Shown here: one piece after another, positions 1 through 64,000 of the stretch
How positions within the stretch are numbered: position 1 is the stretch's first letter
Layout: each line of letters opens with the position of its first letter
Origin: Nitrospirales bacterium
GTDB lineage: Bacteria > Nitrospirota > Nitrospiria > Nitrospirales > UBA8639
Direction: 5' to 3'
DNA length: 64,000 nucleotides
NCBI GenBank assembly: GCA_965223295.1
Contig: CBDCWC010000002.1
Location: forward strand, 1,312,001-1,376,000
The notes under the pieces: generated by a model
Told to the model about the DNA's origin: nothing
The model's input: the letters and a program-made list of their open reading frames with translations, nothing else
Database searches by the model: none
Translations under genes and position numbers: made by a program

Positions 1-35
1 TCCTCTCTATACATCGATTGTAACGCCATTACAAG

Positions 36-1445
36 CTAAGACAATTCATGCGAGTCAGGCTGAGAAAAACGGGGAGCAATATCGGCTGGTTTATCTGACG
101 GATGAAGACCATATTTTTTGAGGAGTTTATAAAAATCTGCACGGTAGCGTCCAGCAATTTGTGAAGCACGAGAGATATTCCCTTGCGTGGCTCGCAAAAG
201 ACCTCTGAGATATTCTCGCTCAAACGCCTCTTTAGCTTCCGTTAGTGGCTGCAAACTCCCAGGCTGTGTTGTCTCCTGTTGTGAAAGTGGTAAAAATTCT
301 TCCGTAATGGTTTCATGAGATGACATCACAACTGCTCGCTCAATCATATTTTCTAGTTCCCGGACATTTCCCGGCCACGCATAGGTCAGCAAACGTTGCA
401 TGGCTTCAGGAGAAACCCTTTTCACCATCTTGTCATGATGTTCCGCATGACGTTTCAGAAAAAATTGCGCCAGAGAAGGAATGTCATCCCTGCGCTCTCG
501 CAAAGGCGGAAGATGAAGAGGTACCACATGAATACGATAGTAGAGATCTTCACGGAAGCGTCCCTCTCGAACCGCAATTTCAAGATCTTTGTTAGTTGCA
601 GCTAAAATCCTCACATCGATCTTGACCGGGACCTGCCCTCCAACTGGAAGAATTTCGCGATTTTGAATGGCACGCAGCAATTTACCTTGAAGAGCCAAAG
701 GCATTTCGCCAATTTCATCTAAAAAAAGCGTCCCTTTATCTGCACTATGAATTAAGCCTCGTTTGTTTTGATGTGCCCCGGTAAATGAACCTTTCAGATG
801 TCCAAATAACTCACTTTCAAATAGGGTTTCTGGAATCGCCGCACAATTAACCGCCATAAACGGTTTCGACGCTCGAGGGCTATTACAATGAATCACTCGG
901 GCGATGACTTCTTTTCCCGTTCCAGTTTCACCCGAAATACAAATTGTTGTATCGGTCTTCGCAACACGTGCAACTTGTTGAAGAACAGCATGCATCTGCG
1001 GGCTACGGGCCACTACATTATCCAGCCCATATAGTTCATTCACCAATAACTGAAGGCGATGGATTTCCTCACCCATTCGCTTTGTAATTAAGGCCTTATC
1101 AATACTCTCCCGCAATTCTTTGTCATCGAACGGCTTCGTTAAATAACCATAGGCCCCTTTTTTCATGGCTTGCACCGCATTAGGGATACATCCATGTGCG
1201 GTCAAAATCAAGACAGGCAGATTGGTCTGATGTTGATGCAATTCTTCCATTAAATCTAGCCCATCAGCATCGGGTAAACGAAGATCAAGGATCGCAAAAT
1301 CATACGGATCTTCCTGCGCACAATTCAGTGCCTCTTCACCATTCCCACACGTTGTCACGGCAAAACCCATGGACCGCAGGCGCATTTTCAGTAGGGTTAA
1401 TAAACTTGGGTCGTCATCAACGACAAGAATTCGTTCATCTGACAT
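36..1445 (-). CDS. glrR: Sigma-54-dependent response regulator (REC-AAA+-Fis HTH), GlrR/QseF-like
   Basis: REC domain (ILVVDDD, DLRLP), Walker A GETGTGKE, GSFTGA loop, Walker B LFLDEIG, WPGNVRELEN; C-terminal GNISRASQIAGRYRADFYKLL resembles the GlrR HTH. The symbol is less certain than the family call. Confidence 0.85.
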   Translation of the reverse strand: MSDERILVVDDDPSLLTLLKMRLRSMGFAVTTCGNGEEALNCAQEDPYDFAILDLRLPDADGLDLMEELHQHQTNLPVLILTAHGCIPNAVQAMKKGAYGYLTKPFDDKELRESIDKALITKRMGEEIHRLQLLVNELYGLDNVVARSPQMHAVLQQVARVAKTDTTICISGETGTGKEVIARVIHCNSPRASKPFMAVNCAAIPETLFESELFGHLKGSFTGAHQNKRGLIHSADKGTLFLDEIGEMPLALQGKLLRAIQNREILPVGGQVPVKIDVRILAATNKDLEIAVREGRFREDLYYRIHVVPLHLPPLRERRDDIPSLAQFFLKRHAEHHDKMVKRVSPEAMQRLLTYAWPGNVRELENMIERAVVMSSHETITEEFLPLSQQETTQPGSLQPLTEAKEAFEREYLRGLLRATQGNISRASQIAGRYRADFYKLLKKYGLHPSDKPADIAPRFSQPDSHELS

Positions 1446-1455
1446 GTTAGCTCCT

Positions 1456-2277
1456 TTAGGGTTGGCTGGCTTGAGGAACAGCCTCCTGATTTTCTAATGG
1501 ATTTTCAACTTCCGGACTTGGTGTCATATTTTCTGAAGGACGCGTCGGAGGAACCTTTTCTCGAATCTCTTGATCAATCCGACGCAAGGCTTCCAGTTGC
1601 TGCATTAATTCTTTTACCTTTGCCTCACTGAGCTTCAGTTCTTGTTGAACGTCCTGAACAAAAGCTTGGTCTTTTTTGGCTTGCTCAAGCTGGTTCGTGA
1701 GGGTCGTGATGGCTTGCTTTTGTCTTATAACGACTTCGTCCTGGGCAGCCAACTCATTCCTCAGCCCCTCATCCTCAGGGATATCCTCCAACTGCCTCAT
1801 CAGCTCATGGATCGACAATTCTTTACTGACCATTTCGCGCGTCATTCGCCGCATCAGTTCATAAGATGTAAGACCAGCATTGTTAGGGGAATTCAACACC
1901 TCTAAAAACCATAACCAAAAACGACTTTCCGTTGCGAACAAACTATTGGGAGCCGAGGTGACAACTTTTCGAAAATGTAAAGCGGCTAATTCACGATTTT
2001 CATATAATGCTGCCACCCCACGAAGAAAATGAGTACGCTGACAAGCCTGTTCATCGTTGCAGAGTCCCAATTGTTTTTCCTGATCTTCCGCAATGGCTTT
2101 AAAGTAGGGCACGTCTTCTAACTCCGGCTCCAGGACGTCGGCAAGATTACTTTCAGAAACCGTATACGGTTCGACTGGTTGCTCAACATGCACATCAGGC
2201 CCGGTACATGAAATCAGCAATACGATTCCGAAAATAACTGAAAGCGCTTGCCATGCTTCATTGGGAGAGTCCGTCAT
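1456..2277 (-). CDS. Putative lipoprotein with coiled-coil C-terminus, in the QseG/YfhG position
   Basis: Likely start ATG 2277 (ORF track extends to 2370, overlapping the kinase); hydrophobic stretch ending in lipobox-like LLISC; Q/E/L-rich helical tail; lies between kinase and regulator. Confidence 0.65.
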   Translation of the reverse strand: MTDSPNEAWQALSVIFGIVLLISCTGPDVHVEQPVEPYTVSESNLADVLEPELEDVPYFKAIAEDQEKQLGLCNDEQACQRTHFLRGVAALYENRELAALHFRKVVTSAPNSLFATESRFWLWFLEVLNSPNNAGLTSYELMRRMTREMVSKELSIHELMRQLEDIPEDEGLRNELAAQDEVVIRQKQAITTLTNQLEQAKKDQAFVQDVQQELKLSEAKVKELMQQLEALRRIDQEIREKVPPTRPSENMTPSPEVENPLENQEAVPQASQP

Positions 2278-2288
2278 AAACTGCCAGG

Positions 2289-3773
2289 TCAGTGCACGGT
2301 TTTCACCGAGGCGCGCGGGGAAACAATAAAATGTACCGCGGTGCCTTTGCCATTTACACTTTCTGCCCAAATAGTGCCGCTATGATCTTCGATCACGCGC
2401 TTAGCTAGGGCTAAGCCAATTCCACTTCCAACATGGACACGCCCTTCCTGGGCTTTTCCTTGATAAAATCGTTCGAAAATATGTGGCAAATCTTCTTCTG
2501 GAATACCCGGCCCTGAATCTTCAACCATAAAGTGTATTCCCGTACTGACAGAATCCGCTTTCGAACGTATGGCAATCGTCGCACCATGAGGGCTAAATTT
2601 AATGGCATTAGACAACAGATTTTCAAAGACTTGTTCCATCCTTTGACTATCCACTTCTTGGATTTTTACCTTGCCTGGGACTAAATCGATGGTCATGTGA
2701 ATATTTTTTCGATCAGCTAACAGTTTGACTTTTTCGGTCGATCGCACCGCCAAACGATTTAAATCAGTGGGATGAAAATTATAGGAAACCATATCCGCTT
2801 CCATCCTCGAGAGATCCAACAAATTGCCAATCAACTGATTCAATCGTTGACTACTATCCGAAATGATTGAGAGGGTTTCTCGTTGATCTTTGGTCAATTC
2901 TCCTGGAACCCCATCAAGCAACAACTGTGAACCTTCTCGAATTGAAGTAAGTGGCGTTCGTAATTCATGTGAAATATTCGCCAGAAATTCGGATTTCATT
3001 TCATCCAACTTTTGCAGTTTTCTGCCCATCGAATTGACCTGTTCAACCAAATCCCGCAGTTCCTGAGGCACCGCGAGCGATATCGTTCCTCCAAATTGCC
3101 CTTGTCCTATTCGACGAATCTGTGCTTTAACCCGCCGCAATGGACGAAGGATACTATAGCTGGCAATGCCGGCCAAGCCAAGGCCCAAGACCAGAGCCAT
3201 CATCAGCAATTGTTGGGTAATGGCTTGGGCTTCAACCGAGCGCAGATGGGAATCCCGAAGAATCGCTCCGACACTCGCCTCCTGAGACGTAATATAGGCA
3301 TTGATGGTCTGAGTCATCGCTTCAAGAAGCGTATCGCGTTTTTGCTCATAGCTGACAATGTCAAATGGAGTCCTATCCGCCTGTTCAACCCCAACACTGA
3401 GAAACAGGGTATGAAATTCTTCATGATGGGCCTTGACAATTTGAAGGGCCTCGCGAGTCGTGCCCTCATTTTCTTGATCTTCGAGCGCCTTTAACGTCTT
3501 TCTAAAATTTTCAGCCTCTTGCAAAAAATCCTTCAGAAGAGTGGTGTCTCGTAAGACGAGATATTGCTTATCACTCTTTAATTGGGCATACAGGCTCGTG
3601 ATCAACTGCTTGGCAGTTTCCACGGCTGGAAAATGGTGAGTGGCAAGTTCAGCATTCAAATTGGTTAACGCACGAAACTGATTCAGAATATACAAATTCA
3701 GCCCTATCACCAGGGCAAGAATTGTCACATACCCCAACGCCAACCGCCAAAAAATTGAAAGCCTAGAAAACAT
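2289..3773 (-). CDS. glrK: Membrane HAMP sensor histidine kinase, GlrK/QseE-like
   Basis: Two TM segments, HAMP, H-box SHELRTPL, N-box NLLSNAIKFS, DSGPGI, GSGIGL; same operon as the GlrR-like regulator. Confidence 0.85.
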   Translation of the reverse strand: MFSRLSIFWRLALGYVTILALVIGLNLYILNQFRALTNLNAELATHHFPAVETAKQLITSLYAQLKSDKQYLVLRDTTLLKDFLQEAENFRKTLKALEDQENEGTTREALQIVKAHHEEFHTLFLSVGVEQADRTPFDIVSYEQKRDTLLEAMTQTINAYITSQEASVGAILRDSHLRSVEAQAITQQLLMMALVLGLGLAGIASYSILRPLRRVKAQIRRIGQGQFGGTISLAVPQELRDLVEQVNSMGRKLQKLDEMKSEFLANISHELRTPLTSIREGSQLLLDGVPGELTKDQRETLSIISDSSQRLNQLIGNLLDLSRMEADMVSYNFHPTDLNRLAVRSTEKVKLLADRKNIHMTIDLVPGKVKIQEVDSQRMEQVFENLLSNAIKFSPHGATIAIRSKADSVSTGIHFMVEDSGPGIPEEDLPHIFERFYQGKAQEGRVHVGSGIGLALAKRVIEDHSGTIWAESVNGKGTAVHFIVSPRASVKTVH

Positions 3774-3978
3774 ACCTAGGCAAAAACAATGAAATTAATA
3801 ACATGCATGTGGAGGAAAATTCCTTCGGGCTCAACTATGGGATCTTACTGATCAAATTCATCACGTTTCAGCGAAAAGCTCTTTCAAATCAGTGAAGTAA
3901 TAAGTAAGAGTGGCATACCCTATCATGGACTTCACATATAGAAAACCCCTTGACGGTTAAGGTATTCAGACATTTTTT

Positions 3979-3995
3979 TTGGCACATGCATTGCT
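3979..3995 (+). promoter_or_regulatory. Sigma-54 (-24/-12) promoter
   Basis: TTGGCACATGCATTGCT matches TGGCAC-N5-TTGC exactly; intergenic and divergent from a sigma-54 activator operon. Confidence 0.75.
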
Positions 3996-4394
3996 TAAGG
4001 AATAAAAGTTCTTCATTAACTTGATAATTTTAAATAGTACCTATTTCGGATCTAGCTTCTTTATCTCCCCCGCGTAATGAATTGGCCACATTTATTTTTT
4101 GCCTGTAACTTCGACCTGCATTACTACATCGGTAATCTGCAAGGCTTCGCGTTAAGGGCCCGAGCATGTTTAAACGCGTCATCTTCGATATCCATCACAT
4201 CATTCACTATATCGCCAAACAAACAATTGCAAAATCCCCTGCAAACCTAACTGAGTGTAATTAAATTTCTTAGTCGGAGCAGTAAAATCCTCAGCACTTC
4301 CATAAAGAACGACCTCGTCTATCCATGCGTCTACAAAATTTTCTTTTGCAAGCTTCTGAAGCCAACCCCCCTCAACCGTAATGTGGAGCACGAC

Positions 4395-5576
4395 ATGAAT
4401 TGTTTCCCTCTTTTCCGTAAGTTTCTCCAGGTATTACCGAGTACCATCATCGTCCCCCTATTGTTTCTTTTGAGCTGTTGTATAATGATTTCGACTCTTC
4501 ATGCAGCCAGTGTCTCACTGACATGGAATGCTAACACAGAGTCAGACCTGGCCGGATATAAAATTTACTTACGTACACTTCCTTCCACCGATTATGGTTC
4601 AGCGGTTTTTTCTGGGTTACCTTCAAATCCCTCTTCTCCTCAAAAAACCATCACAAATCTTGCTGAAGGTCGTTCATATGGAGCAATTGTCACAGCTTAC
4701 GATAATGCAGGAAACGAAAGCGGACCTTCAAATGAAGGGCAATTTACAACTTCCTCTTCTTCGACCACCTTTCCCTTAACGATCAAAAAAGAAGGGAATG
4801 GCAGTGGAACCATTACAAGTAATCCTGTAGGCATTAGCTGCGGAAGTACTTGTTCGACTCGTTTTCCAGAAAATAGCTCTATTACCCTTACCGCGGTAGC
4901 TGGGTCTGGTTCGGCCTTTACCGGCTGGAGTGGAGGAGGCTGCAGTGGCTCCAACACTTCTTGCACCATCACCCTCCCCTTGGGCAAAACAGTCACGGCC
5001 ACATTCGAGCAGTCACAAACATCTACCTCCACTTCCCCCTTAACGGTAAAGTTTGAGGGGACTGGTTCCGGAAGGGTCAGCAGCAGTCCTAGCGGCCTCA
5101 GCTGTACGAGTAACTGCTCAGTTCGTTTTCCAACAAATAGTTCGATTACCCTTTCCGCGGCAGCGGGTACCGGTTCGGTCTTTGCCGGCTGGAGTGGAGG
5201 AGGCTGCAGCGGGACGAATACTTCTTGTACCGTTTATCTCAACTTCGGCAAAACGGTTCGAGCTAGCTTTCAGTCCTCACAAACGTCGGGAACCCCTAGT
5301 ATAGTCACGCCCACACCGGGGACCTCGATTTCGGGCGGGAGCACGACCTTTACCTGGCAACCCAACGGAACTGCTGTGACTGAATGGTGGCTGTATGTGG
5401 GAACCAGTCTAGGCGCTAAAGACATCTTAACCAGTGGCTCAATTCCCAGTGGCACCCTCTCGCGTACCGTATCAGGTCTCCCCACCAATGGGAGCTCGGT
5501 CTGGGTTAAGCTCTGGTGGCGTACGGCTTCGACGGACTGGCAAAACACCGATTTCCAATATTCCACCAGAAGATGA
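4395..5576 (+). CDS. Secreted modular protein: FN3 (lacking first strand) + 2 InlB-B-like repeats + Trp-rich Ig-like module
   Basis: ATG 4395 after GGAG; signal peptide ending LHA-A; VSLTWNANTESDLAGYKIY...TAYDNAGNES; two GxGSGxxxSxPxGxSC...FxGWSGGGCSG repeats; C-terminal FTWQPNxTAVTEWWLYVG module. Confidence 0.85.
   Translation: MNCFPLFRKFLQVLPSTIIVPLLFLLSCCIMISTLHAASVSLTWNANTESDLAGYKIYLRTLPSTDYGSAVFSGLPSNPSSPQKTITNLAEGRSYGAIVTAYDNAGNESGPSNEGQFTTSSSSTTFPLTIKKEGNGSGTITSNPVGISCGSTCSTRFPENSSITLTAVAGSGSAFTGWSGGGCSGSNTSCTITLPLGKTVTATFEQSQTSTSTSPLTVKFEGTGSGRVSSSPSGLSCTSNCSVRFPTNSSITLSAAAGTGSVFAGWSGGGCSGTNTSCTVYLNFGKTVRASFQSSQTSGTPSIVTPTPGTSISGGSTTFTWQPNGTAVTEWWLYVGTSLGAKDILTSGSIPSGTLSRTVSGLPTNGSSVWVKLWWRTASTDWQNTDFQYSTRR
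4770..5271 (+). repeat. Tandem pair of about 80-aa InlB-B-like (divergent) repeats within the CDS
   Basis: Shared DNA CCGGCTGGAGTGGAGGAGGCTGCAG near 4921 and 5185; conserved Cys pairs. Confidence 0.8.
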
Positions 5577-6176
5577 GGGCATAACTACTAACCTTAACTG
5601 AAAACCTATTACTCTTTTCGACCTAGCAGACCATCGGCACAGTCACGGAAAAAAGAGTTGCCTTTAACCATTTGTCTTTCTTCACGGATGAGGAGATGAA
5701 CAGAAGATCTTTTAGGGCTACCCAAAGAAGTAATCCCCGGTAAATGCTGAAAAAAAACTTGTTCCGTACTACCCCTCCTCAATCGCTACCATTTCGAAGT
5801 AAAAAACGTTTAACGAGACTGAAGATAGTTAAAAAGAGGTATATATGGCATGATCCATTTGCATGCCTCCTTAGGGGTGCGTTTTGGGTCTTTTCCCTTT
5901 GCCTCCACAGTGAAATTGTTCCTAAAACATATCCATTGCACGTTCTTTTCTTTAAACTGTTCAAATCATTAAGGTTCAATCCGGGCTTCAACCAACGCGA
6001 CAATGAACATCAACAAACCAAGGCTTTAGGAAGATGTTATTTGCGTCTTGTTTTATTTTTAGATACATGAGTAAATAAAATCGTTACTGAGAATTTCTTC
6101 GTTTTTTTTTAATAAATAGCCTATCATTTCAACTTTTATAAAATTCAACTTGGGGCAGTATGGAGGATGACGAGTC

Positions 6177-9100
6177 ATGAAATATAAATTATTGATGGTG
6201 GTAACTTTTCTTTTTGGCCTGAATCCCAATCTAAGCTTAGGAACAGAACTCGGAGATCTTGCCACCTCTATGGCAGTCGGAACATGGACAAAACTCAATA
6301 CAAACGGATTCACGAAAAACTATCTTCTCTATCCCAATGGACCAAACACTCACCCAACGACCAATTTTTTAGGCGAAGTCTCCTGGGATCCCGTGACCAA
6401 AAAAGTTTTCTTTTTAGGTGCAGGACATTTTAATTATTCCCAGTTGCATGTGTATTCCGAATCTACAAATACATGGACACGCGGCCCAGAGCCGCCAGGT
6501 GCGCCAATTCAACTGGGCCATGGCTATAGCCACAACGCTCTATCCGTAGGTGACCGAGTATTGGGGTTTCTTCATTCTAATCCTAATAAACTGACTTTCT
6601 ACCAGTACAATATCGGTGCTAACACATGGACACAACGCTCCTCCACATCAAATGACGGAGGCATCGCTCATGCAATGACCTATTTTCCGGATCGCTCAAA
6701 ATGGTATGTGGCTGATGGGACGTTTGGGCGAATATTGGAGTATGACCATATCTCCAATTCTTGGGGTACCGTTGAGACCGAACCAGACTGTTTTGGAACA
6801 GAGTCAGGAGGATATTATCACCAATTTGGTTCATACAATGCCGTCCGAAAGGAGATGGTCTTTGGAGGTGGTAATGTTTATTCTGGGAACAATAAATTCT
6901 CCAAATCCTGGTGCAAAATGGATAAGGACGGCGATATTACCCTTATGCCTGAGGCTCCCCATACACTCCGAATCCCCGAGGGCACAACCAGCACGAAGGG
7001 AGCATTAGTTTCAATTGATCCAGCCAGCGGAGATCTGTTGGTACTGACCCAGATTGGAACTTTTTTTGCGTTTAACTTTTCAACAAATGAATGGACAGCC
7101 ATTCAAGATCAAGCAACCAGACCAAACGTCTTTAAGCAGACAAGTAATAATGTCACCAATGGCTTTGTCGTTCCCATTAGCACGTATGGCGTCACGATGT
7201 ATGCGGATCATAATAATAATCCTACCCTTTGGCTCTATAAACATGCACAGGGAGGCACAGTCGTCACACCACCGGCTGCTGACACGACTCCGCCATCAGT
7301 ACCTACAGGTCTGTCAGGATCCGCGACCTCCTCATCGACAGCAAGTATGAATTGGAATGCATCAAACGATAATGTAGGGGTTGCAGGGTATCAGGTACTG
7401 AGGAACAACAATAGCGTTGCCACGCCATCAGGGACCTCATTCAATGATACCGGCCTTGTGCCGGATACAACCTATTCCTACAGTGTGAAGGCATTTGATT
7501 CCGCTGGAAACTTTTCCGCTGCGTCGTCATCAATCAGTATCACCACACCAAGCGAATCAACGGGAGGAGGATCGGGGGGATCCGGGGGCTCTAGTGGATC
7601 CGGAGGCTCTGGGGGGCAAAGTTCCAATACGGCATCAAACGTTCTTGTCATTCACGACACATCGGGAGACAGTCAAAGCAACAGACCTATCTCCCTTGCG
7701 AGGCCATTTCGGAAAGGTGATATTTCCAATTTTGCACAGGCAGTGATCAATGGCACACCGGTACTCACACAGAATGACGTCAAGAACCGTTGGCCAGATG
7801 GGTCATTGAAATTCGCGATCGTCAGTTTTGTGATTCCAAATCTTTCGTCAAACGGATCCGTTGAAGTGAAACTGGTCAATCAAAACTCAGGTCACAACAC
7901 CGGGTTTTTGAGTAAGTCAGATATGCTGAACTCAAACTATAACTTCGACGGGACCATTCGTATGGCTGGTGCAGCAACTAAATCCATCAGCGCCCGGCAG
8001 ATACTTGAAAACGGCCACTTCCGATATTGGCTAAAAGGGCCTATCGTGACGGCTGTTATTCTTGAAGACCGTACGCCGACAAGAACCTATGACCAGGATT
8101 TTGGAGATGGCAGCAAAGCTCTGCACCCCATATTTGAGGCCTGGTTCTACCCGCAAGGGAAAAAGGTACAGCTGGGCTATACGGTCGAAAATGTGTGGTC
8201 CAGCTCGACCGCCTCCAAAAGTATGAGGGATCTCCGTTACTCGCTCACGCTGACATCGGGACATTCTTCCCAAAAAACTGAATTTACCCATGCCTCCTTT
8301 AAGCATATTGCGCGAAGCCGTTGGCACAGGTTGTATTGGCTTGGGACTGATCCTGGAGGAGTTCGTATCGATCACAATCTTGCTTATCTGGTGACAACAG
8401 CAGCCATACCTCACTACGATACATCAATAAACGTGTCACCATCATTGGAAGGGAATTTGTACAACGAGTACGGAAAGTATGATGGAACATTCGATGGATC
8501 AGATGGAGGCAACACCAACAAACTTGGCCTATACAAGAAATCCTTGAATTCTACGGGAGCCAGCTATTGGATCGGGTTACAAGCAACATGGGAGACAACC
8601 TGGTTGTATTCCATGAGTACGAGAGGCTGGGAAATGGTACTTGGGAACGCAGACCTCGGGAGCCGAATGCCTATATTTTATCGGGAAGCTGACGAGCTAG
8701 CAGGATCGGGTGATTATTTTGATCAACGTTATACACAAAATGCGAAGTTAGCATCTGCTGGACAGAAGCAGGGCACTGGAACAGTGAATACCTTTGGACG
8801 TCCAATTTCTGTGAACGCCCGCCGCTTTGTTGACTTAGGATCACCCCACTCTTCCAGCCAATCCGCTGCTGATAAAATTAAGACCGGAACCATTTCAACT
8901 GACGGATGGAATCAAACAGACAGCAGTCATCATACAGACATCTGCTACACAGCCTACCTGTTTTCGGGCCGTTATTACTATTTGGACTGCTTACAAATGG
9001 AAGCCGCCTTTCGAGTAGGATGGAAAACTCCCGGATTTAATAGCCCATTCGGCCGTCCGGGAGAAGTGGGGCTGTTTAATGGATCCAACGTCCGACATGA

Positions 9101-10010
9101 TGCGTGGTCCTGGAAGAACGTGATGTACGCCGCATTTATCTCACCAGACGGGCAACCTGAGCAAGCCTATTTCCTCCAATCTTTGAAAGACAATATTAGT
9201 GAATGGGAAGGGCTGCTCAATTTACCTGCCACCTATACCAACCGGCCCGAGGTGTGGAACTATGGTCGACAAACCCGCTCCTCTAACTGCAACCTCATAG
9301 GTAATTGCATACAAGGGAATTTTGGACCATCCCCATTTGGGGAATTCACCGTGGGCGGAACACCTTTTATTGATAATGCGTATATGGACGGAAATTTGGT
9401 GAACTCGGGCATCTCGCCATTTGAACTAAATTTTCTCATTGCAGGCTTGGCAATGGGACGGAATATGGGGATCGTGAAGCCTGATACGCTTTTAAAGTAT
9501 TTTGCAATCATGCGATTCAACCTCACGTTAAACCCTGAAGCTTATGTAGGGTCCCCATCAGAGGGGATTCCACTTGGGCCTTATGCCATGGAGGTGTATA
9601 AATTTCCCACCATTGTGAAAGCCTCGAATGCATGGCCATCTTCCTGGAACCAGTTGGCCTCACTGTTCCAGACTAATCCGGATGCCAATGGAGGGCAAGC
9701 GAGAACACATTCACCCGTTTTTGGCTGGCGTGGCGAAAACGGACGAGCGGGCTTATCGCCTGATCATAGCTATCGCTTGATCGCCAGAGCCTCACTTGCA
9801 GCCTTATACCCTTATACCGTTGATGGCTATACTGGGCAGCAAGCATGGAACTATTTCTTGTCGGTTGCCCCCGACGATACCAATGACTTAGAAACACGTA
9901 GTCCAAAATGGGCAATTACCCCAATGAATGTGAGTGGAAATAGCGGCGGTAGTTCTGGCACCCCTGACACAACCCCCCCCAGCCCACCGAGGAATTTAGT
10001 TGTTCAATAG
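6177..10010 (+). CDS. Large secreted protein: kelch-like propeller + FN3 + Gly/Ser linker + WPDGS (PcRGLX/PL26-like) putative polysaccharide lyase domain + C-terminal PPSPPRNLVVQ tail
   Basis: RBS GGAGG; signal peptide; repeated YxxxxNxW blades; chitinase-type FN3 DTTPPSVPTGL...DNVGVAGY...KAFDSAGN; NRWPDGSLKFA motif. The lyase function is inferred. Confidence 0.75.
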   Translation: MKYKLLMVVTFLFGLNPNLSLGTELGDLATSMAVGTWTKLNTNGFTKNYLLYPNGPNTHPTTNFLGEVSWDPVTKKVFFLGAGHFNYSQLHVYSESTNTWTRGPEPPGAPIQLGHGYSHNALSVGDRVLGFLHSNPNKLTFYQYNIGANTWTQRSSTSNDGGIAHAMTYFPDRSKWYVADGTFGRILEYDHISNSWGTVETEPDCFGTESGGYYHQFGSYNAVRKEMVFGGGNVYSGNNKFSKSWCKMDKDGDITLMPEAPHTLRIPEGTTSTKGALVSIDPASGDLLVLTQIGTFFAFNFSTNEWTAIQDQATRPNVFKQTSNNVTNGFVVPISTYGVTMYADHNNNPTLWLYKHAQGGTVVTPPAADTTPPSVPTGLSGSATSSSTASMNWNASNDNVGVAGYQVLRNNNSVATPSGTSFNDTGLVPDTTYSYSVKAFDSAGNFSAASSSISITTPSESTGGGSGGSGGSSGSGGSGGQSSNTASNVLVIHDTSGDSQSNRPISLARPFRKGDISNFAQAVINGTPVLTQNDVKNRWPDGSLKFAIVSFVIPNLSSNGSVEVKLVNQNSGHNTGFLSKSDMLNSNYNFDGTIRMAGAATKSISARQILENGHFRYWLKGPIVTAVILEDRTPTRTYDQDFGDGSKALHPIFEAWFYPQGKKVQLGYTVENVWSSSTASKSMRDLRYSLTLTSGHSSQKTEFTHASFKHIARSRWHRLYWLGTDPGGVRIDHNLAYLVTTAAIPHYDTSINVSPSLEGNLYNEYGKYDGTFDGSDGGNTNKLGLYKKSLNSTGASYWIGLQATWETTWLYSMSTRGWEMVLGNADLGSRMPIFYREADELAGSGDYFDQRYTQNAKLASAGQKQGTGTVNTFGRPISVNARRFVDLGSPHSSSQSAADKIKTGTISTDGWNQTDSSHHTDICYTAYLFSGRYYYLDCLQMEAAFRVGWKTPGFNSPFGRPGEVGLFNGSNVRHDAWSWKNVMYAAFISPDGQPEQAYFLQSLKDNISEWEGLLNLPATYTNRPEVWNYGRQTRSSNCNLIGNCIQGNFGPSPFGEFTVGGTPFIDNAYMDGNLVNSGISPFELNFLIAGLAMGRNMGIVKPDTLLKYFAIMRFNLTLNPEAYVGSPSEGIPLGPYAMEVYKFPTIVKASNAWPSSWNQLASLFQTNPDANGGQARTHSPVFGWRGENGRAGLSPDHSYRLIARASLAALYPYTVDGYTGQQAWNYFLSVAPDDTNDLETRSPKWAITPMNVSGNSGGSSGTPDTTPPSPPRNLVVQ

Positions 10011-10123
10011 TTCTCAGTAAAACACAGTCATCAAAGCGGAGCTGCCCTGACCATTTCGGTTTCAGAAAAACCTGCTTCCCACTGATGAACTATTGACTCC
10101 ACACAATTTTCCAGTAAATATTG

Positions 10124-10164
10124 AGCCAGAGGGTTCTTCTTAGCCGTTGAGCCCTCGGCTTTTT
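10124..10164 (+). terminator. Probable intrinsic terminator
   Basis: Imperfect hairpin AGCCAGAGGGTTC...GAGCCCTCGGCT followed by TTTT, downstream of the 6177-10010 CDS. Confidence 0.55.
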
Positions 10165-10419
10165 GCCGATACCTAAATCACATTAACCCTGATTGAATGT
10201 CTGGCAGAGATATTATTTTTGTCTGATACCCTATTTTGTGAGGCGTATATAAAAGGGATAGCAAGGGGCAGATCCTATTTTTATTTCAAATCATCAACTC
10301 CTTAAGCACACTAGCTGACCACACTTTGACATCCGCCTGAAGATGAAAAGTCACATTCTCACATAACGCTCCTTACGATACCGTCCTATGTACGAATATT
10401 TCCTACCTAAAAAAAATCA

Positions 10420-11400
10420 ATGGTGACTTGTACCGATAACAAACCGCTTATTCTACTCTGTGGAATGCCTCGCTCAGGAACAACGTGGCTTGGAAAACTT
10501 TTTGATAGTGATCCTAACACTCTCTACCGACATGAACCCGATAGCATAGAGCGTCTCGCGTGGCTTCCTCTGTATATCGAACCCGAATTTGATGGACGGT
10601 CAGACCAAATTCAAGAATATATTCAATACCTTCCCAATATTTGCTCACCAAAAGTTTCTGCCTCAATGCCCGTATTCAGTAAGTCCTATATGGGACCTGT
10701 CAAGCAAACGCTGATACATCAGACATTTCGGCTCGTCAAAGTCCTCTCGTTATTTGGCATCAACCACGTCCCCCGTTACTGCGTCCCCAAAGACCATTCT
10801 TCCTATCAATTAGTATGGAAAAGCATCGAATCCGCTGGACGACTCGGGTATTTTGCCGAAGTGCTACAAAACAAACGGCTTATTTTTTTACTCAGACATC
10901 CATGTGCGATTACCAACTCTATTATTCGAGGAGGACGAAAGCAGTTCAAGGACTATGATGTCGCAGAAGATTGGGATATTTTTCAGGCCTTATTAGAATC
11001 AAAAGCAGGCAAAAGATGGGGATTTTCACTTGATGATATTCAAGACATGCGTCCTATAGAACGTATGGGTTGGAAATTTCTGGTCACAATGGAGAAGGCC
11101 GTGAAGGACTTGGAAGGCCGGAAAGACTGTAAGGTTGTTGTTTATGAAGATTTATGTGAGAATCCTGCAAAAATCATGAAAGAATTGTTTGATTTTTGTA
11201 AAATTCCTTTCGGGGAACAAACAAGTGAATTCCTCAATAGCAGTACCTCAAAAACTGATCCACAATACTATAGCGTCACCAAATTACCACTAGAAAGTGC
11301 ATACAAATGGAAAAGTGAGTTACCCCAACATGATCAACAACTCTTACTTAAATTGCTAGATCGTTCTCTGCTTGCTCAGTTCTGGACATCCCCCACCTAG
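10420..11400 (+). CDS. Sulfotransferase (PAPS-dependent)
   Basis: 5'-PSB motif GMPRSGTTWLG, HEPD, 3'-PB-like LLRHPCAITNS, YEDLCENP. Confidence 0.88.
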   Translation: MVTCTDNKPLILLCGMPRSGTTWLGKLFDSDPNTLYRHEPDSIERLAWLPLYIEPEFDGRSDQIQEYIQYLPNICSPKVSASMPVFSKSYMGPVKQTLIHQTFRLVKVLSLFGINHVPRYCVPKDHSSYQLVWKSIESAGRLGYFAEVLQNKRLIFLLRHPCAITNSIIRGGRKQFKDYDVAEDWDIFQALLESKAGKRWGFSLDDIQDMRPIERMGWKFLVTMEKAVKDLEGRKDCKVVVYEDLCENPAKIMKELFDFCKIPFGEQTSEFLNSSTSKTDPQYYSVTKLPLESAYKWKSELPQHDQQLLLKLLDRSLLAQFWTSPT

Positions 11401-11556
11401 AAATTTTTTCTCAATTTTAGAATTTTCTGAATGATGATATTGATATCGCAAAATCTTAATATTATTTTTTGAGGAAATTTTTTATTTGAACAGCCATATC
11501 AGATAACAATCCTCTTGGATCATTCAATCCACCGTCATGGAAGAAGGAGGGAGACC

Positions 11557-13248
11557 ATGAAGTTATTATCTGTTATCCTAGTATCAATTGGCATTGTGCT
11601 TGGCCTCATAATTCCAAGGCCCTCCTCGGCCACGGAGTTAAGCACCGCTGCTGCCAACCTAACTCCGGGGTCATGGGCACAACTATCTAACCCACCCACT
11701 ACCTTCTTCCGCCAGCAAGGCAGCGTCGCTTCAACCCTCTCACATTTAGGCAAAGGCACTTGGGACCCTATCACCCGACGAGCCTATTTTCTGGGGGCAG
11801 CTCGCTTTGCCCCTTCCAAACTTCACGTGTACGACGACACCTCTGGTTTATGGCGAGAAGGGGGCCGTGTACCTGGATTTCCGGGATCTTGGGGGCATGG
11901 GTATAATCACAATGCCCTCGATACCGGCAGCGGGATTCTCGGCTATATGCGTCCAGGTCCCTCCACTCTCCAACTGTATAACATTCCAATCCGACAAACT
12001 ATCAGCATCACGAATACCTGGGAACTTGTCAGTACTGGACAAAATGATGGCAGCATTGTCGAATCGCTTGCCTTTTTTCCAGAACGCGGAACTTGGATAG
12101 TGGCTGATGGCACCTTTGGCCATATCCGTGAATATAATCCCGACACTGACAATTGGAGTGTCATTACCACAAAACCCACTTGTTTCGGCACAACGGGAAC
12201 CTATCATACATTTGCCATGTATCTCCCGTTACGAGGAGAAATCGCCTTTGGTGGAGGCAATTCCTCAACCACCCCCCACCGCAGATGGTGCACGATAGAT
12301 AATGCAGGAACAGTTGTACAGCAACCGGACGCCCCGACTTTCTTAACGATTCCAGCTAATATTGGTGTCGGGGTTATCATTTCTGTGGACCCAGTGTCTG
12401 GAGACCTTCTTGTCCTCACTCAAGACGGGAAGCTTTATGCCTATGATTTTCTAACAGAGGTCTGGGGACTAGCCAATGATGTCGGAAGACCGAGCGTTTT
12501 TAGTAATTCGTTTAATAATGTTGTCAATTCGGTGGCAATTCCCATCAGCACATACGGAGTAAACATGTATGGGAAGGCTGTTGGAGAAGAAGCAGAAATT
12601 TGGATCTATAAGCATAGCCCAGGGAGTGGCACACCACCTCCGCCACCTCCGCCGCCGCCAACACCGACACTGCCTCCTAGCCTTGCTAGTCCCGCTCCTG
12701 GTTCAACTCTTCCAGGGTCTGCAGCAACCTTTACCTGGGAGCCCAACAATACCGCCGTCAGCGAGTGGTGGCTGTATGTCGGAAGTTCGCGAGAGGGGAA
12801 GAATTTCTTCAACAGCGGGTCTATTGGCAGCGGCACCCTATCCCAGGCTGTTGCCACATTACCCACGAACGGACAACAAGTGTGGGTCCGCCTATGGTGG
12901 AAAACTGGCGGCACCTGGCAGTCAGAGGATTACACCTATACTGCCGCTAGCGGTGGGAATACGCCAGCACTCAGTACCCCCTCCCCCCAATCAACTCTAC
13001 CTGGCCCATCTGCAACCTTTACCTGGGAGCCTAATAATGCAGCAGTAAGTGAATGGTGGCTGTATGTTGGGAGCTCACAAGAGGGGAAGAATTTCTTTAA
13101 CAGCGGATCTATTGGCAGCAGTACTCTATCCCAGACTGTCGCCACGTTACCCACGAACGGGCAACAAGTGTGGGTCCGTCTATGGTGGAAGATCAACGGC
13201 ACATGGCAGTCCGCGGACTACACTTTTACAGCCGCAACTTCTCCATAA
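11557..13248 (+). CDS. Secreted protein: kelch-like propeller + poly-Pro linker + 2 Trp-rich Ig-like modules
   Basis: ATG 11557 after AAGGAGG; signal peptide; N-domain paralogous to the 6177 protein (WDPxT, HGYxHNA, DPxSGDLLVLTQ, PISTYGV, WxYKH); two FTWEPNNxAVSEWWLYVG modules. Confidence 0.85.
   Translation: MKLLSVILVSIGIVLGLIIPRPSSATELSTAAANLTPGSWAQLSNPPTTFFRQQGSVASTLSHLGKGTWDPITRRAYFLGAARFAPSKLHVYDDTSGLWREGGRVPGFPGSWGHGYNHNALDTGSGILGYMRPGPSTLQLYNIPIRQTISITNTWELVSTGQNDGSIVESLAFFPERGTWIVADGTFGHIREYNPDTDNWSVITTKPTCFGTTGTYHTFAMYLPLRGEIAFGGGNSSTTPHRRWCTIDNAGTVVQQPDAPTFLTIPANIGVGVIISVDPVSGDLLVLTQDGKLYAYDFLTEVWGLANDVGRPSVFSNSFNNVVNSVAIPISTYGVNMYGKAVGEEAEIWIYKHSPGSGTPPPPPPPPPTPTLPPSLASPAPGSTLPGSAATFTWEPNNTAVSEWWLYVGSSREGKNFFNSGSIGSGTLSQAVATLPTNGQQVWVRLWWKTGGTWQSEDYTYTAASGGNTPALSTPSPQSTLPGPSATFTWEPNNAAVSEWWLYVGSSQEGKNFFNSGSIGSSTLSQTVATLPTNGQQVWVRLWWKINGTWQSADYTFTAATSP
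12673..13236 (+). repeat. Tandem near-identical about 95-aa Trp-rich modules; third copy at about 5292-5573
   Basis: Near-identical DNA such as GAGGGGAAGAATTTCTT(C/T)AACAGCGG and CAACAAGTGTGGGTCCG in both copies. Confidence 0.9.
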
Positions 13249-13326
13249 GAACTCCGGACTTCAGTATGAGAATAATATTTTTATCAACTTACAGAAGTTT
13301 TTGAAAAGCTTAACTACGAATATGTG

Positions 13327-13357
13327 AGGATGGGGCAGATATTTGCCCCATCCTTTT
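13327..13357 (+). terminator. Intrinsic terminator
   Basis: Perfect 11-bp stem AGGATGGGGCA / TGCCCCATCCT followed by TTT, after the 11557-13248 CDS. Confidence 0.75.
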
Positions 13358-13371
13358 CAGAAAACAGTACG

Positions 13372-13512
13372 GGGTACCTCTAAAAACTGATGATTTTTTC
13401 TGAGGGCAAGGAAGCGGCGCGAGGAAAACCGGAGTGTATGGGGCAATACATGAGGATTTGAGCACGACGCTGACGCCGCCATCGGGGAAAAGGATAGTTT
13501 TTAGAGGTGCCC
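13372..13512. mobile_element. MITE-like palindromic element, family 2 (141 bp)
   Basis: Terminal inverted repeats GGGTACCTCTAAAAACT / AGTTTTTAGAGGTGCCC (16/17); flanks TACG / TACA; non-coding. Confidence 0.75.
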
Positions 13513-13854
13513 TACAAGCTTTACCCTGTCTCAGATCAGGTCAAATTCGCTTCATTCCATAACAACTGAAGTGTTTACTGGTTCTGCGTGTAAGAGCAAT
13601 ATAGAATAATTCCACTTCAAAAGCAGAGCATCCGCTCTGCTAGATAAGCACCCGCCGTCTCAATTTCCCTCACGATGAAATTGTTTTGAGTTCCTAAAGC
13701 CCCTTCTGTTGGATACATCCGTCAAAGAAATCTCCTCCGCGAACTAAAAACATTTAGAGATAACTGCATCAACCTTCTCAAACAATACCCCTTTGTCCGG
13801 AGTGTGCAAAACACACCGCAATCTCTTTCCAGAAAACTCATCCGATTAGCTTCT

Positions 13855-14043
13855 GGAAGTGTCGAATCATGAAGATATCAAAGGTCAAATTTCGCCAAGA
13901 GGCCCTTAGCGATCAACAGCGGCGGGTCTGTTCAAAAAAGTCCGCTCGCCTGCGCGAAGCCGCTTTCAGCCTTCGTCGCCACTACGACGAAGAAGGCCCG
14001 GCGAAGGCAGGAAACGCCGCTGGCGGATTTTTTCAACAGCCCC
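13855..14043 (+). mobile_element. MITE family 1, copy A (nested hairpin core)
   Basis: Homologous to 20104-20276, 28567-28746 and 31914-32103; ends GGAAGTGTCGAATCA...TTTTTTCAACAGCCCC; flanks CTTCT/CTTTG are not an exact duplication. Confidence 0.8.
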
Positions 14044-14260
14044 CTTTGGGAAGTTGTCAACTTTCAGAATATCTGCATTGAGCTCAGGCTATGAGATGGA
14101 CATATACATAAGGATTTAAACCAGAGCAGAGGCTTAAGATTATCGCCAATCATTCCGAAACAAAAGACGGAAGGCATGTGCTGGTATTGTCTGTTTTCGA
14201 GGAAAGCACTATTCCGCTTCACATTTAAACAACTACTAGGAACTCCGTTGACCGGGAGTA

Positions 14261-15115
14261 TTGACCTACATGAGTCCTAACATCGTAAGCAAGTCATCAG
14301 AAGAGACTAAAGAGCAGTGGGATACTTCAACAAATGACGAATTTCTTGACTATTACAGCGAAGCAAGCCTAACAGCTGAAACCCTTGGCCGCTTCGAACG
14401 TCTTGTCGAGCTTGTTGTCAAGGCACTCCAACGTGAAGGGCGATCAGGCCCCTTCGAAGTAGCTGACATTGGGGCCGGTGCGGGTACCTTATCGAGAATA
14501 TTTGCTCATGCTGGCCACAAAGTGGCGAGCATAGAAATTAGCAAAGATTTAAGTGAAATTGCCCGCCAACGGGCACAAGATGAAAGTCTCGACATCACAT
14601 TTATAAATTGTAGCGCAACAAACATAGCCTTGTCCCCGAGGAGCGTGGATATTTGCGTTCTTCCTGAACTCTTAGAACATGTTAAAGATTGGGAGGGATG
14701 TCTCGACGAGGCGGGGCGTATCCTTCGCCCTGGTGGTGTGCTTTACCTAAGTACCACAAATACTCTTTGCCCTCGACAAGAAGAATTTAATCTTCCTTTG
14801 TATAGTTGGTATCCAGGATTTCTGAAACGTTACTATGAAAATTTGGCATTCACGACCAGACCAGAAATCGCCAATTATGCTAAATACCCTGCGGTCAATT
14901 GGTTTACTTTCTATAGTTTACAAACGGCATTGCGGAAACGAGGGTTCGATCGATTTCTCGACAGGTCAGATATGATCGAACTTCGTGTTACAGGAAGCTC
15001 AAAAGCCCATGTCGCAAAATTGATTCAGACGATACCCTTCATGCGACTCGCACTTCAATTTCTCACGCCAAACTCTTTAATCCTGGCATTTAAGGCAGGG
15101 GAGTCTTCCCAATAA
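14261..15115 (+). CDS. Class I SAM-dependent methyltransferase (UbiG-like fold)
   Basis: VADIGAGAG motif I, ELLEHV, RILRPGGVLYL; start TTG 14261 or ATG 14270. Confidence 0.85.
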   Translation: MTYMSPNIVSKSSEETKEQWDTSTNDEFLDYYSEASLTAETLGRFERLVELVVKALQREGRSGPFEVADIGAGAGTLSRIFAHAGHKVASIEISKDLSEIARQRAQDESLDITFINCSATNIALSPRSVDICVLPELLEHVKDWEGCLDEAGRILRPGGVLYLSTTNTLCPRQEEFNLPLYSWYPGFLKRYYENLAFTTRPEIANYAKYPAVNWFTFYSLQTALRKRGFDRFLDRSDMIELRVTGSSKAHVAKLIQTIPFMRLALQFLTPNSLILAFKAGESSQ

Positions 15116-15160
15116 AACTTCCAAGTCTTCAACAAGAAATTTTGAGGTTTGCATCTAGCA

Positions 15161-16009
15161 TTATGCCTTAGACTCGTAAAGCTTAAAAATCCAATGCTTA
15201 TTCTTGACGGGGACTAATTTTCCTGTCATTGCGTTAATCACTCCACATGCCATCGTGACGGGCGTTCTAGGGGACGGAACAAATCGGTCATTTCCGCATT
15301 GTGGACAGGCCGCACCGTCAACCCAATTCCATCTATCTCCAAATTGCTGATTTATCCAAAGAGCAACGCTGTTCATATAGGGATGTCGCTTACCATAATA
15401 TTGAGTCTGCTTCACCCTAAATGTTGGAAACAGTGAGTTGAGAAATGGATTAGAAAACCTTCTAAGATGTCCCCAAATATTGAAGATATGTCCGCATTCA
15501 CCACATTTCGTATTGCCTCGCCTAAGGTCTTCCTTATAAGGAACAGAAATTAAGATGAATTTCTTTGCAACGCGTTGGATTTCTGCAACCGTTGCCGTAA
15601 ACATAGCATCAGAAAAATGCTCCAACACCTCACAGCACATCACAAGATCAAACGAACTATCAGAAAATGGCAGGGAAAGGGAGCTCCCACAAACCCCAGT
15701 TCCGCAAAAATTTCGTGCAGATAAATTTGAATAGTCCAATCCAAAAACCTTTACTTTTTGCTGCATAGACTTCATCATCCGTCCGTCGCCACAGCCAACA
15801 TCAAGAAGAGTATGGATATCAGATGGGATTAAGCGTTCTACTGTCTCTATCCGCCCCTGTTCTCTATCAGAAATATAAGAAGAACCATTTTCTTTGTCAG
15901 ACCAAAAAAAATCACCTGTTTTTCTTGGGACGGCAACATACGACAGATTTGAATGTTGGGAAATATCTAATTTACGACTATCCATCATTTGCGCAATCCT
16001 CCATGACAA
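15161..16009 (-). CDS. Class I SAM-dependent methyltransferase with CxxC motifs
   Basis: LLDVGCGDG, LPFSDSSFDLVMCCEVLEH; CGECGH and CPQCGN; start uncertain. Confidence 0.82.
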   Translation of the reverse strand: MSWRIAQMMDSRKLDISQHSNLSYVAVPRKTGDFFWSDKENGSSYISDREQGRIETVERLIPSDIHTLLDVGCGDGRMMKSMQQKVKVFGLDYSNLSARNFCGTGVCGSSLSLPFSDSSFDLVMCCEVLEHFSDAMFTATVAEIQRVAKKFILISVPYKEDLRRGNTKCGECGHIFNIWGHLRRFSNPFLNSLFPTFRVKQTQYYGKRHPYMNSVALWINQQFGDRWNWVDGAACPQCGNDRFVPSPRTPVTMACGVINAMTGKLVPVKNKHWIFKLYESKA

Positions 16010-16327
16010 CTGTAATCAGCCCCACCAATCTAACGATGAGATCCTTCTCACGACCAAGTACAATTTTCTCTTCAGAGCAAAAAAGTCTTTTTTTCAGGGC
16101 TGATTTTCTATGAATTTCTTTGGCAAGCCAGGCCAAACACAATGGAGGGGGACTATGGGTGCGGCGGAATCACATACTTACTGAATACATTTGTTTTTCA
16201 GCCACTTCAGAGCAGACCATACCCGACTTGCTAACTGGGGGATGTGCAAGAATACCTCATCTATTTGGCTGACTCAAGAACTGGGGAGGGGGCAGTAATC
16301 TTTCAACCACTATCGGGAGCTAATCTG

Positions 16328-17494
16328 TCAACATCGTTCTAATTCTTTCAACAGTTGCCATGTTCCGGTCTCCGTTCCATGCATAATCTGATACCATGAA
16401 CAGAAACGTCGCATGCTCTCCGAAAAATTCACAATAGGAACATAGCCAAGTGCTTGCTTTGCCGAATCACAAAGATGCCGCACGTTTCTCCGCTGTTGAG
16501 AAATCAACCGCATATGATAGGAAGGTGAACCATGTATCCTCTCAACGGTCACACCTCCACCTAAGGTTAATCGTAAATGTTCTTCCAGATCAGGAAATTT
16601 GGCAATCGCCTTACGAGGAACAGACAGCATTTTCTTAAGAATCGGGTCCTTGGCTAAAGCGGTTCGGACGTCATCCGAGGCCATATGCTTAAGACTCTTC
16701 CATAAAGAGGAGGATTCAGAGGTCTTGGTCGCGACTCCATTCATTGTCATGTCATCTAATACCGGGATTTCTACCTCATTCTTCACACTGCCAACGAGCG
16801 CATTCGCGAGTTCTTTCCATGATACCTCTTCATCATCCGTAATAAAATACCGTTCTCCGGTTCCGACGGTTGCTTCCAAAGATAATTGAATGGCATGAAC
16901 TAAATTGTCGACATCGACAAGATTGACTGGAGTTTGACCATCAGACAAAAAGGCAAATCTTCCGGCTTGGATCGTTCGTAAGACCTCTAAACAAAAATAT
17001 GAATAAGGGCCAGTAATATTCGGAGGACATAAGATAATGCTTGGCAGCCCAGAACCATGAGCCTTTTGGACCAGTTGGTCTTGTTTTAACTTGATCCAAC
17101 CATAGCTCCCTTTTTCTGGATGGGTTTCGGCCGTTTCTCTCTCACTTGCAGCAGGAGGAGGATCTCCATACACTGCAACACTACTCAGATGCACAAACCT
17201 TTTGACTTCTTCTTCTTTCGCTATCATTAACAAATTCTGAAGTCCCTTGATCATCAACTCTTCAGAACCCCGGGTACAATTGACAATATGAGAGCATCCC
17301 TTTACTGCCTGGCGAATGGAATCTGTAGAAAGTAAGTCTGCAACTTGCAGACTAAAATTCCTTCGAGCCAACCGCCATGCACTTCCACTGGAGTGGATAA
17401 TGGGAACCACATCAAATTTAGAAGCTTGCGCCATGCTTTTCTCGACAAATGCTGAACCAACAAAACCAGATGCGCCAAATACTGCAACTTTCAT
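16328..17494 (-). CDS. NAD-dependent epimerase/dehydratase (extended SDR)
   Basis: GASGFVG, HLSSVAVYG, YGWIK (YxxxK). Confidence 0.88.
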   Translation of the reverse strand: MKVAVFGASGFVGSAFVEKSMAQASKFDVVPIIHSSGSAWRLARRNFSLQVADLLSTDSIRQAVKGCSHIVNCTRGSEELMIKGLQNLLMIAKEEEVKRFVHLSSVAVYGDPPPAASERETAETHPEKGSYGWIKLKQDQLVQKAHGSGLPSIILCPPNITGPYSYFCLEVLRTIQAGRFAFLSDGQTPVNLVDVDNLVHAIQLSLEATVGTGERYFITDDEEVSWKELANALVGSVKNEVEIPVLDDMTMNGVATKTSESSSLWKSLKHMASDDVRTALAKDPILKKMLSVPRKAIAKFPDLEEHLRLTLGGGVTVERIHGSPSYHMRLISQQRRNVRHLCDSAKQALGYVPIVNFSESMRRFCSWYQIMHGTETGTWQLLKELERC

Positions 17495-17498
17495 ATCG

Positions 17499-18539
17499 TC
17501 ATATTCCCTGGGTAACTGGGTTCATATTATTGAGCAGCGATTCTTTCCTTTGATACGCCGCTTGAATAAACTCCAATGATCTTTTCCCTTCGTCGGCTGA
17601 AATTAATGGCTGAGACTTGTTTCGACAGGCATTAACAAAATTGCGTAATTGGCGCTGAAAGACATTCATGGTCGCGAACTCATCAGGTGAAGTATTTGAC
17701 ATCACTTGCATTTTCAATTCCGGTTTATCCTTCGGAATAAACACCAATGGCTCATGATCGGTTTCCTTCAGAATCAATTTACCTTGGGTCGTTTCTAAAA
17801 CCAACCCGCCCGGCAACCAAACCGTTTTCGAAAACCGAGCCACACCGCTGATTTCTTTTCCAGCCCGGCGAAAAGTCATTTCTAATTTCGCATTGGCTTC
17901 AGGTCCTCCCATGGAATCATCCCAATATTTGAAGTCGTCAGGATATCCAAAAAAATGCAGCATTCGATCAATAAAATGTGAGCCCGAGACGATTAACACC
18001 CCACCCCCAGCAGCTCCTGCATCTAAGTGATAGCCAGACAGCGATGGCCATCCTCCTGGCGTACCAAATTGATAGGCAAAACTCGTTAACTCGCCAAAGT
18101 ACTGATCATCAATGCAAACTTTCGCCAGCTTCACATTGTCACGAAACCGAGTACAGTAGCCAATGGCCACAGTGAGCCCTGTACTCTTAGTCATTTCCGA
18201 AATCTGACAGGCATCCTCCCAGGAAGCCGAAATTGGTTTTTCAATAAGAACATGGATGTTTTTCTGCAGACAGTACTTCGTAATCATCGCATGAGTATGG
18301 TTTGGTGAAGCGATAATCACAGCATCCAAATCACAAGAAACTTCCTCGATACTTTTGGCAATCTCTGCATCCATCCCAAAAAGATTGTGTATTTGCCGAG
18401 CACGATCATACTCAGGATCAATAAGCGCGTCTACACGAACATCTGTGAAACTGAGAGCGGCTGGTATATGCGACTGTTGGCTAATAAGACCAACACCAAC
18501 AATACCTATTCGAAATGGCTTTTTGTTAAGCATGAGCAA
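17499..18539 (-). CDS. Gfo/Idh/MocA family oxidoreductase
   Basis: IGIVGVGLIS, ASPNHTH, HVLIEKP. Confidence 0.88.
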   Translation of the reverse strand: MLMLNKKPFRIGIVGVGLISQQSHIPAALSFTDVRVDALIDPEYDRARQIHNLFGMDAEIAKSIEEVSCDLDAVIIASPNHTHAMITKYCLQKNIHVLIEKPISASWEDACQISEMTKSTGLTVAIGYCTRFRDNVKLAKVCIDDQYFGELTSFAYQFGTPGGWPSLSGYHLDAGAAGGGVLIVSGSHFIDRMLHFFGYPDDFKYWDDSMGGPEANAKLEMTFRRAGKEISGVARFSKTVWLPGGLVLETTQGKLILKETDHEPLVFIPKDKPELKMQVMSNTSPDEFATMNVFQRQLRNFVNACRNKSQPLISADEGKRSLEFIQAAYQRKESLLNNMNPVTQGI

Positions 18540-18801
18540 CCTTTCTGATTATCATCACACGGATAGCAAAATAGATTGCTGTGAAACATTTCATAAAAAC
18601 AATACCTAAAAATACCTAATTTCACAAAATAAGCCCTCGACTGACCTCAACCACATAGGATTCCCATAAACAAGAGTCAATAATGTGACCTTTCGTATAT
18701 TTCAAGGCCTCTAGGAATCAGTCTACTAAGATGGCTCATATTGTTGAAAAAATTGAAAGGATTCCCAAATCTTCAGTACAACTCAGTCGAGCTCTTAATA
18801 A

Positions 18802-19914
18802 TTACTCCATACTCTGATGTTGCCCAAGAAGATCCTTGAAGGCAGGAGATTGCACTAATGCTTCGACAACCTTTCCAGCCATCACACGACTCCCAGCATC
18901 TTTAAAATGCACGGAATCATTAAAATGCTGATTATCACCAGGTATACTCATCTCCGCTTCGATTAAAATAACGTTCTCTGCATGCGTGGTTTCTCGAATA
19001 ACACGGTTATATTCCTCAAATATTTCAAAAAACCCCTCTGGAGTCATAAAGGGCATATAATACAGCGACGTATTCATCGCTTGAATTTGCTCTTCTAGAC
19101 TTTGCTCGCGGCGGAACTTATACGAAAAGGTTCCAAGGGCCACAACAGGAGCAATTGAGCGACTAACCCTAACAAGTTCTTCAAGCCTCTGTTGAAACCC
19201 AACAGCCAACTCATCAGCCTGAAATGCTAATATTTGACGTGATGTCAAGACGCGGGTTTTTTTCTTGTATAGCTGCCAATTTTTTTCAATTAAAAACCAG
19301 GAAAGCAACCATTGGCCCAACCAACTTTCCTCTTCCGATAAGCCAGAAATCACGCCCTGCCTGCTTGCTAACATCCGCGTATCGTAACTGATATCGTTAG
19401 TGGCGTGATAGACCACAATCACATCCGGGCGAAGTTGCTTGACTCGATTTTCCAAGGTCACAAGCGAATCTTGAACAGCATATCCAGGAACGGCAGCATT
19501 TAGATAATCAAAGGTGATATTGGGATAGGATTCCTGTAGTTGCTTCCACACGAGGTGTGGCCACGTCAGCTCGTTTGAGCTCACTTCAGCACACCAGGTG
19601 GTCGACCCACCAAGAAATGCTAGGCGAATAGTCTGATCAGGTTTTGGATTGACGAGTTCCGGACTGCGAAACCCAAGAGAATTCACCGTTATCCTTCCAG
19701 TTGAAGAGTTGGCCACAGGAATTCGAAGTCCAGTTTGCGAGTCGACGGTGAAACTTTGCAATGAAGTGGGAGACCCATACTTTATCCATTGTCTCGCCCG
19801 TACGGCCAACTCCAGTGCAGTTATCGAAAAAACAAAGCTAACCAGGATCGCGACAAATCCAAGCAGCCCCTTTGAGGAGCCAGATGTCTTATGACTTAGG
19901 TTAGGTGAAAACAA
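18802..19914 (-). CDS. Membrane-anchored SGNH/GDSL hydrolase family protein
   Basis: N-terminal TM, NSLGFR, LGGSTT (block I), HATND, DSVH (DxxH). Confidence 0.82.
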   Translation of the reverse strand: MFSPNLSHKTSGSSKGLLGFVAILVSFVFSITALELAVRARQWIKYGSPTSLQSFTVDSQTGLRIPVANSSTGRITVNSLGFRSPELVNPKPDQTIRLAFLGGSTTWCAEVSSNELTWPHLVWKQLQESYPNITFDYLNAAVPGYAVQDSLVTLENRVKQLRPDVIVVYHATNDISYDTRMLASRQGVISGLSEEESWLGQWLLSWFLIEKNWQLYKKKTRVLTSRQILAFQADELAVGFQQRLEELVRVSRSIAPVVALGTFSYKFRREQSLEEQIQAMNTSLYYMPFMTPEGFFEIFEEYNRVIRETTHAENVILIEAEMSIPGDNQHFNDSVHFKDAGSRVMAGKVVEALVQSPAFKDLLGQHQSME

Positions 19915-20103
19915 TTGCCGTCCCTACGGAAAAATGTCCAACGAAAAAATTAAAAGACTGAATTCATATTCACGAAATCTCTGGAACACAGGCGCAGAAG
20001 GTTAGAGTTTTATCGTTTAGGATCTCCAAACTGCAACTTTACCTTTATTGCCTCGCAAGAGCACGGCCACCGACAGAGCCACAGAAGCCAGTGATTTCAT
20101 AAA

Positions 20104-20276
20104 GGGTCTTAAAAAAATCCGCCAGCGGCGGTCTCTGCCTCTGCCGCAGTGGCTACGAAGGCTGAAATCAGCTTCGCGCAGGCGAAGGGACTTTTTTGAA
20201 TAGACCCGACGTCGTTGGTCGCTAAGAGCTTCATAGCAAAATATGGCATTTGATATCTTCATGATTCAACACTTCC
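20104..20276 (-). mobile_element. MITE family 1, copy B
   Basis: Reverse-complement homologue of 13855-14043; flanked by direct repeat ATAAA (20099-20103 and 20277-20281). Confidence 0.82.
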
Positions 20277-20506
20277 ATAAACAAAGCTCTTCTTTAGAAT
20301 GGTGTCTGGCAATCCTTCTCAACCAACTACATCAATTATGAAAGATCAACCAAATACTAAGCATGAACTAACGCCATACTGAAAAACCGAGGCGGCAAGG
20401 GGGCGAAAATCTCATTCATCTTGGAAGGACAGAATAGGTAGTGAAGCTCAGATTGCCAAGTATTGATTGAAGAAAACCTTGGCTAAGATAATAGAAGATA
20501 CGAATT

Positions 20507-21871
20507 TTATCCTACCGGAACAAACGCACGTCTTCGACTATATGGCCGTGAAGAAATTTGACTCGCTCCTTCCATATGCCAGGACCTTACCACCCTGTGC
20601 ATGTGCTCTTTAAGAAGAACGACAACGGCAACAAGTTGATAAAATACATCGAAATACGCGGTATCTAAAAATGTTCCTACGATCATATACACGACGAAAC
20701 TGATCTGAAGCATCCATGCATAGTACATCATCCATTCCAAATCCTTGTTCCTTCGACTAAACCGTGCAATGGTATTGAGGCTCACAAAACTTGAAACCAA
20801 GAGTCCAATCCATACCAGAAATGCGACAATTCCATGTTCGCCCCATATTGTGAACCACATACTATGACATGACCAAGCTTTTCTATTTCCATATTTTTCA
20901 ATAAACTCGGGGAAATACTGAGGATAAATCTCCAATCTATAGTAATTAAAACCCTCGCCAGTCAAAGGATTGGCTAACCCAACCCGCCAGCACAATTCCC
21001 AATTCCAAAATCGGCTCACTGCAGAGGCATCTTCTTCATAATTGACAAGTGCATCAAATCGCTGTTGCACACGTTCAGGCAAAACATCTATCGTCAATAA
21101 CGGAAGAAAGACCAAGGTAAATATGAGCGCTCCAAGTGCAATGAGCACCTTATAACGACTCCTGAAAAGAATTAAGCCAACTGCGGCTGCTATCCCGAGC
21201 CATGCGCCTCGAGAAAACGTTCCGATCACCGCTGGGAACGAAAATCCTAACATCACCCACATCAATCGACGCATCCATGGATTTGATTCGACTTTAATCA
21301 AATAAAAGAGAAAAGGGACATTCATCGCAAGGGCTAAACCAATGGAATTATTCGCGGAAAGAAAGGTTCGGTCAGGCCCCCAGACAATGTCTGTAAAACC
21401 CGTCGCTATGGACCAAAATCCTGACTTAACAGCAAAAAATCCAATTGATAAGGCTAGGACCTTCATGATCATCTGAACTCGTTCTTTTGTGTTGAGAATG
21501 GCCATAGACAGAAACACCATCAGCAAGATTTTTGTTACATAGGTAAAACGAGTTAAGGCAGAATCAGACACCCAATCTCGGTAAGGAATATAGGCAAAAG
21601 CAGTCGACACACAAAACAACACCCACAGTCCTAGCAACAACCAGACTTCTCGCTGGAAAGGAAGTTTTTTCGGCTCTCGAGAAAGGGCATACCCCGCGAT
21701 TGTCGCGATCGCAACAAGCTGTGCGAGAGGAAAGTCACGGGCAAAACCCCACGTAAAACTATGAGGATTGAGAATCCCAAAGGCAATAAAAATGAGCATC
21801 CCATGATGAGGCCGTCGGAAGGCCACAACCATACTTACCAATACGATGGATACGACAAGGATATCTCTCAT
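20507..21871 (-). CDS. O-antigen-ligase-like membrane protein (putative O-glycosylation ligase, exosortase A-associated type)
   Basis: MRDI start, NPHSFTWGFA, multi-TM, TFSRGAWLG, SAVSR, HSMWFTIWGEHG. Confidence 0.85.
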   Translation of the reverse strand: MRDILVVSIVLVSMVVAFRRPHHGMLIFIAFGILNPHSFTWGFARDFPLAQLVAIATIAGYALSREPKKLPFQREVWLLLGLWVLFCVSTAFAYIPYRDWVSDSALTRFTYVTKILLMVFLSMAILNTKERVQMIMKVLALSIGFFAVKSGFWSIATGFTDIVWGPDRTFLSANNSIGLALAMNVPFLFYLIKVESNPWMRRLMWVMLGFSFPAVIGTFSRGAWLGIAAAVGLILFRSRYKVLIALGALIFTLVFLPLLTIDVLPERVQQRFDALVNYEEDASAVSRFWNWELCWRVGLANPLTGEGFNYYRLEIYPQYFPEFIEKYGNRKAWSCHSMWFTIWGEHGIVAFLVWIGLLVSSFVSLNTIARFSRRNKDLEWMMYYAWMLQISFVVYMIVGTFLDTAYFDVFYQLVAVVVLLKEHMHRVVRSWHMEGASQISSRPYSRRRAFVPVG

Positions 21872-23133
21872 TTGGTCTGCCTCGCCTGTCTCACATCACT
21901 GACCCTGGTCAATGCCTGTGCCAGAACTTTTGCTTGTGCCTCTCGTGAAAATTTTTCAATACTATTGATAAATGGGACAGGATGATTTCCCTTTCTCACT
22001 TGATCAAGAAAGACAGGCAACCCCTCACAAAGAGATCGAGTATCCTGCATATCAAGGATCGTCGCTCCGCCACATTCACTCAACATCTTTGCTGTATCTC
22101 CCATTTGATCGGTTAAAGCCAGGATAGGCCTTTGCAATCGAAGATACTCATAGACTTTTGCTGGAATTTGATGGTTACACGATGCTCCCTGTAGCAAAAG
22201 CAATCCATCTGCTTGTGCACAATCGTGCAAAGATTCCCGATATGGAAGAGATGGAAGAAGATGTACAATATCGTGTATTTGCAATGCTTGCAGCATAGAA
22301 GAATAGCGTTGTTCAGACCCTGCACCACGAAATTCGACTCGCAAAATCGCTGAATCAATAGCACCATTTTTCTTTAATTCAGAAAGCGCTCGAAACAAAG
22401 CTTCTGGATTTCGTTCGTGTGGGTAGACAACACCAGCATGCAGTAACCGCAGGCGAGAGTTAGGCTTGAGAGGCTCAAGACCCAGAACCGTAATATTCTG
22501 AAAATCCTGTTCATCATACCCATTTGAAATCACAAAGCATGACTCAGCCTTTAACCATGAATACCGTTTTAAGTATAATTGTATTGTTGAAGGGGCCGTA
22601 AAAATATTCAGTGAACTGGAACGAAGAGCTTTCTGTTCAATCCATTGGTAATATCGTCGGGTCAGGGGATCACGTGGATAGTTCTCTTCGGTCATGGAAT
22701 CCCGAAAGTCCGCAATCCATGGAAGACCGGTTAATTTTTTTAGAAAAAAGCCAAGAAGATGGGCCGTCGCGATAGGGTACGTTGACCAAATAACTTGCGG
22801 CTTGTATTTTCGAATCAACGACAAACCACTGGGAATACCCCCAACACACCAACTGACCCAACGATCGGGTAACGCAAGCGTTTTGATGTAAGATCGCCGA
22901 AACGATAGGTGGCGAGCCGTATCTAGAGCAAATGCACGCTTCACAATGACCTCTGCAGGGATATCTTCAAGTTGATGTGTACTTGTTTGTATATAGGCAC
23001 GTGGGTTAGCCGTAAGAACAATCGGCTGCCATCCATACTGTGGAAGATACCGTGAAAACTTCAGCGTTCGATGAACTCCACTTCCTCCAGAGTAAGGAGG
23101 ATAATGAAAGGCAATCATGAGTATGCTGTTCAA
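21868..23133 (-). CDS. GT4-like glycosyltransferase
   Basis: MIAFHYPP..SGVHRT, WIADFRD, IPAKVYEYL. Confidence 0.85.
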   Translation of the reverse strand: MNSILMIAFHYPPYSGGSGVHRTLKFSRYLPQYGWQPIVLTANPRAYIQTSTHQLEDIPAEVIVKRAFALDTARHLSFRRSYIKTLALPDRWVSWCVGGIPSGLSLIRKYKPQVIWSTYPIATAHLLGFFLKKLTGLPWIADFRDSMTEENYPRDPLTRRYYQWIEQKALRSSSLNIFTAPSTIQLYLKRYSWLKAESCFVISNGYDEQDFQNITVLGLEPLKPNSRLRLLHAGVVYPHERNPEALFRALSELKKNGAIDSAILRVEFRGAGSEQRYSSMLQALQIHDIVHLLPSLPYRESLHDCAQADGLLLLQGASCNHQIPAKVYEYLRLQRPILALTDQMGDTAKMLSECGGATILDMQDTRSLCEGLPVFLDQVRKGNHPVPFINSIEKFSREAQAKVLAQALTRVSDVRQARQTK

Positions 23134-24362
23134 GTGTGATGCCCTACCTGCTTACGAGAAGCGGGTGCTGCCTCACCTTCAGGTCGTTTCTGTTTCCCCG
23201 AACGAATGACATCCTCCACTTCACTCACTAACGCATACTGTTCCTCTTGAGTTAAACTTTGGTGATTGGGCAACAATACAACATGATCATAGAGAAATTT
23301 TGCATCAGGAAATTGATCAAGAGGTAACGAGGGATGAATCACACCATCCCAGGAAAACGCTTGAATACCTTTATCTCTCAGTCTGACATGAACATCCCGT
23401 TGTTCACGAACCACGATCGGAAATACCCATGCACAGACATCGTGTTTCCCCACGCTTGCCCACGGTTCAACACCGGAAAGAGATGATAAAGCATTAAAAA
23501 GGTTTGTCGAATAAGCTTTTCGTTGTTGAACGACGGCAGATATATCGATTTTCGTGAGAATACGTTTCGACCACCGACTCATGGGCCAATTCACTTGCAT
23601 AAAATCAAACCCTCCAGACGGTGAGCGACGCAAATCCTGTTTAGCACCCAAATCAGTAACAGAGGTCGACTCATTCTGACGTTGGAGTGAAAGAGACGGG
23701 CTACACAAAGAAGATTTCATTGTTCTTCGCCTATCACTCAAACATTTCTCCAAAAGATTTTTGGCGATCTTCAATTGGAACCATGTATCTAATGATTGAA
23801 AAGGAATTGACTCCGGACTCAATCCCTTGTTACAGACCAACAGCCCTCCATCATAAATCGGGAAAAATTTTCTCCAACTAAAGATACTCACATCACCGAA
23901 GCTTCCAACGGCTTGCCCACCAATGTCTCCCAACAGTACATGCGCACAATCTTCGACGAGCAATAAACGATGCTCGTCACAGAACGCTCGTAGTGTTTGT
24001 GCAGGCTGAAGAATACCAAAGTAATGAATAGCGATTATTGCTTTGGTTTGATCATCAATCTTTTCTACAATATCTTCAAAATCAACAACCCCCTCACGCG
24101 TAACATTATAAAATATTACTTGACAGCCAAAATGAAGAACCGGCTCAATCATGGTATGGCAATGGAATGCCGGAACAAGGACTTTATCACCAGGATTCAA
24201 GCCTAAGATCCTAAGCCCATGATATAACGCATTCCGAGCCCAAAAATGATAGGTTATTGTCGACCTCTGGGTTTTAACGGGAACGGGAAGCTTGCATGCT
24301 GCAAAGGAAGGCCAGAGCAAACGAAAGCTCAAACGTGGATCTCGTGAGACAACGAACGCCAT
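23130..24362 (-). CDS. DegT/DnrJ/EryC1/StrS PLP-dependent aminotransferase family
   Basis: VLVPAFHC, IHYFG, EDCAH, FSWRKFFP (PLP lysine), LPNHQ. Confidence 0.82.
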   Translation of the reverse strand: MAFVVSRDPRLSFRLLWPSFAACKLPVPVKTQRSTITYHFWARNALYHGLRILGLNPGDKVLVPAFHCHTMIEPVLHFGCQVIFYNVTREGVVDFEDIVEKIDDQTKAIIAIHYFGILQPAQTLRAFCDEHRLLLVEDCAHVLLGDIGGQAVGSFGDVSIFSWRKFFPIYDGGLLVCNKGLSPESIPFQSLDTWFQLKIAKNLLEKCLSDRRRTMKSSLCSPSLSLQRQNESTSVTDLGAKQDLRRSPSGGFDFMQVNWPMSRWSKRILTKIDISAVVQQRKAYSTNLFNALSSLSGVEPWASVGKHDVCAWVFPIVVREQRDVHVRLRDKGIQAFSWDGVIHPSLPLDQFPDAKFLYDHVVLLPNHQSLTQEEQYALVSEVEDVIRSGKQKRPEGEAAPASRKQVGHHT

Positions 24363-24440
24363 AAACCACTACTACATATGTTGAGAACAAGTGCCCGCTA
24401 TCATCACAAAGACACCAATTTTCCTACACGGATATTTCAT

Positions 24441-25748
24441 CTAACAAAATTCACGTACCATGTCATCATAAGTTCCTCTACGTCGAACGACTTCGGCTTG
24501 TTCACCATTGACCAAAACCTCTGGTGGAGCGCAATGACTCAAAAACTGGACCGGACTGGCCGTCCTCGCGTATGCACCAGATTGAAGAACACCTACCCAA
24601 TCTCCCACTGCGATCTTCGGCAATTCAACCCCGCGCGCCAACACATCTAAGGGAGTACAAAGTGGCCCAACCACGTCCACACGCTCCTCAAGTGGTTTAT
24701 CGATTTTATTTAACACACAAACAGGAAAGTTCTTTTTGATCACTTGTCCAAAATTCCCCGATGCGGCAAGATGTTGATGCATTCCGCCATCAACGATGAC
24801 AAACTTCTTCTCTCGTGAAACCTTAATATCGGTCACTTGAGTCACATACACACCGGATTCTCCAACAAGGTATCGTCCAGGTTCGACCATCAACCGCGTT
24901 CCAGAAAAAGCCGGATCATCTCGTATGCCAGAGAGAAGTTCTTGTAGCCCACGGGCAAGAGGCTCCATTTCTAATTCAGACTCCTTACCAAAGTAGGGAA
25001 TGCCCAATCCTCCCCCAAAATCGATGGTCTGCAGGGGAACGTTTGTTTGTTTAACAATACATCTGGCAATTTCAATTCCTTTTCGATACTGTGATAACAG
25101 AACGCCAAAATCTAAGATTTGGGTGCCCGAAAACAGATGAAGTCCGCCAAACTCAAGCCATGGATTTTGTCGCACATGATTCATCACAGAATCCAACTCT
25201 TCTTCATCAATCCCAAATGGCGTTGCTTGGCCTCCCATTCGCATTGCCCCTCCCAAAGCGTCTCCTGTTGGATTCACACGAATGGCAACCCTTGCACGAA
25301 GACCTAGCCGCTCACCGATTGTTGCGATACGTTCAATCTCCAACAATGACTCAGCATGGATTTCCCCGATTCCTTCTTTTAAGACCTTCTCTAATTCATC
25401 TTCAGTCTTTCCCGGACCGGCAAAAACAATATCTTCAGGGGCACAACCCGCCTGTCGGGCTTGAAAAAATTCGCCTCCCGAAGCAATTTCCAATCCACAT
25501 CCTTTGCTCAACAAATGCCGAAGAATGGCCTGACACGGATTCGCTTTCACCGAATAACTAATGGAAAATTCTTGAGGGAGGGTTGCTCGCAACAACTCAA
25601 ACTTTTTATCAATCACGCACGAATCATACACAAACATCGGCGTGCCAACATCTTTCACAATTGCGTCAATCAAAATTTGTTTGCCAAAAGCCACTTTTCC
25701 CGACACGATACTAAAATGCTGTGCAATCAAATCTGTGGCATCAGGCAT
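24441..25748 (-). CDS. PLP-dependent decarboxylase (LysA fold), exosortase A system-associated type
   Basis: YSVKANP, FAGPGKT, MRMGG, DFGGGLG, EPGRY, DGGMHQHLAASGNFGQ, GPLCTPLD. Confidence 0.9.
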   Translation of the reverse strand: MPDATDLIAQHFSIVSGKVAFGKQILIDAIVKDVGTPMFVYDSCVIDKKFELLRATLPQEFSISYSVKANPCQAILRHLLSKGCGLEIASGGEFFQARQAGCAPEDIVFAGPGKTEDELEKVLKEGIGEIHAESLLEIERIATIGERLGLRARVAIRVNPTGDALGGAMRMGGQATPFGIDEEELDSVMNHVRQNPWLEFGGLHLFSGTQILDFGVLLSQYRKGIEIARCIVKQTNVPLQTIDFGGGLGIPYFGKESELEMEPLARGLQELLSGIRDDPAFSGTRLMVEPGRYLVGESGVYVTQVTDIKVSREKKFVIVDGGMHQHLAASGNFGQVIKKNFPVCVLNKIDKPLEERVDVVGPLCTPLDVLARGVELPKIAVGDWVGVLQSGAYARTASPVQFLSHCAPPEVLVNGEQAEVVRRRGTYDDMVREFC

Positions 25749-27321
25749 TTGACTCTTCCTTCATTCTTTGCAACTCCGTGTAATCAATTTTTCCATTGGG
25801 TGTCTTAGGTAAGTTGTCGACAATCTCGATCGCCTTTGGCATCATGTACCGCGGGAGTTTCATCGAGCAAAATGCATTCAATTCTGCGACATCACATCCC
25901 TCGGGATCATTTTTCACAACACACGCCATTACCGCTTGGCCGAGAACCTCATCCGGAATACCAATGACGGCCACCTCTTTCACCTTTCCGCTTTGATAAA
26001 AAGCTTCTTCCACTTCGGTACGGCTAATTCGAAAGCCGGCTGACTTAATCATGGAATCACGCCGACCAACAAAGTACAGAAATCCTTCCTCATCCATCCG
26101 AACCAAGTCTCCAGAATAGCAGACCTTCTCATCATCCAAACCATGACATGATGAAAATGGGTGAGGGCGCAAGACTTTGTCCGTTAACTCTGAATTACCC
26201 CAGTATCCTAATGACACCGTGGGACCGCGATGAACAAGCTCTCCAATTTCTTCTGGCTTCGCAGGCGACCCATCGCTTGTGACAACGAGAATTTCTGTAT
26301 TGGGAATGGCTTTTCCCATTGAAGTCGGACGGCGATCCAGCTCGTGAGGAGGCAAATACGTCGAGCGGAATGCTTCGGTCAGTCCATACATCAGATACAC
26401 ATTCGTTTCAGGCAAGGCTTTTCGAAGGACGCCCAAGACATGTTCCGGCATAGCTCCCCCGGTATTCGTAATATAGCGAAGGTCTGGAAAACTGTTTTTC
26501 TGAAGGGAGGAGTTCGGTTGGGCCAGAAGGTTCCACATGGTAGGAACACCAGCTAATCCTGTGATCCGTTCACGCAACAACATCTGCACGATTTCCTTTG
26601 CAAACACAAAGGTCATCAGAACCAAAGTACAGCCTTGCTGGAAAGCCGTCATGAGTTGATTGAGACCAGCATCAAAGCTAAAGGGCAGCACAGCTAAAAT
26701 TTTATCACGGTCGCTAATCTCTAAATAGGTTGACACAATCGAACTACCGCTCACCACATTGGCATGACTGAGCATGACGCCCTTAGGCTTTCCCGTCGAA
26801 CCAGACGTATACAGAATGGCCGCTAAGTCTTTTTCGATACAACAATCAACGATATCAGCTGAACCGCTGCTGTCGATTAAATCAATAAATTGATGGACTG
26901 GCTGGGACAGCTGAATATCGCTCGCATCATCAATCACAACCCATACCTTGACACTTGGAACCCCTTCCTGGGCTGCATGCAATGCAGCTAATCGCTTTTT
27001 CGTTGTAATCAAGACACTCATCTCACAATCGCGTGCAATGTGCTGAACTTGCTCGGAGAGCAAGAGGCCATTGACCGGCACAAACACTCCACCGCCTTGA
27101 GACACACCAAAAATTGAAACCACGAGCTCCATAGACGGGTCAAGATAGATTCCAACTCGGTCTCCCCGCTCCATTCCGAGCCGCTTCAATCCTTCAGCAA
27201 GCGCTGTGACTTGCCATAAAACGTCTTGATACGTTAAGCGTTGGTCTCCATAGACCAACGCCGTTTTATCGGCAAAACGGCGAGCACTGCTCTGCAACAT
27301 GTGATGAATCAGAAAATCCAT
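25741..27321 (-). CDS. AMP-forming acyl/aminoacyl ligase, exosortase A system-associated type
   Basis: YTSGSTGKPKG, LPFSFDAG, MYGLTEAFRSTYL, SGDL, PKTPNGKID; overlaps the decarboxylase start by 8 nt. Confidence 0.9.
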   Translation of the reverse strand: MDFLIHHMLQSSARRFADKTALVYGDQRLTYQDVLWQVTALAEGLKRLGMERGDRVGIYLDPSMELVVSIFGVSQGGGVFVPVNGLLLSEQVQHIARDCEMSVLITTKKRLAALHAAQEGVPSVKVWVVIDDASDIQLSQPVHQFIDLIDSSGSADIVDCCIEKDLAAILYTSGSTGKPKGVMLSHANVVSGSSIVSTYLEISDRDKILAVLPFSFDAGLNQLMTAFQQGCTLVLMTFVFAKEIVQMLLRERITGLAGVPTMWNLLAQPNSSLQKNSFPDLRYITNTGGAMPEHVLGVLRKALPETNVYLMYGLTEAFRSTYLPPHELDRRPTSMGKAIPNTEILVVTSDGSPAKPEEIGELVHRGPTVSLGYWGNSELTDKVLRPHPFSSCHGLDDEKVCYSGDLVRMDEEGFLYFVGRRDSMIKSAGFRISRTEVEEAFYQSGKVKEVAVIGIPDEVLGQAVMACVVKNDPEGCDVAELNAFCSMKLPRYMMPKAIEIVDNLPKTPNGKIDYTELQRMKEESNA

Positions 27322-27375
27322 TCGATATCACTCCATAATAAACGATGACAACTTCAACGCATTTCCTAGCCTAAA

Positions 27376-28341
27376 CTAATATTCAATGAGTCTTTTTTCT
27401 GGCACCCCTTTCCAATACTGAGCCAACATCCCTTTTCGATACGAGTACTGAAGTGCAGCTTCGAAACGACGTTGACGATTTCCACAGACACTGGCCCATA
27501 CAGATTGCACAAAGGCTTGCAACGTTTGGATATATATATATCTCGGCACGCCCAACAGCAGTGGCGTCGAGGGTAATCCAGACATAAACGCAAAGGTTCC
27601 CCCATATGAAGCCACCCGACCCCGAAGCCAATCCACCGTCAGTTGCTCTTCGCGAATTTGATGATGCACTAATGCCTCAGGCAAATAAATTGGGACATAT
27701 CCAGCCTGTTCCAATCGATACAAAAATTCGGTTTCATCTCCCATGACATATTGTCCGCTATTGGGGCCAAAGTCTGTATTAAATTGAAACCCTTCGCGTA
27801 AGACGCTTAAACGAACAGCAAAATTCGGCCCCCACACCATGCTCGGTTTATACTCTCCTTCAGACCGTTTCCAATCCGCAATGACATACGCAGAGCGTAC
27901 CAATCGATTATCAAGATCAATGTCAACGGCATCTGTGGGGAAACTCGGTAATATTCTTCCTCCAAACACGGTATGATTGGGCCAACGTTTCGCACCTTCT
28001 AAAATTTTAACTAGCCACTGTGAATCAGCGAGCACATCATCATCGGTAAAGACAACCAATTCACCCCTGACTTTCCCAATGGCAGTATTGAGTGCATAAT
28101 TTTTTCCTTGGCGATTTTCAACAACGTATGTTAAAGGCAGTTGCCCATCAAACTCTTGAATAAGACGCTTTGTCTCAGCGTCATCGGCATTATCGACAAC
28201 AATAATTTCCCAATCTAACCCTTTGACCTCCAACTTCGTGAAACTTGAGAGGGTTCGCGTCAGAATAGGAACACGCTTACATGTGGCTAAGACAAGAGAA
28301 AGATCCATGAAACCTGCGTTAGACGTTTTCGCTGCGGACAT
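27376..28341 (-). CDS. GT2 glycosyltransferase
   Basis: WEIIVVDN, ALNTAI, FTDDD, GGRILP, GDETE; alternative start ATG 28308. Confidence 0.88.
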   Translation of the reverse strand: MSAAKTSNAGFMDLSLVLATCKRVPILTRTLSSFTKLEVKGLDWEIIVVDNADDAETKRLIQEFDGQLPLTYVVENRQGKNYALNTAIGKVRGELVVFTDDDVLADSQWLVKILEGAKRWPNHTVFGGRILPSFPTDAVDIDLDNRLVRSAYVIADWKRSEGEYKPSMVWGPNFAVRLSVLREGFQFNTDFGPNSGQYVMGDETEFLYRLEQAGYVPIYLPEALVHHQIREEQLTVDWLRGRVASYGGTFAFMSGLPSTPLLLGVPRYIYIQTLQAFVQSVWASVCGNRQRRFEAALQYSYRKGMLAQYWKGVPEKRLIEY

Positions 28342-28566
28342 TCACAGCACTCTCAAAGACCAATCCAGAAATAGCCCAATCGAATGTGCAAAAGATCTAC
28401 TGTGCGTCAATAGGTTAGCAGAACCTTCACCTTTCTATCGGACAACAACAGACAAATTTTGAGTAAAATTTGCCATACGGGCTACCGCTTCAAAGCAATA
28501 TGATCTTTCAGTGTGATTTTCAACTGACAATGGTGATCCCCAGGACAGACATCTTCATTATTGAAA

Positions 28567-28746
28567 TGGAGTGTTGAATAATGAAGATATCAAGGGCCAT
28601 ATTTCGCCAGGAAGCGGCTTGCCACAACAGCCTCGGGGCTGTCCGTTCAGCAAGGCCACAGCCATTTTTGCACACGGAGCGTACTGGCAGTACGGGAGCA
28701 CGGGAAAATGGCGAGAACGCCGCTGGCGGCTTTTTTCAACAGACCC
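28567..28746 (+). mobile_element. MITE family 1, copy C
   Basis: Ends TGGAGTGTTGAATAA...TTTTTTCAACAGACCC; direct repeat TGAAA at 28562-28566 and 28747-28751; core hairpin CGTACT-GGC-AGTACG. Confidence 0.82.
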
Positions 28747-29012
28747 TGAAATGAAATATCTTGTACCTGAAGACCAAAGAAACAATCTGATCTGATCATT
28801 TCGGAAGCGAAAAAAAGAAATTTTTGCGTTAACTACAGCTGAAATTTAAGTAGATTTTGATAGATTATATTGCCTAATAATATATTACTATATTCTCTAG
28901 ACTTGGAATTTATGATTATGAGGGGAAATTCGTTGAACGATATCGACACAGCTCTCGCAACACCTAGCCACGGTAGATCGGGCCAGCCGTACTCTTAATT
29001 TCATATGGCGCT

Positions 29013-29969
29013 CTAACTGTCTCTCAAACCATGACTCAACTCATTTTCTTTAAGGAGACCTTTCCAGAACTGATACAGGTATCCCTTTTCAAACCAATAT
29101 TGTAATCCACGATGAAAACGAGTCTGCTGGTTATTTTGGCAGCACGACCCTAAATATTTCAGGTATTTTATGACCACTCCTTTAAACAGATACCTAGGGA
29201 CACCAAAAAGTAACGGAACATCAGGATACCCCCCATTCAACGCCCAAGAACGCCCAGACTTGAGCACCCTTCTGTATAACCACTGAACCGTCAATTGTTC
29301 GGGACGAATAGTGTGATAGACCAAACCCTGAGGTAAGTAAGCAAATGCACATCCAGACTTGTGTAACCGGTAAGCTAACTCAGTTTCGTCCCCAACAATG
29401 AGATCAGTCCCCGGCCCAAGATCCGTTCGGAAAGCAAAGCCCTGGTGAAAGAGATGGGAACGAATTGCCCAGTTAGGACCTAGGACCATCCAAGGGTGAA
29501 ATTCCCCTTCATCCGTTTCCGCATCTGCTATTGCGTAACAACCTTTTACCCAAGTGTGCTCAAAATCAATAGGCAACTTCTCGGGACTGATTGCATCTGG
29601 AAACTTGGGAAGTATCCGCCCGCCAAAGACAGAATGAGATGGCCGTGCTTGAACACCCTGCCACATCCTCAATACCCACTTTGAATCAGCAACAATATCA
29701 TCATCGGTAAACAGGAACAGGTCACCAGCGGCATGAGCCATTGCCGAATTCAATGCGTTGCATTTGCCCAAATGCGTTTCTACGATAAATTTTATTGGCA
29801 ATTGACGGGCGTAATGCTCAACCACCTGTCGCGCGTCATCTCCACCGGCATTGTCCGCGACAATAACTTCCCAGGTCATACCCTCATCTTCCAAATGGCA
29901 AAAACTTTCTAACGTCGCTTTAAGAGACTCCGGCCGCTTATGGGTTGCAAGAATAATTGAGACATCCAT
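29013..29969 (-). CDS. GT2 glycosyltransferase, paralogue of 27376-28341
   Basis: WEVIVADN, FTDDD, VFGGRILP, GDETE, LFGVPRY. Confidence 0.88.
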   Translation of the reverse strand: MDVSIILATHKRPESLKATLESFCHLEDEGMTWEVIVADNAGGDDARQVVEHYARQLPIKFIVETHLGKCNALNSAMAHAAGDLFLFTDDDIVADSKWVLRMWQGVQARPSHSVFGGRILPKFPDAISPEKLPIDFEHTWVKGCYAIADAETDEGEFHPWMVLGPNWAIRSHLFHQGFAFRTDLGPGTDLIVGDETELAYRLHKSGCAFAYLPQGLVYHTIRPEQLTVQWLYRRVLKSGRSWALNGGYPDVPLLFGVPRYLFKGVVIKYLKYLGSCCQNNQQTRFHRGLQYWFEKGYLYQFWKGLLKENELSHGLRDS

Positions 29970-30100
29970 AGTTATAAAACCTTATGTATTTAAACATATT
30001 AATATGAAAACAAAACAACGGAGATTATTATCTCAAAAAGATCCGGAAAAACGCCACCCCATCTGACATTGTCAAAATTTTTATCCAATGGACAATCAAA

Positions 30101-31825
30101 TCATTCTCGATACGGAAGAGTTTTGCGCTTCCAACGCCAAATAGCCATATTGGGTGCGTCAGGAACAGACTCCAATTGATAGTGTTGCTGTAAATAGTCA
30201 AGAACCTCACCAGGAAACGTGCCGCCTAATGAAGCTGGACGATCTGGACGTGTCCAGAAATAGTCATTCCGCCAGCGATAGGTCACCACCCAACCACTCT
30301 CATGGCTTTCGATGACCCGCATGACATCCTCAACGGTTTCGAGAACAATAACCCCCATCGTATAGTCAACAAGCTGTCCTTGGGCATTCCGCCTATTGAT
30401 TGCTATATTCGTAGAAATATACGCGTCATTCATAAAGTACAAAGGCTGAGTCGCCCCATAGTAACGACAAAGAAGGGGATAGGCACAAATCATCACATCT
30501 TCTAATGTAGCCCGCTCCGAAACATATTTCATCGCGCTCTTCCATTTATGATGCTGAACATCCGTCACATGAGGAATGGCGAAATCATTTCTATAGTCCT
30601 TCAACGTCCGCATAAACCAAGGCATATTGACCAGCAATCCTCCAATAACCAGACACATACACCCAACCAACACTATGCGATAAATTTCAGGCGAAATGCA
30701 TTGTTCTTCATTAAGTTTGAGGCTAGAAATCCATAATTTTTTAAAAATCTCGGCAATACTAAATCCAGCAACCATGTACATCAATGGAAGAATGTACAAA
30801 ATATACCGATAGGTTTTCTGTTGAAAAACAATACTATGAATAAGGAAAGGCACAGCAAACGCCAAACATACAAACAGACTGACTCCAGGTTTCTTAGCAA
30901 GACAATAACCCATGGAGACCGCCAAACTTCCAAACACAATAGGATATTCGTCAAACAGGATGTGCCGATAGTACTGCCAATTCTGAGCAACTTCTTTGTT
31001 CCATGGAGGAACTTTCGTAACGGACTGAACGATCTTGCCCTGTATCTCTGGTATCAGAAGAGTTAGGGACGCAAAGCCGACAACAATCACTAAACAGACA
31101 GTACTGTATTTCAAGCGGTTGAATATACTGACATCCTTCATCAACCACCCCAGGCCACCCATCACAAAAATGTACACAAGAACACCTGAGAGACCAGGAA
31201 GGATGAGATGTTGCGTTTCGAAAGCAAGAAAAAATAATCCCATAGCAGTCAAAAGGAAGAAAGGGCGTATTTGAAAAATCGTACCTACTTCTTGGATTCT
31301 CTTTACCACCTTGTTACCAGAAGAACTTTTATGAGGAGATGTGTTCATTCCCTCGTAAAAAAAGAACAACACGAGTAAAAAGAGACATTGAAATAACGCG
31401 TACATTCTGACTTCGCGTGAATGGGCTATCTCAATCGGAGAAAAGGTCACCATGAAAGCTGCGACCAACCCTGCCGGCACAGAAAACCACCTTGCAGTCA
31501 ACCAATACACCAGGAAGACCAGAAGAATACCTAACATCACACTGGGAACACGCAGTGCAAATTCGTTAAATCCACCTAGGATCCCTGCTACGCTAACAAG
31601 AGAAGAGAACAAGAGACTTCTGTCATAATGTTGCCCAGATGGCAATACAGGCGGCTTTCCTTCAGCCAACTCTTTAGCGACATGCACATGAAGAATTTCA
31701 TCAAGCCCAAAGTCCGCATCACCAAGATGCGCGAACCTCAAGAGGGCCGCAATGCACAGGATAAAAAACACCATGGCATAGATCTGAATGCGATGAGAAC
31801 GGTAACAATCCGGTTCTATCTTCAT
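30101..31825 (-). CDS. GT-C (ArnT/PMT, family 39/83-like) membrane glycosyltransferase
   Basis: DE motif after TM1 (DFGLDE), EFALRVPS, SREVRMY, many TM helices, RYILY. Confidence 0.8.
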   Translation of the reverse strand: MKIEPDCYRSHRIQIYAMVFFILCIAALLRFAHLGDADFGLDEILHVHVAKELAEGKPPVLPSGQHYDRSLLFSSLVSVAGILGGFNEFALRVPSVMLGILLVFLVYWLTARWFSVPAGLVAAFMVTFSPIEIAHSREVRMYALFQCLFLLVLFFFYEGMNTSPHKSSSGNKVVKRIQEVGTIFQIRPFFLLTAMGLFFLAFETQHLILPGLSGVLVYIFVMGGLGWLMKDVSIFNRLKYSTVCLVIVVGFASLTLLIPEIQGKIVQSVTKVPPWNKEVAQNWQYYRHILFDEYPIVFGSLAVSMGYCLAKKPGVSLFVCLAFAVPFLIHSIVFQQKTYRYILYILPLMYMVAGFSIAEIFKKLWISSLKLNEEQCISPEIYRIVLVGCMCLVIGGLLVNMPWFMRTLKDYRNDFAIPHVTDVQHHKWKSAMKYVSERATLEDVMICAYPLLCRYYGATQPLYFMNDAYISTNIAINRRNAQGQLVDYTMGVIVLETVEDVMRVIESHESGWVVTYRWRNDYFWTRPDRPASLGGTFPGEVLDYLQQHYQLESVPDAPNMAIWRWKRKTLPYRE

Positions 31826-31913
31826 GCCTACAGTCCTTCAGGTTGCCTACAATGGCTATTCGCCCACTCGCCCCTCGGTCTCAGCTTCTCACAAAAGAAA
31901 CAATTTACAATAC

Positions 31914-32103
31914 GGGTCTGTTGAAAAAATCCGCCAGTGGCGTTCTCGCCATTGTTCCGTGCTCACGTACTACCAGTACGCTCCACGCGCAAAACTGGCT
32001 GCGGCCTTGCTGAACGGACTTTTTTGAACAGCCCGAGGCCTCCGACATGTGACGTCGCAGAGACGAAATGTGGCTATTGATATCATCGTTATTCAACAGT
32101 CCC
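31914..32103 (-). mobile_element. MITE family 1, copy D (most intact, 190 bp)
   Basis: TIR GGGTCTGTTGAAAAA vs GGGACTGTTGAATAA (13/15); direct repeat AATAC at 31909-31913 and 32104-32108. Confidence 0.85.
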
Positions 32104-32241
32104 AATACTTATTTTTCTCAAAAAGGCCAGATGTTATCGACGGGATAACAGTATTCAAGAAAAGGAGTGCGAGAAGTACAATAATAGAAAAATGAAAAAG
32201 TAAGATTTTTTAGAACCAACAGACTATTACCGCAGCACACC

Positions 32242-32913
32242 TCAACCAGTAGGTTTCATGGCCGTGACATAGAGTGTTCCAACTGCACGATCTTGAGTAT
32301 CAAGATCTCGATTAAATTCCCGGCGGCGGACATGCTCAAACCCAACCTTAACAAGCAACCTCTCTATTGTCTTGAAATCATAAGCGAAACGATGGTCATT
32401 ACCCATTCTAAAATGATAATTGAGATGCTCCATTTCTGTCTCACACCAGGCGGGATGCCATCGTTTTTTCACAAACTGGAAGTATCCTTCTTTGCGTTGC
32501 CCGGCATACTCAAGTACCGGCCATTCTGTATCTGGCACTCCAAGGCTAAACTCTCCACCGGGCTCAAGCACTCTAAAGCATTCATTGATAAATGAGACCG
32601 TTGGCTCCGGATAATCCAAATGCTCTAAAAAATGTTCTGAATAAATCATATGGCATGAATTCTCTAGGAACGGAAATTTTTCACGCAGATCCAATGTGAG
32701 ATCTGCATGGGAACCAAGATCAATATTCACCCAACCGTCTTTTGTATTGGAACCACACCCAATATTCAATTTGAGTCCACGTTCATTTCTCAATGCCCTC
32801 GCACGAAACGTTCCACATAGATGCCGAGCATTCAGTTGCAACTCTTGTATGATCACTTCAAAAGAACGTCGCAAACCACGTGTGGTTACAAACTTAACGA
32901 TACCACGAACCAT
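32242..32913 (-). CDS. SAM-dependent methyltransferase (type 11-like)
   Basis: LNIGCG, GWVNID, IYSEHFLEHL, RVLEPGG. Confidence 0.82.
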   Translation of the reverse strand: MVRGIVKFVTTRGLRRSFEVIIQELQLNARHLCGTFRARALRNERGLKLNIGCGSNTKDGWVNIDLGSHADLTLDLREKFPFLENSCHMIYSEHFLEHLDYPEPTVSFINECFRVLEPGGEFSLGVPDTEWPVLEYAGQRKEGYFQFVKKRWHPAWCETEMEHLNYHFRMGNDHRFAYDFKTIERLLVKVGFEHVRRREFNRDLDTQDRAVGTLYVTAMKPTG

Positions 32914-33255
32914 TCATCCAATCCTAAAGCCTGTGACCAGTATTGGACGCACATGTCATACGTGCAATATTGATAAAGACCAGATCTCGCTTCTCAAAGC
33001 AGGTGAAGTTCTGCTGGAACCCGTTAAGGCAGCGCAAGAGCATCTCAGCTCAAGCCATTACTGCTATAGGCAGTGTTTATCATCACAGAGGGCCACATTA
33101 ATGAGTTTGAGAGAGCCCAATTAGAATATCACTCGAGATCGCATATTTTGAGGTGCGTGATTTCACCTCAGTGGTACGACTATGAATGACACCCATAGCA
33201 CGATACGGGCAAGATGTATCTATGTAAAAAAATATTCTACAGCTAAAACATTCGT

Positions 33256-34128
33256 TTATCTCATAGACTCAACATAGAGACTTTCTGAAACACGATCAGC
33301 TTGATCAATGCAGACCTCTGGCAAAAAGGATTGTCCAAAGGATTGCTTAGTCACGCGGGTAAAATCAGATTTGATAAGCTGGAGCCTGAGATTTTCATAA
33401 TCATAAGCATACTTATGTTCTCCACCTTGGCGAAACACTAAGTTAATCAATTCCATTTTCGCGTCAAACCGACAATGATAATAGGTGTCTCGTTGATCAG
33501 AGTCTAACGGACGAACCTTACTGAGTGCCTCCCATCCAGCCTCACAATAGGCACGCAGATAGCGTTCAATATCAGGAACCACAATTCTCAGGACTCCACC
33601 CGACTGCAGAACACGATGACATTCAGCTAAAAAATACGGAACTTCTTCCGTGTAGTCGAGATGTTCAAAAAAATGTTCACAGAAAATCCCTTTTACTGAT
33701 CCATCAGGAAAGGGTAATTGTTTTCGACAATCATACACACAATTGATCCCTGGAAATGGGCGACTGTCAACATTGACCCAGCCAACCTTCCCCTTATCAC
33801 CAGCCCCAAGGTTTACTAATAATGCCTTGGCACCACTATAGTGTTTCGCAACCGAGCGGCTCTTCCACCTGATCCAGGCCATTCGTAACTCTTCTTTTAA
33901 TGGAAACAAGGTATGGACGGGAAGGATTTTATAGAGTACTCGGGTCTTGACACTCCACGGATTAGCAAAGGCTTTGCCATACTCAGGAAAAATATCGGAA
34001 TGTCGAACCTGGGGACTCATATAAACATGAATGAAAGGAGGAAGAAAATTGGCAGGCAATTTCGTCTGCCTCAAATACAAGATCTCCGTGTCACTTTTGT
34101 CTTGAGCCAGAAAAGCGTACCAAAACAA
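33256..34128 (-). CDS. SAM-dependent methyltransferase, paralogue of 32242-32913
   Basis: VNLGAG, GWVNVD, CEHFFEHLDY, RVLQSGG; true start probably downstream of 34128. Confidence 0.8.
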   Translation of the reverse strand: MFWYAFLAQDKSDTEILYLRQTKLPANFLPPFIHVYMSPQVRHSDIFPEYGKAFANPWSVKTRVLYKILPVHTLFPLKEELRMAWIRWKSRSVAKHYSGAKALLVNLGAGDKGKVGWVNVDSRPFPGINCVYDCRKQLPFPDGSVKGIFCEHFFEHLDYTEEVPYFLAECHRVLQSGGVLRIVVPDIERYLRAYCEAGWEALSKVRPLDSDQRDTYYHCRFDAKMELINLVFRQGGEHKYAYDYENLRLQLIKSDFTRVTKQSFGQSFLPEVCIDQADRVSESLYVESMR

Positions 34129-34293
34129 CTAAAAAAGGTCGAGACCATCCTCAGTCTCTGACCACCAACATACTAGATTGGTGATGAGGGGATACAATTT
34201 TGAGGAATAGGGAGAGTGCAGAACCCGTCGAAATAGCATCCAAGATTTGAGGAATACGCGAGAGAACCCAAAAACAGGAATGAGGAACAGTTC

Positions 34294-34563
34294 TTATTCA
34301 GAAACTGGCACCACACCTTTTTTCCGTTGGACATAGCCTGACATAGCACTGATCGACTGAAAATTATCAGGCGTAAGTTCATCATCCGATATGGAAATAC
34401 TAAATTCTTCTTCCAGATATGTCACTACATCCAATATCCCTAACGAGTCTAGCAGGCCGCTTTCAATCAATTGGTCATCATTTTTCACATCAAGTTGACG
34501 AGCTTTCGGAATATGTTCAAAAAGGAAATTCCGAATTCGATCAATATCTGAGATACCTTCCAT
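34294..34563 (-). CDS. Acyl/aminoacyl carrier protein (DltC-like)
   Basis: Acidic about 89-aa protein, phosphopantetheine motif GLLDSLG, ELTPDNFQSI; ATG 34563 after GGGAG. Confidence 0.88.
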   Translation of the reverse strand: MEGISDIDRIRNFLFEHIPKARQLDVKNDDQLIESGLLDSLGILDVVTYLEEEFSISISDDELTPDNFQSISAMSGYVQRKKGVVPVSE

Positions 34564-34583
34564 TGCTGACTTCTCCCTTCTAC

Positions 34584-35627
34584 TCAAATGTCGCGATCTC
34601 CTTGCATAAGCAAAAAGGGCACAGAAATATTGTCGCCATGTCTTTCTTGGGAACCTTTCGACGACCAGTTAATGATGACAGGCGTCGAATCACGAGGCTT
34701 AAACCCAACGGCCTGAAATGCCTCTTCTAAGAAATGTCCTTCTCCGAGAGCCACACTTAATGATTCACGACCACGGGTTCGAGCCAGACCAATCACGTGG
34801 TCGATCAATCCCATGAGAATACCGTCGTCGCCTACCCCAAAAACATCGACTAACTTCACGTCAGTCTTATTGTCGGACAAGACCGCATATCCCTTGAGTG
34901 TACCATTCAACCTCACCGTGATCACTTCACAGTGGTACATTGGATTCTGAAAATACTTCCAATTCAAATATGATGCATTCCGATCAAGGCAGCGTCCATG
35001 ACTCCCTTTGACAAACTGGCACAACACTGTAAATTCTTCTCCAAACTCCTCTTCGTGTCTATGAAAGGTAATGCCCTCTCCCACAGTGACATTGCGACGA
35101 GACCAATCTAAGGCCATATTGCCACATGCACTCAAGCCCCGTTGCAAGATTGTTGAACCCACTAACGACTGCACTTTTCGATCAACCTTTAGTGGTTTCA
35201 CAAACCGAATCATCTCCATCGCGGGAAGAATTTTCAACCGCTTGTATATGGCCAACATATTCTGACTGGGAAAGTCATACCAAACCTGACTTGGATTCTC
35301 ACAAATCCCTTCAAGGCATGCCCGCTGAAGTTGAAGAGCCGGACCAAGAGATCGATAAGCATCACTCACACAAAAATCCCCAAGCACCCATCCATCGTGC
35401 TTCTTTTCTCCGGCCCACAGGGACCGATAAAAGGCGCCTGCCGTACCAATGAGGTCCCCGCTCGAAGAATCTTGAACAACCCATACTAACGGGGGACCAA
35501 ATGGATTACCGTGATACAACCAGTCAAAACGTACATCATCAGAAAGGGGTGTTAAAAATTTTCGGTGAAGAGTGATGATGTCCTGACGGTCTTGACGAAG
35601 ATCTGCAGCACGGACAAAGAAACCCAT
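34584..35627 (-). CDS. GNAT-fold acyltransferase
   Basis: FDWLYHGNPFG, GDFCVSDAYRSLGPA, RNASYLNWKY..NP. Confidence 0.75.
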   Translation of the reverse strand: MGFFVRAADLRQDRQDIITLHRKFLTPLSDDVRFDWLYHGNPFGPPLVWVVQDSSSGDLIGTAGAFYRSLWAGEKKHDGWVLGDFCVSDAYRSLGPALQLQRACLEGICENPSQVWYDFPSQNMLAIYKRLKILPAMEMIRFVKPLKVDRKVQSLVGSTILQRGLSACGNMALDWSRRNVTVGEGITFHRHEEEFGEEFTVLCQFVKGSHGRCLDRNASYLNWKYFQNPMYHCEVITVRLNGTLKGYAVLSDNKTDVKLVDVFGVGDDGILMGLIDHVIGLARTRGRESLSVALGEGHFLEEAFQAVGFKPRDSTPVIINWSSKGSQERHGDNISVPFLLMQGDRDI

Positions 35628-37826
35628 TCAGCGTCTCTCCGCCGTTAATCCAACTCCGCTAGCTTTTAACATTTCTCTTCCTTTTTGTATCCAACGATGT
35701 CGGTAATAGTTGAGGTGACACATATTTCTTATTTCACTGGTCCACTTTTCATGCCATTCACGTGCTCGACCGTAAAATTCCACCACCTGAATATTTTTCT
35801 TTGTATACAGCTTCTGAATAACTTGTTCCCGCAGCACAAAGCTTGGTGACACATTCTTGAACTGTTCATCATAGGCGATCTTTAACACAATCAACATGCC
35901 ATTTCGTTCAACACACAAGTCGCTCGCGATCGGCTTCCCATCAACTAACAATTGATAGACGACCCCCTCTCCTCGAGAACAGAATTCTTGCAACATATCG
36001 CGATAAAATCGCCCTTGTGCATTATGAGCAGCAACAGCTGTTCCCTCTGATCCCTTCCAACCAGATTCTTCTAAGTCTCCATATACTCGTACATTCTCCG
36101 GAATATTTTTAGGATCTCGATTGACAACAATTGAGATCTCGCCGAGTTCTTCAAGAATTTTCTTCTTACGTCTGGCAAGGTTTCGGGTCAGGTCTTTCCC
36201 CCGCGATTTCCAATACTCCTCAAACGTGCCCGTTAAGGAAATTCGAGGGGTAGTGATATACGGAACTAATTCTGCGTCCCCTAATTCATCAAACGGGCTA
36301 AATACGGAATAGTCTGGATCTTGTTGCGTAACAGATAGCCCCAGTCCAAATCCAGGCAGACTCGCAATGAGATCTTGAATCTGCGCGGAGAGATTTCGCC
36401 TGGTCCCAAGCAAGATCAGTCCAATTGGCGCCTGAGATGGCTGAAACGTCTGCCAAAAGCCTTTTCCGCGGTCTTCCAGCAATAAGATTCCGGGATACTC
36501 ATCCTTCTTCGAGATCGCCAAATATATCGAGGAGGAGGCAAAATGTTTAACCAGTGGCTCTACAAACATCGAGTCAAGTAATGGATGTTGATGAACATTC
36601 TGATTGAGTTCATCCCACAACGTACGGTATTGCCCAAAACTCTCACGTGCATCGTAAATATCCCACTGGCGCGTACGAGAAACATTTTGAAAAACCTTTT
36701 TGGCTATGTTTTTTTCTGTAACACCCGCTTCAGAACCATTTCGAACAGACCTGGAGGCTGCGCTCGCTGTGACAGGATTTTCGCAATCGGTATTAGGGCT
36801 AGGGATTTGTCGATCTCGCAAATATTGCTTGATAGACTTGACACTGGAGTTCCGAAAAAAATTCAAGTGATACATCATACGAAAATCATTCGTCCACTTA
36901 TCTGTCCATCCTTCATTCACACGTCCATAGGTTTCCGCGAAATGGATAGATGGGTCAGCAAACAATCTTTTAAGAACCTCATATTGCAAAACATAACCGG
37001 GAGCAAAAGTACGAAAATGCTCATCGTAGGCCATCTTCAAAAACACAATCATTCCATTTCGCCGGACACACAACTTCTGTGCAACAATATTGTCGTTGAA
37101 TCGTAAACTGAACACGACTCCTTCACGATTCTGGCACAGGTCTTGAAGCATCTGGATATAAAATTTCCCCTGAGTGTTGTCGGAGGTCACCGCAGTGCCC
37201 TCCCGCCCTTTCCAACCACTCCCTTCTAACATGCCATATTGTTCAATACATGACTTCATGTCTTGCGAGGCTTCATACACATCCAGGTGTACCTCAAGAC
37301 CATCACGGTCCAGCCGCCGCAACCGTTTGCGCATATTCACTTTCAAATCTTTTCCGCGGGCATCCCAATATTGTTTAAAATCTCCATCAACAGAAATCCG
37401 TGCCGTTGTAATATAGTCCACCTTTTCCGCACAGGGATTCTGGCTAAAAAAGCGAAATGGCCCAAAATGTTGATCTTGTTGAGTCACACCAAATGCCAAG
37501 GCAAGCCCAGGGAGACTTTTAAGAATCTCATGAATTTGCCATTCAACCTTTTCTGGATTCCCTAAAAGAATCGGACCAATTGGAGCTTGTGCGGGTTGAA
37601 ACGTCCGCCACATTCCCAAGCCTGTCTGCTCCACAAGAATCATTGCCGGATATTGTTTATTTTCAGCAATACCTAAAAGGAGACTTTTACTTGGGAAGTA
37701 CCTCACAAGGGGCTTCCAGAATGCTGAACTCAGCAAGATATGGCCGTCAATCGCCCGGTTAAGTTCATCCCAGACATCTTGGTGGCGCTCAAAATGTTTC
37801 TGTGCATCCAGAAATTTCCACTTCAT
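35628..37826 (-). CDS. Tandem-duplicated GNAT (CelD/BcsL-like) protein
   Basis: Two homologous halves, each with WDELN, TFQPxQAPIG, TQQD, YITT, RGKDL, LExSGWKGxEGTAV, LKxAYDE. Confidence 0.82.
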   Translation of the reverse strand: MKWKFLDAQKHFERHQDVWDELNRAIDGHILLSSAFWKPLVRYFPSKSLLLGIAENKQYPAMILVEQTGLGMWRTFQPAQAPIGPILLGNPEKVEWQIHEILKSLPGLALAFGVTQQDQHFGPFRFFSQNPCAEKVDYITTARISVDGDFKQYWDARGKDLKVNMRKRLRRLDRDGLEVHLDVYEASQDMKSCIEQYGMLEGSGWKGREGTAVTSDNTQGKFYIQMLQDLCQNREGVVFSLRFNDNIVAQKLCVRRNGMIVFLKMAYDEHFRTFAPGYVLQYEVLKRLFADPSIHFAETYGRVNEGWTDKWTNDFRMMYHLNFFRNSSVKSIKQYLRDRQIPSPNTDCENPVTASAASRSVRNGSEAGVTEKNIAKKVFQNVSRTRQWDIYDARESFGQYRTLWDELNQNVHQHPLLDSMFVEPLVKHFASSSIYLAISKKDEYPGILLLEDRGKGFWQTFQPSQAPIGLILLGTRRNLSAQIQDLIASLPGFGLGLSVTQQDPDYSVFSPFDELGDAELVPYITTPRISLTGTFEEYWKSRGKDLTRNLARRKKKILEELGEISIVVNRDPKNIPENVRVYGDLEESGWKGSEGTAVAAHNAQGRFYRDMLQEFCSRGEGVVYQLLVDGKPIASDLCVERNGMLIVLKIAYDEQFKNVSPSFVLREQVIQKLYTKKNIQVVEFYGRAREWHEKWTSEIRNMCHLNYYRHRWIQKGREMLKASGVGLTAERR

Positions 37827-37918
37827 CGTGTGCCCCGCGTTTTACTCACTCTATCTTTTTGCTCATGACCCGCAAGCATGGAAGGTGCAAGTCGGGAAAA
37901 AGCTCTCTGACTAACATG

Positions 37919-39001
37919 CTACGCTTCCGAAAAACGTCGGCATTCAAACCGAAAGCCAAAGGTTGCGATCTCCTGATCCCAATAGCCAACTCGCTTCAAA
38001 TCAAACCGGTTGGCCCCAATACTATTCACACCAGCGGTCGTGCTGACCGCACACCTAAAACCTTCTTGTGCCACCATTTTCCGAATCTCTTCTGTAACAT
38101 CTTCTGTGCGTCCACTTGGATAGGCAAACGACAACACTGAATCTTGGATCTGTTCCTCAATCGTTCGTTTAGATTCACGAACCTCTTCTGCCACAGCCGT
38201 CACTGGCAACCGGGAGAGAATCGGATGTGTGACGGTATGAGCACCGAATCGTATCCCATATTGGTACATCTCCTTGATTTCATCCCAATTGAGCATATGT
38301 TCCGAGTGAAGGCTTTCTGGGGAAACCCCTAACGAATCAGATAAACGCTTCATTTCTTCTTTCCGAACACGATCATCCATGGCTCGCAACTGCCATAACA
38401 GTCTCTCACAAGCCAGCCGTCTCCCTGAGGCGGCACGAAGATCATACTCTTCCATTCCGGCAAAACCTTTAACATGCTTAGCCTTCGTTACGTTAATCAT
38501 CCAACAGACTTGATCATGCCATAAGACGTTCCCATTTCCGATCGCGCCAGTAGCAAGAAATATTGTCGCAGGAATTCCTAAGTCTTTGAGAATAGGAAAC
38601 GCATACTGATAGTTGTCACGGTAACCATCATCTAAGGTCACGACGACAGCTCGTTCTGGCAGGCTACCGCCTTTCAACTGTTCAACAGCTTCGCACAAGT
38701 CCAGCACATGACAGTGTCTCGCAAGATACTGCATATGGCTACGAAACGTGTGCACGGAGGTGGTCGGCAAGAAAGGAGTAGGCAAATCGCTTACGCCATG
38801 ATACATCACAATCTGAAGAGAGCGTAACGTACGTTTTTGCAAAAATATAAACCGTGAAAATCCCTCTGAACGGCTTTGTGTTTGTACATGATCAACGAAT
38901 CGACTGAATAACCCCATAAGCCCACTATGATAGACACAACTTGCAACGAACTTGAATAAATGAGATTTGAGACTACCCAAGACAACACCCACAACAATCA
39001 C
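37919..39001 (-). CDS. Polysaccharide deacetylase (CE4/NodB)
   Basis: MYHGV, TLDDGYRDN, PATIFL, GAHTVTHP, FAYPSG. Confidence 0.88.
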   Translation of the reverse strand: MIVVGVVLGSLKSHLFKFVASCVYHSGLMGLFSRFVDHVQTQSRSEGFSRFIFLQKRTLRSLQIVMYHGVSDLPTPFLPTTSVHTFRSHMQYLARHCHVLDLCEAVEQLKGGSLPERAVVVTLDDGYRDNYQYAFPILKDLGIPATIFLATGAIGNGNVLWHDQVCWMINVTKAKHVKGFAGMEEYDLRAASGRRLACERLLWQLRAMDDRVRKEEMKRLSDSLGVSPESLHSEHMLNWDEIKEMYQYGIRFGAHTVTHPILSRLPVTAVAEEVRESKRTIEEQIQDSVLSFAYPSGRTEDVTEEIRKMVAQEGFRCAVSTTAGVNSIGANRFDLKRVGYWDQEIATFGFRFECRRFSEA

Positions 39002-39054
39002 ATAGCATTACATCATCACCATGACAACACATAACACCAGGTGCATAAGGGCTA

Positions 39055-40950
39055 TCACTTGTTGTCACAATACCGACGAAGCCATAGCTCCAACATCATA
39101 AAGTTCCAAAGAATTGTTCCAAAAAACGAGGTGGAGTCTTGTTGATGCCGTTTGATCAGATCCGCGATAGCTTCTGGAGGGAAATAACCTCGTTGCTGGA
39201 ATGTCTCACTCAGCAAGAGGTCCATCATCAATTCACGAAGTTTTTTATCTGTCCTCAACCAAATTGGAATAGGCAACCCAAAACCCTGCTTTTGTTTTGT
39301 TCGGATTTCAAGGGGCAACAGATCGGCATAGGCACCCTTGAAAAATGACCGCAATTGCCTTCCCTCCATTTTGATATGGGCTGGAACTCGAGCAGCAAAC
39401 TCAGCCAAACGATAATCTAGAAATGGATACCGTACTGCGACACCATTGGCTTCAGTCATACGTGTCACTTTAAACAGATCGTTATCAGAAATCACCAAAT
39501 TGAGATCAAGGTAGAGTTGCCGTTCTAGCTCTGTATGCGCTAACTCTTTCGAACGAGAATAGAGCTCTCGAATATGGCCATGAGGGTCATATTGCTTCCC
39601 AGCACTTTCTAGAAAATTTTGAGAAAACAATTCCTCCATGGGAAGAATTTCAAGCAAACCCCATGATAACAATCGATCAGGGTACGGCGTATTTGCACGC
39701 TCAATATATTTTTTCCCTTTCAGAAACACTTTCAGCTTTAACAGTTCCGCCAGGACATACACCGTAGGCTGAATTCCCCAATCACGTAACCATTTTGGAA
39801 CTATTCCATAATAATCAAATATTTTCTGCGTCGCATATCTCTCATTGCCGGCAAAGAGTTCATCTCCCCCATCCCCTCCATACATAAACTTGATGCCATA
39901 TTCTTTCGCTAGCTTTGCGCAGAAATACGTAGGAATGGCTGAAGCATTGGCATACGGCTCATCAAAAGAATCAACCAGGAGATCAATAACTTGAAAGGTA
40001 TCTTCAGCCGTCACAATATATTCATGCTGTTCAGCCCCAAATGCTTGAGCTGCACACCGTGCAAACTTCAACTCATTAAATGCTTCTTCTCCAAACCCAA
40101 TAGAAAAGCTCTTCATCGATGTACCAGTCAGCTGAGTTAACACCCCTAATACGGTGCTACTATCAATACCGCCGCTTAAAAATGTCCCCATTTCATTTGG
40201 AGTCTTATCGTATTGCAGACGAACAAAAACGGAGTCGGAAAAAGACTCCTTCACTCCTCGAAAAAGTTCTGCCTTATCGGATGGCTGGCCATTGGTAAAA
40301 GAAAGCTCCCAATATGGTTTGACTTGAACGGCTCCATGCCTCCATGTGAGTAATTGCCCAGGAGGTAACTTTTGAATTTCTTGAAAAATTGTCCGCGGGG
40401 TCGGAATAAACGAAGACGTCACCACATCAACAATGGCAAAAGGGTTAACGGTCAAGTGCTGAGAGGAAGGACCAACCAACAGGCCTTTCATCCTCGAAGA
40501 AAAAACAAACTGGTGCTGATCTTGCCGATAGAAAATTGGATGGACTCGAAACCGATCTGAAGCAAGATACAACGTTTCCTGCCCAGCATCCCAAAAGGAA
40601 AGAGCAAACTCGCCTCGAAGACTGGACAAGAACGGCTCTGCTCCGCGCAATATGATGTGAAGCATGGCCACAAGCGGATCCTCGCAATCTCCAGCCTGTG
40701 CCAGGACATCATCAAAATTGTAGATGCTGCCATGAAAACCCAAAAGGTGAGTTTTCCCATGTTCCTCTAGCTGAGCAACTCCAGAGAATCGACCAGGAAA
40801 TTCCTGTGCGCCAAACCCCGCCACCTCTCCTGTCCGTACATGGCCTTGATACTTTTGTAACGGATCAAGTGCGCGTACCATAGGGTTGAGACTAGCAAAT
40901 TTCGTATGAGGTGCCGCTTCCCTGAACGCTATTCCACAAATTCCACTCAT
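39055..40950 (-). CDS. Asparagine-synthase-like ATP-dependent amide ligase lacking the catalytic Cys-1
   Basis: Begins MSGICG; FLSGGIDSS, GDGGDELFAG, RYPFLD, KQGFGLP. Confidence 0.88.
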   Translation of the reverse strand: MSGICGIAFREAAPHTKFASLNPMVRALDPLQKYQGHVRTGEVAGFGAQEFPGRFSGVAQLEEHGKTHLLGFHGSIYNFDDVLAQAGDCEDPLVAMLHIILRGAEPFLSSLRGEFALSFWDAGQETLYLASDRFRVHPIFYRQDQHQFVFSSRMKGLLVGPSSQHLTVNPFAIVDVVTSSFIPTPRTIFQEIQKLPPGQLLTWRHGAVQVKPYWELSFTNGQPSDKAELFRGVKESFSDSVFVRLQYDKTPNEMGTFLSGGIDSSTVLGVLTQLTGTSMKSFSIGFGEEAFNELKFARCAAQAFGAEQHEYIVTAEDTFQVIDLLVDSFDEPYANASAIPTYFCAKLAKEYGIKFMYGGDGGDELFAGNERYATQKIFDYYGIVPKWLRDWGIQPTVYVLAELLKLKVFLKGKKYIERANTPYPDRLLSWGLLEILPMEELFSQNFLESAGKQYDPHGHIRELYSRSKELAHTELERQLYLDLNLVISDNDLFKVTRMTEANGVAVRYPFLDYRLAEFAARVPAHIKMEGRQLRSFFKGAYADLLPLEIRTKQKQGFGLPIPIWLRTDKKLRELMMDLLLSETFQQRGYFPPEAIADLIKRHQQDSTSFFGTILWNFMMLELWLRRYCDNK

Positions 40951-41001
40951 AATCTCTACGATATATCTTCGTCTTGAATTAGAACACTTTTACACTTCAT
41001 C

Positions 41002-41799
41002 TCATTTGACCGGCGGAAGCTTACCTTTAAACTTTTTTTCCTTAGCAATTTGAATATATTTTTTAGCGATTTCAGCATCTCCTTTTTTATGGTAGGCCCA
41101 CGCAAGCCACCCATAAACCACAGCAAGCTTGGGATTGACTTTTTGAGCAATTTCTAACCGTTTAATTCCAGCATCAATCTCCCCAATACCTATAAGAAAA
41201 TCTCCAAATTGTGCATGGGTAATGGCATGCTGGGGATATAACTTCAGAGCTCTCTGGTAATATTTGACTGGCAAATTAGGCCGACCTAACAACTTCCCTA
41301 AAGGTGCAGCCAATGCTAAAGCTTTAGGATGATTCACAATTCGGGCAAGAGTATAATCGACCTCTGATAATGACCCATTCAACCATCCCTTTTTTAGATT
41401 TTCCGGAGCGACCAACGCATTTTTTATTTTGGGTAAAATTTGACTCGTGTGCGCGCTATTCACAAGTTGAAGTAACTGCCTCGTGTTCGGGTTAAAATAA
41501 TCATGGCTGAATGTCGGCCCTCTGGGATCATGAGTGACTCGATACACCTGACTCGACTGTTGATGGCGAACATCGCCCTGACTCCATAGATGCCTTTCTA
41601 CCCAATCATTGTTGTGACTAAAAAAAGCGACAGCACTTTCTGGAGATACCGCAGCCACACCTAACGCCAACAATACAGTCGTAAGAAACAATAGTGTTCC
41701 ACCATTCGCCCGGCAAGGGTTCCAGCATGTTAATTTCATCGTGACACCTACAAATGAGAAAGTTTTCTGCTCCATCTTCACTACCAAACAATCTGCCAA
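41002..41799 (-). CDS. Exported TPR-containing protein
   Basis: Signal-like hydrophobic segment; DYTL..NHPKAL; YYQRALKLYP and AQKVNP TPR helices; start uncertain. Confidence 0.7.
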   Translation of the reverse strand: MADCLVVKMEQKTFSFVGVTMKLTCWNPCRANGGTLLFLTTVLLALGVAAVSPESAVAFFSHNNDWVERHLWSQGDVRHQQSSQVYRVTHDPRGPTFSHDYFNPNTRQLLQLVNSAHTSQILPKIKNALVAPENLKKGWLNGSLSEVDYTLARIVNHPKALALAAPLGKLLGRPNLPVKYYQRALKLYPQHAITHAQFGDFLIGIGEIDAGIKRLEIAQKVNPKLAVVYGWLAWAYHKKGDAEIAKKYIQIAKEKKFKGKLPPVK

Positions 41800-41830
41800 A
41801 TCAGTTCAAACACAAATCGATTCTCTCAAT

Positions 41831-43306
41831 CTAACTTGTGCGCTTGGGCAAGAAAATCCATCGCAGGACTTCACCAAATTCTTCAACTTGCTTGCCTCCC
41901 TGAATGAGCAAAAATCCACAATAGGTTAGTCCTCCAATTCCTGAAGCCAACAACAATCGAACGATTGAATGAGAGCCTTCAGCTGGAAGCAGATAGGTTT
42001 GTGCAGCCAGAACCACAAGCACCATTAAAAAAGTCGCAGTCACAGCGCTACGAATTTGCAGCCAAAATTCCAGAAACGTCATTGACATTTCTTTCAACAC
42101 CTCTCTCACCAGCCACAGCAATACAATAGGATAAACCACAACCCAGGCAAGAACAACGCCCATGCCCTCATACCATAGGGCACCTACCCAAAATGCTGCT
42201 GACATAATAATTAACAGAAAGGCCGTGTAGCAAAGTAAAAAACGATGGCGATAGGAGGCCAACAGGACTGGCGGCAATAACACATCAATAGACTTCAGGG
42301 AACCATACACACAAAATATTTGTAGCATGGGAACGATCGGGAGCCATTTCTCTGTCAAAAAAGCCACCACAGCATCATGCGCAACCAATGCAACTCCCAC
42401 ACACACAGGGAAAAAGCAACATGACACGATCCTGAGGGCTCTCATAAATGATTCCCGCATCGCCTCTCGGTCATCCTGCAACTCCGCCATAACTGGGAAC
42501 GCGAGGGAATTGACGACGACCGAGCCGCGCACGACAGGCAACAATGCGAGTTCTTTTGCATAGGAATAGAAGCCTAACGTCGCTTCACTTGTCAGCTTTC
42601 CCAACACGATGACATCAACTTGATTATACACAGTCCAACAAAACCGCATCCCGAGGGTCGAAAGACTATACTGAATAATCTTTGCTAATCGTGCCGTTCC
42701 AATACAAAAGCCCGGACGCCAGGGCTCAATTTTATATAAGCCAATATTGACCACCACGTGATGAATGAGGGTTGCACTAATCAGCGCCCACACACCAGCC
42801 CCATTCGCAGCAAATGATATAACGATGATCACAGACGTTAACGCTGCCAACAATTGAATCTTCGCAAGCTTATCAAACTCAAGTCGCTGCCTCAGCAAAC
42901 TATCAGGAACGATAACCAGAGAAATAAGCGGCAAGCCTAGCCCTGCAACACGTAACAGATCAGAAAGCAGGGGATTATCAAACCATTCCGCAATAAAGGG
43001 CGCGAACAGAAACAATACAAGATATCCACTTCCACCGATAAGCGCCATGAGCCAAAAACAGGCGTTTAACTCTTCTTTGGCCAAGTCTCGAAATTGAATA
43101 ATCGCAGCCCCCAACCCCATTTCCGCGATCATTCCCATCGTTGTGGTCCAGACACTCACCAATGCCATCAGACCATAATCACTTGGCTCCAACCATAAGC
43201 GAGCCACAAGAATCGTGGAAATACCGGAAAGCAATTGCACGCCACCGCGCGACCACACGATCCAAAATACGGATTTCGCGATTCGATCTTTAATCGAAAC
43301 CTTCAA
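41831..43306 (-). CDS. wzx: Polysaccharide flippase (Wzx/PST family)
   Basis: LARLWLEPSDYGL, GLGAAIIQ, GAGVWAL, LGFYSYA; about 12+ TM helices. Confidence 0.88.
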   Translation of the reverse strand: MKVSIKDRIAKSVFWIVWSRGGVQLLSGISTILVARLWLEPSDYGLMALVSVWTTTMGMIAEMGLGAAIIQFRDLAKEELNACFWLMALIGGSGYLVLFLFAPFIAEWFDNPLLSDLLRVAGLGLPLISLVIVPDSLLRQRLEFDKLAKIQLLAALTSVIIVISFAANGAGVWALISATLIHHVVVNIGLYKIEPWRPGFCIGTARLAKIIQYSLSTLGMRFCWTVYNQVDVIVLGKLTSEATLGFYSYAKELALLPVVRGSVVVNSLAFPVMAELQDDREAMRESFMRALRIVSCCFFPVCVGVALVAHDAVVAFLTEKWLPIVPMLQIFCVYGSLKSIDVLLPPVLLASYRHRFLLCYTAFLLIIMSAAFWVGALWYEGMGVVLAWVVVYPIVLLWLVREVLKEMSMTFLEFWLQIRSAVTATFLMVLVVLAAQTYLLPAEGSHSIVRLLLASGIGGLTYCGFLLIQGGKQVEEFGEVLRWIFLPKRTS

Positions 43307-43592
43307 AACAACTGCCTCCGGCTAGTTCTTCTGTGTTAAAAATATGCAATAACGTATTCGCCAACGTATATCCCTCATGCTCCTTTACAATTCTGCACTC
43401 ATTGTTGCTTACAACAACGGAAAGACGGGCTTTATCCGGTTTGTAAGGAGAAGAAGAGATAAATTAGGCAAAAAACATAAGATGTTGTTACAAGAAACTG
43501 TGAGAACCTGCCACTTCGGAAATAGACAAACTCAAAGAACCGCGACTTTGGCCCTCATCTTAGCCATAGCATTATTCTTATGTTTCGGACCT

Positions 43593-44621
43593 TTAGGGGA
43601 GATACTTGATAATCTGAGGACCAATAACATTGGCAACAGGAAGGGGCAATTTCTTCCAGGCTGAAATGAATGGCTGAAATTTTGGATTCGTCGGACTGAT
43701 ATTTGGAATCGCCCCTCCACCAGGAAGATAATATTGGTAATGAAGAGGTTTTGGCTCAAACCCCCAATGGCGTTTAAAGTCATAGGCTCCCGTGCCTTCC
43801 TTACTTCGGCCAAAATCAAACACCTTATAGCCATGCTCCCAACCAAACCGCATAAGTTCCCAATACATAAAGTCGTATACGGCATACCGAAGGAATTCGG
43901 GAAGGCCACCACCATAATACGGCAACAGTTGATCCTGATAACAAAACGTCATAACCCCAGCAGCCATTTGATTTTGGTGCCAGACGGTTAAAATTTTGCA
44001 CTTGTCTCCGAGCTCATCAAGCAATATTTCAAAATAACGATAGGGGAAAGCTGGCGTACCAAGATTCCTCAAACTTGTGGAATAGATGTCGTAAAATTCT
44101 TTAAGAAATTCCTTGCCTCCTATTTTCGCTTCCAATTGATGATTGATTCCTTGTCGAACCATACGACGCTGCTTTCTGGGAATTGCTTTCATATTTTTTT
44201 CTTCTCCATCATAGATTTCTCGGGAAAACGTGTAGTAGAGATCTTTGACAGGAAGATCCAACTCCAGCATGTCCACATGCCGGAGTTCGAGAAAATCAAC
44301 GCCTAATTCTTGGGAAAGACTTTCTCCTTTCCTTTTGAGCAGTTGCGCTGCTTCAGAAGAATCCGCACAAATTCCACCATAGACACCAAATGGGACTGAA
44401 ATAAGCACCTTTCCTCGAAAAGGTTTATTCACTAAAAATAACGGAAGGACTCCCTTAACATCTCCTTCACTTTCAGCAAGGAAATACCATGGTGCATATC
44501 CAAAACATTTTTCAATGACTGTCTTCCAAGCTATCGTGTGAAAAAAGGAACCTGATCGTGACAAGCAGACAAAATCATCCCAGGATTGTTGGCTGGCAGG
44601 ACTGTACGGCTTTACTTCCAT
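43593..44621 (-). CDS. FemAB-related protein, PEP-CTERM/XrtA system-associated type
   Basis: SFFHTIAW, GVLPL, SVPFGVYGG, PRKQRRMVR, RNLGTP, FDFGRSK, SPTNPKF, IGPQI. Confidence 0.88.
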   Translation of the reverse strand: MEVKPYSPASQQSWDDFVCLSRSGSFFHTIAWKTVIEKCFGYAPWYFLAESEGDVKGVLPLFLVNKPFRGKVLISVPFGVYGGICADSSEAAQLLKRKGESLSQELGVDFLELRHVDMLELDLPVKDLYYTFSREIYDGEEKNMKAIPRKQRRMVRQGINHQLEAKIGGKEFLKEFYDIYSTSLRNLGTPAFPYRYFEILLDELGDKCKILTVWHQNQMAAGVMTFCYQDQLLPYYGGGLPEFLRYAVYDFMYWELMRFGWEHGYKVFDFGRSKEGTGAYDFKRHWGFEPKPLHYQYYLPGGGAIPNISPTNPKFQPFISAWKKLPLPVANVIGPQIIKYLP

Positions 44622-44682
44622 CTATTCAGGCCACTTTCATGATATCGTTGAGCCTTCACAACTCAATGCCTGGAGAAACGAG

Positions 44683-45696
44683 TTACCGAAGAAACTTTCG
44701 GATAGTGTAGTCCTTCACTTTACGGGCATGAGTAAAAATAATAATCTCCCCCAGCAATCCAATCGAGCCGACTTGCACCCCTAACACCATTAACAAGACA
44801 CCTAAGATCAATAACGGCCGATCAGCTAGCGCGGTCATACCAAAAATCTTTTCCACGGCGAGTAGAAAAGAAACAAAAAACCCAGAAGCAAATAGTCCGC
44901 TTCCGATCAATCCAAAAAAACGTAAAGGCTTTTTGGTAAATTTAAAAAGAAACACAACCGTCAGTAAATCGAGCACACGCCTCAGATAGACACCCGGGCG
45001 ATAGACGCGATAGTCACCATCTGCTGGGTGTTGAGGAATGTCAACCTCTGCAATACGAAACCCTTTTTGACGCGCCAGTAGTGGAAGAAATCGGTGAAGA
45101 TCTCCATACAGATGTACTTCTTTCGTGACAATCTGTCGCATGCCACGAAGACCAGACCCAAGATCATGACATTCTATGCCCGTCAACCATGTGGAGAGAA
45201 AATTAAATAATCGCGTTTGCAATTGGCCCACCCAGGAATCGACTCTGGGAAACCGCCGGGTGACGACCACATCATATCCCTCATTCAATCGACCCAGCAC
45301 ACGTTCAATACCTTCAGGAACCGTTTGAAAATATGCCGGTAAAGTCACAATAAGTTCGCCATCCGCCCGCTCAAACCCCACAACCAAAGCCGTCGACTCC
45401 CCAAATGAATAGGGTAAGGAAATAATTTTAACAAGATTATTGTTGTGTTGGAGTTTTTCCAAAGATTCCACAATTGCCCCATCTCCTCCATCAACGACAA
45501 AAATACATTCAAAGACTATGGCTGTTTTAGCAAGTATGGTTGAGTAGGCATGGTACACGGCTTCGACATTTTGTGAACGTTCGACGACAGGCACAACAAG
45601 GGAAAGGGATGGCCTAGGCGACAATAAAGACTCTGAAGGGGCATGAGCAGAATCAGGGCTAGATGGCTTCATTGAAATCATTGACATAGTGCTCAA
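44683..45696 (-). CDS. ArnC/GtrB-like GT2 with degenerate DxD motif
   Basis: FGESTAL..GF, LYGDLHRFLP, KPLRFFG, two C-terminal TMs; TLPAYFQ in place of MDxDLQ. Confidence 0.8.
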   Translation of the reverse strand: MSTMSMISMKPSSPDSAHAPSESLLSPRPSLSLVVPVVERSQNVEAVYHAYSTILAKTAIVFECIFVVDGGDGAIVESLEKLQHNNNLVKIISLPYSFGESTALVVGFERADGELIVTLPAYFQTVPEGIERVLGRLNEGYDVVVTRRFPRVDSWVGQLQTRLFNFLSTWLTGIECHDLGSGLRGMRQIVTKEVHLYGDLHRFLPLLARQKGFRIAEVDIPQHPADGDYRVYRPGVYLRRVLDLLTVVFLFKFTKKPLRFFGLIGSGLFASGFFVSFLLAVEKIFGMTALADRPLLILGVLLMVLGVQVGSIGLLGEIIIFTHARKVKDYTIRKFLR

Positions 45697-45767
45697 TCAA
45701 CTTCCATGACATCTTCACGTTGATCGTATCGCTCACATTCTTACATTGAAAAGAAACAGATAGACAA

Positions 45768-46733
45768 TCAAGCTCTCTTTTGGATGGACACCAATTTACT
45801 CACAGCCATTGCCGGATAGTAATCACCGGTTGCCAAGAGCATTTCTCCTAGCACCCCTAACGCAACCATATGCCCAGTGAGCGCTAAGAACATAAATGCC
45901 ACAGACGGAAGAATAATCCCCGAAATATCATTAGCCAAATAGACCACAAAACAACCCATTCCGATTAAACCTGCCAACATCCCAAATTGCCCAAACCAAA
46001 GACTTGGCCGAGAAGAACACCGAACAATCAAATGGATGACAAAAAGATCTAAACACACACGCCAAGCACGGGAAATACCATACTTGCTTTCTCCAAATTT
46101 TCTAGAATGATGAGTCACGACAACTTCGGCAACCTTCGCTCCACCCAACGTGGACATGGCAGGAATAAATCGGTGAAAATCAGCATATAAAGGAAGATGC
46201 TTGACGACAGATCGACGATAGGCTTTCAGTGAACATCCATTATCATGAATGGGCACACCGGTAATTTTACCAATGAGCCAATTCGCAATCATCGAAGGAA
46301 TTTTTCGGGAAATTAACCGATCTTTCCGATCTTGCCGCCAGCCACACACAACTTCATATCCCTCCCCCAACTTCTTCAGCAACAATGGAATATCCTTAGG
46401 ATCATTTTGCAAATCTCCATCCATACTTACCACATACTGACCTCGAGCAGCGCGAAATCCTGCAGCCATTGCTGCAGTCTGGCCATAATTCTTTCGAAAC
46501 TCAACAACTCGGACATAGGCATGTTCTTCGTGAAGTTGAGCTAAGACTTGAGGAGTGGTATCAGAGCTTCCATCATCAATAAAGATGATTTCAAAGGGTT
46601 GTCCATATGCGTGACAAGCTGAAGCAATCGCTTCAAAAAGCACAGGCAGGCTCTCTTCTTCGTTAAATATGGGAACAACAATAGAAAGAATTGGTGGGAC
46701 TTTCACGGATACATTACTTCCTGCACGCTTCAT
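45768..46733 (-). CDS. ArnC/GtrB-like polyprenol-phosphate glycosyltransferase (GT2)
   Basis: VVPIFNEE, IDDGSSD, NYGQTAA, MDGDLQNDP, HDNGCSLKAY, HRFIP, two C-terminal TMs. Confidence 0.9.
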   Translation of the reverse strand: MKRAGSNVSVKVPPILSIVVPIFNEEESLPVLFEAIASACHAYGQPFEIIFIDDGSSDTTPQVLAQLHEEHAYVRVVEFRKNYGQTAAMAAGFRAARGQYVVSMDGDLQNDPKDIPLLLKKLGEGYEVVCGWRQDRKDRLISRKIPSMIANWLIGKITGVPIHDNGCSLKAYRRSVVKHLPLYADFHRFIPAMSTLGGAKVAEVVVTHHSRKFGESKYGISRAWRVCLDLFVIHLIVRCSSRPSLWFGQFGMLAGLIGMGCFVVYLANDISGIILPSVAFMFLALTGHMVALGVLGEMLLATGDYYPAMAVSKLVSIQKRA

Positions 46734-46825
46734 AGAGGAGTGAAATATAGCATGGGCTCAAAAAAAATACACACCCGTATTCTAAAGGTCACAGACTAAG
46801 GGCCCAGCAGTTGAGCACCTATTAC

Positions 46826-48079
46826 TCAAGCAACACGACCTAACATTTTTTGGTAGATAGGAACATACCGTTTCACGATATGTTCCCAAGAATGTTCTTT
46901 GGTGACCCATGACTTTCCTTGTGTCACTAATTTTTGAACGCGACCAGGATCTTGTAACAATTCTTCTAGCTTGGAAGCTAAAGATTGAGCGTTTCCAGCT
47001 TGAAATAACACTCCTGTCTTTTCGGATTGAATAAGCTCACGATGCCCTCCAATATCACTCGCGATAACTGGTTTTTCCATAGCCATGGCCTCTAAAGGTT
47101 TTAGCGGAGTGACCAGTTCAGTCAGACGAATCGAATTTCTGGGATACACGAGAAAATTGAATAGGCCATACACACCAGGAATCTGTTCATGAGGAATTCG
47201 CCCAGGGAAGACAACATGTGGAACCAACGATAAGCGACGAACCTGCGCCTTTAACTCTTCCTCGACTTCACCTCCCCCAACCAAGAGAAGCACCAAATTT
47301 TTGTTCTTTTTGATAAGTGTGGCAAAGGCTTCAACTAAAAGATCTAAGCCTTCGTAGCGGTAAAAAGACCCGACAAACCCGATGACAGATTTGCCCTCCA
47401 AACCCCAGGCATGGCGAAATTTTTCATCACCAGGGCATGCCTGAAAGTCCGCCGCATGAATACCATTCGGTATGATCGCAATATGATCTTCTGGAATGTT
47501 TCGCTTTTGCAAATCCTGCTTAATCCCATGACACAGAACAGCCAAATGATTCACTCTTCGACATACCCAGGTTTCCAGCGCACGCACCAGACGATATTTC
47601 CAGGATTGTTCCCCATAGGTCCCATGATCAACAGCCGCATCCTCCCAAAACGCTCGAATTTCATAAACAACAGGAATTCGGAATTTTTTTCCTAACACTA
47701 ACGCCGGCAATACATTCAAAGCTGGAGAATGTACGTGCAAGATGTCAGGCTGTTCCTGAGCAATCACCCGTTTTAAGCTGCGAAATAATTTTGTCACTAC
47801 TTGCACTTGACTGGTATATCCCCCTATCTCTTGAGGATTAAATTCAGACCGATAAAATTGAATGCCTTCGATCGTCTGATCAGAACAGGACATCCAATCG
47901 TCCTTCAGACCCATCTGATGTTTCGTAGAAGTAAGCGCACAGGGATACCATCCAAGATACTGTTGCGATTTCAGAATATTCTGGGATCTAAACGCATACC
48001 CACTATGTAAGGGCAAACTATGATCTAAGACATGAATCACCCGAGGGGCAAATACATCATTACCCACGAACTCGCTCAC
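46826..48079 (-). CDS. GT4 glycosyltransferase, PEP-CTERM/XrtA-associated (TIGR04063-like)
   Basis: HVLDHSLPLHSGY, YEIRAFWEDAAVDHG, GSFYRYEGLD, RLTELVTPLKPLEAMA. Confidence 0.9.
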   Translation of the reverse strand: MSEFVGNDVFAPRVIHVLDHSLPLHSGYAFRSQNILKSQQYLGWYPCALTSTKHQMGLKDDWMSCSDQTIEGIQFYRSEFNPQEIGGYTSQVQVVTKLFRSLKRVIAQEQPDILHVHSPALNVLPALVLGKKFRIPVVYEIRAFWEDAAVDHGTYGEQSWKYRLVRALETWVCRRVNHLAVLCHGIKQDLQKRNIPEDHIAIIPNGIHAADFQACPGDEKFRHAWGLEGKSVIGFVGSFYRYEGLDLLVEAFATLIKKNKNLVLLLVGGGEVEEELKAQVRRLSLVPHVVFPGRIPHEQIPGVYGLFNFLVYPRNSIRLTELVTPLKPLEAMAMEKPVIASDIGGHRELIQSEKTGVLFQAGNAQSLASKLEELLQDPGRVQKLVTQGKSWVTKEHSWEHIVKRYVPIYQKMLGRVA

Positions 48080-49322
48080 TTAAAATTTTGACGATGCGCG
48101 CTCCGGCTTTGCCATCCCAATACCGAGGCTTGACTCGTTTGGGCTTGGCTTGCAATTGCTCCTGAGCATGACGAATAATTGACTGAGTCTTCACTCCAGC
48201 TAACACATTCGTGCCTTGTGTCACAGTAATTGGCCGTTCAGTATTCTCTCGAATGGTCACACAGGGCACACCAAGAATAGTTGTCTCCTCCTGTATTCCC
48301 CCTGAATCCGTCAAGACCAGCCGTGCATGTGCAGTCAGACAAAGAAAATCAAGATAACTCAGCGGATCAACACAATACAGCCCGGCCCCTCCTACCTTAA
48401 CACCGGATTGGGTCTTACCTAAGGCATTCGCAAAATACCGTTGGAATCCAAAATCAATCAATCGCGTCCGGGTACGTGGGTGAGTGGGGAAGACAACAGG
48501 AAGTTCTTTGCTAATAACCTTCAACGCATTAAGTATGGGTTTTAAGACCTTCGGGTCATCCACGTTACTGGGGCGATGCAACGTTAAGACGGCATACGGC
48601 CGAATCGACGGCAGGCGAACCTTCCTTTTTGAAGGAGACCCATTGCTTAAAACCCTTCCCAACTCGACCTGCAAACCTAAGGTCTGAAGAACGGTAGACT
48701 GCATGGCCTTTTCACGGTGTTTTAACAAGGTATCGACCATTGTGTTTCCAACAAAGAATATTTTTTTTGAGGCTATCCCCTCGTTACGCAGATGTTGTTT
48801 TGCCGTCTCTTCTGTTGTGAACAGCATATCGGACAGCGCATCAGTCAGCACCCGATTCACTTCTTCGGGCATCCCCCAATCAAAACTTCGCAGTCCAGCT
48901 TCTACATGCGCAATCAAAGGCCGCACAGCTCCTTTTTGGCTCGAAGACTGAGGATAGACAATTTTTGACGCTACAAGCGCACAAGCAATCGTGGAGTTCA
49001 CATCGCCCACCACCAAGACAATATTAGGCTGTGTTTTTAATAGCACGGGTTCTATACGCCGCATAATTTCTGCGGTTTGCTGAGCATGCGACCCCGACCC
49101 CACTTCCAAATCCACGTTCGGTTTGGGCATACCAAGATCTCGAAAAAATGACTGTGACATTTGCTGATCATAATGTTGTCCCGTATGGACCAACTTATAC
49201 CCAATGGGGCGGGAATGACTTTTATTATACTGCTTCAATGCATCAATAATAGCCGATATTTTCATAAAATTTGGGCGTGCCCCCGCCACTAACAATATTG
49301 AAAAACGCTTCGACGCTCTCAT
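48060..49322 (-). CDS. wecB: UDP-N-acetylglucosamine 2-epimerase (non-hydrolysing)
   Basis: GARPNFMK, HTGQHYD, HVEAGLRS, MPEEVNR, HRPSNVD, TDSGGIQEE, RENTERP; start 49322 or 49370. Confidence 0.93.
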   Translation of the reverse strand: MRASKRFSILLVAGARPNFMKISAIIDALKQYNKSHSRPIGYKLVHTGQHYDQQMSQSFFRDLGMPKPNVDLEVGSGSHAQQTAEIMRRIEPVLLKTQPNIVLVVGDVNSTIACALVASKIVYPQSSSQKGAVRPLIAHVEAGLRSFDWGMPEEVNRVLTDALSDMLFTTEETAKQHLRNEGIASKKIFFVGNTMVDTLLKHREKAMQSTVLQTLGLQVELGRVLSNGSPSKRKVRLPSIRPYAVLTLHRPSNVDDPKVLKPILNALKVISKELPVVFPTHPRTRTRLIDFGFQRYFANALGKTQSGVKVGGAGLYCVDPLSYLDFLCLTAHARLVLTDSGGIQEETTILGVPCVTIRENTERPITVTQGTNVLAGVKTQSIIRHAQEQLQAKPKRVKPRYWDGKAGARIVKILSERVRG

Positions 49323-49341
49323 AGGTTCTTGATCCCCTTCA

Positions 49342-50568
49342 TCATGATCCAGAGGGAAATGGCACTTCATTTCCCATTTTTTGAATAGGTACGACCGATT
49401 GAAACACTTCTTTCACCGCATCAGCGGTTTGACTCCATCGAAATTGCTGCGCATGCGTTAAGATGTCAGATTTCGACCATGGATGTTCCAAGCTGGCCTT
49501 CAAAGCCTGGGCAACCTGGTCAGGTCTTCGTGGCACCAAAGTTCCGACCTGTGAAGACGTGACAATTTCTGGGATGCCTCCTACAGAAGTGGCGATCACA
49601 GGCGTACCACAGGCTAAGGATTCCACAATGACATTGGGCCACCCTTCTCTCTCACTCAACAAACAACACACATTCGCCGCATTAAAATACCAGGCCAACT
49701 GTTCATGAGGCACAGCCCCACAAAACTTGACACGTGAGCCCAAGCCTAAAGATTGCGCGAGACCTTCCAGCCGCTCACGTTCGATACCATCGCCAACAAT
49801 ATATAATGACCACATCACGGATGCATTGGTTTTTGTTAGAAGGGCCAATGCCTCTAACAACACATCAAGACCTTTATTCTTTGTTAAATGACACACGGAC
49901 AACACCAGCAACCGGCTTTCTTCTATAAACCCAATTTTTTTCCTGGCCTCTTCTTGAGGAATTGGGAAAAATTTTTTCGGATCCACCCCATTCGGAATGA
50001 CATGAATCTTGTTTTCATCAACTCCTAGTTCCTTGGAGACTTGTTTAAGAGCATCGGACACCACAATGACTGAATCAGCCCGTCCAAGCACCCAGGCTAT
50101 CAATTGTCGAATCACCGGGAGATCTTTAAAAAGATTCACATCACTACCCCGAGCCGACACAACGACAGGAACACGAGTGACCCAGCTTAACAACACAGCC
50201 GCAAATCCATCAGGGTACACATAATGAGCATCGATAAGAACAAACGGGAAAGTCCGTTGAAGTACACGAATTTGCCAACACACAGACAAAAATAAACACA
50301 ATCCCTGCAGCCACATCCCAACTTTTGGAATCATGACATAGCGCGGGTGCCACACCTCCATACCTTCTCGGATCTCATGAGGAAGGACTTTCCGATACTT
50401 TGCACGCCAGCCTCCCAACCCAGGCGGGTAATAGGGAACTGGTGCCATCACCTTCACGTTCCATCTGTGGCGAGTCATATACTGTTGAACACGTTGTTGA
50501 ATAAAAATTCCATGATTGGGAGACTGGTCATTGGGAAACAAACTGGTAAACACAAGGACATTCATCAC
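49342..50568 (-). CDS. GT4 glycosyltransferase
   Basis: DAHYVYPDG, RGSDVN, IPNGVD, EGWPNVIVES. Confidence 0.9.
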   Translation of the reverse strand: MMNVLVFTSLFPNDQSPNHGIFIQQRVQQYMTRHRWNVKVMAPVPYYPPGLGGWRAKYRKVLPHEIREGMEVWHPRYVMIPKVGMWLQGLCLFLSVCWQIRVLQRTFPFVLIDAHYVYPDGFAAVLLSWVTRVPVVVSARGSDVNLFKDLPVIRQLIAWVLGRADSVIVVSDALKQVSKELGVDENKIHVIPNGVDPKKFFPIPQEEARKKIGFIEESRLLVLSVCHLTKNKGLDVLLEALALLTKTNASVMWSLYIVGDGIERERLEGLAQSLGLGSRVKFCGAVPHEQLAWYFNAANVCCLLSEREGWPNVIVESLACGTPVIATSVGGIPEIVTSSQVGTLVPRRPDQVAQALKASLEHPWSKSDILTHAQQFRWSQTADAVKEVFQSVVPIQKMGNEVPFPSGS

Positions 50569-50571
50569 AAA

Positions 50572-52467
50572 TCACTGACCGCCATCCATAGTCGCACCAA
50601 ATTCCTTTTGCCACATGCGAAACATCAAGACTGTCCATAGCTCAGTTGCTCGATTATGCAAACCGGACTGATGGTCACCCCAAAGCTTTGAAATCGTAGA
50701 CATATTCAAGATAGAGTCGCCAGAATTATCAAACAATACGCTATGGGCCATGTCCTTTAGTTCCACCCGAAACCATCGTTCCAAAGGAACAGCAAACCCC
50801 ATCTTTTTTCGATAGAGAATGTTGTGAGAAAGAAATGGAGAAAACGCTTTCTTTAAAATATCTTTCCCGCTCGTTCCCTTTAATTTCAATGAAGTAGGAA
50901 TTTTGGCGGCCAACTCCATAAATTGGCTATCCAGCATCGGCGCACGCACCTCTAGAGAATTGGCCATACTGGCTCGATCCACCTTCACCAAAATGTCATC
51001 CGTCATATACGTTTTCACATCTACATATTGAATACGTGCCATCGGATTCGCATCAATAGCTTTGTCGTAGTATGTTCGAAACACATCTGCAGTATCGTAA
51101 CCGCCTAACTCTTTCCAGATATCCGGATGTAACAACGTCTGTTTGATTTCAGGTGAGACAGCCGACACTGAACGAAAATATCCTTCGATATGCGACCGCG
51201 CTAAGTTTTGAAATGTCGCTTTACCCCGAAATATTCGTGGAGCCCAATCGGCTTTTGGATACAATGATGCCAATGTCCCGAAAAGCAAGGCACGCAACCC
51301 AGGAGGCAGAAGTCCACGAATTTGCTCCTCGCGATGATCGAACATATACCGCCGATACCCGCAAAAAAACTCGTCGCCCCCGTCACCCGACAACGCTACC
51401 GTCACATGTTCACGCGCTAGCTTGGAAACATAATAGGTCGGAACTGCCGAGGAGTCGGCAAACGGCTCATCATAAAACCACGCTAATTTTTCAGTAATCC
51501 CCACCGCATCAGGCTTGACGATTTCTTCAAAATGTCGAGTGTCATATTGCTGTGCGACTTCTCTGGCATATTCAACCTCATCAAATTCCTTTTCCTGAAA
51601 CCCAATGGACGTCGTGACCACTGGCTTACCGGTAATTTGACTCATCAACGCCACCACGGACGATGAATCGATCCCGCCTGATAAAAAAGCTCCTAATGGG
51701 ACTTCGCTGATTAATCGAGATTGAACCGCATTCCGAAGAACCTGAACAATCTGATCACACCACTGCTCTTCTGACTGCTGCTCCGGCTGCGAGAAATCAA
51801 TATCCCAGTATTCCCTTTCATGAAGACCCTGAGGAGAGACCACCACATAATGTCCAGGCCGCACCTTCCGAATACTTTTGAATATGGATTTAGGGGCAGG
51901 AACATACAGCAAGGAAAAATAATCCGATAGGCCTTCCAGATCGATTTCTCTCTTGAGACCAGGGACAAGGAGCAGAGATTTCATCTCTGAACCGAACGCT
52001 AATTGGTTCCCGTCAAAGTTATAAAAAAGAGGTTTTTTCCCTACACGATCTCTTGCCAAAATAACTGACCGCTTGGGACGATCCCAAATAGCCAACGCAA
52101 ACATGCCATGCAATGACTGAAAACATGCCTCCCCTTGTTCTTCATAGAGGTGAACAATCACTTCAGTATCTGAACGAGTTTTAAAAATATGCCCCTTCTT
52201 TACTAAAAAATGTCGCAATTCTTGAAAGTTATAGATTTCACCATTGAATGCAACCCATATCGATTGATCTTCATTACAAAGCGGTTGATGTCCGCCCTCC
52301 ACATCAATAATAGAAAGCCGGCGATGAGCTAAGCCCACAGGTCCATCAAAAAAGAATCCTTCATCATCTGGCCCCCTGTGCACCAGGGTATCCGCCATAT
52401 TTTTTAAGAGAGAACCTGAGACAGGCTCTCCAGAACCCACATTAAATAACCCACAAATCCCACACAT
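50572..52467 (-). CDS. asnB: Glutamine-hydrolysing asparagine synthase family amidotransferase (XrtA/PEP-CTERM type)
   Basis: MCGICG, HRGPD, HRRLSIID, NGEIYN, FLSGGIDSS, EPFADSS, KVDRASMANSLEVR. Confidence 0.9.
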   Translation of the reverse strand: MCGICGLFNVGSGEPVSGSLLKNMADTLVHRGPDDEGFFFDGPVGLAHRRLSIIDVEGGHQPLCNEDQSIWVAFNGEIYNFQELRHFLVKKGHIFKTRSDTEVIVHLYEEQGEACFQSLHGMFALAIWDRPKRSVILARDRVGKKPLFYNFDGNQLAFGSEMKSLLLVPGLKREIDLEGLSDYFSLLYVPAPKSIFKSIRKVRPGHYVVVSPQGLHEREYWDIDFSQPEQQSEEQWCDQIVQVLRNAVQSRLISEVPLGAFLSGGIDSSSVVALMSQITGKPVVTTSIGFQEKEFDEVEYAREVAQQYDTRHFEEIVKPDAVGITEKLAWFYDEPFADSSAVPTYYVSKLAREHVTVALSGDGGDEFFCGYRRYMFDHREEQIRGLLPPGLRALLFGTLASLYPKADWAPRIFRGKATFQNLARSHIEGYFRSVSAVSPEIKQTLLHPDIWKELGGYDTADVFRTYYDKAIDANPMARIQYVDVKTYMTDDILVKVDRASMANSLEVRAPMLDSQFMELAAKIPTSLKLKGTSGKDILKKAFSPFLSHNILYRKKMGFAVPLERWFRVELKDMAHSVLFDNSGDSILNMSTISKLWGDHQSGLHNRATELWTVLMFRMWQKEFGATMDGGQ

Positions 52468-52486
52468 CTTACTATTCCATTCTCAT

Positions 52487-53692
52487 TTAATGCACAACCG
52501 TCTCTTGCTGACTCTCTTTCTTCAACTGATTTGCCGGAGAAGGAGAAATTCCCAACGCATGGTCATAGACTTGAAGATAATGCTCCACCATGGCTTCCAT
52601 AGAAAATTCCATTTCGACACGTTTTCTGCCTCTCTCACCATGCCTCCGCATCAAACTCGCATCTTGAAGATAGGTCAACAAAGCCTTACTCAGGGCTTGA
52701 GGATCTTTCGGGGGAATAAGCAACCCCGTTTCCCCGTCCCGCACTAGCTCTACATTCCCACCGACTCGAGTGGCAATAACGGGAATTCCTGAAGCCATGG
52801 CTTCCAAGATCGTGTTGGAAATTCCTTCAGCCTCCGACGGCAATACAAAAATATCCATACTTTGCAAGAGAGAAGATATGTCCGTACGGGGACCAGACAT
52901 CCATACTACATTCGTCAACTGACAGTCATAAGCTAATTGTTCAAGTTCTCCCCTCAAAGGGCCATCGCCAACCATCACGAGCCGAACAGCATTGGCCATT
53001 TTAGGATGCTTCTTTAGAAGCACGGCTAGTCCATTGACTAATGTGGCTTGATCTTTTACCTTTTGGAAACGCCCAACCGTTCCAATCACAATTTGGTCCC
53101 CACTCGCAAAACCTCTTGGGAAAATATCCCGGCTCTTTCTTACTGGAGAGCAAAATTTTTTCTTATCCACTCCATTATAAATCTGACTCACCTTCTCTGA
53201 AGAGACTGCCACTTTCTGTATGAGCCACTGTTTAAGGTCCTGGCTCACTGTTACATAATGATGAACTGCAGGATCGAGAACCTTCCGAAACACTAGAAAT
53301 TTTTTGCTGGTCCCATAAGCATCATGTACATCTCGTCCGTGCTCCCCATGTATACGAACAGGCACACGCGCCACCGCCGCAAGAGCCGCCATTTCAAAAG
53401 TTGGCAAATTTCGTGTATGGACAATCATTGGCTGCAGATCATGAATAATGCCCCACAACTTTCTGTAGGCTGACAGATCTACGCCAGGCTTTTTTTGGAG
53501 CGCCAACACCGAAACCGACGGAGACCGAATCCGTTCTCGAAAATCCGTAAAATCCGTTAAACATACAATGGCATGCCGGTACCGCTCAGGAGGCATGTGA
53601 TTGATAAGATTGACCAACCCATTTTCCAGGCCCCCCATTGCCAAGCGATAAATAACATGCATCACGAGTGGAGGAGAAACCGAGGCCATCAC
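52487..53692 (-). CDS. GT4 sugar transferase, PEP-CTERM/XrtA-associated (TIGR03088-like)
   Basis: GGLENGLVNLIN, HTRNL, HGEHGRD, QIYNGVD, EGISNTILEAMASG. Confidence 0.9.
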   Translation of the reverse strand: MMASVSPPLVMHVIYRLAMGGLENGLVNLINHMPPERYRHAIVCLTDFTDFRERIRSPSVSVLALQKKPGVDLSAYRKLWGIIHDLQPMIVHTRNLPTFEMAALAAVARVPVRIHGEHGRDVHDAYGTSKKFLVFRKVLDPAVHHYVTVSQDLKQWLIQKVAVSSEKVSQIYNGVDKKKFCSPVRKSRDIFPRGFASGDQIVIGTVGRFQKVKDQATLVNGLAVLLKKHPKMANAVRLVMVGDGPLRGELEQLAYDCQLTNVVWMSGPRTDISSLLQSMDIFVLPSEAEGISNTILEAMASGIPVIATRVGGNVELVRDGETGLLIPPKDPQALSKALLTYLQDASLMRRHGERGRKRVEMEFSMEAMVEHYLQVYDHALGISPSPANQLKKESQQETVVH

Positions 53693-53769
53693 ACGTTTCT
53701 CAAGTTACCGCTCAGAACCTGGGCGACATTTTCGGAAATCAGCCATCAGTTCACAATAGGACAAAGCCT

Positions 53770-54960
53770 TCACACCGTTACTCTCTCAAGAATTTGATCA
53801 AATTCTTTAAGGATACCTGGCCAATCGTACTGCGAAGTCACAAACTGCCTTGCGGCAACACCCTCCGCTCGAGCCTGTCCAGGATTATCCAAAAGTTTCA
53901 CAACGGTGTCAGCAAATTCACGGGGGTCGTCAACCACATGCATCCCATACGCGGTATCCACAGCCAAACCCTGAAACGCGCAGGTTGTCCCGACGACGGG
54001 CAATTCCATTGCCATTGCTTCAAGAATTTTATTCTGGACCCCCCTCGCAATTCGCAACGGAGCCACCGCAACCATTGCCTTTGACAAATACGGACGAACA
54101 TCCGGAACCGTCCCCGTCACTTGAACCTGTGGCATCCGTTCAGCCGTTTTCCTCAGAGAAACCTCGGGATTACGACCAACAATCAGAAACTGCGCATCTG
54201 GGATAACCTGTTGAATTCGCGGAAGAATTTCCTGGCAAAAAAATAAGGCCCCATCAACATTCGGAAAGTAATCCATGGCCGCTGTAAAGACAATGACCGG
54301 TTTCGCTTTTTGCGTCTCAGAGGGAGGAGAAAAATACTCATAGTTCACCCCATTAGGAAGAACCTTAGGCACGATCTTGTGCTTAGACCGTTCTCGGAGC
54401 ACATGCGTTTCCTCTTGAGAAATGACTAGCGATTCTTGACAGATCGTCGCCATATCCAATTCATACTGTCCTAGTCGATCGGCTTCCGTCCCATACAGGA
54501 GAGACAATGGAAATGGTTTAATTTGAGCATAGGCTCTCCATTTCTCTGAATCCATATCCACAAAATCTATAATCTTGGGTATGGACGACTCATGCTTCAC
54601 ATACTCAGCCATTGGTGAAGAAAAAATGATGATTCGATCAATGGATTCCTGCGTTAAGATAGCCTTCACTTTCTCAAGAAGAGCTGGAACGAAAAATGCT
54701 CCAAGGGAAAGAGGCTGCCTGGCCAGAAAAGCCCTTCCCATTCTCCACCATTCTTGTATTCCCTTCCGGTCAACCACCTCAACATGACGACACATAGTAC
54801 GAAGAGGAGCAAGATATTGCCAATCATCGCCATCGTCAATTAAGCAGGCCAAATAAATGGAATGGTGCTGCGACAAATATTGAATCTGATGATAGGATCG
54901 TATCTTGTCGCCTTTATCCGGAGGATAGGGAATCCTGTGGCATAGGTACAAAATATTCAT
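53770..54960 (-). CDS. GT4 sugar transferase, PEP-CTERM/XrtA-associated (TIGR03087-like)
   Basis: Start ATG 54960; HRIPYPPDKGDKIRS, DFVDMDSEKW, MDYFPNVD, PLRIARGVQNKILEAMAM. Confidence 0.9.
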   Translation of the reverse strand: MNILYLCHRIPYPPDKGDKIRSYHQIQYLSQHHSIYLACLIDDGDDWQYLAPLRTMCRHVEVVDRKGIQEWWRMGRAFLARQPLSLGAFFVPALLEKVKAILTQESIDRIIIFSSPMAEYVKHESSIPKIIDFVDMDSEKWRAYAQIKPFPLSLLYGTEADRLGQYELDMATICQESLVISQEETHVLRERSKHKIVPKVLPNGVNYEYFSPPSETQKAKPVIVFTAAMDYFPNVDGALFFCQEILPRIQQVIPDAQFLIVGRNPEVSLRKTAERMPQVQVTGTVPDVRPYLSKAMVAVAPLRIARGVQNKILEAMAMELPVVGTTCAFQGLAVDTAYGMHVVDDPREFADTVVKLLDNPGQARAEGVAARQFVTSQYDWPGILKEFDQILERVTV

Positions 54961-55396
54961 ATGCTGTGGAATTGCACACTTCGAGCAGTAGCGTTGGGGA
55001 CATCCTAAAGACACGCCCTACCACGATATAGCATCATCGAATTCTGTTAGTCTTATTCTACCTGATTCGGTCACTCAGGGAAGATACTTGATGAGAAAAG
55101 GCGCTCAACCAGTCATAGACCTAGGCAATACGTGTTGAGACAACCCGCTATGTCTGGAATTGAACGTTAGATGAATGCGCACGAGGAATACCTGCGGATG
55201 GGTATTCACTAGGCAAATACATACCCCTCTAGGGTCAAGTATTCCCCTAAAACTACCACGCCAAGACCCTCCGCTGCCTTTCAGCAACAATCATCTTAGA
55301 AGTCTCCAGGAGGAACATGAAAAAATTAATGAGAACTCCGCCCAGCCGGGAATAGACATCATTCTCCTGAAAGGAAATTATTGAAAACACTTGATG

Positions 55397-56791
55397 CTAT
55401 CGATCAAGATAGATCGGGTCAGCAATAGCCGTTAAGCCAAGAAAGAATTGATCTACGTTTAAATCTGTCGCAGCCGAACCATTAGATTCTTGTATCAGAT
55501 GAGAATAGTAAAAATTCCCGAGTAACCAAGAGGTAAAGGAATATCCAAGCCCAGCTTGAATCCGATACGAGGTGGAATCAAAAGCGTTCCCATCCAATGA
55601 CTCATTTTCTGCCCATCCCACAGACCCAAAAGCATTCATGCGACGACTTAAATCATGATTTATTCTTCCAGTCACCGCACGTGTTCGGGTAGCTTGGGCA
55701 GCCAATCCTCCTCCATTGCCCACCGATTGTGTAAAATTTAATCCGATGTCTCCTTGGGTATACCGTTTGGTAAGATTGGCAGACCCAATAAATCTTCTAC
55801 GAAACTTCTCAGGAATTTTTCTCCTGACACGGGTATTGCCTGGCCCTTGGACTTCTTCCGATGCGCCAATTTGTTTGGTGTATGAAACCCCTCCACTGAC
55901 GGAAAAAGTTAAAGACGGAGTAACCGCATGGGAAATCCCCAGTTGAGGGTTATGGGAAATAACTTTATCACCCCGAGTTCCTTGAATCGTAGATTTTCCA
56001 ATAAACTTCGTATAGTTGTAGGAATAGGAAGGAATCACACTGGTCCGTTCCGTAAGTCGGTACGTGAGAGAGGTCCGACCAATATGGCTTATGGAATCTT
56101 GAAAACCCTTAGAAAAAAAATGGAGATAGCGGTTAGAGTACCCTAAGGAAGTTTGTAAACGACGAGTCCAAGTATACCCAAAATTAATCCCCGCATTATT
56201 ATTAAAGGAACTACCGCGTTGCCCAAAAACCCCTGTCCCTCCTCCGGCACCAAAGGCTCCAACACCACCTCCCACTCCAGCGACCCCCGCAGCCCCTGCT
56301 CCACTATTTGCGCCACTAATATTTCCTGCACCGCCAGCTCCCCCAAAACCTTGATTGCCTCCTCCTGCTAATGAAGCATCTTCAGCTCCTGATAACGAAA
56401 ACGCATCCAACTGCGGAGTAAACCTCATCGACTCATCAATACTAACTGTTAAGTTTTTATACTGTTTGGTTAAAAAAGGAAGATCAAGAATAATATTGGC
56501 ATTTTGAATGTACCGATTGGCATCGGGGTTATTGGCAAAAAATGACATTCGACCCAGATAGGTTGCACCAATCACGATGTCTGGATTCTCAAAAAGCAGC
56601 GTAAGGTTCGGGCCAAGAAAGGTTCCAAAATCTTCTCTCTGCGATTCTTCTTCAAAAAACAAATTGGTTGTATACGATTGTTGTAATGAGAAAGAGGATT
56701 GCAGACTCAAATCAGCTGTGGCCCGCTCACAAAATACCCCTATACTTAAGACGACACACATCACAACTCGCGAAACATTGGAATAACTCAT
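55397..56791 (-). CDS. Outer-membrane beta-barrel, polysaccharide-locus associated, with Gly-rich insertion
   Basis: Signal peptide; YTTNLF start strand; many alternating aromatic/Gly strands (LGYSF, FYYSH). Confidence 0.72.
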   Translation of the reverse strand: MSYSNVSRVVMCVVLSIGVFCERATADLSLQSSFSLQQSYTTNLFFEEESQREDFGTFLGPNLTLLFENPDIVIGATYLGRMSFFANNPDANRYIQNANIILDLPFLTKQYKNLTVSIDESMRFTPQLDAFSLSGAEDASLAGGGNQGFGGAGGAGNISGANSGAGAAGVAGVGGGVGAFGAGGGTGVFGQRGSSFNNNAGINFGYTWTRRLQTSLGYSNRYLHFFSKGFQDSISHIGRTSLTYRLTERTSVIPSYSYNYTKFIGKSTIQGTRGDKVISHNPQLGISHAVTPSLTFSVSGGVSYTKQIGASEEVQGPGNTRVRRKIPEKFRRRFIGSANLTKRYTQGDIGLNFTQSVGNGGGLAAQATRTRAVTGRINHDLSRRMNAFGSVGWAENESLDGNAFDSTSYRIQAGLGYSFTSWLLGNFYYSHLIQESNGSAATDLNVDQFFLGLTAIADPIYLDR

Positions 56792-57570
56792 AGCGCAATA
56801 ATTCCCAAAAAATATGAATAAATATTGTAAAAATGACTAAAGGGAAACTCTCTGACCGAATCGAGAGCCAATCCTACGACATCAACAATGGGGAAGCTCT
56901 GGACGAAAATATCTCGCTATCATAACGTTTTACAGAAGAAGAAAAAAGAAATTCTCAAAAAAATCAAAGCTAAACTAAGACCGGCCACCTTACTACGGAA
57001 AAGATCATTTACGGGAAATCCATTCAAAACATTAGTCAAGGTTGAAAGGAAGACCCAGGAAACACCTACACAGTGATTTTGAACCTCATCACAAATGTGG
57101 AAATTTTCATGGGTACTTCAATATAAAAAGAATACTCAGAAAGAAAAACCAAGACTCAGACCAGCAAAAATACTACGAAATCAATATGTTACGTAATTGA
57201 AATTACTGTCACCCCTAAAAAAACAGACTCTTTCCCGGCACTCATTAAACTTGTCGAAAAAAAAGGAACCGTTTTTTTAAGCTACCGCCTAATATTTTTC
57301 TGTCAAGGCATGTGACCAATTTCCATACAGACAGCATCTTCGTAACCTAGTACTGCCAACGTTTCACAATAACAGCTCTGGCGAGATGTGTATGCCCATT
57401 TTGTCGTAATGTATCGATGGCCCATCCGAATAGGGACTACTGACTTCCGTCCTAGAATCAAGTGCCCCTGGTCATCCAGAAAAACATGCCCGTAAGTGCT
57501 CAAGGTTAATTTACTATTCAGAAATAGAAAAAGCACGTATCTCAATTGTTGAACATCCTTTTGAATACTC

Positions 57571-58815
57571 CTATGCTGATTTCACTTTTCGTTTGAGGGC
57601 GCCATTTAGCACAATCCTATCAAAACTTGTCAGGACCTCTTTCCAATTCAAGATCCGAGAAAAGTAGTATTGCCATTCTTTGTACGTAAGGGCTTGAGCA
57701 AGATCCGCTCGGCCAATTTCTTGTAGGGCCTTCTTTAAGGTACTGATGAAAGAGATGGTATGGCTTTCAAGATCAAGCCCCTGGCGGATGGTCTGTGCTG
57801 TGAGTTCTCCTTTCGGAAACGTCTGTGCATCTTGGAGCTTTCCGGCGCACAACAGCTCTAGTTTAGTTCGAATACATTTTGGACAAATACCGCAATTGAG
57901 ATGTCCTGATTTGCCATCAAAGCACACCCGAAGGGCGGCCAATGCTGTAGGCCACTGCGCAATGAGCTTGACTCGCTCCACACGACTCAGGCGCTCGCCA
58001 TCATGATGGATACGAAGATCGTAGGCTGACAAACGGGGCTCTATAATTGGATGACTCGAAAAAGGATGCAGTTTAGGGATTTCATAACTTGAAGAAATGA
58101 GGACATCTGACAACCGGCCAGAAAGGCCTTGTGCTACAGCGGCCATGGCTGACCCCATGTATTCATCCAACCAAATATCCAGGTTAGGAGCTAACGTTCG
58201 AAGATTGGTAAAGGCAGGAATCAAATTCAGCCCTGTCTCTTTCAGGAAGTCCTGAAGTCCATCAACCACATAACGAAAAAAGTCTTCTTCCCCACCGCGT
58301 GCAGGAAAGACTCCAATATCAAATCCATGCACAAAAATAAGATCCTTAATCGAACCAGCATGATCCGAAGGCACGTGTAATTGATTTCGTCGAAGGGTGT
58401 AAAAGGAATCAACCCCTGCAGAAAAGAAAGCACCCGTCCGCGGTGGTTTAGAAGTTTCCTTCCGACAGCCGCTGGCCTCAATAGTCACAAGCCGGGCATC
58501 GTTTGGCTTTCGAGCATACTTATACCAATACCAATTCGTCATATATGCCATGAACGTGTTGAGATTGTCCTTCAACCAGGGGCAAATGGAACCTTCTATT
58601 CGGATCCGACGCTCGCCATAGCGCAATGCAGGAATCACCGTAGCCAGCACAAAGGGATGGTAATTCTCGGCTAGGATATATGACTTGTCTGTGTGATAAC
58701 GAAAGTAAACTTGCTGAGCAGGACGGTCAACATCTTCCCAGCTCACTGAGGCAGAAAGCGTGTGGTAGCCATGGTCTTCCTTGTAAGTTAAACCATCAAT
58801 CCGCATCGGCTTCAA
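57571..58815 (-). CDS. PP-loop (QueC-like) ATP pyrophosphatase family protein of unknown function
   Basis: FFSAGVDS PP-loop variant, HGFD, LRVC...NCGICPKCIRT Cys cluster; start TTG 58815 or ATG 58806. Confidence 0.7.
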   Translation of the reverse strand: MKPMRIDGLTYKEDHGYHTLSASVSWEDVDRPAQQVYFRYHTDKSYILAENYHPFVLATVIPALRYGERRIRIEGSICPWLKDNLNTFMAYMTNWYWYKYARKPNDARLVTIEASGCRKETSKPPRTGAFFSAGVDSFYTLRRNQLHVPSDHAGSIKDLIFVHGFDIGVFPARGGEEDFFRYVVDGLQDFLKETGLNLIPAFTNLRTLAPNLDIWLDEYMGSAMAAVAQGLSGRLSDVLISSSYEIPKLHPFSSHPIIEPRLSAYDLRIHHDGERLSRVERVKLIAQWPTALAALRVCFDGKSGHLNCGICPKCIRTKLELLCAGKLQDAQTFPKGELTAQTIRQGLDLESHTISFISTLKKALQEIGRADLAQALTYKEWQYYFSRILNWKEVLTSFDRIVLNGALKRKVKSA

Positions 58816-60129
58816 TTACGCATAAATATCAGGCGGCACCATACGACCATCAAATTCTGGTCGCCATCGAAACCCAAGTTGTCCACATCGATCACACAGA
58901 ATCTGACGTGGACAGGTATCAAGCGTACAACTGACTTCACCTAATTGGGCAAGATAAATTCTAGAAAGGTGATGACTTGTCCGTCCCTTGAGCAGAACTA
59001 TGTCACCCTGTTGCAGTTCATGCTTTAAGAAAGTTGCGGCATCGGCCACCGTGGCAAATACATGAACCTGTTCCGGATTCATTCCGGATTCGATCGCAGC
59101 GCGCTGTGCCTGCAAGCGACGATCTCCAACGAACACGGCCGTATCAGCAACACGGGCCGTTTCTCGACCCAACCATCGTCCTCGGTACCGATCCTTTGTC
59201 TTTGTATCAGAATAGTCACTCACCACAACAATTTTCCGTTCTGCTGTTGCTTGTTCCATGACTGAAAACGCCATTTCAAATGTCGTGTGGGAACCGTTCC
59301 ATTCATCACGAATAATGGTCGCACCATTGGAAAGAGCGATTGGTTGCATGCGTGCCCAAAATGGTTGAATTGATTCAATAACTTTGATGCCTTGTTCTAG
59401 TGGAACCCCACAACACTCACCCACTAGCAACGCCGCAAGGATGGATGACACCCAATGAGTTCCAAGGAGTGAGGTTTGTACACTCAATGTGGTGTCCTGC
59501 TTGTGGACTTGAAATCCAAGACGGCCTGGCCAAAGAGAGAAACTATTCGAAGCCCAAATATCAGCATGAGGTGACATTCCAAATGTATAGGTTGTAAAAT
59601 TTCCAAGACCAGCCATACTTCTAACGTGAGGATCATCCTGGTTGAGCACCGCAATATGACCGGGGCCTAAGGCCTGAACCAATTTGGCCTTTTCAATGGC
59701 GATTTTCTCGACTGTCTTGAATGTGTTGAGGTGCAAAGGTTTTACGCCCAACATCACGACTATATGCGGTCGCAGCATCTTTGCCATACATTCCATTTGC
59801 CCTGGCGTCTCAATCGCCGTTTCGATCACAGCAAACCGATGCCACGGACGTATGCTAAGAAGCGTACCTGCCACCCCACCTAATTTATAACCACCCCACG
59901 TTCCAGAAGTTTTTGCCGTTTGATATTTTGAGGAAAGAATTTTGGCAAGTAATTCTTTCGTGGTGGTCTTACCCGTACTGCCGGATATGGCAATAATCGT
60001 GGTACGAAAAAGGGCGAATCGCCATAGTGTGGCGGCAGGATTTCGCAGATGCGCCTTTAGTTTCCACCAAATCCGAATAATGAGATAACGAACACGAACG
60101 ATTTTCTTGAGAAAAACAGGAATCCGCAT
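58816..60129 (-). CDS. MurF-like Mur ligase lacking the N-terminal domain, with Cys-rich tail
   Basis: IAISGSTGKTTTKELL, EKAKL, VLNQDDP, RMQ, IIRDEWN, GDIVLLKG; tail C-x4-C-x5-CxxC. Confidence 0.82.
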   Translation of the reverse strand: MRIPVFLKKIVRVRYLIIRIWWKLKAHLRNPAATLWRFALFRTTIIAISGSTGKTTTKELLAKILSSKYQTAKTSGTWGGYKLGGVAGTLLSIRPWHRFAVIETAIETPGQMECMAKMLRPHIVVMLGVKPLHLNTFKTVEKIAIEKAKLVQALGPGHIAVLNQDDPHVRSMAGLGNFTTYTFGMSPHADIWASNSFSLWPGRLGFQVHKQDTTLSVQTSLLGTHWVSSILAALLVGECCGVPLEQGIKVIESIQPFWARMQPIALSNGATIIRDEWNGSHTTFEMAFSVMEQATAERKIVVVSDYSDTKTKDRYRGRWLGRETARVADTAVFVGDRRLQAQRAAIESGMNPEQVHVFATVADAATFLKHELQQGDIVLLKGRTSHHLSRIYLAQLGEVSCTLDTCPRQILCDRCGQLGFRWRPEFDGRMVPPDIYA

Positions 60130-60221
60130 GAGTCGATTTCAAGAGACGGAAATTCGACAATTTTTCAGGAGCTCTGATGAAGTCTCCATTTTTCTCCCTT
60201 GAACCTAAAACGAACCGACGA

Positions 60222-61370
60222 TTATGCCCCTGATTGTTGTGCCTTCCTAGTTTCTTGAACAATTTTTGAAATTTCTTGACGAAAAGCTTCATGGTCTTGA
60301 AGGGCCCTATTGACTTCTGGTGAGAGAAACCCTTTGCCTGATGCATGTTGTAGAAGGTCTAAATTTCCTCGAAAGTTCACCTCTAGAAGAAGAGGCCCTT
60401 CATCAGATAATGCGATATCAAAATGTAAAAGACGTAATCCTGGCAAAAGACGGGCAGCTGTCAGACAAAGGTCTTGAACCTTAGGCCACTCGGGAATCGT
60501 AAACGGACAGAGCTGTTCTTTTGTGTCTGGATGGATGGTGACAGTTGTAAATTCCCCATCGGCGCCCTGACCAATAATTCGCTCCACTTGGCCGTTCTCA
60601 ATATTTACGGCTGCAAGGAAATTTCCGGTTCGACCATGTTGAAAGTTATCGATTATATTGTTCCCGGTTGGAATCTTCCATACGGCCCGACAGAGATGAG
60701 GACCCTCTTTGGTGGCAATCACGACCATGCGCATTGTCGAAGAGCGCGATCCACACCGAAGAGCCAAATCAGAATGAGGTTGAAAGACATTCTGCAGAAT
60801 TTGCCCTCCAGATAGCTTAGTCTCTAAATTATCAATAAATTTGGAAACGGGTACGCACGACCCATCTGAAAATACGACGGAATGATCCTGCCTCTGATAT
60901 TGAGACAAGAAGTGGGCACCCCGCCCAAAATTACCATGACTGGGTTTCACGAAGATGGGATACACCGCATCGTCCTTCAAGTATCGAGCAAGTGAATCAG
61001 GTGTGAGGATTGTTGGAACCCCTTTCATGAACCGTCCATTGATATCATAAATAGCCTGTATCCGAGGATAGGGAATCCCAGCTCCTTCTAGAAAAGTATA
61101 AAATACGATTTTATCGAGAGAAAGACCTCCCCATTCAACTTTGTTAAATGTATTATTAATGAAACATTCACCATTCCATCCAATAAATTCTCGCTTCGTT
61201 CGTTCATCGTAGAGGCTGTCATCAAACAATTGATAGTCAAAGTATTCCGATGGCCCAAGCTGGCCTCCGGCACGGCGAAGACGAGCAAATTCCAAGGCTT
61301 GAGCAATGATCCCTTTTCCACTTTTGCGTTTGGCCTGACGCGCACGATTCAGAAGCAAGGAAAGATTCAT
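60222..61370 (-). CDS. Sugar-transfer-associated ATP-grasp protein
   Basis: EYFDYQLF, DKIVF, FVKPSHGNFGRG, STMRMV, DNFQHG, HPDT, DIAL..GPLLLEVN. Confidence 0.85.
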   Translation of the reverse strand: MNLSLLLNRARQAKRKSGKGIIAQALEFARLRRAGGQLGPSEYFDYQLFDDSLYDERTKREFIGWNGECFINNTFNKVEWGGLSLDKIVFYTFLEGAGIPYPRIQAIYDINGRFMKGVPTILTPDSLARYLKDDAVYPIFVKPSHGNFGRGAHFLSQYQRQDHSVVFSDGSCVPVSKFIDNLETKLSGGQILQNVFQPHSDLALRCGSRSSTMRMVVIATKEGPHLCRAVWKIPTGNNIIDNFQHGRTGNFLAAVNIENGQVERIIGQGADGEFTTVTIHPDTKEQLCPFTIPEWPKVQDLCLTAARLLPGLRLLHFDIALSDEGPLLLEVNFRGNLDLLQHASGKGFLSPEVNRALQDHEAFRQEISKIVQETRKAQQSGA

Positions 61371-61525
61371 ATTACTATTGTTGAAGAATCATCTTTTTCG
61401 GCACAATCTTTAAGCTGGAAAACACTTTACCACTTTTCTCGGGCTAGCTAAACCTTATGACGCAATAATTCTAGACAGACATACTTTCAAGAATAGCAAT
61501 CCGTGTTTCTTTTTTATGCTTCTTC

Positions 61526-61816
61526 TTATACTATTGATAGCATCCAGCTCTTGGCTTCGCTTCTTTGCTTTGAAATGTTGGGAGCTTTCAAAAGCAGGGT
61601 AACATATAATCTGACAGAGGTGCCGACCGGCTGCGAGTCCAACCACCCGTTAAGAGATTTCATTGAGAAAAAGCTCTGGCGAAACTTATTCCCCTCGTCG
61701 TTCCAGATCACACGGTAGGATGCTGCACCCTCATCATTTCTTGCTCTCTCCCAACAGACGCGGCAGACAAATTTCCTTTCAGGATTCTGCCCATCTTCTT
61801 TGAAGATTCTGAACAA
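61526..61816 (-). CDS. Possible small hypothetical protein or pseudogene (CxxC)
   Basis: Intergenic 96-aa ORF with CRVC; an in-frame TGA separates it from an upstream ATG ATG. Confidence 0.3.
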   Translation of the reverse strand: MFRIFKEDGQNPERKFVCRVCWERARNDEGAASYRVIWNDEGNKFRQSFFSMKSLNGWLDSQPVGTSVRLYVTLLLKAPNISKQRSEAKSWMLSIV

Positions 61817-62061
61817 TGAAGTTCAGTGGCCAAGCATCATGTTCTCGATCTTTATTCCTCATTTTGCTAATCTCACAAATAACTATAGCTCTGCTGGAAA
61901 TTGGCAGTCGACACAAGGCTAAAGTTTGCTGAACTTCCGCATTGGCATCGCTAGAATGTCTGAGCGTTGACGCCATATGCTCATGACAGCTGCTTGCAAA
62001 TGAAGATGAAAAAAAGAACAGTGAATGCCGAAAGAAAATTTTTACTGCGAAAGGAACTGAG

Positions 62062-63039
62062 ATGAATGTTCGCACCGCCGTGGTCGTTCCATATTTCCAG
62101 AAGAAGAAGGGAGTACTAAGAAAATGCATTACTGCAGCGATCAATCAAAAAAATATTGATGACTATGAAATTATTGTCGTTGATGACGTTTCCCCTGTGG
62201 CACCGGAGTCTGAGCTACAAGACCTTCTTACGGAACATCCCGGAAAAATTCGTATCATTAAGCAAGCGAAAAACATGAAGCAGGGGCAAGCAAGAAACAG
62301 AGCACTAGACGAGTTGCGAGCCGAGACAGAATATGTGGCTTTTCTCGATTCTGACGATGAATGGACTGACGATCATTTGAGCCACGCTATCTTCGCGTTA
62401 GACAAAGGTTATGACTTTTATTTTTCTGACCACTATCAATTGCATCAGGACATATCAGCCTTCGAACGCTCAAAACGGATTAATGTAAACGACCATCCGC
62501 TCATTGGAGAAACCACGTGGCTCAGAGAATTTAAAAAAGATATGTTTACCCAAATTATCGTGGGAAACATCTTAGGGCAGTCAACAATCGTCTATCGAGT
62601 CAAAAAGTTTCCTGACCTGCGTTATCCTATAGAATTTACGATTACCGGAGAGGAATATTTATTTTGGCTTGACCTGGCGCGAGGGACTGACAAAATAGCG
62701 TTTTCCACGAAGTGTGAATGCCGTTATGGCGAAGGACTCAATGTCTATTCGGCCACCCTATGGGGGCATGAACGAGCTATTGAGAAGATCTATGATGATA
62801 TGCGTTATCGCAAGAAAATTATGGAACGCTACGAGCTCAATGCCGTACAGCACAAAGAACTTGAGCAGCGAATTAGCGGGCTGAGAAAATCCTTTGTCAG
62901 AGAAGTCCTCCACCGCCTTTCACATCGGATGCCTATCAAAAAACAGGAACTCATCAATTTCATAAAAATGGACCCCCCAGCACTGATGGCATTTATTCCT
63001 GGCACTTTTTCTGCTGTATTATCAATGATCAAACGCTAA
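62062..63039 (+). CDS. GT2 glycosyltransferase
   Basis: VVVPYFQ, IIVVDDVSP, ARNRAL, AFLDSDD, GEEYLFW. Confidence 0.88.
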   Translation: MNVRTAVVVPYFQKKKGVLRKCITAAINQKNIDDYEIIVVDDVSPVAPESELQDLLTEHPGKIRIIKQAKNMKQGQARNRALDELRAETEYVAFLDSDDEWTDDHLSHAIFALDKGYDFYFSDHYQLHQDISAFERSKRINVNDHPLIGETTWLREFKKDMFTQIIVGNILGQSTIVYRVKKFPDLRYPIEFTITGEEYLFWLDLARGTDKIAFSTKCECRYGEGLNVYSATLWGHERAIEKIYDDMRYRKKIMERYELNAVQHKELEQRISGLRKSFVREVLHRLSHRMPIKKQELINFIKMDPPALMAFIPGTFSAVLSMIKR

Positions 63040-63321
63040 ATTGGGAAACGGCTAAACGGGCTGTCGCGTACAATGACGACTCCGGCTCAACTTGAGGACG
63101 TTAAAGACCGAAATTTATCTTACAATCTGTCGCCAATTATGAGCCTTATCGATATATTCCTGAAACTCTCTTAAGGTCTATAGTCGGTTGTACCAACATC
63201 TATGTTAGGTATGATAATGTTTGGGTGTTCCTTAGATTATCCAGAAATATTGCTAAGGCAGGATTTATGAGAACGCTCACTTGTTGAGTATCATGCAGAC
63301 AAGAAAAGAAAGGGGATGTTC

Positions 63322-64000
63322 ATGCGAATACTGATTACTGGCGGAGCCGGTTTTCTCGGAAGCCATATATCGGACCTTCTTATTCAGCAGGGCCACGAAG
63401 TTATTGGCATGGATAACTTTATTACAGGCCGACCAGAAAATATCGCCCATCTGATTGGACGAGATCACTATACATTTATCAAATACAACGTCTGCGATTA
63501 CCTACATGTCGACGGCACATTAGATGCCGTCATGCACTTTGCTTCTCCAGCTAGCCCACAGGATTACCTTGAACTTCCAATTGCCACGATGAAAGTTGGT
63601 GCATTGGGGACCCATAAGGCTCTTGGCCTCGCCAAAGCCAAAGGAGCCAGATTTCTCTTAGCAAGTACCTCTGAGGTCTATGGCGATCCACTCGTTAACC
63701 CACAACCAGAAACCTATTGGGGAAACGTGAATCCTATTAGCCCAAGAGGCGTCTATGATGAGGCGAAACGGTTTGGGGAAGCACTCACGACTGCGTACCA
63801 TACATTTCATGGACTGGACACTCGAATTGTGCGAATTTTTAATACCTTTGGACCTCGGATGCGGCCAAAAGATGGTCGGGTTGTTTCGAACTTTATCGTC
63901 CAGGCCTTACAGAAAAAAGCCTTAAGTGTGTACGGCGATGGATCCCAAACCAGAAGCTTTTGTTATGCAGATGATCTTGTTCGAGGGATTGTTGCCTTGC
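63322..64000 (+). CDS. uxs: UDP-glucuronate decarboxylase (UDP-xylose synthase) family; runs off the window end
   Basis: Absent from the ORF track; manual translation [15 protein letters not shown]...HFASPASP...[11 protein letters not shown]...YWGNVNP...YDEAKR...[10 protein letters not shown]...DGRVVSNFI...[11 protein letters not shown]. Confidence 0.92.

Follow-up and report, generated by a model that had tools for sequence, protein, structure and literature searches.

Genes and domains at the locus

The 64,000 nt stretch of Nitrospirales DNA analyzed here (the window) carries two adjacent forward-strand genes for secreted proteins with FN3 domains, P0001 and P0002, described below as a proposed acceptor and donor; signal peptides could be read by eye on every donor and acceptor of this study. 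P0001 lies in an ORF of 397 aa that opens at a GTG (4383-5576, +), and the true start of the gene is probably the ATG at 4395 (4395..5576, +), which is preferred because homologues such as P0123 and P0125 begin MNCFPLF. The signal peptide (MNCFPLF...ISTLHA; 4395..4505, +) was read from the sequence and is part of a layout common to 30 aligned homologues. Cleavage, as read without a predictor, would fall just before ASVSLTW, which is residue 42 of the 4383 frame and begins at nt 4506. The FN3 domain at this predicted mature N-terminus (4506..4757, +) is the proposed acceptor and has 6089 relatives at E<=1e-3. It begins at strand B, with the subfamily motif xLTWNANTESDLAGY, and Pfam fn3 (PF00041) covers residues 39-118 with positions 11-80 of its 84-position profile at 29.1 bits, above the curated cut-off of 25, but the strand A (PxxPxxL) of a seven-stranded FN3 is missing. 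The first-pass annotation had described a start at strand B and no such strand after the domain or at the C-terminus, and this holds, since the best strand-A matrix score (see below) anywhere in P0001 was only -10.0 bits. The remainder of the protein (4758..5576, +) consists of two Flg_new_2 (InlB B-repeat-like) domains, matching PF18998 in two stretches, and a C-terminal beta domain of about 90 aa, designated WWLYVG, which also occurs in the acceptors L070 and L072. The WWLYVG domain belongs to no named family, and the Atlas returned only unnamed clusters for it. Together these parts are probable binding or scaffold modules.

The donor gene P0002 (6177..10010, +) encodes 1277 aa, beginning with an N-terminal signal peptide. 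A weak Kelch-like beta-propeller region (6243..7280, +) matches Pfam Kelch_4, Kelch_1 and Kelch_6, each below its cut-off, and homologues of P0002 carry PF24681/PF13415. It is followed by a complete internal FN3 domain (7281..7553, +) that includes a strand A, DTTPPSVPTGLSGS, starting at residue 369 (nt 7281); Pfam fn3 matches residues 375-449 over profile positions 2-77. The catalytic region (7614..9923, +) is modelled by AlphaFold as a beta-sandwich plus an alpha/alpha toroid (pLDDT 82.8, pTM 0.89) and matches no Pfam family, and a PDB sequence search with its profile gave no matches at E<=1. The nearest fold is the PL26 exo-rhamnogalacturonan lyase 5xq3_B (Z 10.5, rmsd 4.5, 518 residues aligned, 9% identity), and Foldseek found only weak PL26 matches (E about 1e-4, TM 0.33). 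This best fold match faintly suggests that P0002 could be a polysaccharide lyase, as the first-pass annotation had supposed. A variable Gly/Ser/Pro linker, MNVSGNSGGSSGTP (9924..9965, +), leads to the C-terminal tail, the proposed donor strand (9966..10007, +; residues 1264-1277), and to the stop codon at 10008-10010. Scans for promoters and terminators between 3700 and 10500 gave counts at or under the shuffled expectation.

The C-terminal tail of P0002

The chain of P0002 ends in DTTPPSPPRNLVVQ, directly followed by the stop. Re-reading of the ORFs placed the tail (9966), the internal strand (7281) and ASVSLTW (4506) exactly where they had been put before. The resemblance noted earlier between the tail and strand A of the internal FN3 was confirmed with a matrix built solely from 431 cis strand-A segments, which come from unrelated tandem FN3 arrays of the acceptor's own FN3 subfamily: the tail scores 24.6 bits and the internal strand 28.6 bits, while the next best position in P0002 reaches 2.7. 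Among the 4850 ORFs of the genome, four C-termini score 18.3–24.9 bits, where 0.02 were expected, and the next scores 9.7; a looser regex gives five C-terminal matches in the same genome against 0.58 expected. The occurrence of the tail is far above chance.

It had also been claimed that no FN3 follows the stop of P0002, and none was found on inspection of all frames; a six-frame scan of the whole genome with PF00041 returned five matches, none of them downstream of this stop. The stop is not a sequencing error, because P0003, from another assembly and 97% identical over the searched residues 480-1277, ends identically. Truncation by an insertion element was considered and rejected, as nothing IS-like lies 3' of the stop and distant homologues end alike.

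A strand of this kind could in principle fold back within its own chain, with the catalytic beta-sandwich or the internal FN3 as possible docking sites, and small proteins that carry both halves could close upon themselves. For P0002 this can be given almost no credence: the internal FN3 already has its strand A, the AlphaFold monomer model of residues 480-1277 leaves the tail unpacked (pLDDT about 30), which favors the docking idea of the first-pass annotation, and the same tail is found on the unrelated folds of a PL1 lyase, an M11 peptidase and small Cys proteins.

Conservation and spread of the tail

Tails, as called by regex, end 21 of the 121 homologues of P0002; P0029, P0088, P0112 and P0116 look tail-like by eye yet were counted as tail-less, both in the end-point count and on the tree. 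Across 23 aligned tail-bearing homologues, the mean share of the most frequent residue is 0.58 in the tail and 0.62 in the catalytic domain, against 0.27 in the linker; P1268 is invariant (23/23), L1274 is shared by 21/23 and P1271 by 19/23. These homologues are only 37–59% identical overall, except for one 98% near-copy. For 18 of the 21 tails, the distance from the Leu to the end of the chain is 3-4 residues. In the PL1 family, where about 30 of 120 pectate lyases carry the same tail at the C-terminus, this distance is 2-6 residues in all 25 regex tails, one of which (P0334) is probably spurious. This pattern of conservation indicates that the tail is under selection.

Five donors were found in this genome: P0002, a probable PL1 pectate lyase (L069; G000:C3:272217-273650), an M11 peptidase and two small Cys proteins. 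The PL1 donor matches NCBIfam PelZ with 176 bits, under the equivalog cut-off of 840, and its homologues are named 'pectate lyase' and 'polysaccharide lyase family 1 protein' in their source records. The tail of the M11 peptidase seems to be derived from another FN3 subfamily (YxVYRNG type), so that its cross-fit to the acceptors is an assumption. In a related genome, the C-terminus of the M11 orthologue is formed by two complete FN3 domains, at a place where the G000 and G003 chains end once strand A is complete, whereas no orthologue of the P0002 enzyme continues into a full FN3; the simple truncation that such an orthologue would imply, a prospect raised by the first-pass annotation, is therefore pertinent to the peptidase family and not to P0002.

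The M11 case lends some substance to the idea that tails are neutral relics, left where C-terminal FN3 domains were lost through stops just after strand A and the stub was tolerated. The tail label also requires at least seven changes on the tree of P0002 homologues, a number that fits a portable module but fits repeated truncation as well. Relics would, however, be expected to drift and to end variously, whereas the tail matches the catalytic domain in conservation and the linker does not, the end point of the tail is fixed to within 1-2 residues across two unrelated families, and it persists at the low overall identities given above. A relic origin is thus very unlikely.

A second alternative accepts that the tail is functional, and sees in it a C-terminal tag for something else (sorting, secretion, processing or an edge-strand receptor), with the N-terminal FN3 complete enough alone. 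It accords with a conserved and portable tail, and also with the PL1 lyases, where the tail occupies the position held in other members by a dockerin, a T9SS CTD or a membrane anchor, that is, by sorting or anchoring modules. This placement speaks equally for a docking tag. In P0002, however, just 3 residues follow the Leu of the tail, and neither a hydrophobic segment nor a transmembrane helix, a basic cluster or a recognized sorting motif is present. The tail has neither the motif with hydrophobic helix and basic residues nor the folded CTD of about 80 residues that mark PEP-CTERM, LPXTG, T9SS CTD and similar signals. NCBIfam sorting-domain models likewise gave no matches on any of five tail proteins (P0002, L069, L073, L074 and P0214). 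Weighed with the evidence of the following sections, a tag with another function is unlikely, though it keeps some weight, and donation of the tail in trans to a strand-A-less FN3 is the preferred reading.

Strand A in the acceptor subfamily

Strand A is present in 475 of the 627 internal copies of the acceptor FN3 subfamily, the other 152 having none detectable by regex, while only 2 of the 59 signal-peptide-proximal copies have it; the latter count is inflated by close kin, because the query that seeded the sample was itself signal-peptide-proximal. The absence of strand A that was first described for the neighbor of P0002 is therefore real, but it is general for copies next to a signal peptide (57/59) and extends to proteins without an evident tail partner. 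The giant arrays P0349 and P0350 open with a strand-A-less copy and end in a T9SS-like domain with no tail, and in Nitrospira proteins internal copies that follow BACON domains also have no strand A. Such copies favor a tag of other function, and the absence of strand A may simply be tolerated.

The register of the two halves argues for strand donation instead. Among copies with strand A in cis, 310 of 444 have a spacing of 20 residues from the first Pro to the strand-B Trp. The tails cover positions -3 to 10/11 of this register, and mature acceptors mostly begin 3-10 residues before the B-strand motif, which itself starts 2 residues before the Trp. Judged by these positions, the cut between tail and acceptor is in register, with the A-B turn as the missing piece. 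Together with the match of the tail to strand A of the acceptor's own subfamily, this agreement with the acceptor N-termini speaks against a tag of other function.

Gene neighborhood and co-occurrence

A proteome-wide count of tails and strand-A-less FN3 domains, suggested by the first-pass annotation, gave five donors and four acceptors, the latter being four of the five FN3 domains of this genome. Five tail-bearing genomes together have 14 FN3 matches, all of them (14/14) signal-peptide-proximal and without strand A, while five tail-less genomes have no signal-peptide-proximal strand-A-less copies and just two internal matches; the tail-bearing genomes compared are all Nitrospirales and the tail-less ones all belong to other phyla.

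Of six other loci with a tail, four have one or two acceptor genes immediately upstream of the donor, and an acceptor neighbor was found in none of 56 closed tail-less genome loci and none of 60 closed tail-less metagenome loci. The adjacent pairs all belong to one conserved Nitrospirales locus (two-component system, acceptor, donor, EPS genes), so the adjacency of enzyme and acceptor amounts to about one event and is not independent evidence. No acceptor is within reach at the tail-bearing loci L006 and L009 or near the other four donors of this genome, and that four of five donors do not adjoin an acceptor is in favor of a tag with another role. Against such a role, inspection by eye of five syntenic loci revealed no conserved extra gene fit to encode a receptor for the tail. 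A scan of metagenomes for tail-bearing loci covered 68 loci and found the tail only in L093, where the neighbor is unseen because the contig ends on the 5' side. FN3-like matches obtained with a looser regex in four metagenome loci (L096, L134, L146 and L149) were judged spurious by eye. No PapD-like chaperone or usher Pfam families were detected among 27 scanned ORFs of the window, and a look through four syntenic loci by eye revealed neither a chaperone nor an usher.

Fusions and two-ended proteins

In two homologues of P0002, P0008 and P0011, the catalytic domain is joined directly to Flg_new_2 and WWLYVG modules, and neither a tail nor an FN3 is present. These fusions nest inside the tail clade on the tree, and their exchange of tail and acceptor FN3 for a direct link runs counter to a tag serving some other purpose.

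Four proteins (P0148, P0214, P0218 and P0192) carry both halves, in the order signal peptide, strand-A-less FN3, middle domain and tail. A single-chain AlphaFold model of P0214, built from nine sequences and with the signal peptide included, has a mean pLDDT of 67.8, and its tail (<50) is disordered and undocked.

Proposed strand complementation and its relatives

We propose that the last 14 residues of P0002 are an FN3 strand A separated from its domain and carried by a flexible linker, and that the neighbor and three other secreted proteins would start, after cleavage, with an FN3 composed of strands B-G only. Following export, the tail would most likely lie along strand B of such a domain and so complete the sandwich, a donor-strand complementation without a chaperone. 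The catalytic protein would thereby be tied non-covalently to a protein of binding or scaffold modules (Flg_new_2, LamG-like, galactose-binding-like or Ig-like). Complementation in trans by a dockerin-like tag of this sort is the explanation we hold to be somewhat probable, and the enzyme and its neighbor probably fit together outside the cell. From the sequences we infer the pairing of the halves, their geometry and the purpose, namely the placing of enzymes on a polysaccharide or cell-surface partner near an exopolysaccharide gene cluster. The docking idea of the first-pass annotation is thus favored by the conservation of the tail, its strand-A profile, the co-occurrence and the nested fusions, but the notion of a private pair gives way, with five donors and four acceptors, to a system that would be many-to-many, like dockerin and cohesin, because the tag is portable and also occurs on the PL1 pectate lyase, the M11 peptidase and the two small Cys proteins.

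A much wider arrangement can be imagined, a general chaperone-free code of split FN3 domains for assembly on the cell exterior across several phyla. Any strand-A end would plug any strand-B start, two-ended proteins of the P0214 type would chain head to tail into fibers or close into rings, and tail-only enzymes would act as caps or cargo, giving changeable enzyme assemblies with free conversion between split and fused forms as in P0008/P0011 and the M11 orthologue. This is a tentative possibility, and we lean against it.

Donor-strand complementation and exchange are known from the chaperone-usher Pap, Fim and Caf1 systems, archaic CupE, chaperone-free archaeal threads and cannulae, and CPR Pam pili (PMC13278184, PMC9715654, PMC10104325, 10.1101/2024.12.30.630787, PMC10628683). 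As proposed here, an Ig-like sandwich without one strand is filled by a strand of another chain; the chaperone-free fibers show that a helper is not needed, and the two-ended proteins P0148, P0214, P0218 and P0192 share the subunit layout of such fibers. The pili, however, are built of polymerizing pilins in which it is usually the C-terminal G strand that is missing and an N-terminal extension or linker strand that fills the gap, whereas here the gap is that of the N-terminal FN3 strand A, a C-terminal tail would fill it, and the tail-bearing enzymes have unrelated folds.

Cohesin-dockerin systems are similar in having a short C-terminal module on diverse secreted enzymes, a receptor on scaffold or binding proteins and many-to-many pairing, and in the PL1 family tail and dockerin (PF00404 in P0245 and P0337) share one position; PF00404 was found in neither P0002 nor the PL1 donor L069. 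Dockerins, about 70 residues long, are folded modules with a duplicated, calcium-binding loop-helix unit and attach to the face of a complete cohesin, whereas here an unfolded strand of 14 residues would complete an incomplete domain. SpyTag and PDZ peptides are alike in that a short peptide is, or adds, a strand of an Ig-like or beta domain and docks specifically; SpyTag/SpyCatcher is a man-made pair from a split CnaB2 domain locked by an isopeptide bond, and PDZ domains are complete cytoplasmic folds that bind C-terminal peptides. In the PilC/PilY1 adhesins, a conserved peptide at the extreme C-terminus of a large protein joins the minor-pilin complex by beta-strand addition to a partner sheet (PMC13711793, PMC13533445, 10.64898/2026.02.14.705861). 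They differ in that type IV minor pilins are not FN3 domains and in that one dedicated partner takes the place of a portable tag carried by many enzymes. The literature searched yielded no paper in which a tail of FN3 strand-A type serves as a docking tag, and subscription journals or other PMC articles may hold one.

The prediction is simple, as one domain and one synthetic peptide suffice to examine it. If true, the most common of extracellular domains would have given rise in nature to a tag and its catcher, and protein engineering would gain a small docking tag that can be genetically encoded. Annotation would change, with donor and acceptor treated as one functional unit, and thousands of unexplained cases in environmental genomes, both FN3 domains with a 'truncated' start and orphan peptides at C-termini, would be accounted for. 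It would also show how uncultured bacteria such as the Nitrospirales manage without a cellulosome to keep enzymes that act on polysaccharides attached to binding proteins.

Architecture of the neighboring proteins

The two secreted proteins are encoded on the forward strand at 4383-5576 (P0001, 397 aa) and 6177-10010 (P0002, 1277 aa), and the 600 bp gap between them holds a 108 aa ORF on the same strand (5744-6070) that matches no Pfam family and is unlikely to be a real gene. P0001 consists of a signal peptide ending in LHA, an FN3 domain, a pair of Flg_new_2 repeats and, at the C-terminus, a beta domain (WWLYVG) that belongs to no named family; its FN3 is aligned by Pfam from profile position 11 onward only. 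In P0002 the signal peptide is followed by a weak Kelch-like region, a complete FN3 (residues 375-449, fn3 profile positions 2-77 in Pfam), a Gly/Ser linker and about 770 residues without a Pfam family, and its C-terminus is formed by the linker MNVSGNSGGSSGTP and the tail DTTPPSPPRNLVVQ, followed directly by the stop codon. The first-pass annotation had placed this tail at 9966, the similar internal strand at 7281 and the FN3 start of P0001 (ASVSLTW) at 4506, all of which proved exact. It had also reported no FN3 continuation past the stop of P0002, and indeed nothing FN3-like is present there in any frame; of the five FN3 domains that PF00041 detects genome-wide in all six frames, none lies downstream. 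In the arrangement proposed here, the tail of one secreted protein (the donor) would fill the missing strand A in the FN3 of another (the acceptor) with no chaperone.

A strand-A scoring matrix was derived from 431 unique cis strand-A segments in tandem FN3 arrays of unrelated metagenomic proteins. With it the tail reached 24.6 bits, against 28.6 for the strand A inside P0002 and 2.7 for the next position in that protein, while the best score anywhere in P0001 was -10.0, in agreement with the earlier report that it lacks this strand. Among the C-termini of the 4850 ORFs (>=100 aa) of the same genome (G000), four scored 18.3-24.9, a level at which 0.02 are expected by chance, and the next scored 9.7. 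A looser regular expression matched five C-termini (0.58 expected).

Conservation of the tail in the enzyme family

Of 7994 candidates scored in a search with residues 480-1277 of P0002, 263 passed E<=1e-3 as homologues, and tails were counted in the best 120 of these plus P0002. The tail ending was matched by regular expression in 21 of the 121, with the stop 3 or 4 residues past the conserved Leu in 18 of them, and further tail-like endings were seen by eye in P0029, P0088, P0112 and P0116. Twenty-three tail-bearing members were aligned, which apart from one near-copy share 37-59% overall identity. P1268 is kept in all 23, L1274 in 21, P1271 in 19, P1267 in 18 and D1264 in 17, and the mean share of the top residue is 0.58 in the tail, 0.62 in the catalytic domain and 0.27 in the linker. 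A neutral relic would be expected to drift and to end at variable points; the tail does neither, so it is a conserved element and not a one-off truncation, and its being a relic is very unlikely. Acidobacterial homologues of the enzyme have a different, invariant Pro-rich ending, SPKWDITPR(A/Q)T(N/S)P(P/I/T)PAP-stop (L017, L018, L031, L129, L132, L133, L136, L138, L139, L141, L142 and L144).

Predicted fold and genomic setting of the enzyme

The AlphaFold model of P0002 residues 480-1277 (34 sequences; pLDDT 82.8, pTM 0.89) places an alpha/alpha toroid after a beta-sandwich. The tail could conceivably pack in cis, onto its own protein, but in the model the last 25 residues are unpacked, with pLDDT of about 30, and we regard such packing as extremely improbable. 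The best structural match over both domains was the PL26 exo-rhamnogalacturonan lyase 5xq3_B (Z 10.5, 518 aligned, rmsd 4.5), and the toroid by itself matched GH88, GH105 and other (alpha/alpha)6 enzymes (Z 7-8.8). The PL26 match weakly favors the earlier designation of P0002 as a putative polysaccharide lyase, but Foldseek matches of the catalytic model were weak and the catalytic region had no sequence match in the PDB; at most, P0002 can be called a polysaccharide-acting enzyme, possibly a lyase.

Downstream of P0002 lies an exopolysaccharide-type cluster (10420-40950) with genes for a sulfotransferase, several methyltransferases, an epimerase, a GDSL esterase, a Wzy/O-antigen-ligase-like protein, GT4 and GT2 glycosyltransferases, a DegT aminotransferase, a PLP decarboxylase, an AMP-ligase, a GNAT protein, a polysaccharide deacetylase and an asparagine synthase. 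Three reverse-strand ORFs (36-3773) lie upstream of the acceptor gene, those of a sigma-54 response regulator (36-1445), an unnamed protein of 304 aa and a HAMP histidine kinase (2289-3773); the same trio precedes the acceptor-enzyme pair in L003, L004 and L008.

Proposed acceptors and their FN3 subfamily

Four of the five FN3 domains of G000 begin at strand B, directly after the signal peptide. They belong to P0001 and to proteins of 1031 aa (Big_7, LamG-like and PKD domains), 239 aa (Flg_new_2) and 511 aa (four WWLYVG domains), and acceptors of related genomes bear galactose-binding-like, LamG-like and Flg_new_2 modules. Many of the latter share an ending ...(T/M)LLNY(I/V)xIxP at the extreme C-terminus (L075, L078, L083, L085, L086; P0419, P0436), which is also seen in L001 (12947-15103).

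An exhaustive HMMER search gave 6089 relatives of the acceptor FN3 at E<=1e-3. Where this subfamily forms giant tandem arrays, its internal copies carry strand A in cis (consensus DTTPPAAPTGL), and the first Pro lies 20 residues ahead of the strand-B Trp in 310 of 444 copies. Across 251 proteins, cis strand A was present in 475 of 627 internal copies and only 2 of 59 signal-peptide-proximal ones, a contrast inflated by kinship, as sampling had started from a signal-peptide-proximal query. The tails span cis strand-A positions -3 to 10/11, and mature acceptors mostly start 3-10 residues before the B-strand motif, which itself starts 2 before the Trp; the piece absent from both is the A-B turn. 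Strand-A-less FN3 domains with no evident tail partner also occur, as the first copies of P0349 and P0350, which end in a T9SS-like domain, and, in Nitrospira proteins, as internal copies that follow BACON domains.

Other tail-bearing proteins

The tail ends four more proteins of G000, all with signal peptides as judged by eye: a PL1 pectate lyase (C3:272217-273650), an M11 peptidase (C3:558567-560402) and two paralogous small Cys proteins (C2:748510-748851 and C2:631779-632126). Two of these donor genes, for a small Cys protein and the PL1 lyase, have a 260 aa transposase ORF within a few kb (C2:749407-750189 and C3:268718-269500), and the two ORFs match one another in their N-terminal and in their C-terminal stretches. 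When the 120 best homologues of the PL1 lyase are considered, 25-28 have the tail by regular expression and about 30 by eye, and the source names of these tail-bearing members include Nitrospira, Chloroflexi and a Hodarchaeota MAG. Other members have in the position of the tail a dockerin (P0245, P0337), a T9SS C-terminal domain (P0271, P0277, P0282, P0288), a membrane anchor (P0256) or, in some, nothing. A hydrophobic ending, ...(F/Y)LP(I/V)(I/V)x(K/R/Q/H), is found at this position in P0274, P0286, P0297, P0304, P0305, P0310, P0338 and P0343, and may be another sorting tag.

In related genomes the tail is kept in orthologues of the M11 peptidase (in G003) and of the small protein (in G003 and G004). 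The M11 orthologue of G004 ends in two complete FN3 domains, an unsplit form; its 1393 aa frame (L160/L162-L166, G004:C15:371551-375171) has, ahead of them, five domains in tandem, each of about 113 aa and nearly identical to the others.

Linkage of tails and proposed acceptors

A tail-bearing copy of the enzyme was found at 6 of the 68 genome loci with an enzyme homologue, and at four of the six (L001, L003, L004, L008) one or two acceptor genes lie directly upstream on the same strand. None of the 56 closed tail-less genome loci has an acceptor neighbor. Among 68 metagenome loci the tail occurred in one, on a contig cut at its 5' side, and the 60 closed tail-less ones held no acceptor. The window and four syntenic loci share the order of sigma-54 regulator and kinase, acceptor(s), enzyme and exopolysaccharide genes, and because of this single arrangement the adjacency counts as about one evolutionary event.

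No acceptor gene was found within 10 kb of the tail-bearing copies at L006 and L009. The genomes of these two loci are nevertheless among those with a signal-peptide-proximal, strand-A-less FN3. All 14 FN3 matches in five other tail-bearing genomes (2-4 per genome) are of this type, and five tail-less genomes gave two matches, both internal, in a comparison where the tail-bearing genomes are all Nitrospirales and the tail-less ones come from other phyla.

In P0008 and P0011 the catalytic domain is fused straight to the modules of P0001, Flg_new_2 and WWLYVG, with neither tail nor FN3. These fusions nest inside the tail clade (FastTree, 120 catalytic domains, tail columns left out), and one MAG carries both the fused P0011 (L002) and the split version (L003). 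Four small secreted proteins (P0148, P0214, P0218, P0192) combine both halves, an N-terminal FN3 lacking strand A and a C-terminal tail, which is the layout of a self-complementing or polymerizing subunit; in the AlphaFold model of P0214 the tail is undocked, at low confidence. Their relatives P0141, P0154, P0180 and P0189 have, beyond the strand-A motif, a mini-domain of about 45 residues with two Cys (...DC..V.TS..G.....RTV.CVK).

Relation to known systems and proposed role

We think it reasonably probable that the tail completes acceptor FN3 domains in trans, chaperone-free and many-to-many. That it is instead a functional tag for some other partner we consider unlikely. The proposed docking would work as donor-strand complementation does in pili, but neither a chaperone nor an usher was found in the window ORFs scanned. 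In use it resembles cohesin-dockerin, where, however, the enzymes carry a dockerin; none is present in P0002 or the PL1 donor. The proposed split-FN3 system is thus a member of neither. No known sorting signal was found on the five tail proteins scanned. PEP-CTERM-like endings are present elsewhere in G000 (C2:630824-631543, VPEPSTLGLF...RRRKKL) and at L009 (6775-7485, VPEPGTILLL...RQKRR), so both genomes probably have an exosortase system. Full-text literature searches turned up no case in which a strand-A tail of an FN3 serves for docking, the closest papers concerning pilins (PMC13278184) and PilC tails. A plausible purpose of the system would be to keep enzymes that act on the matrix attached to proteins that bind carbohydrates or surfaces.
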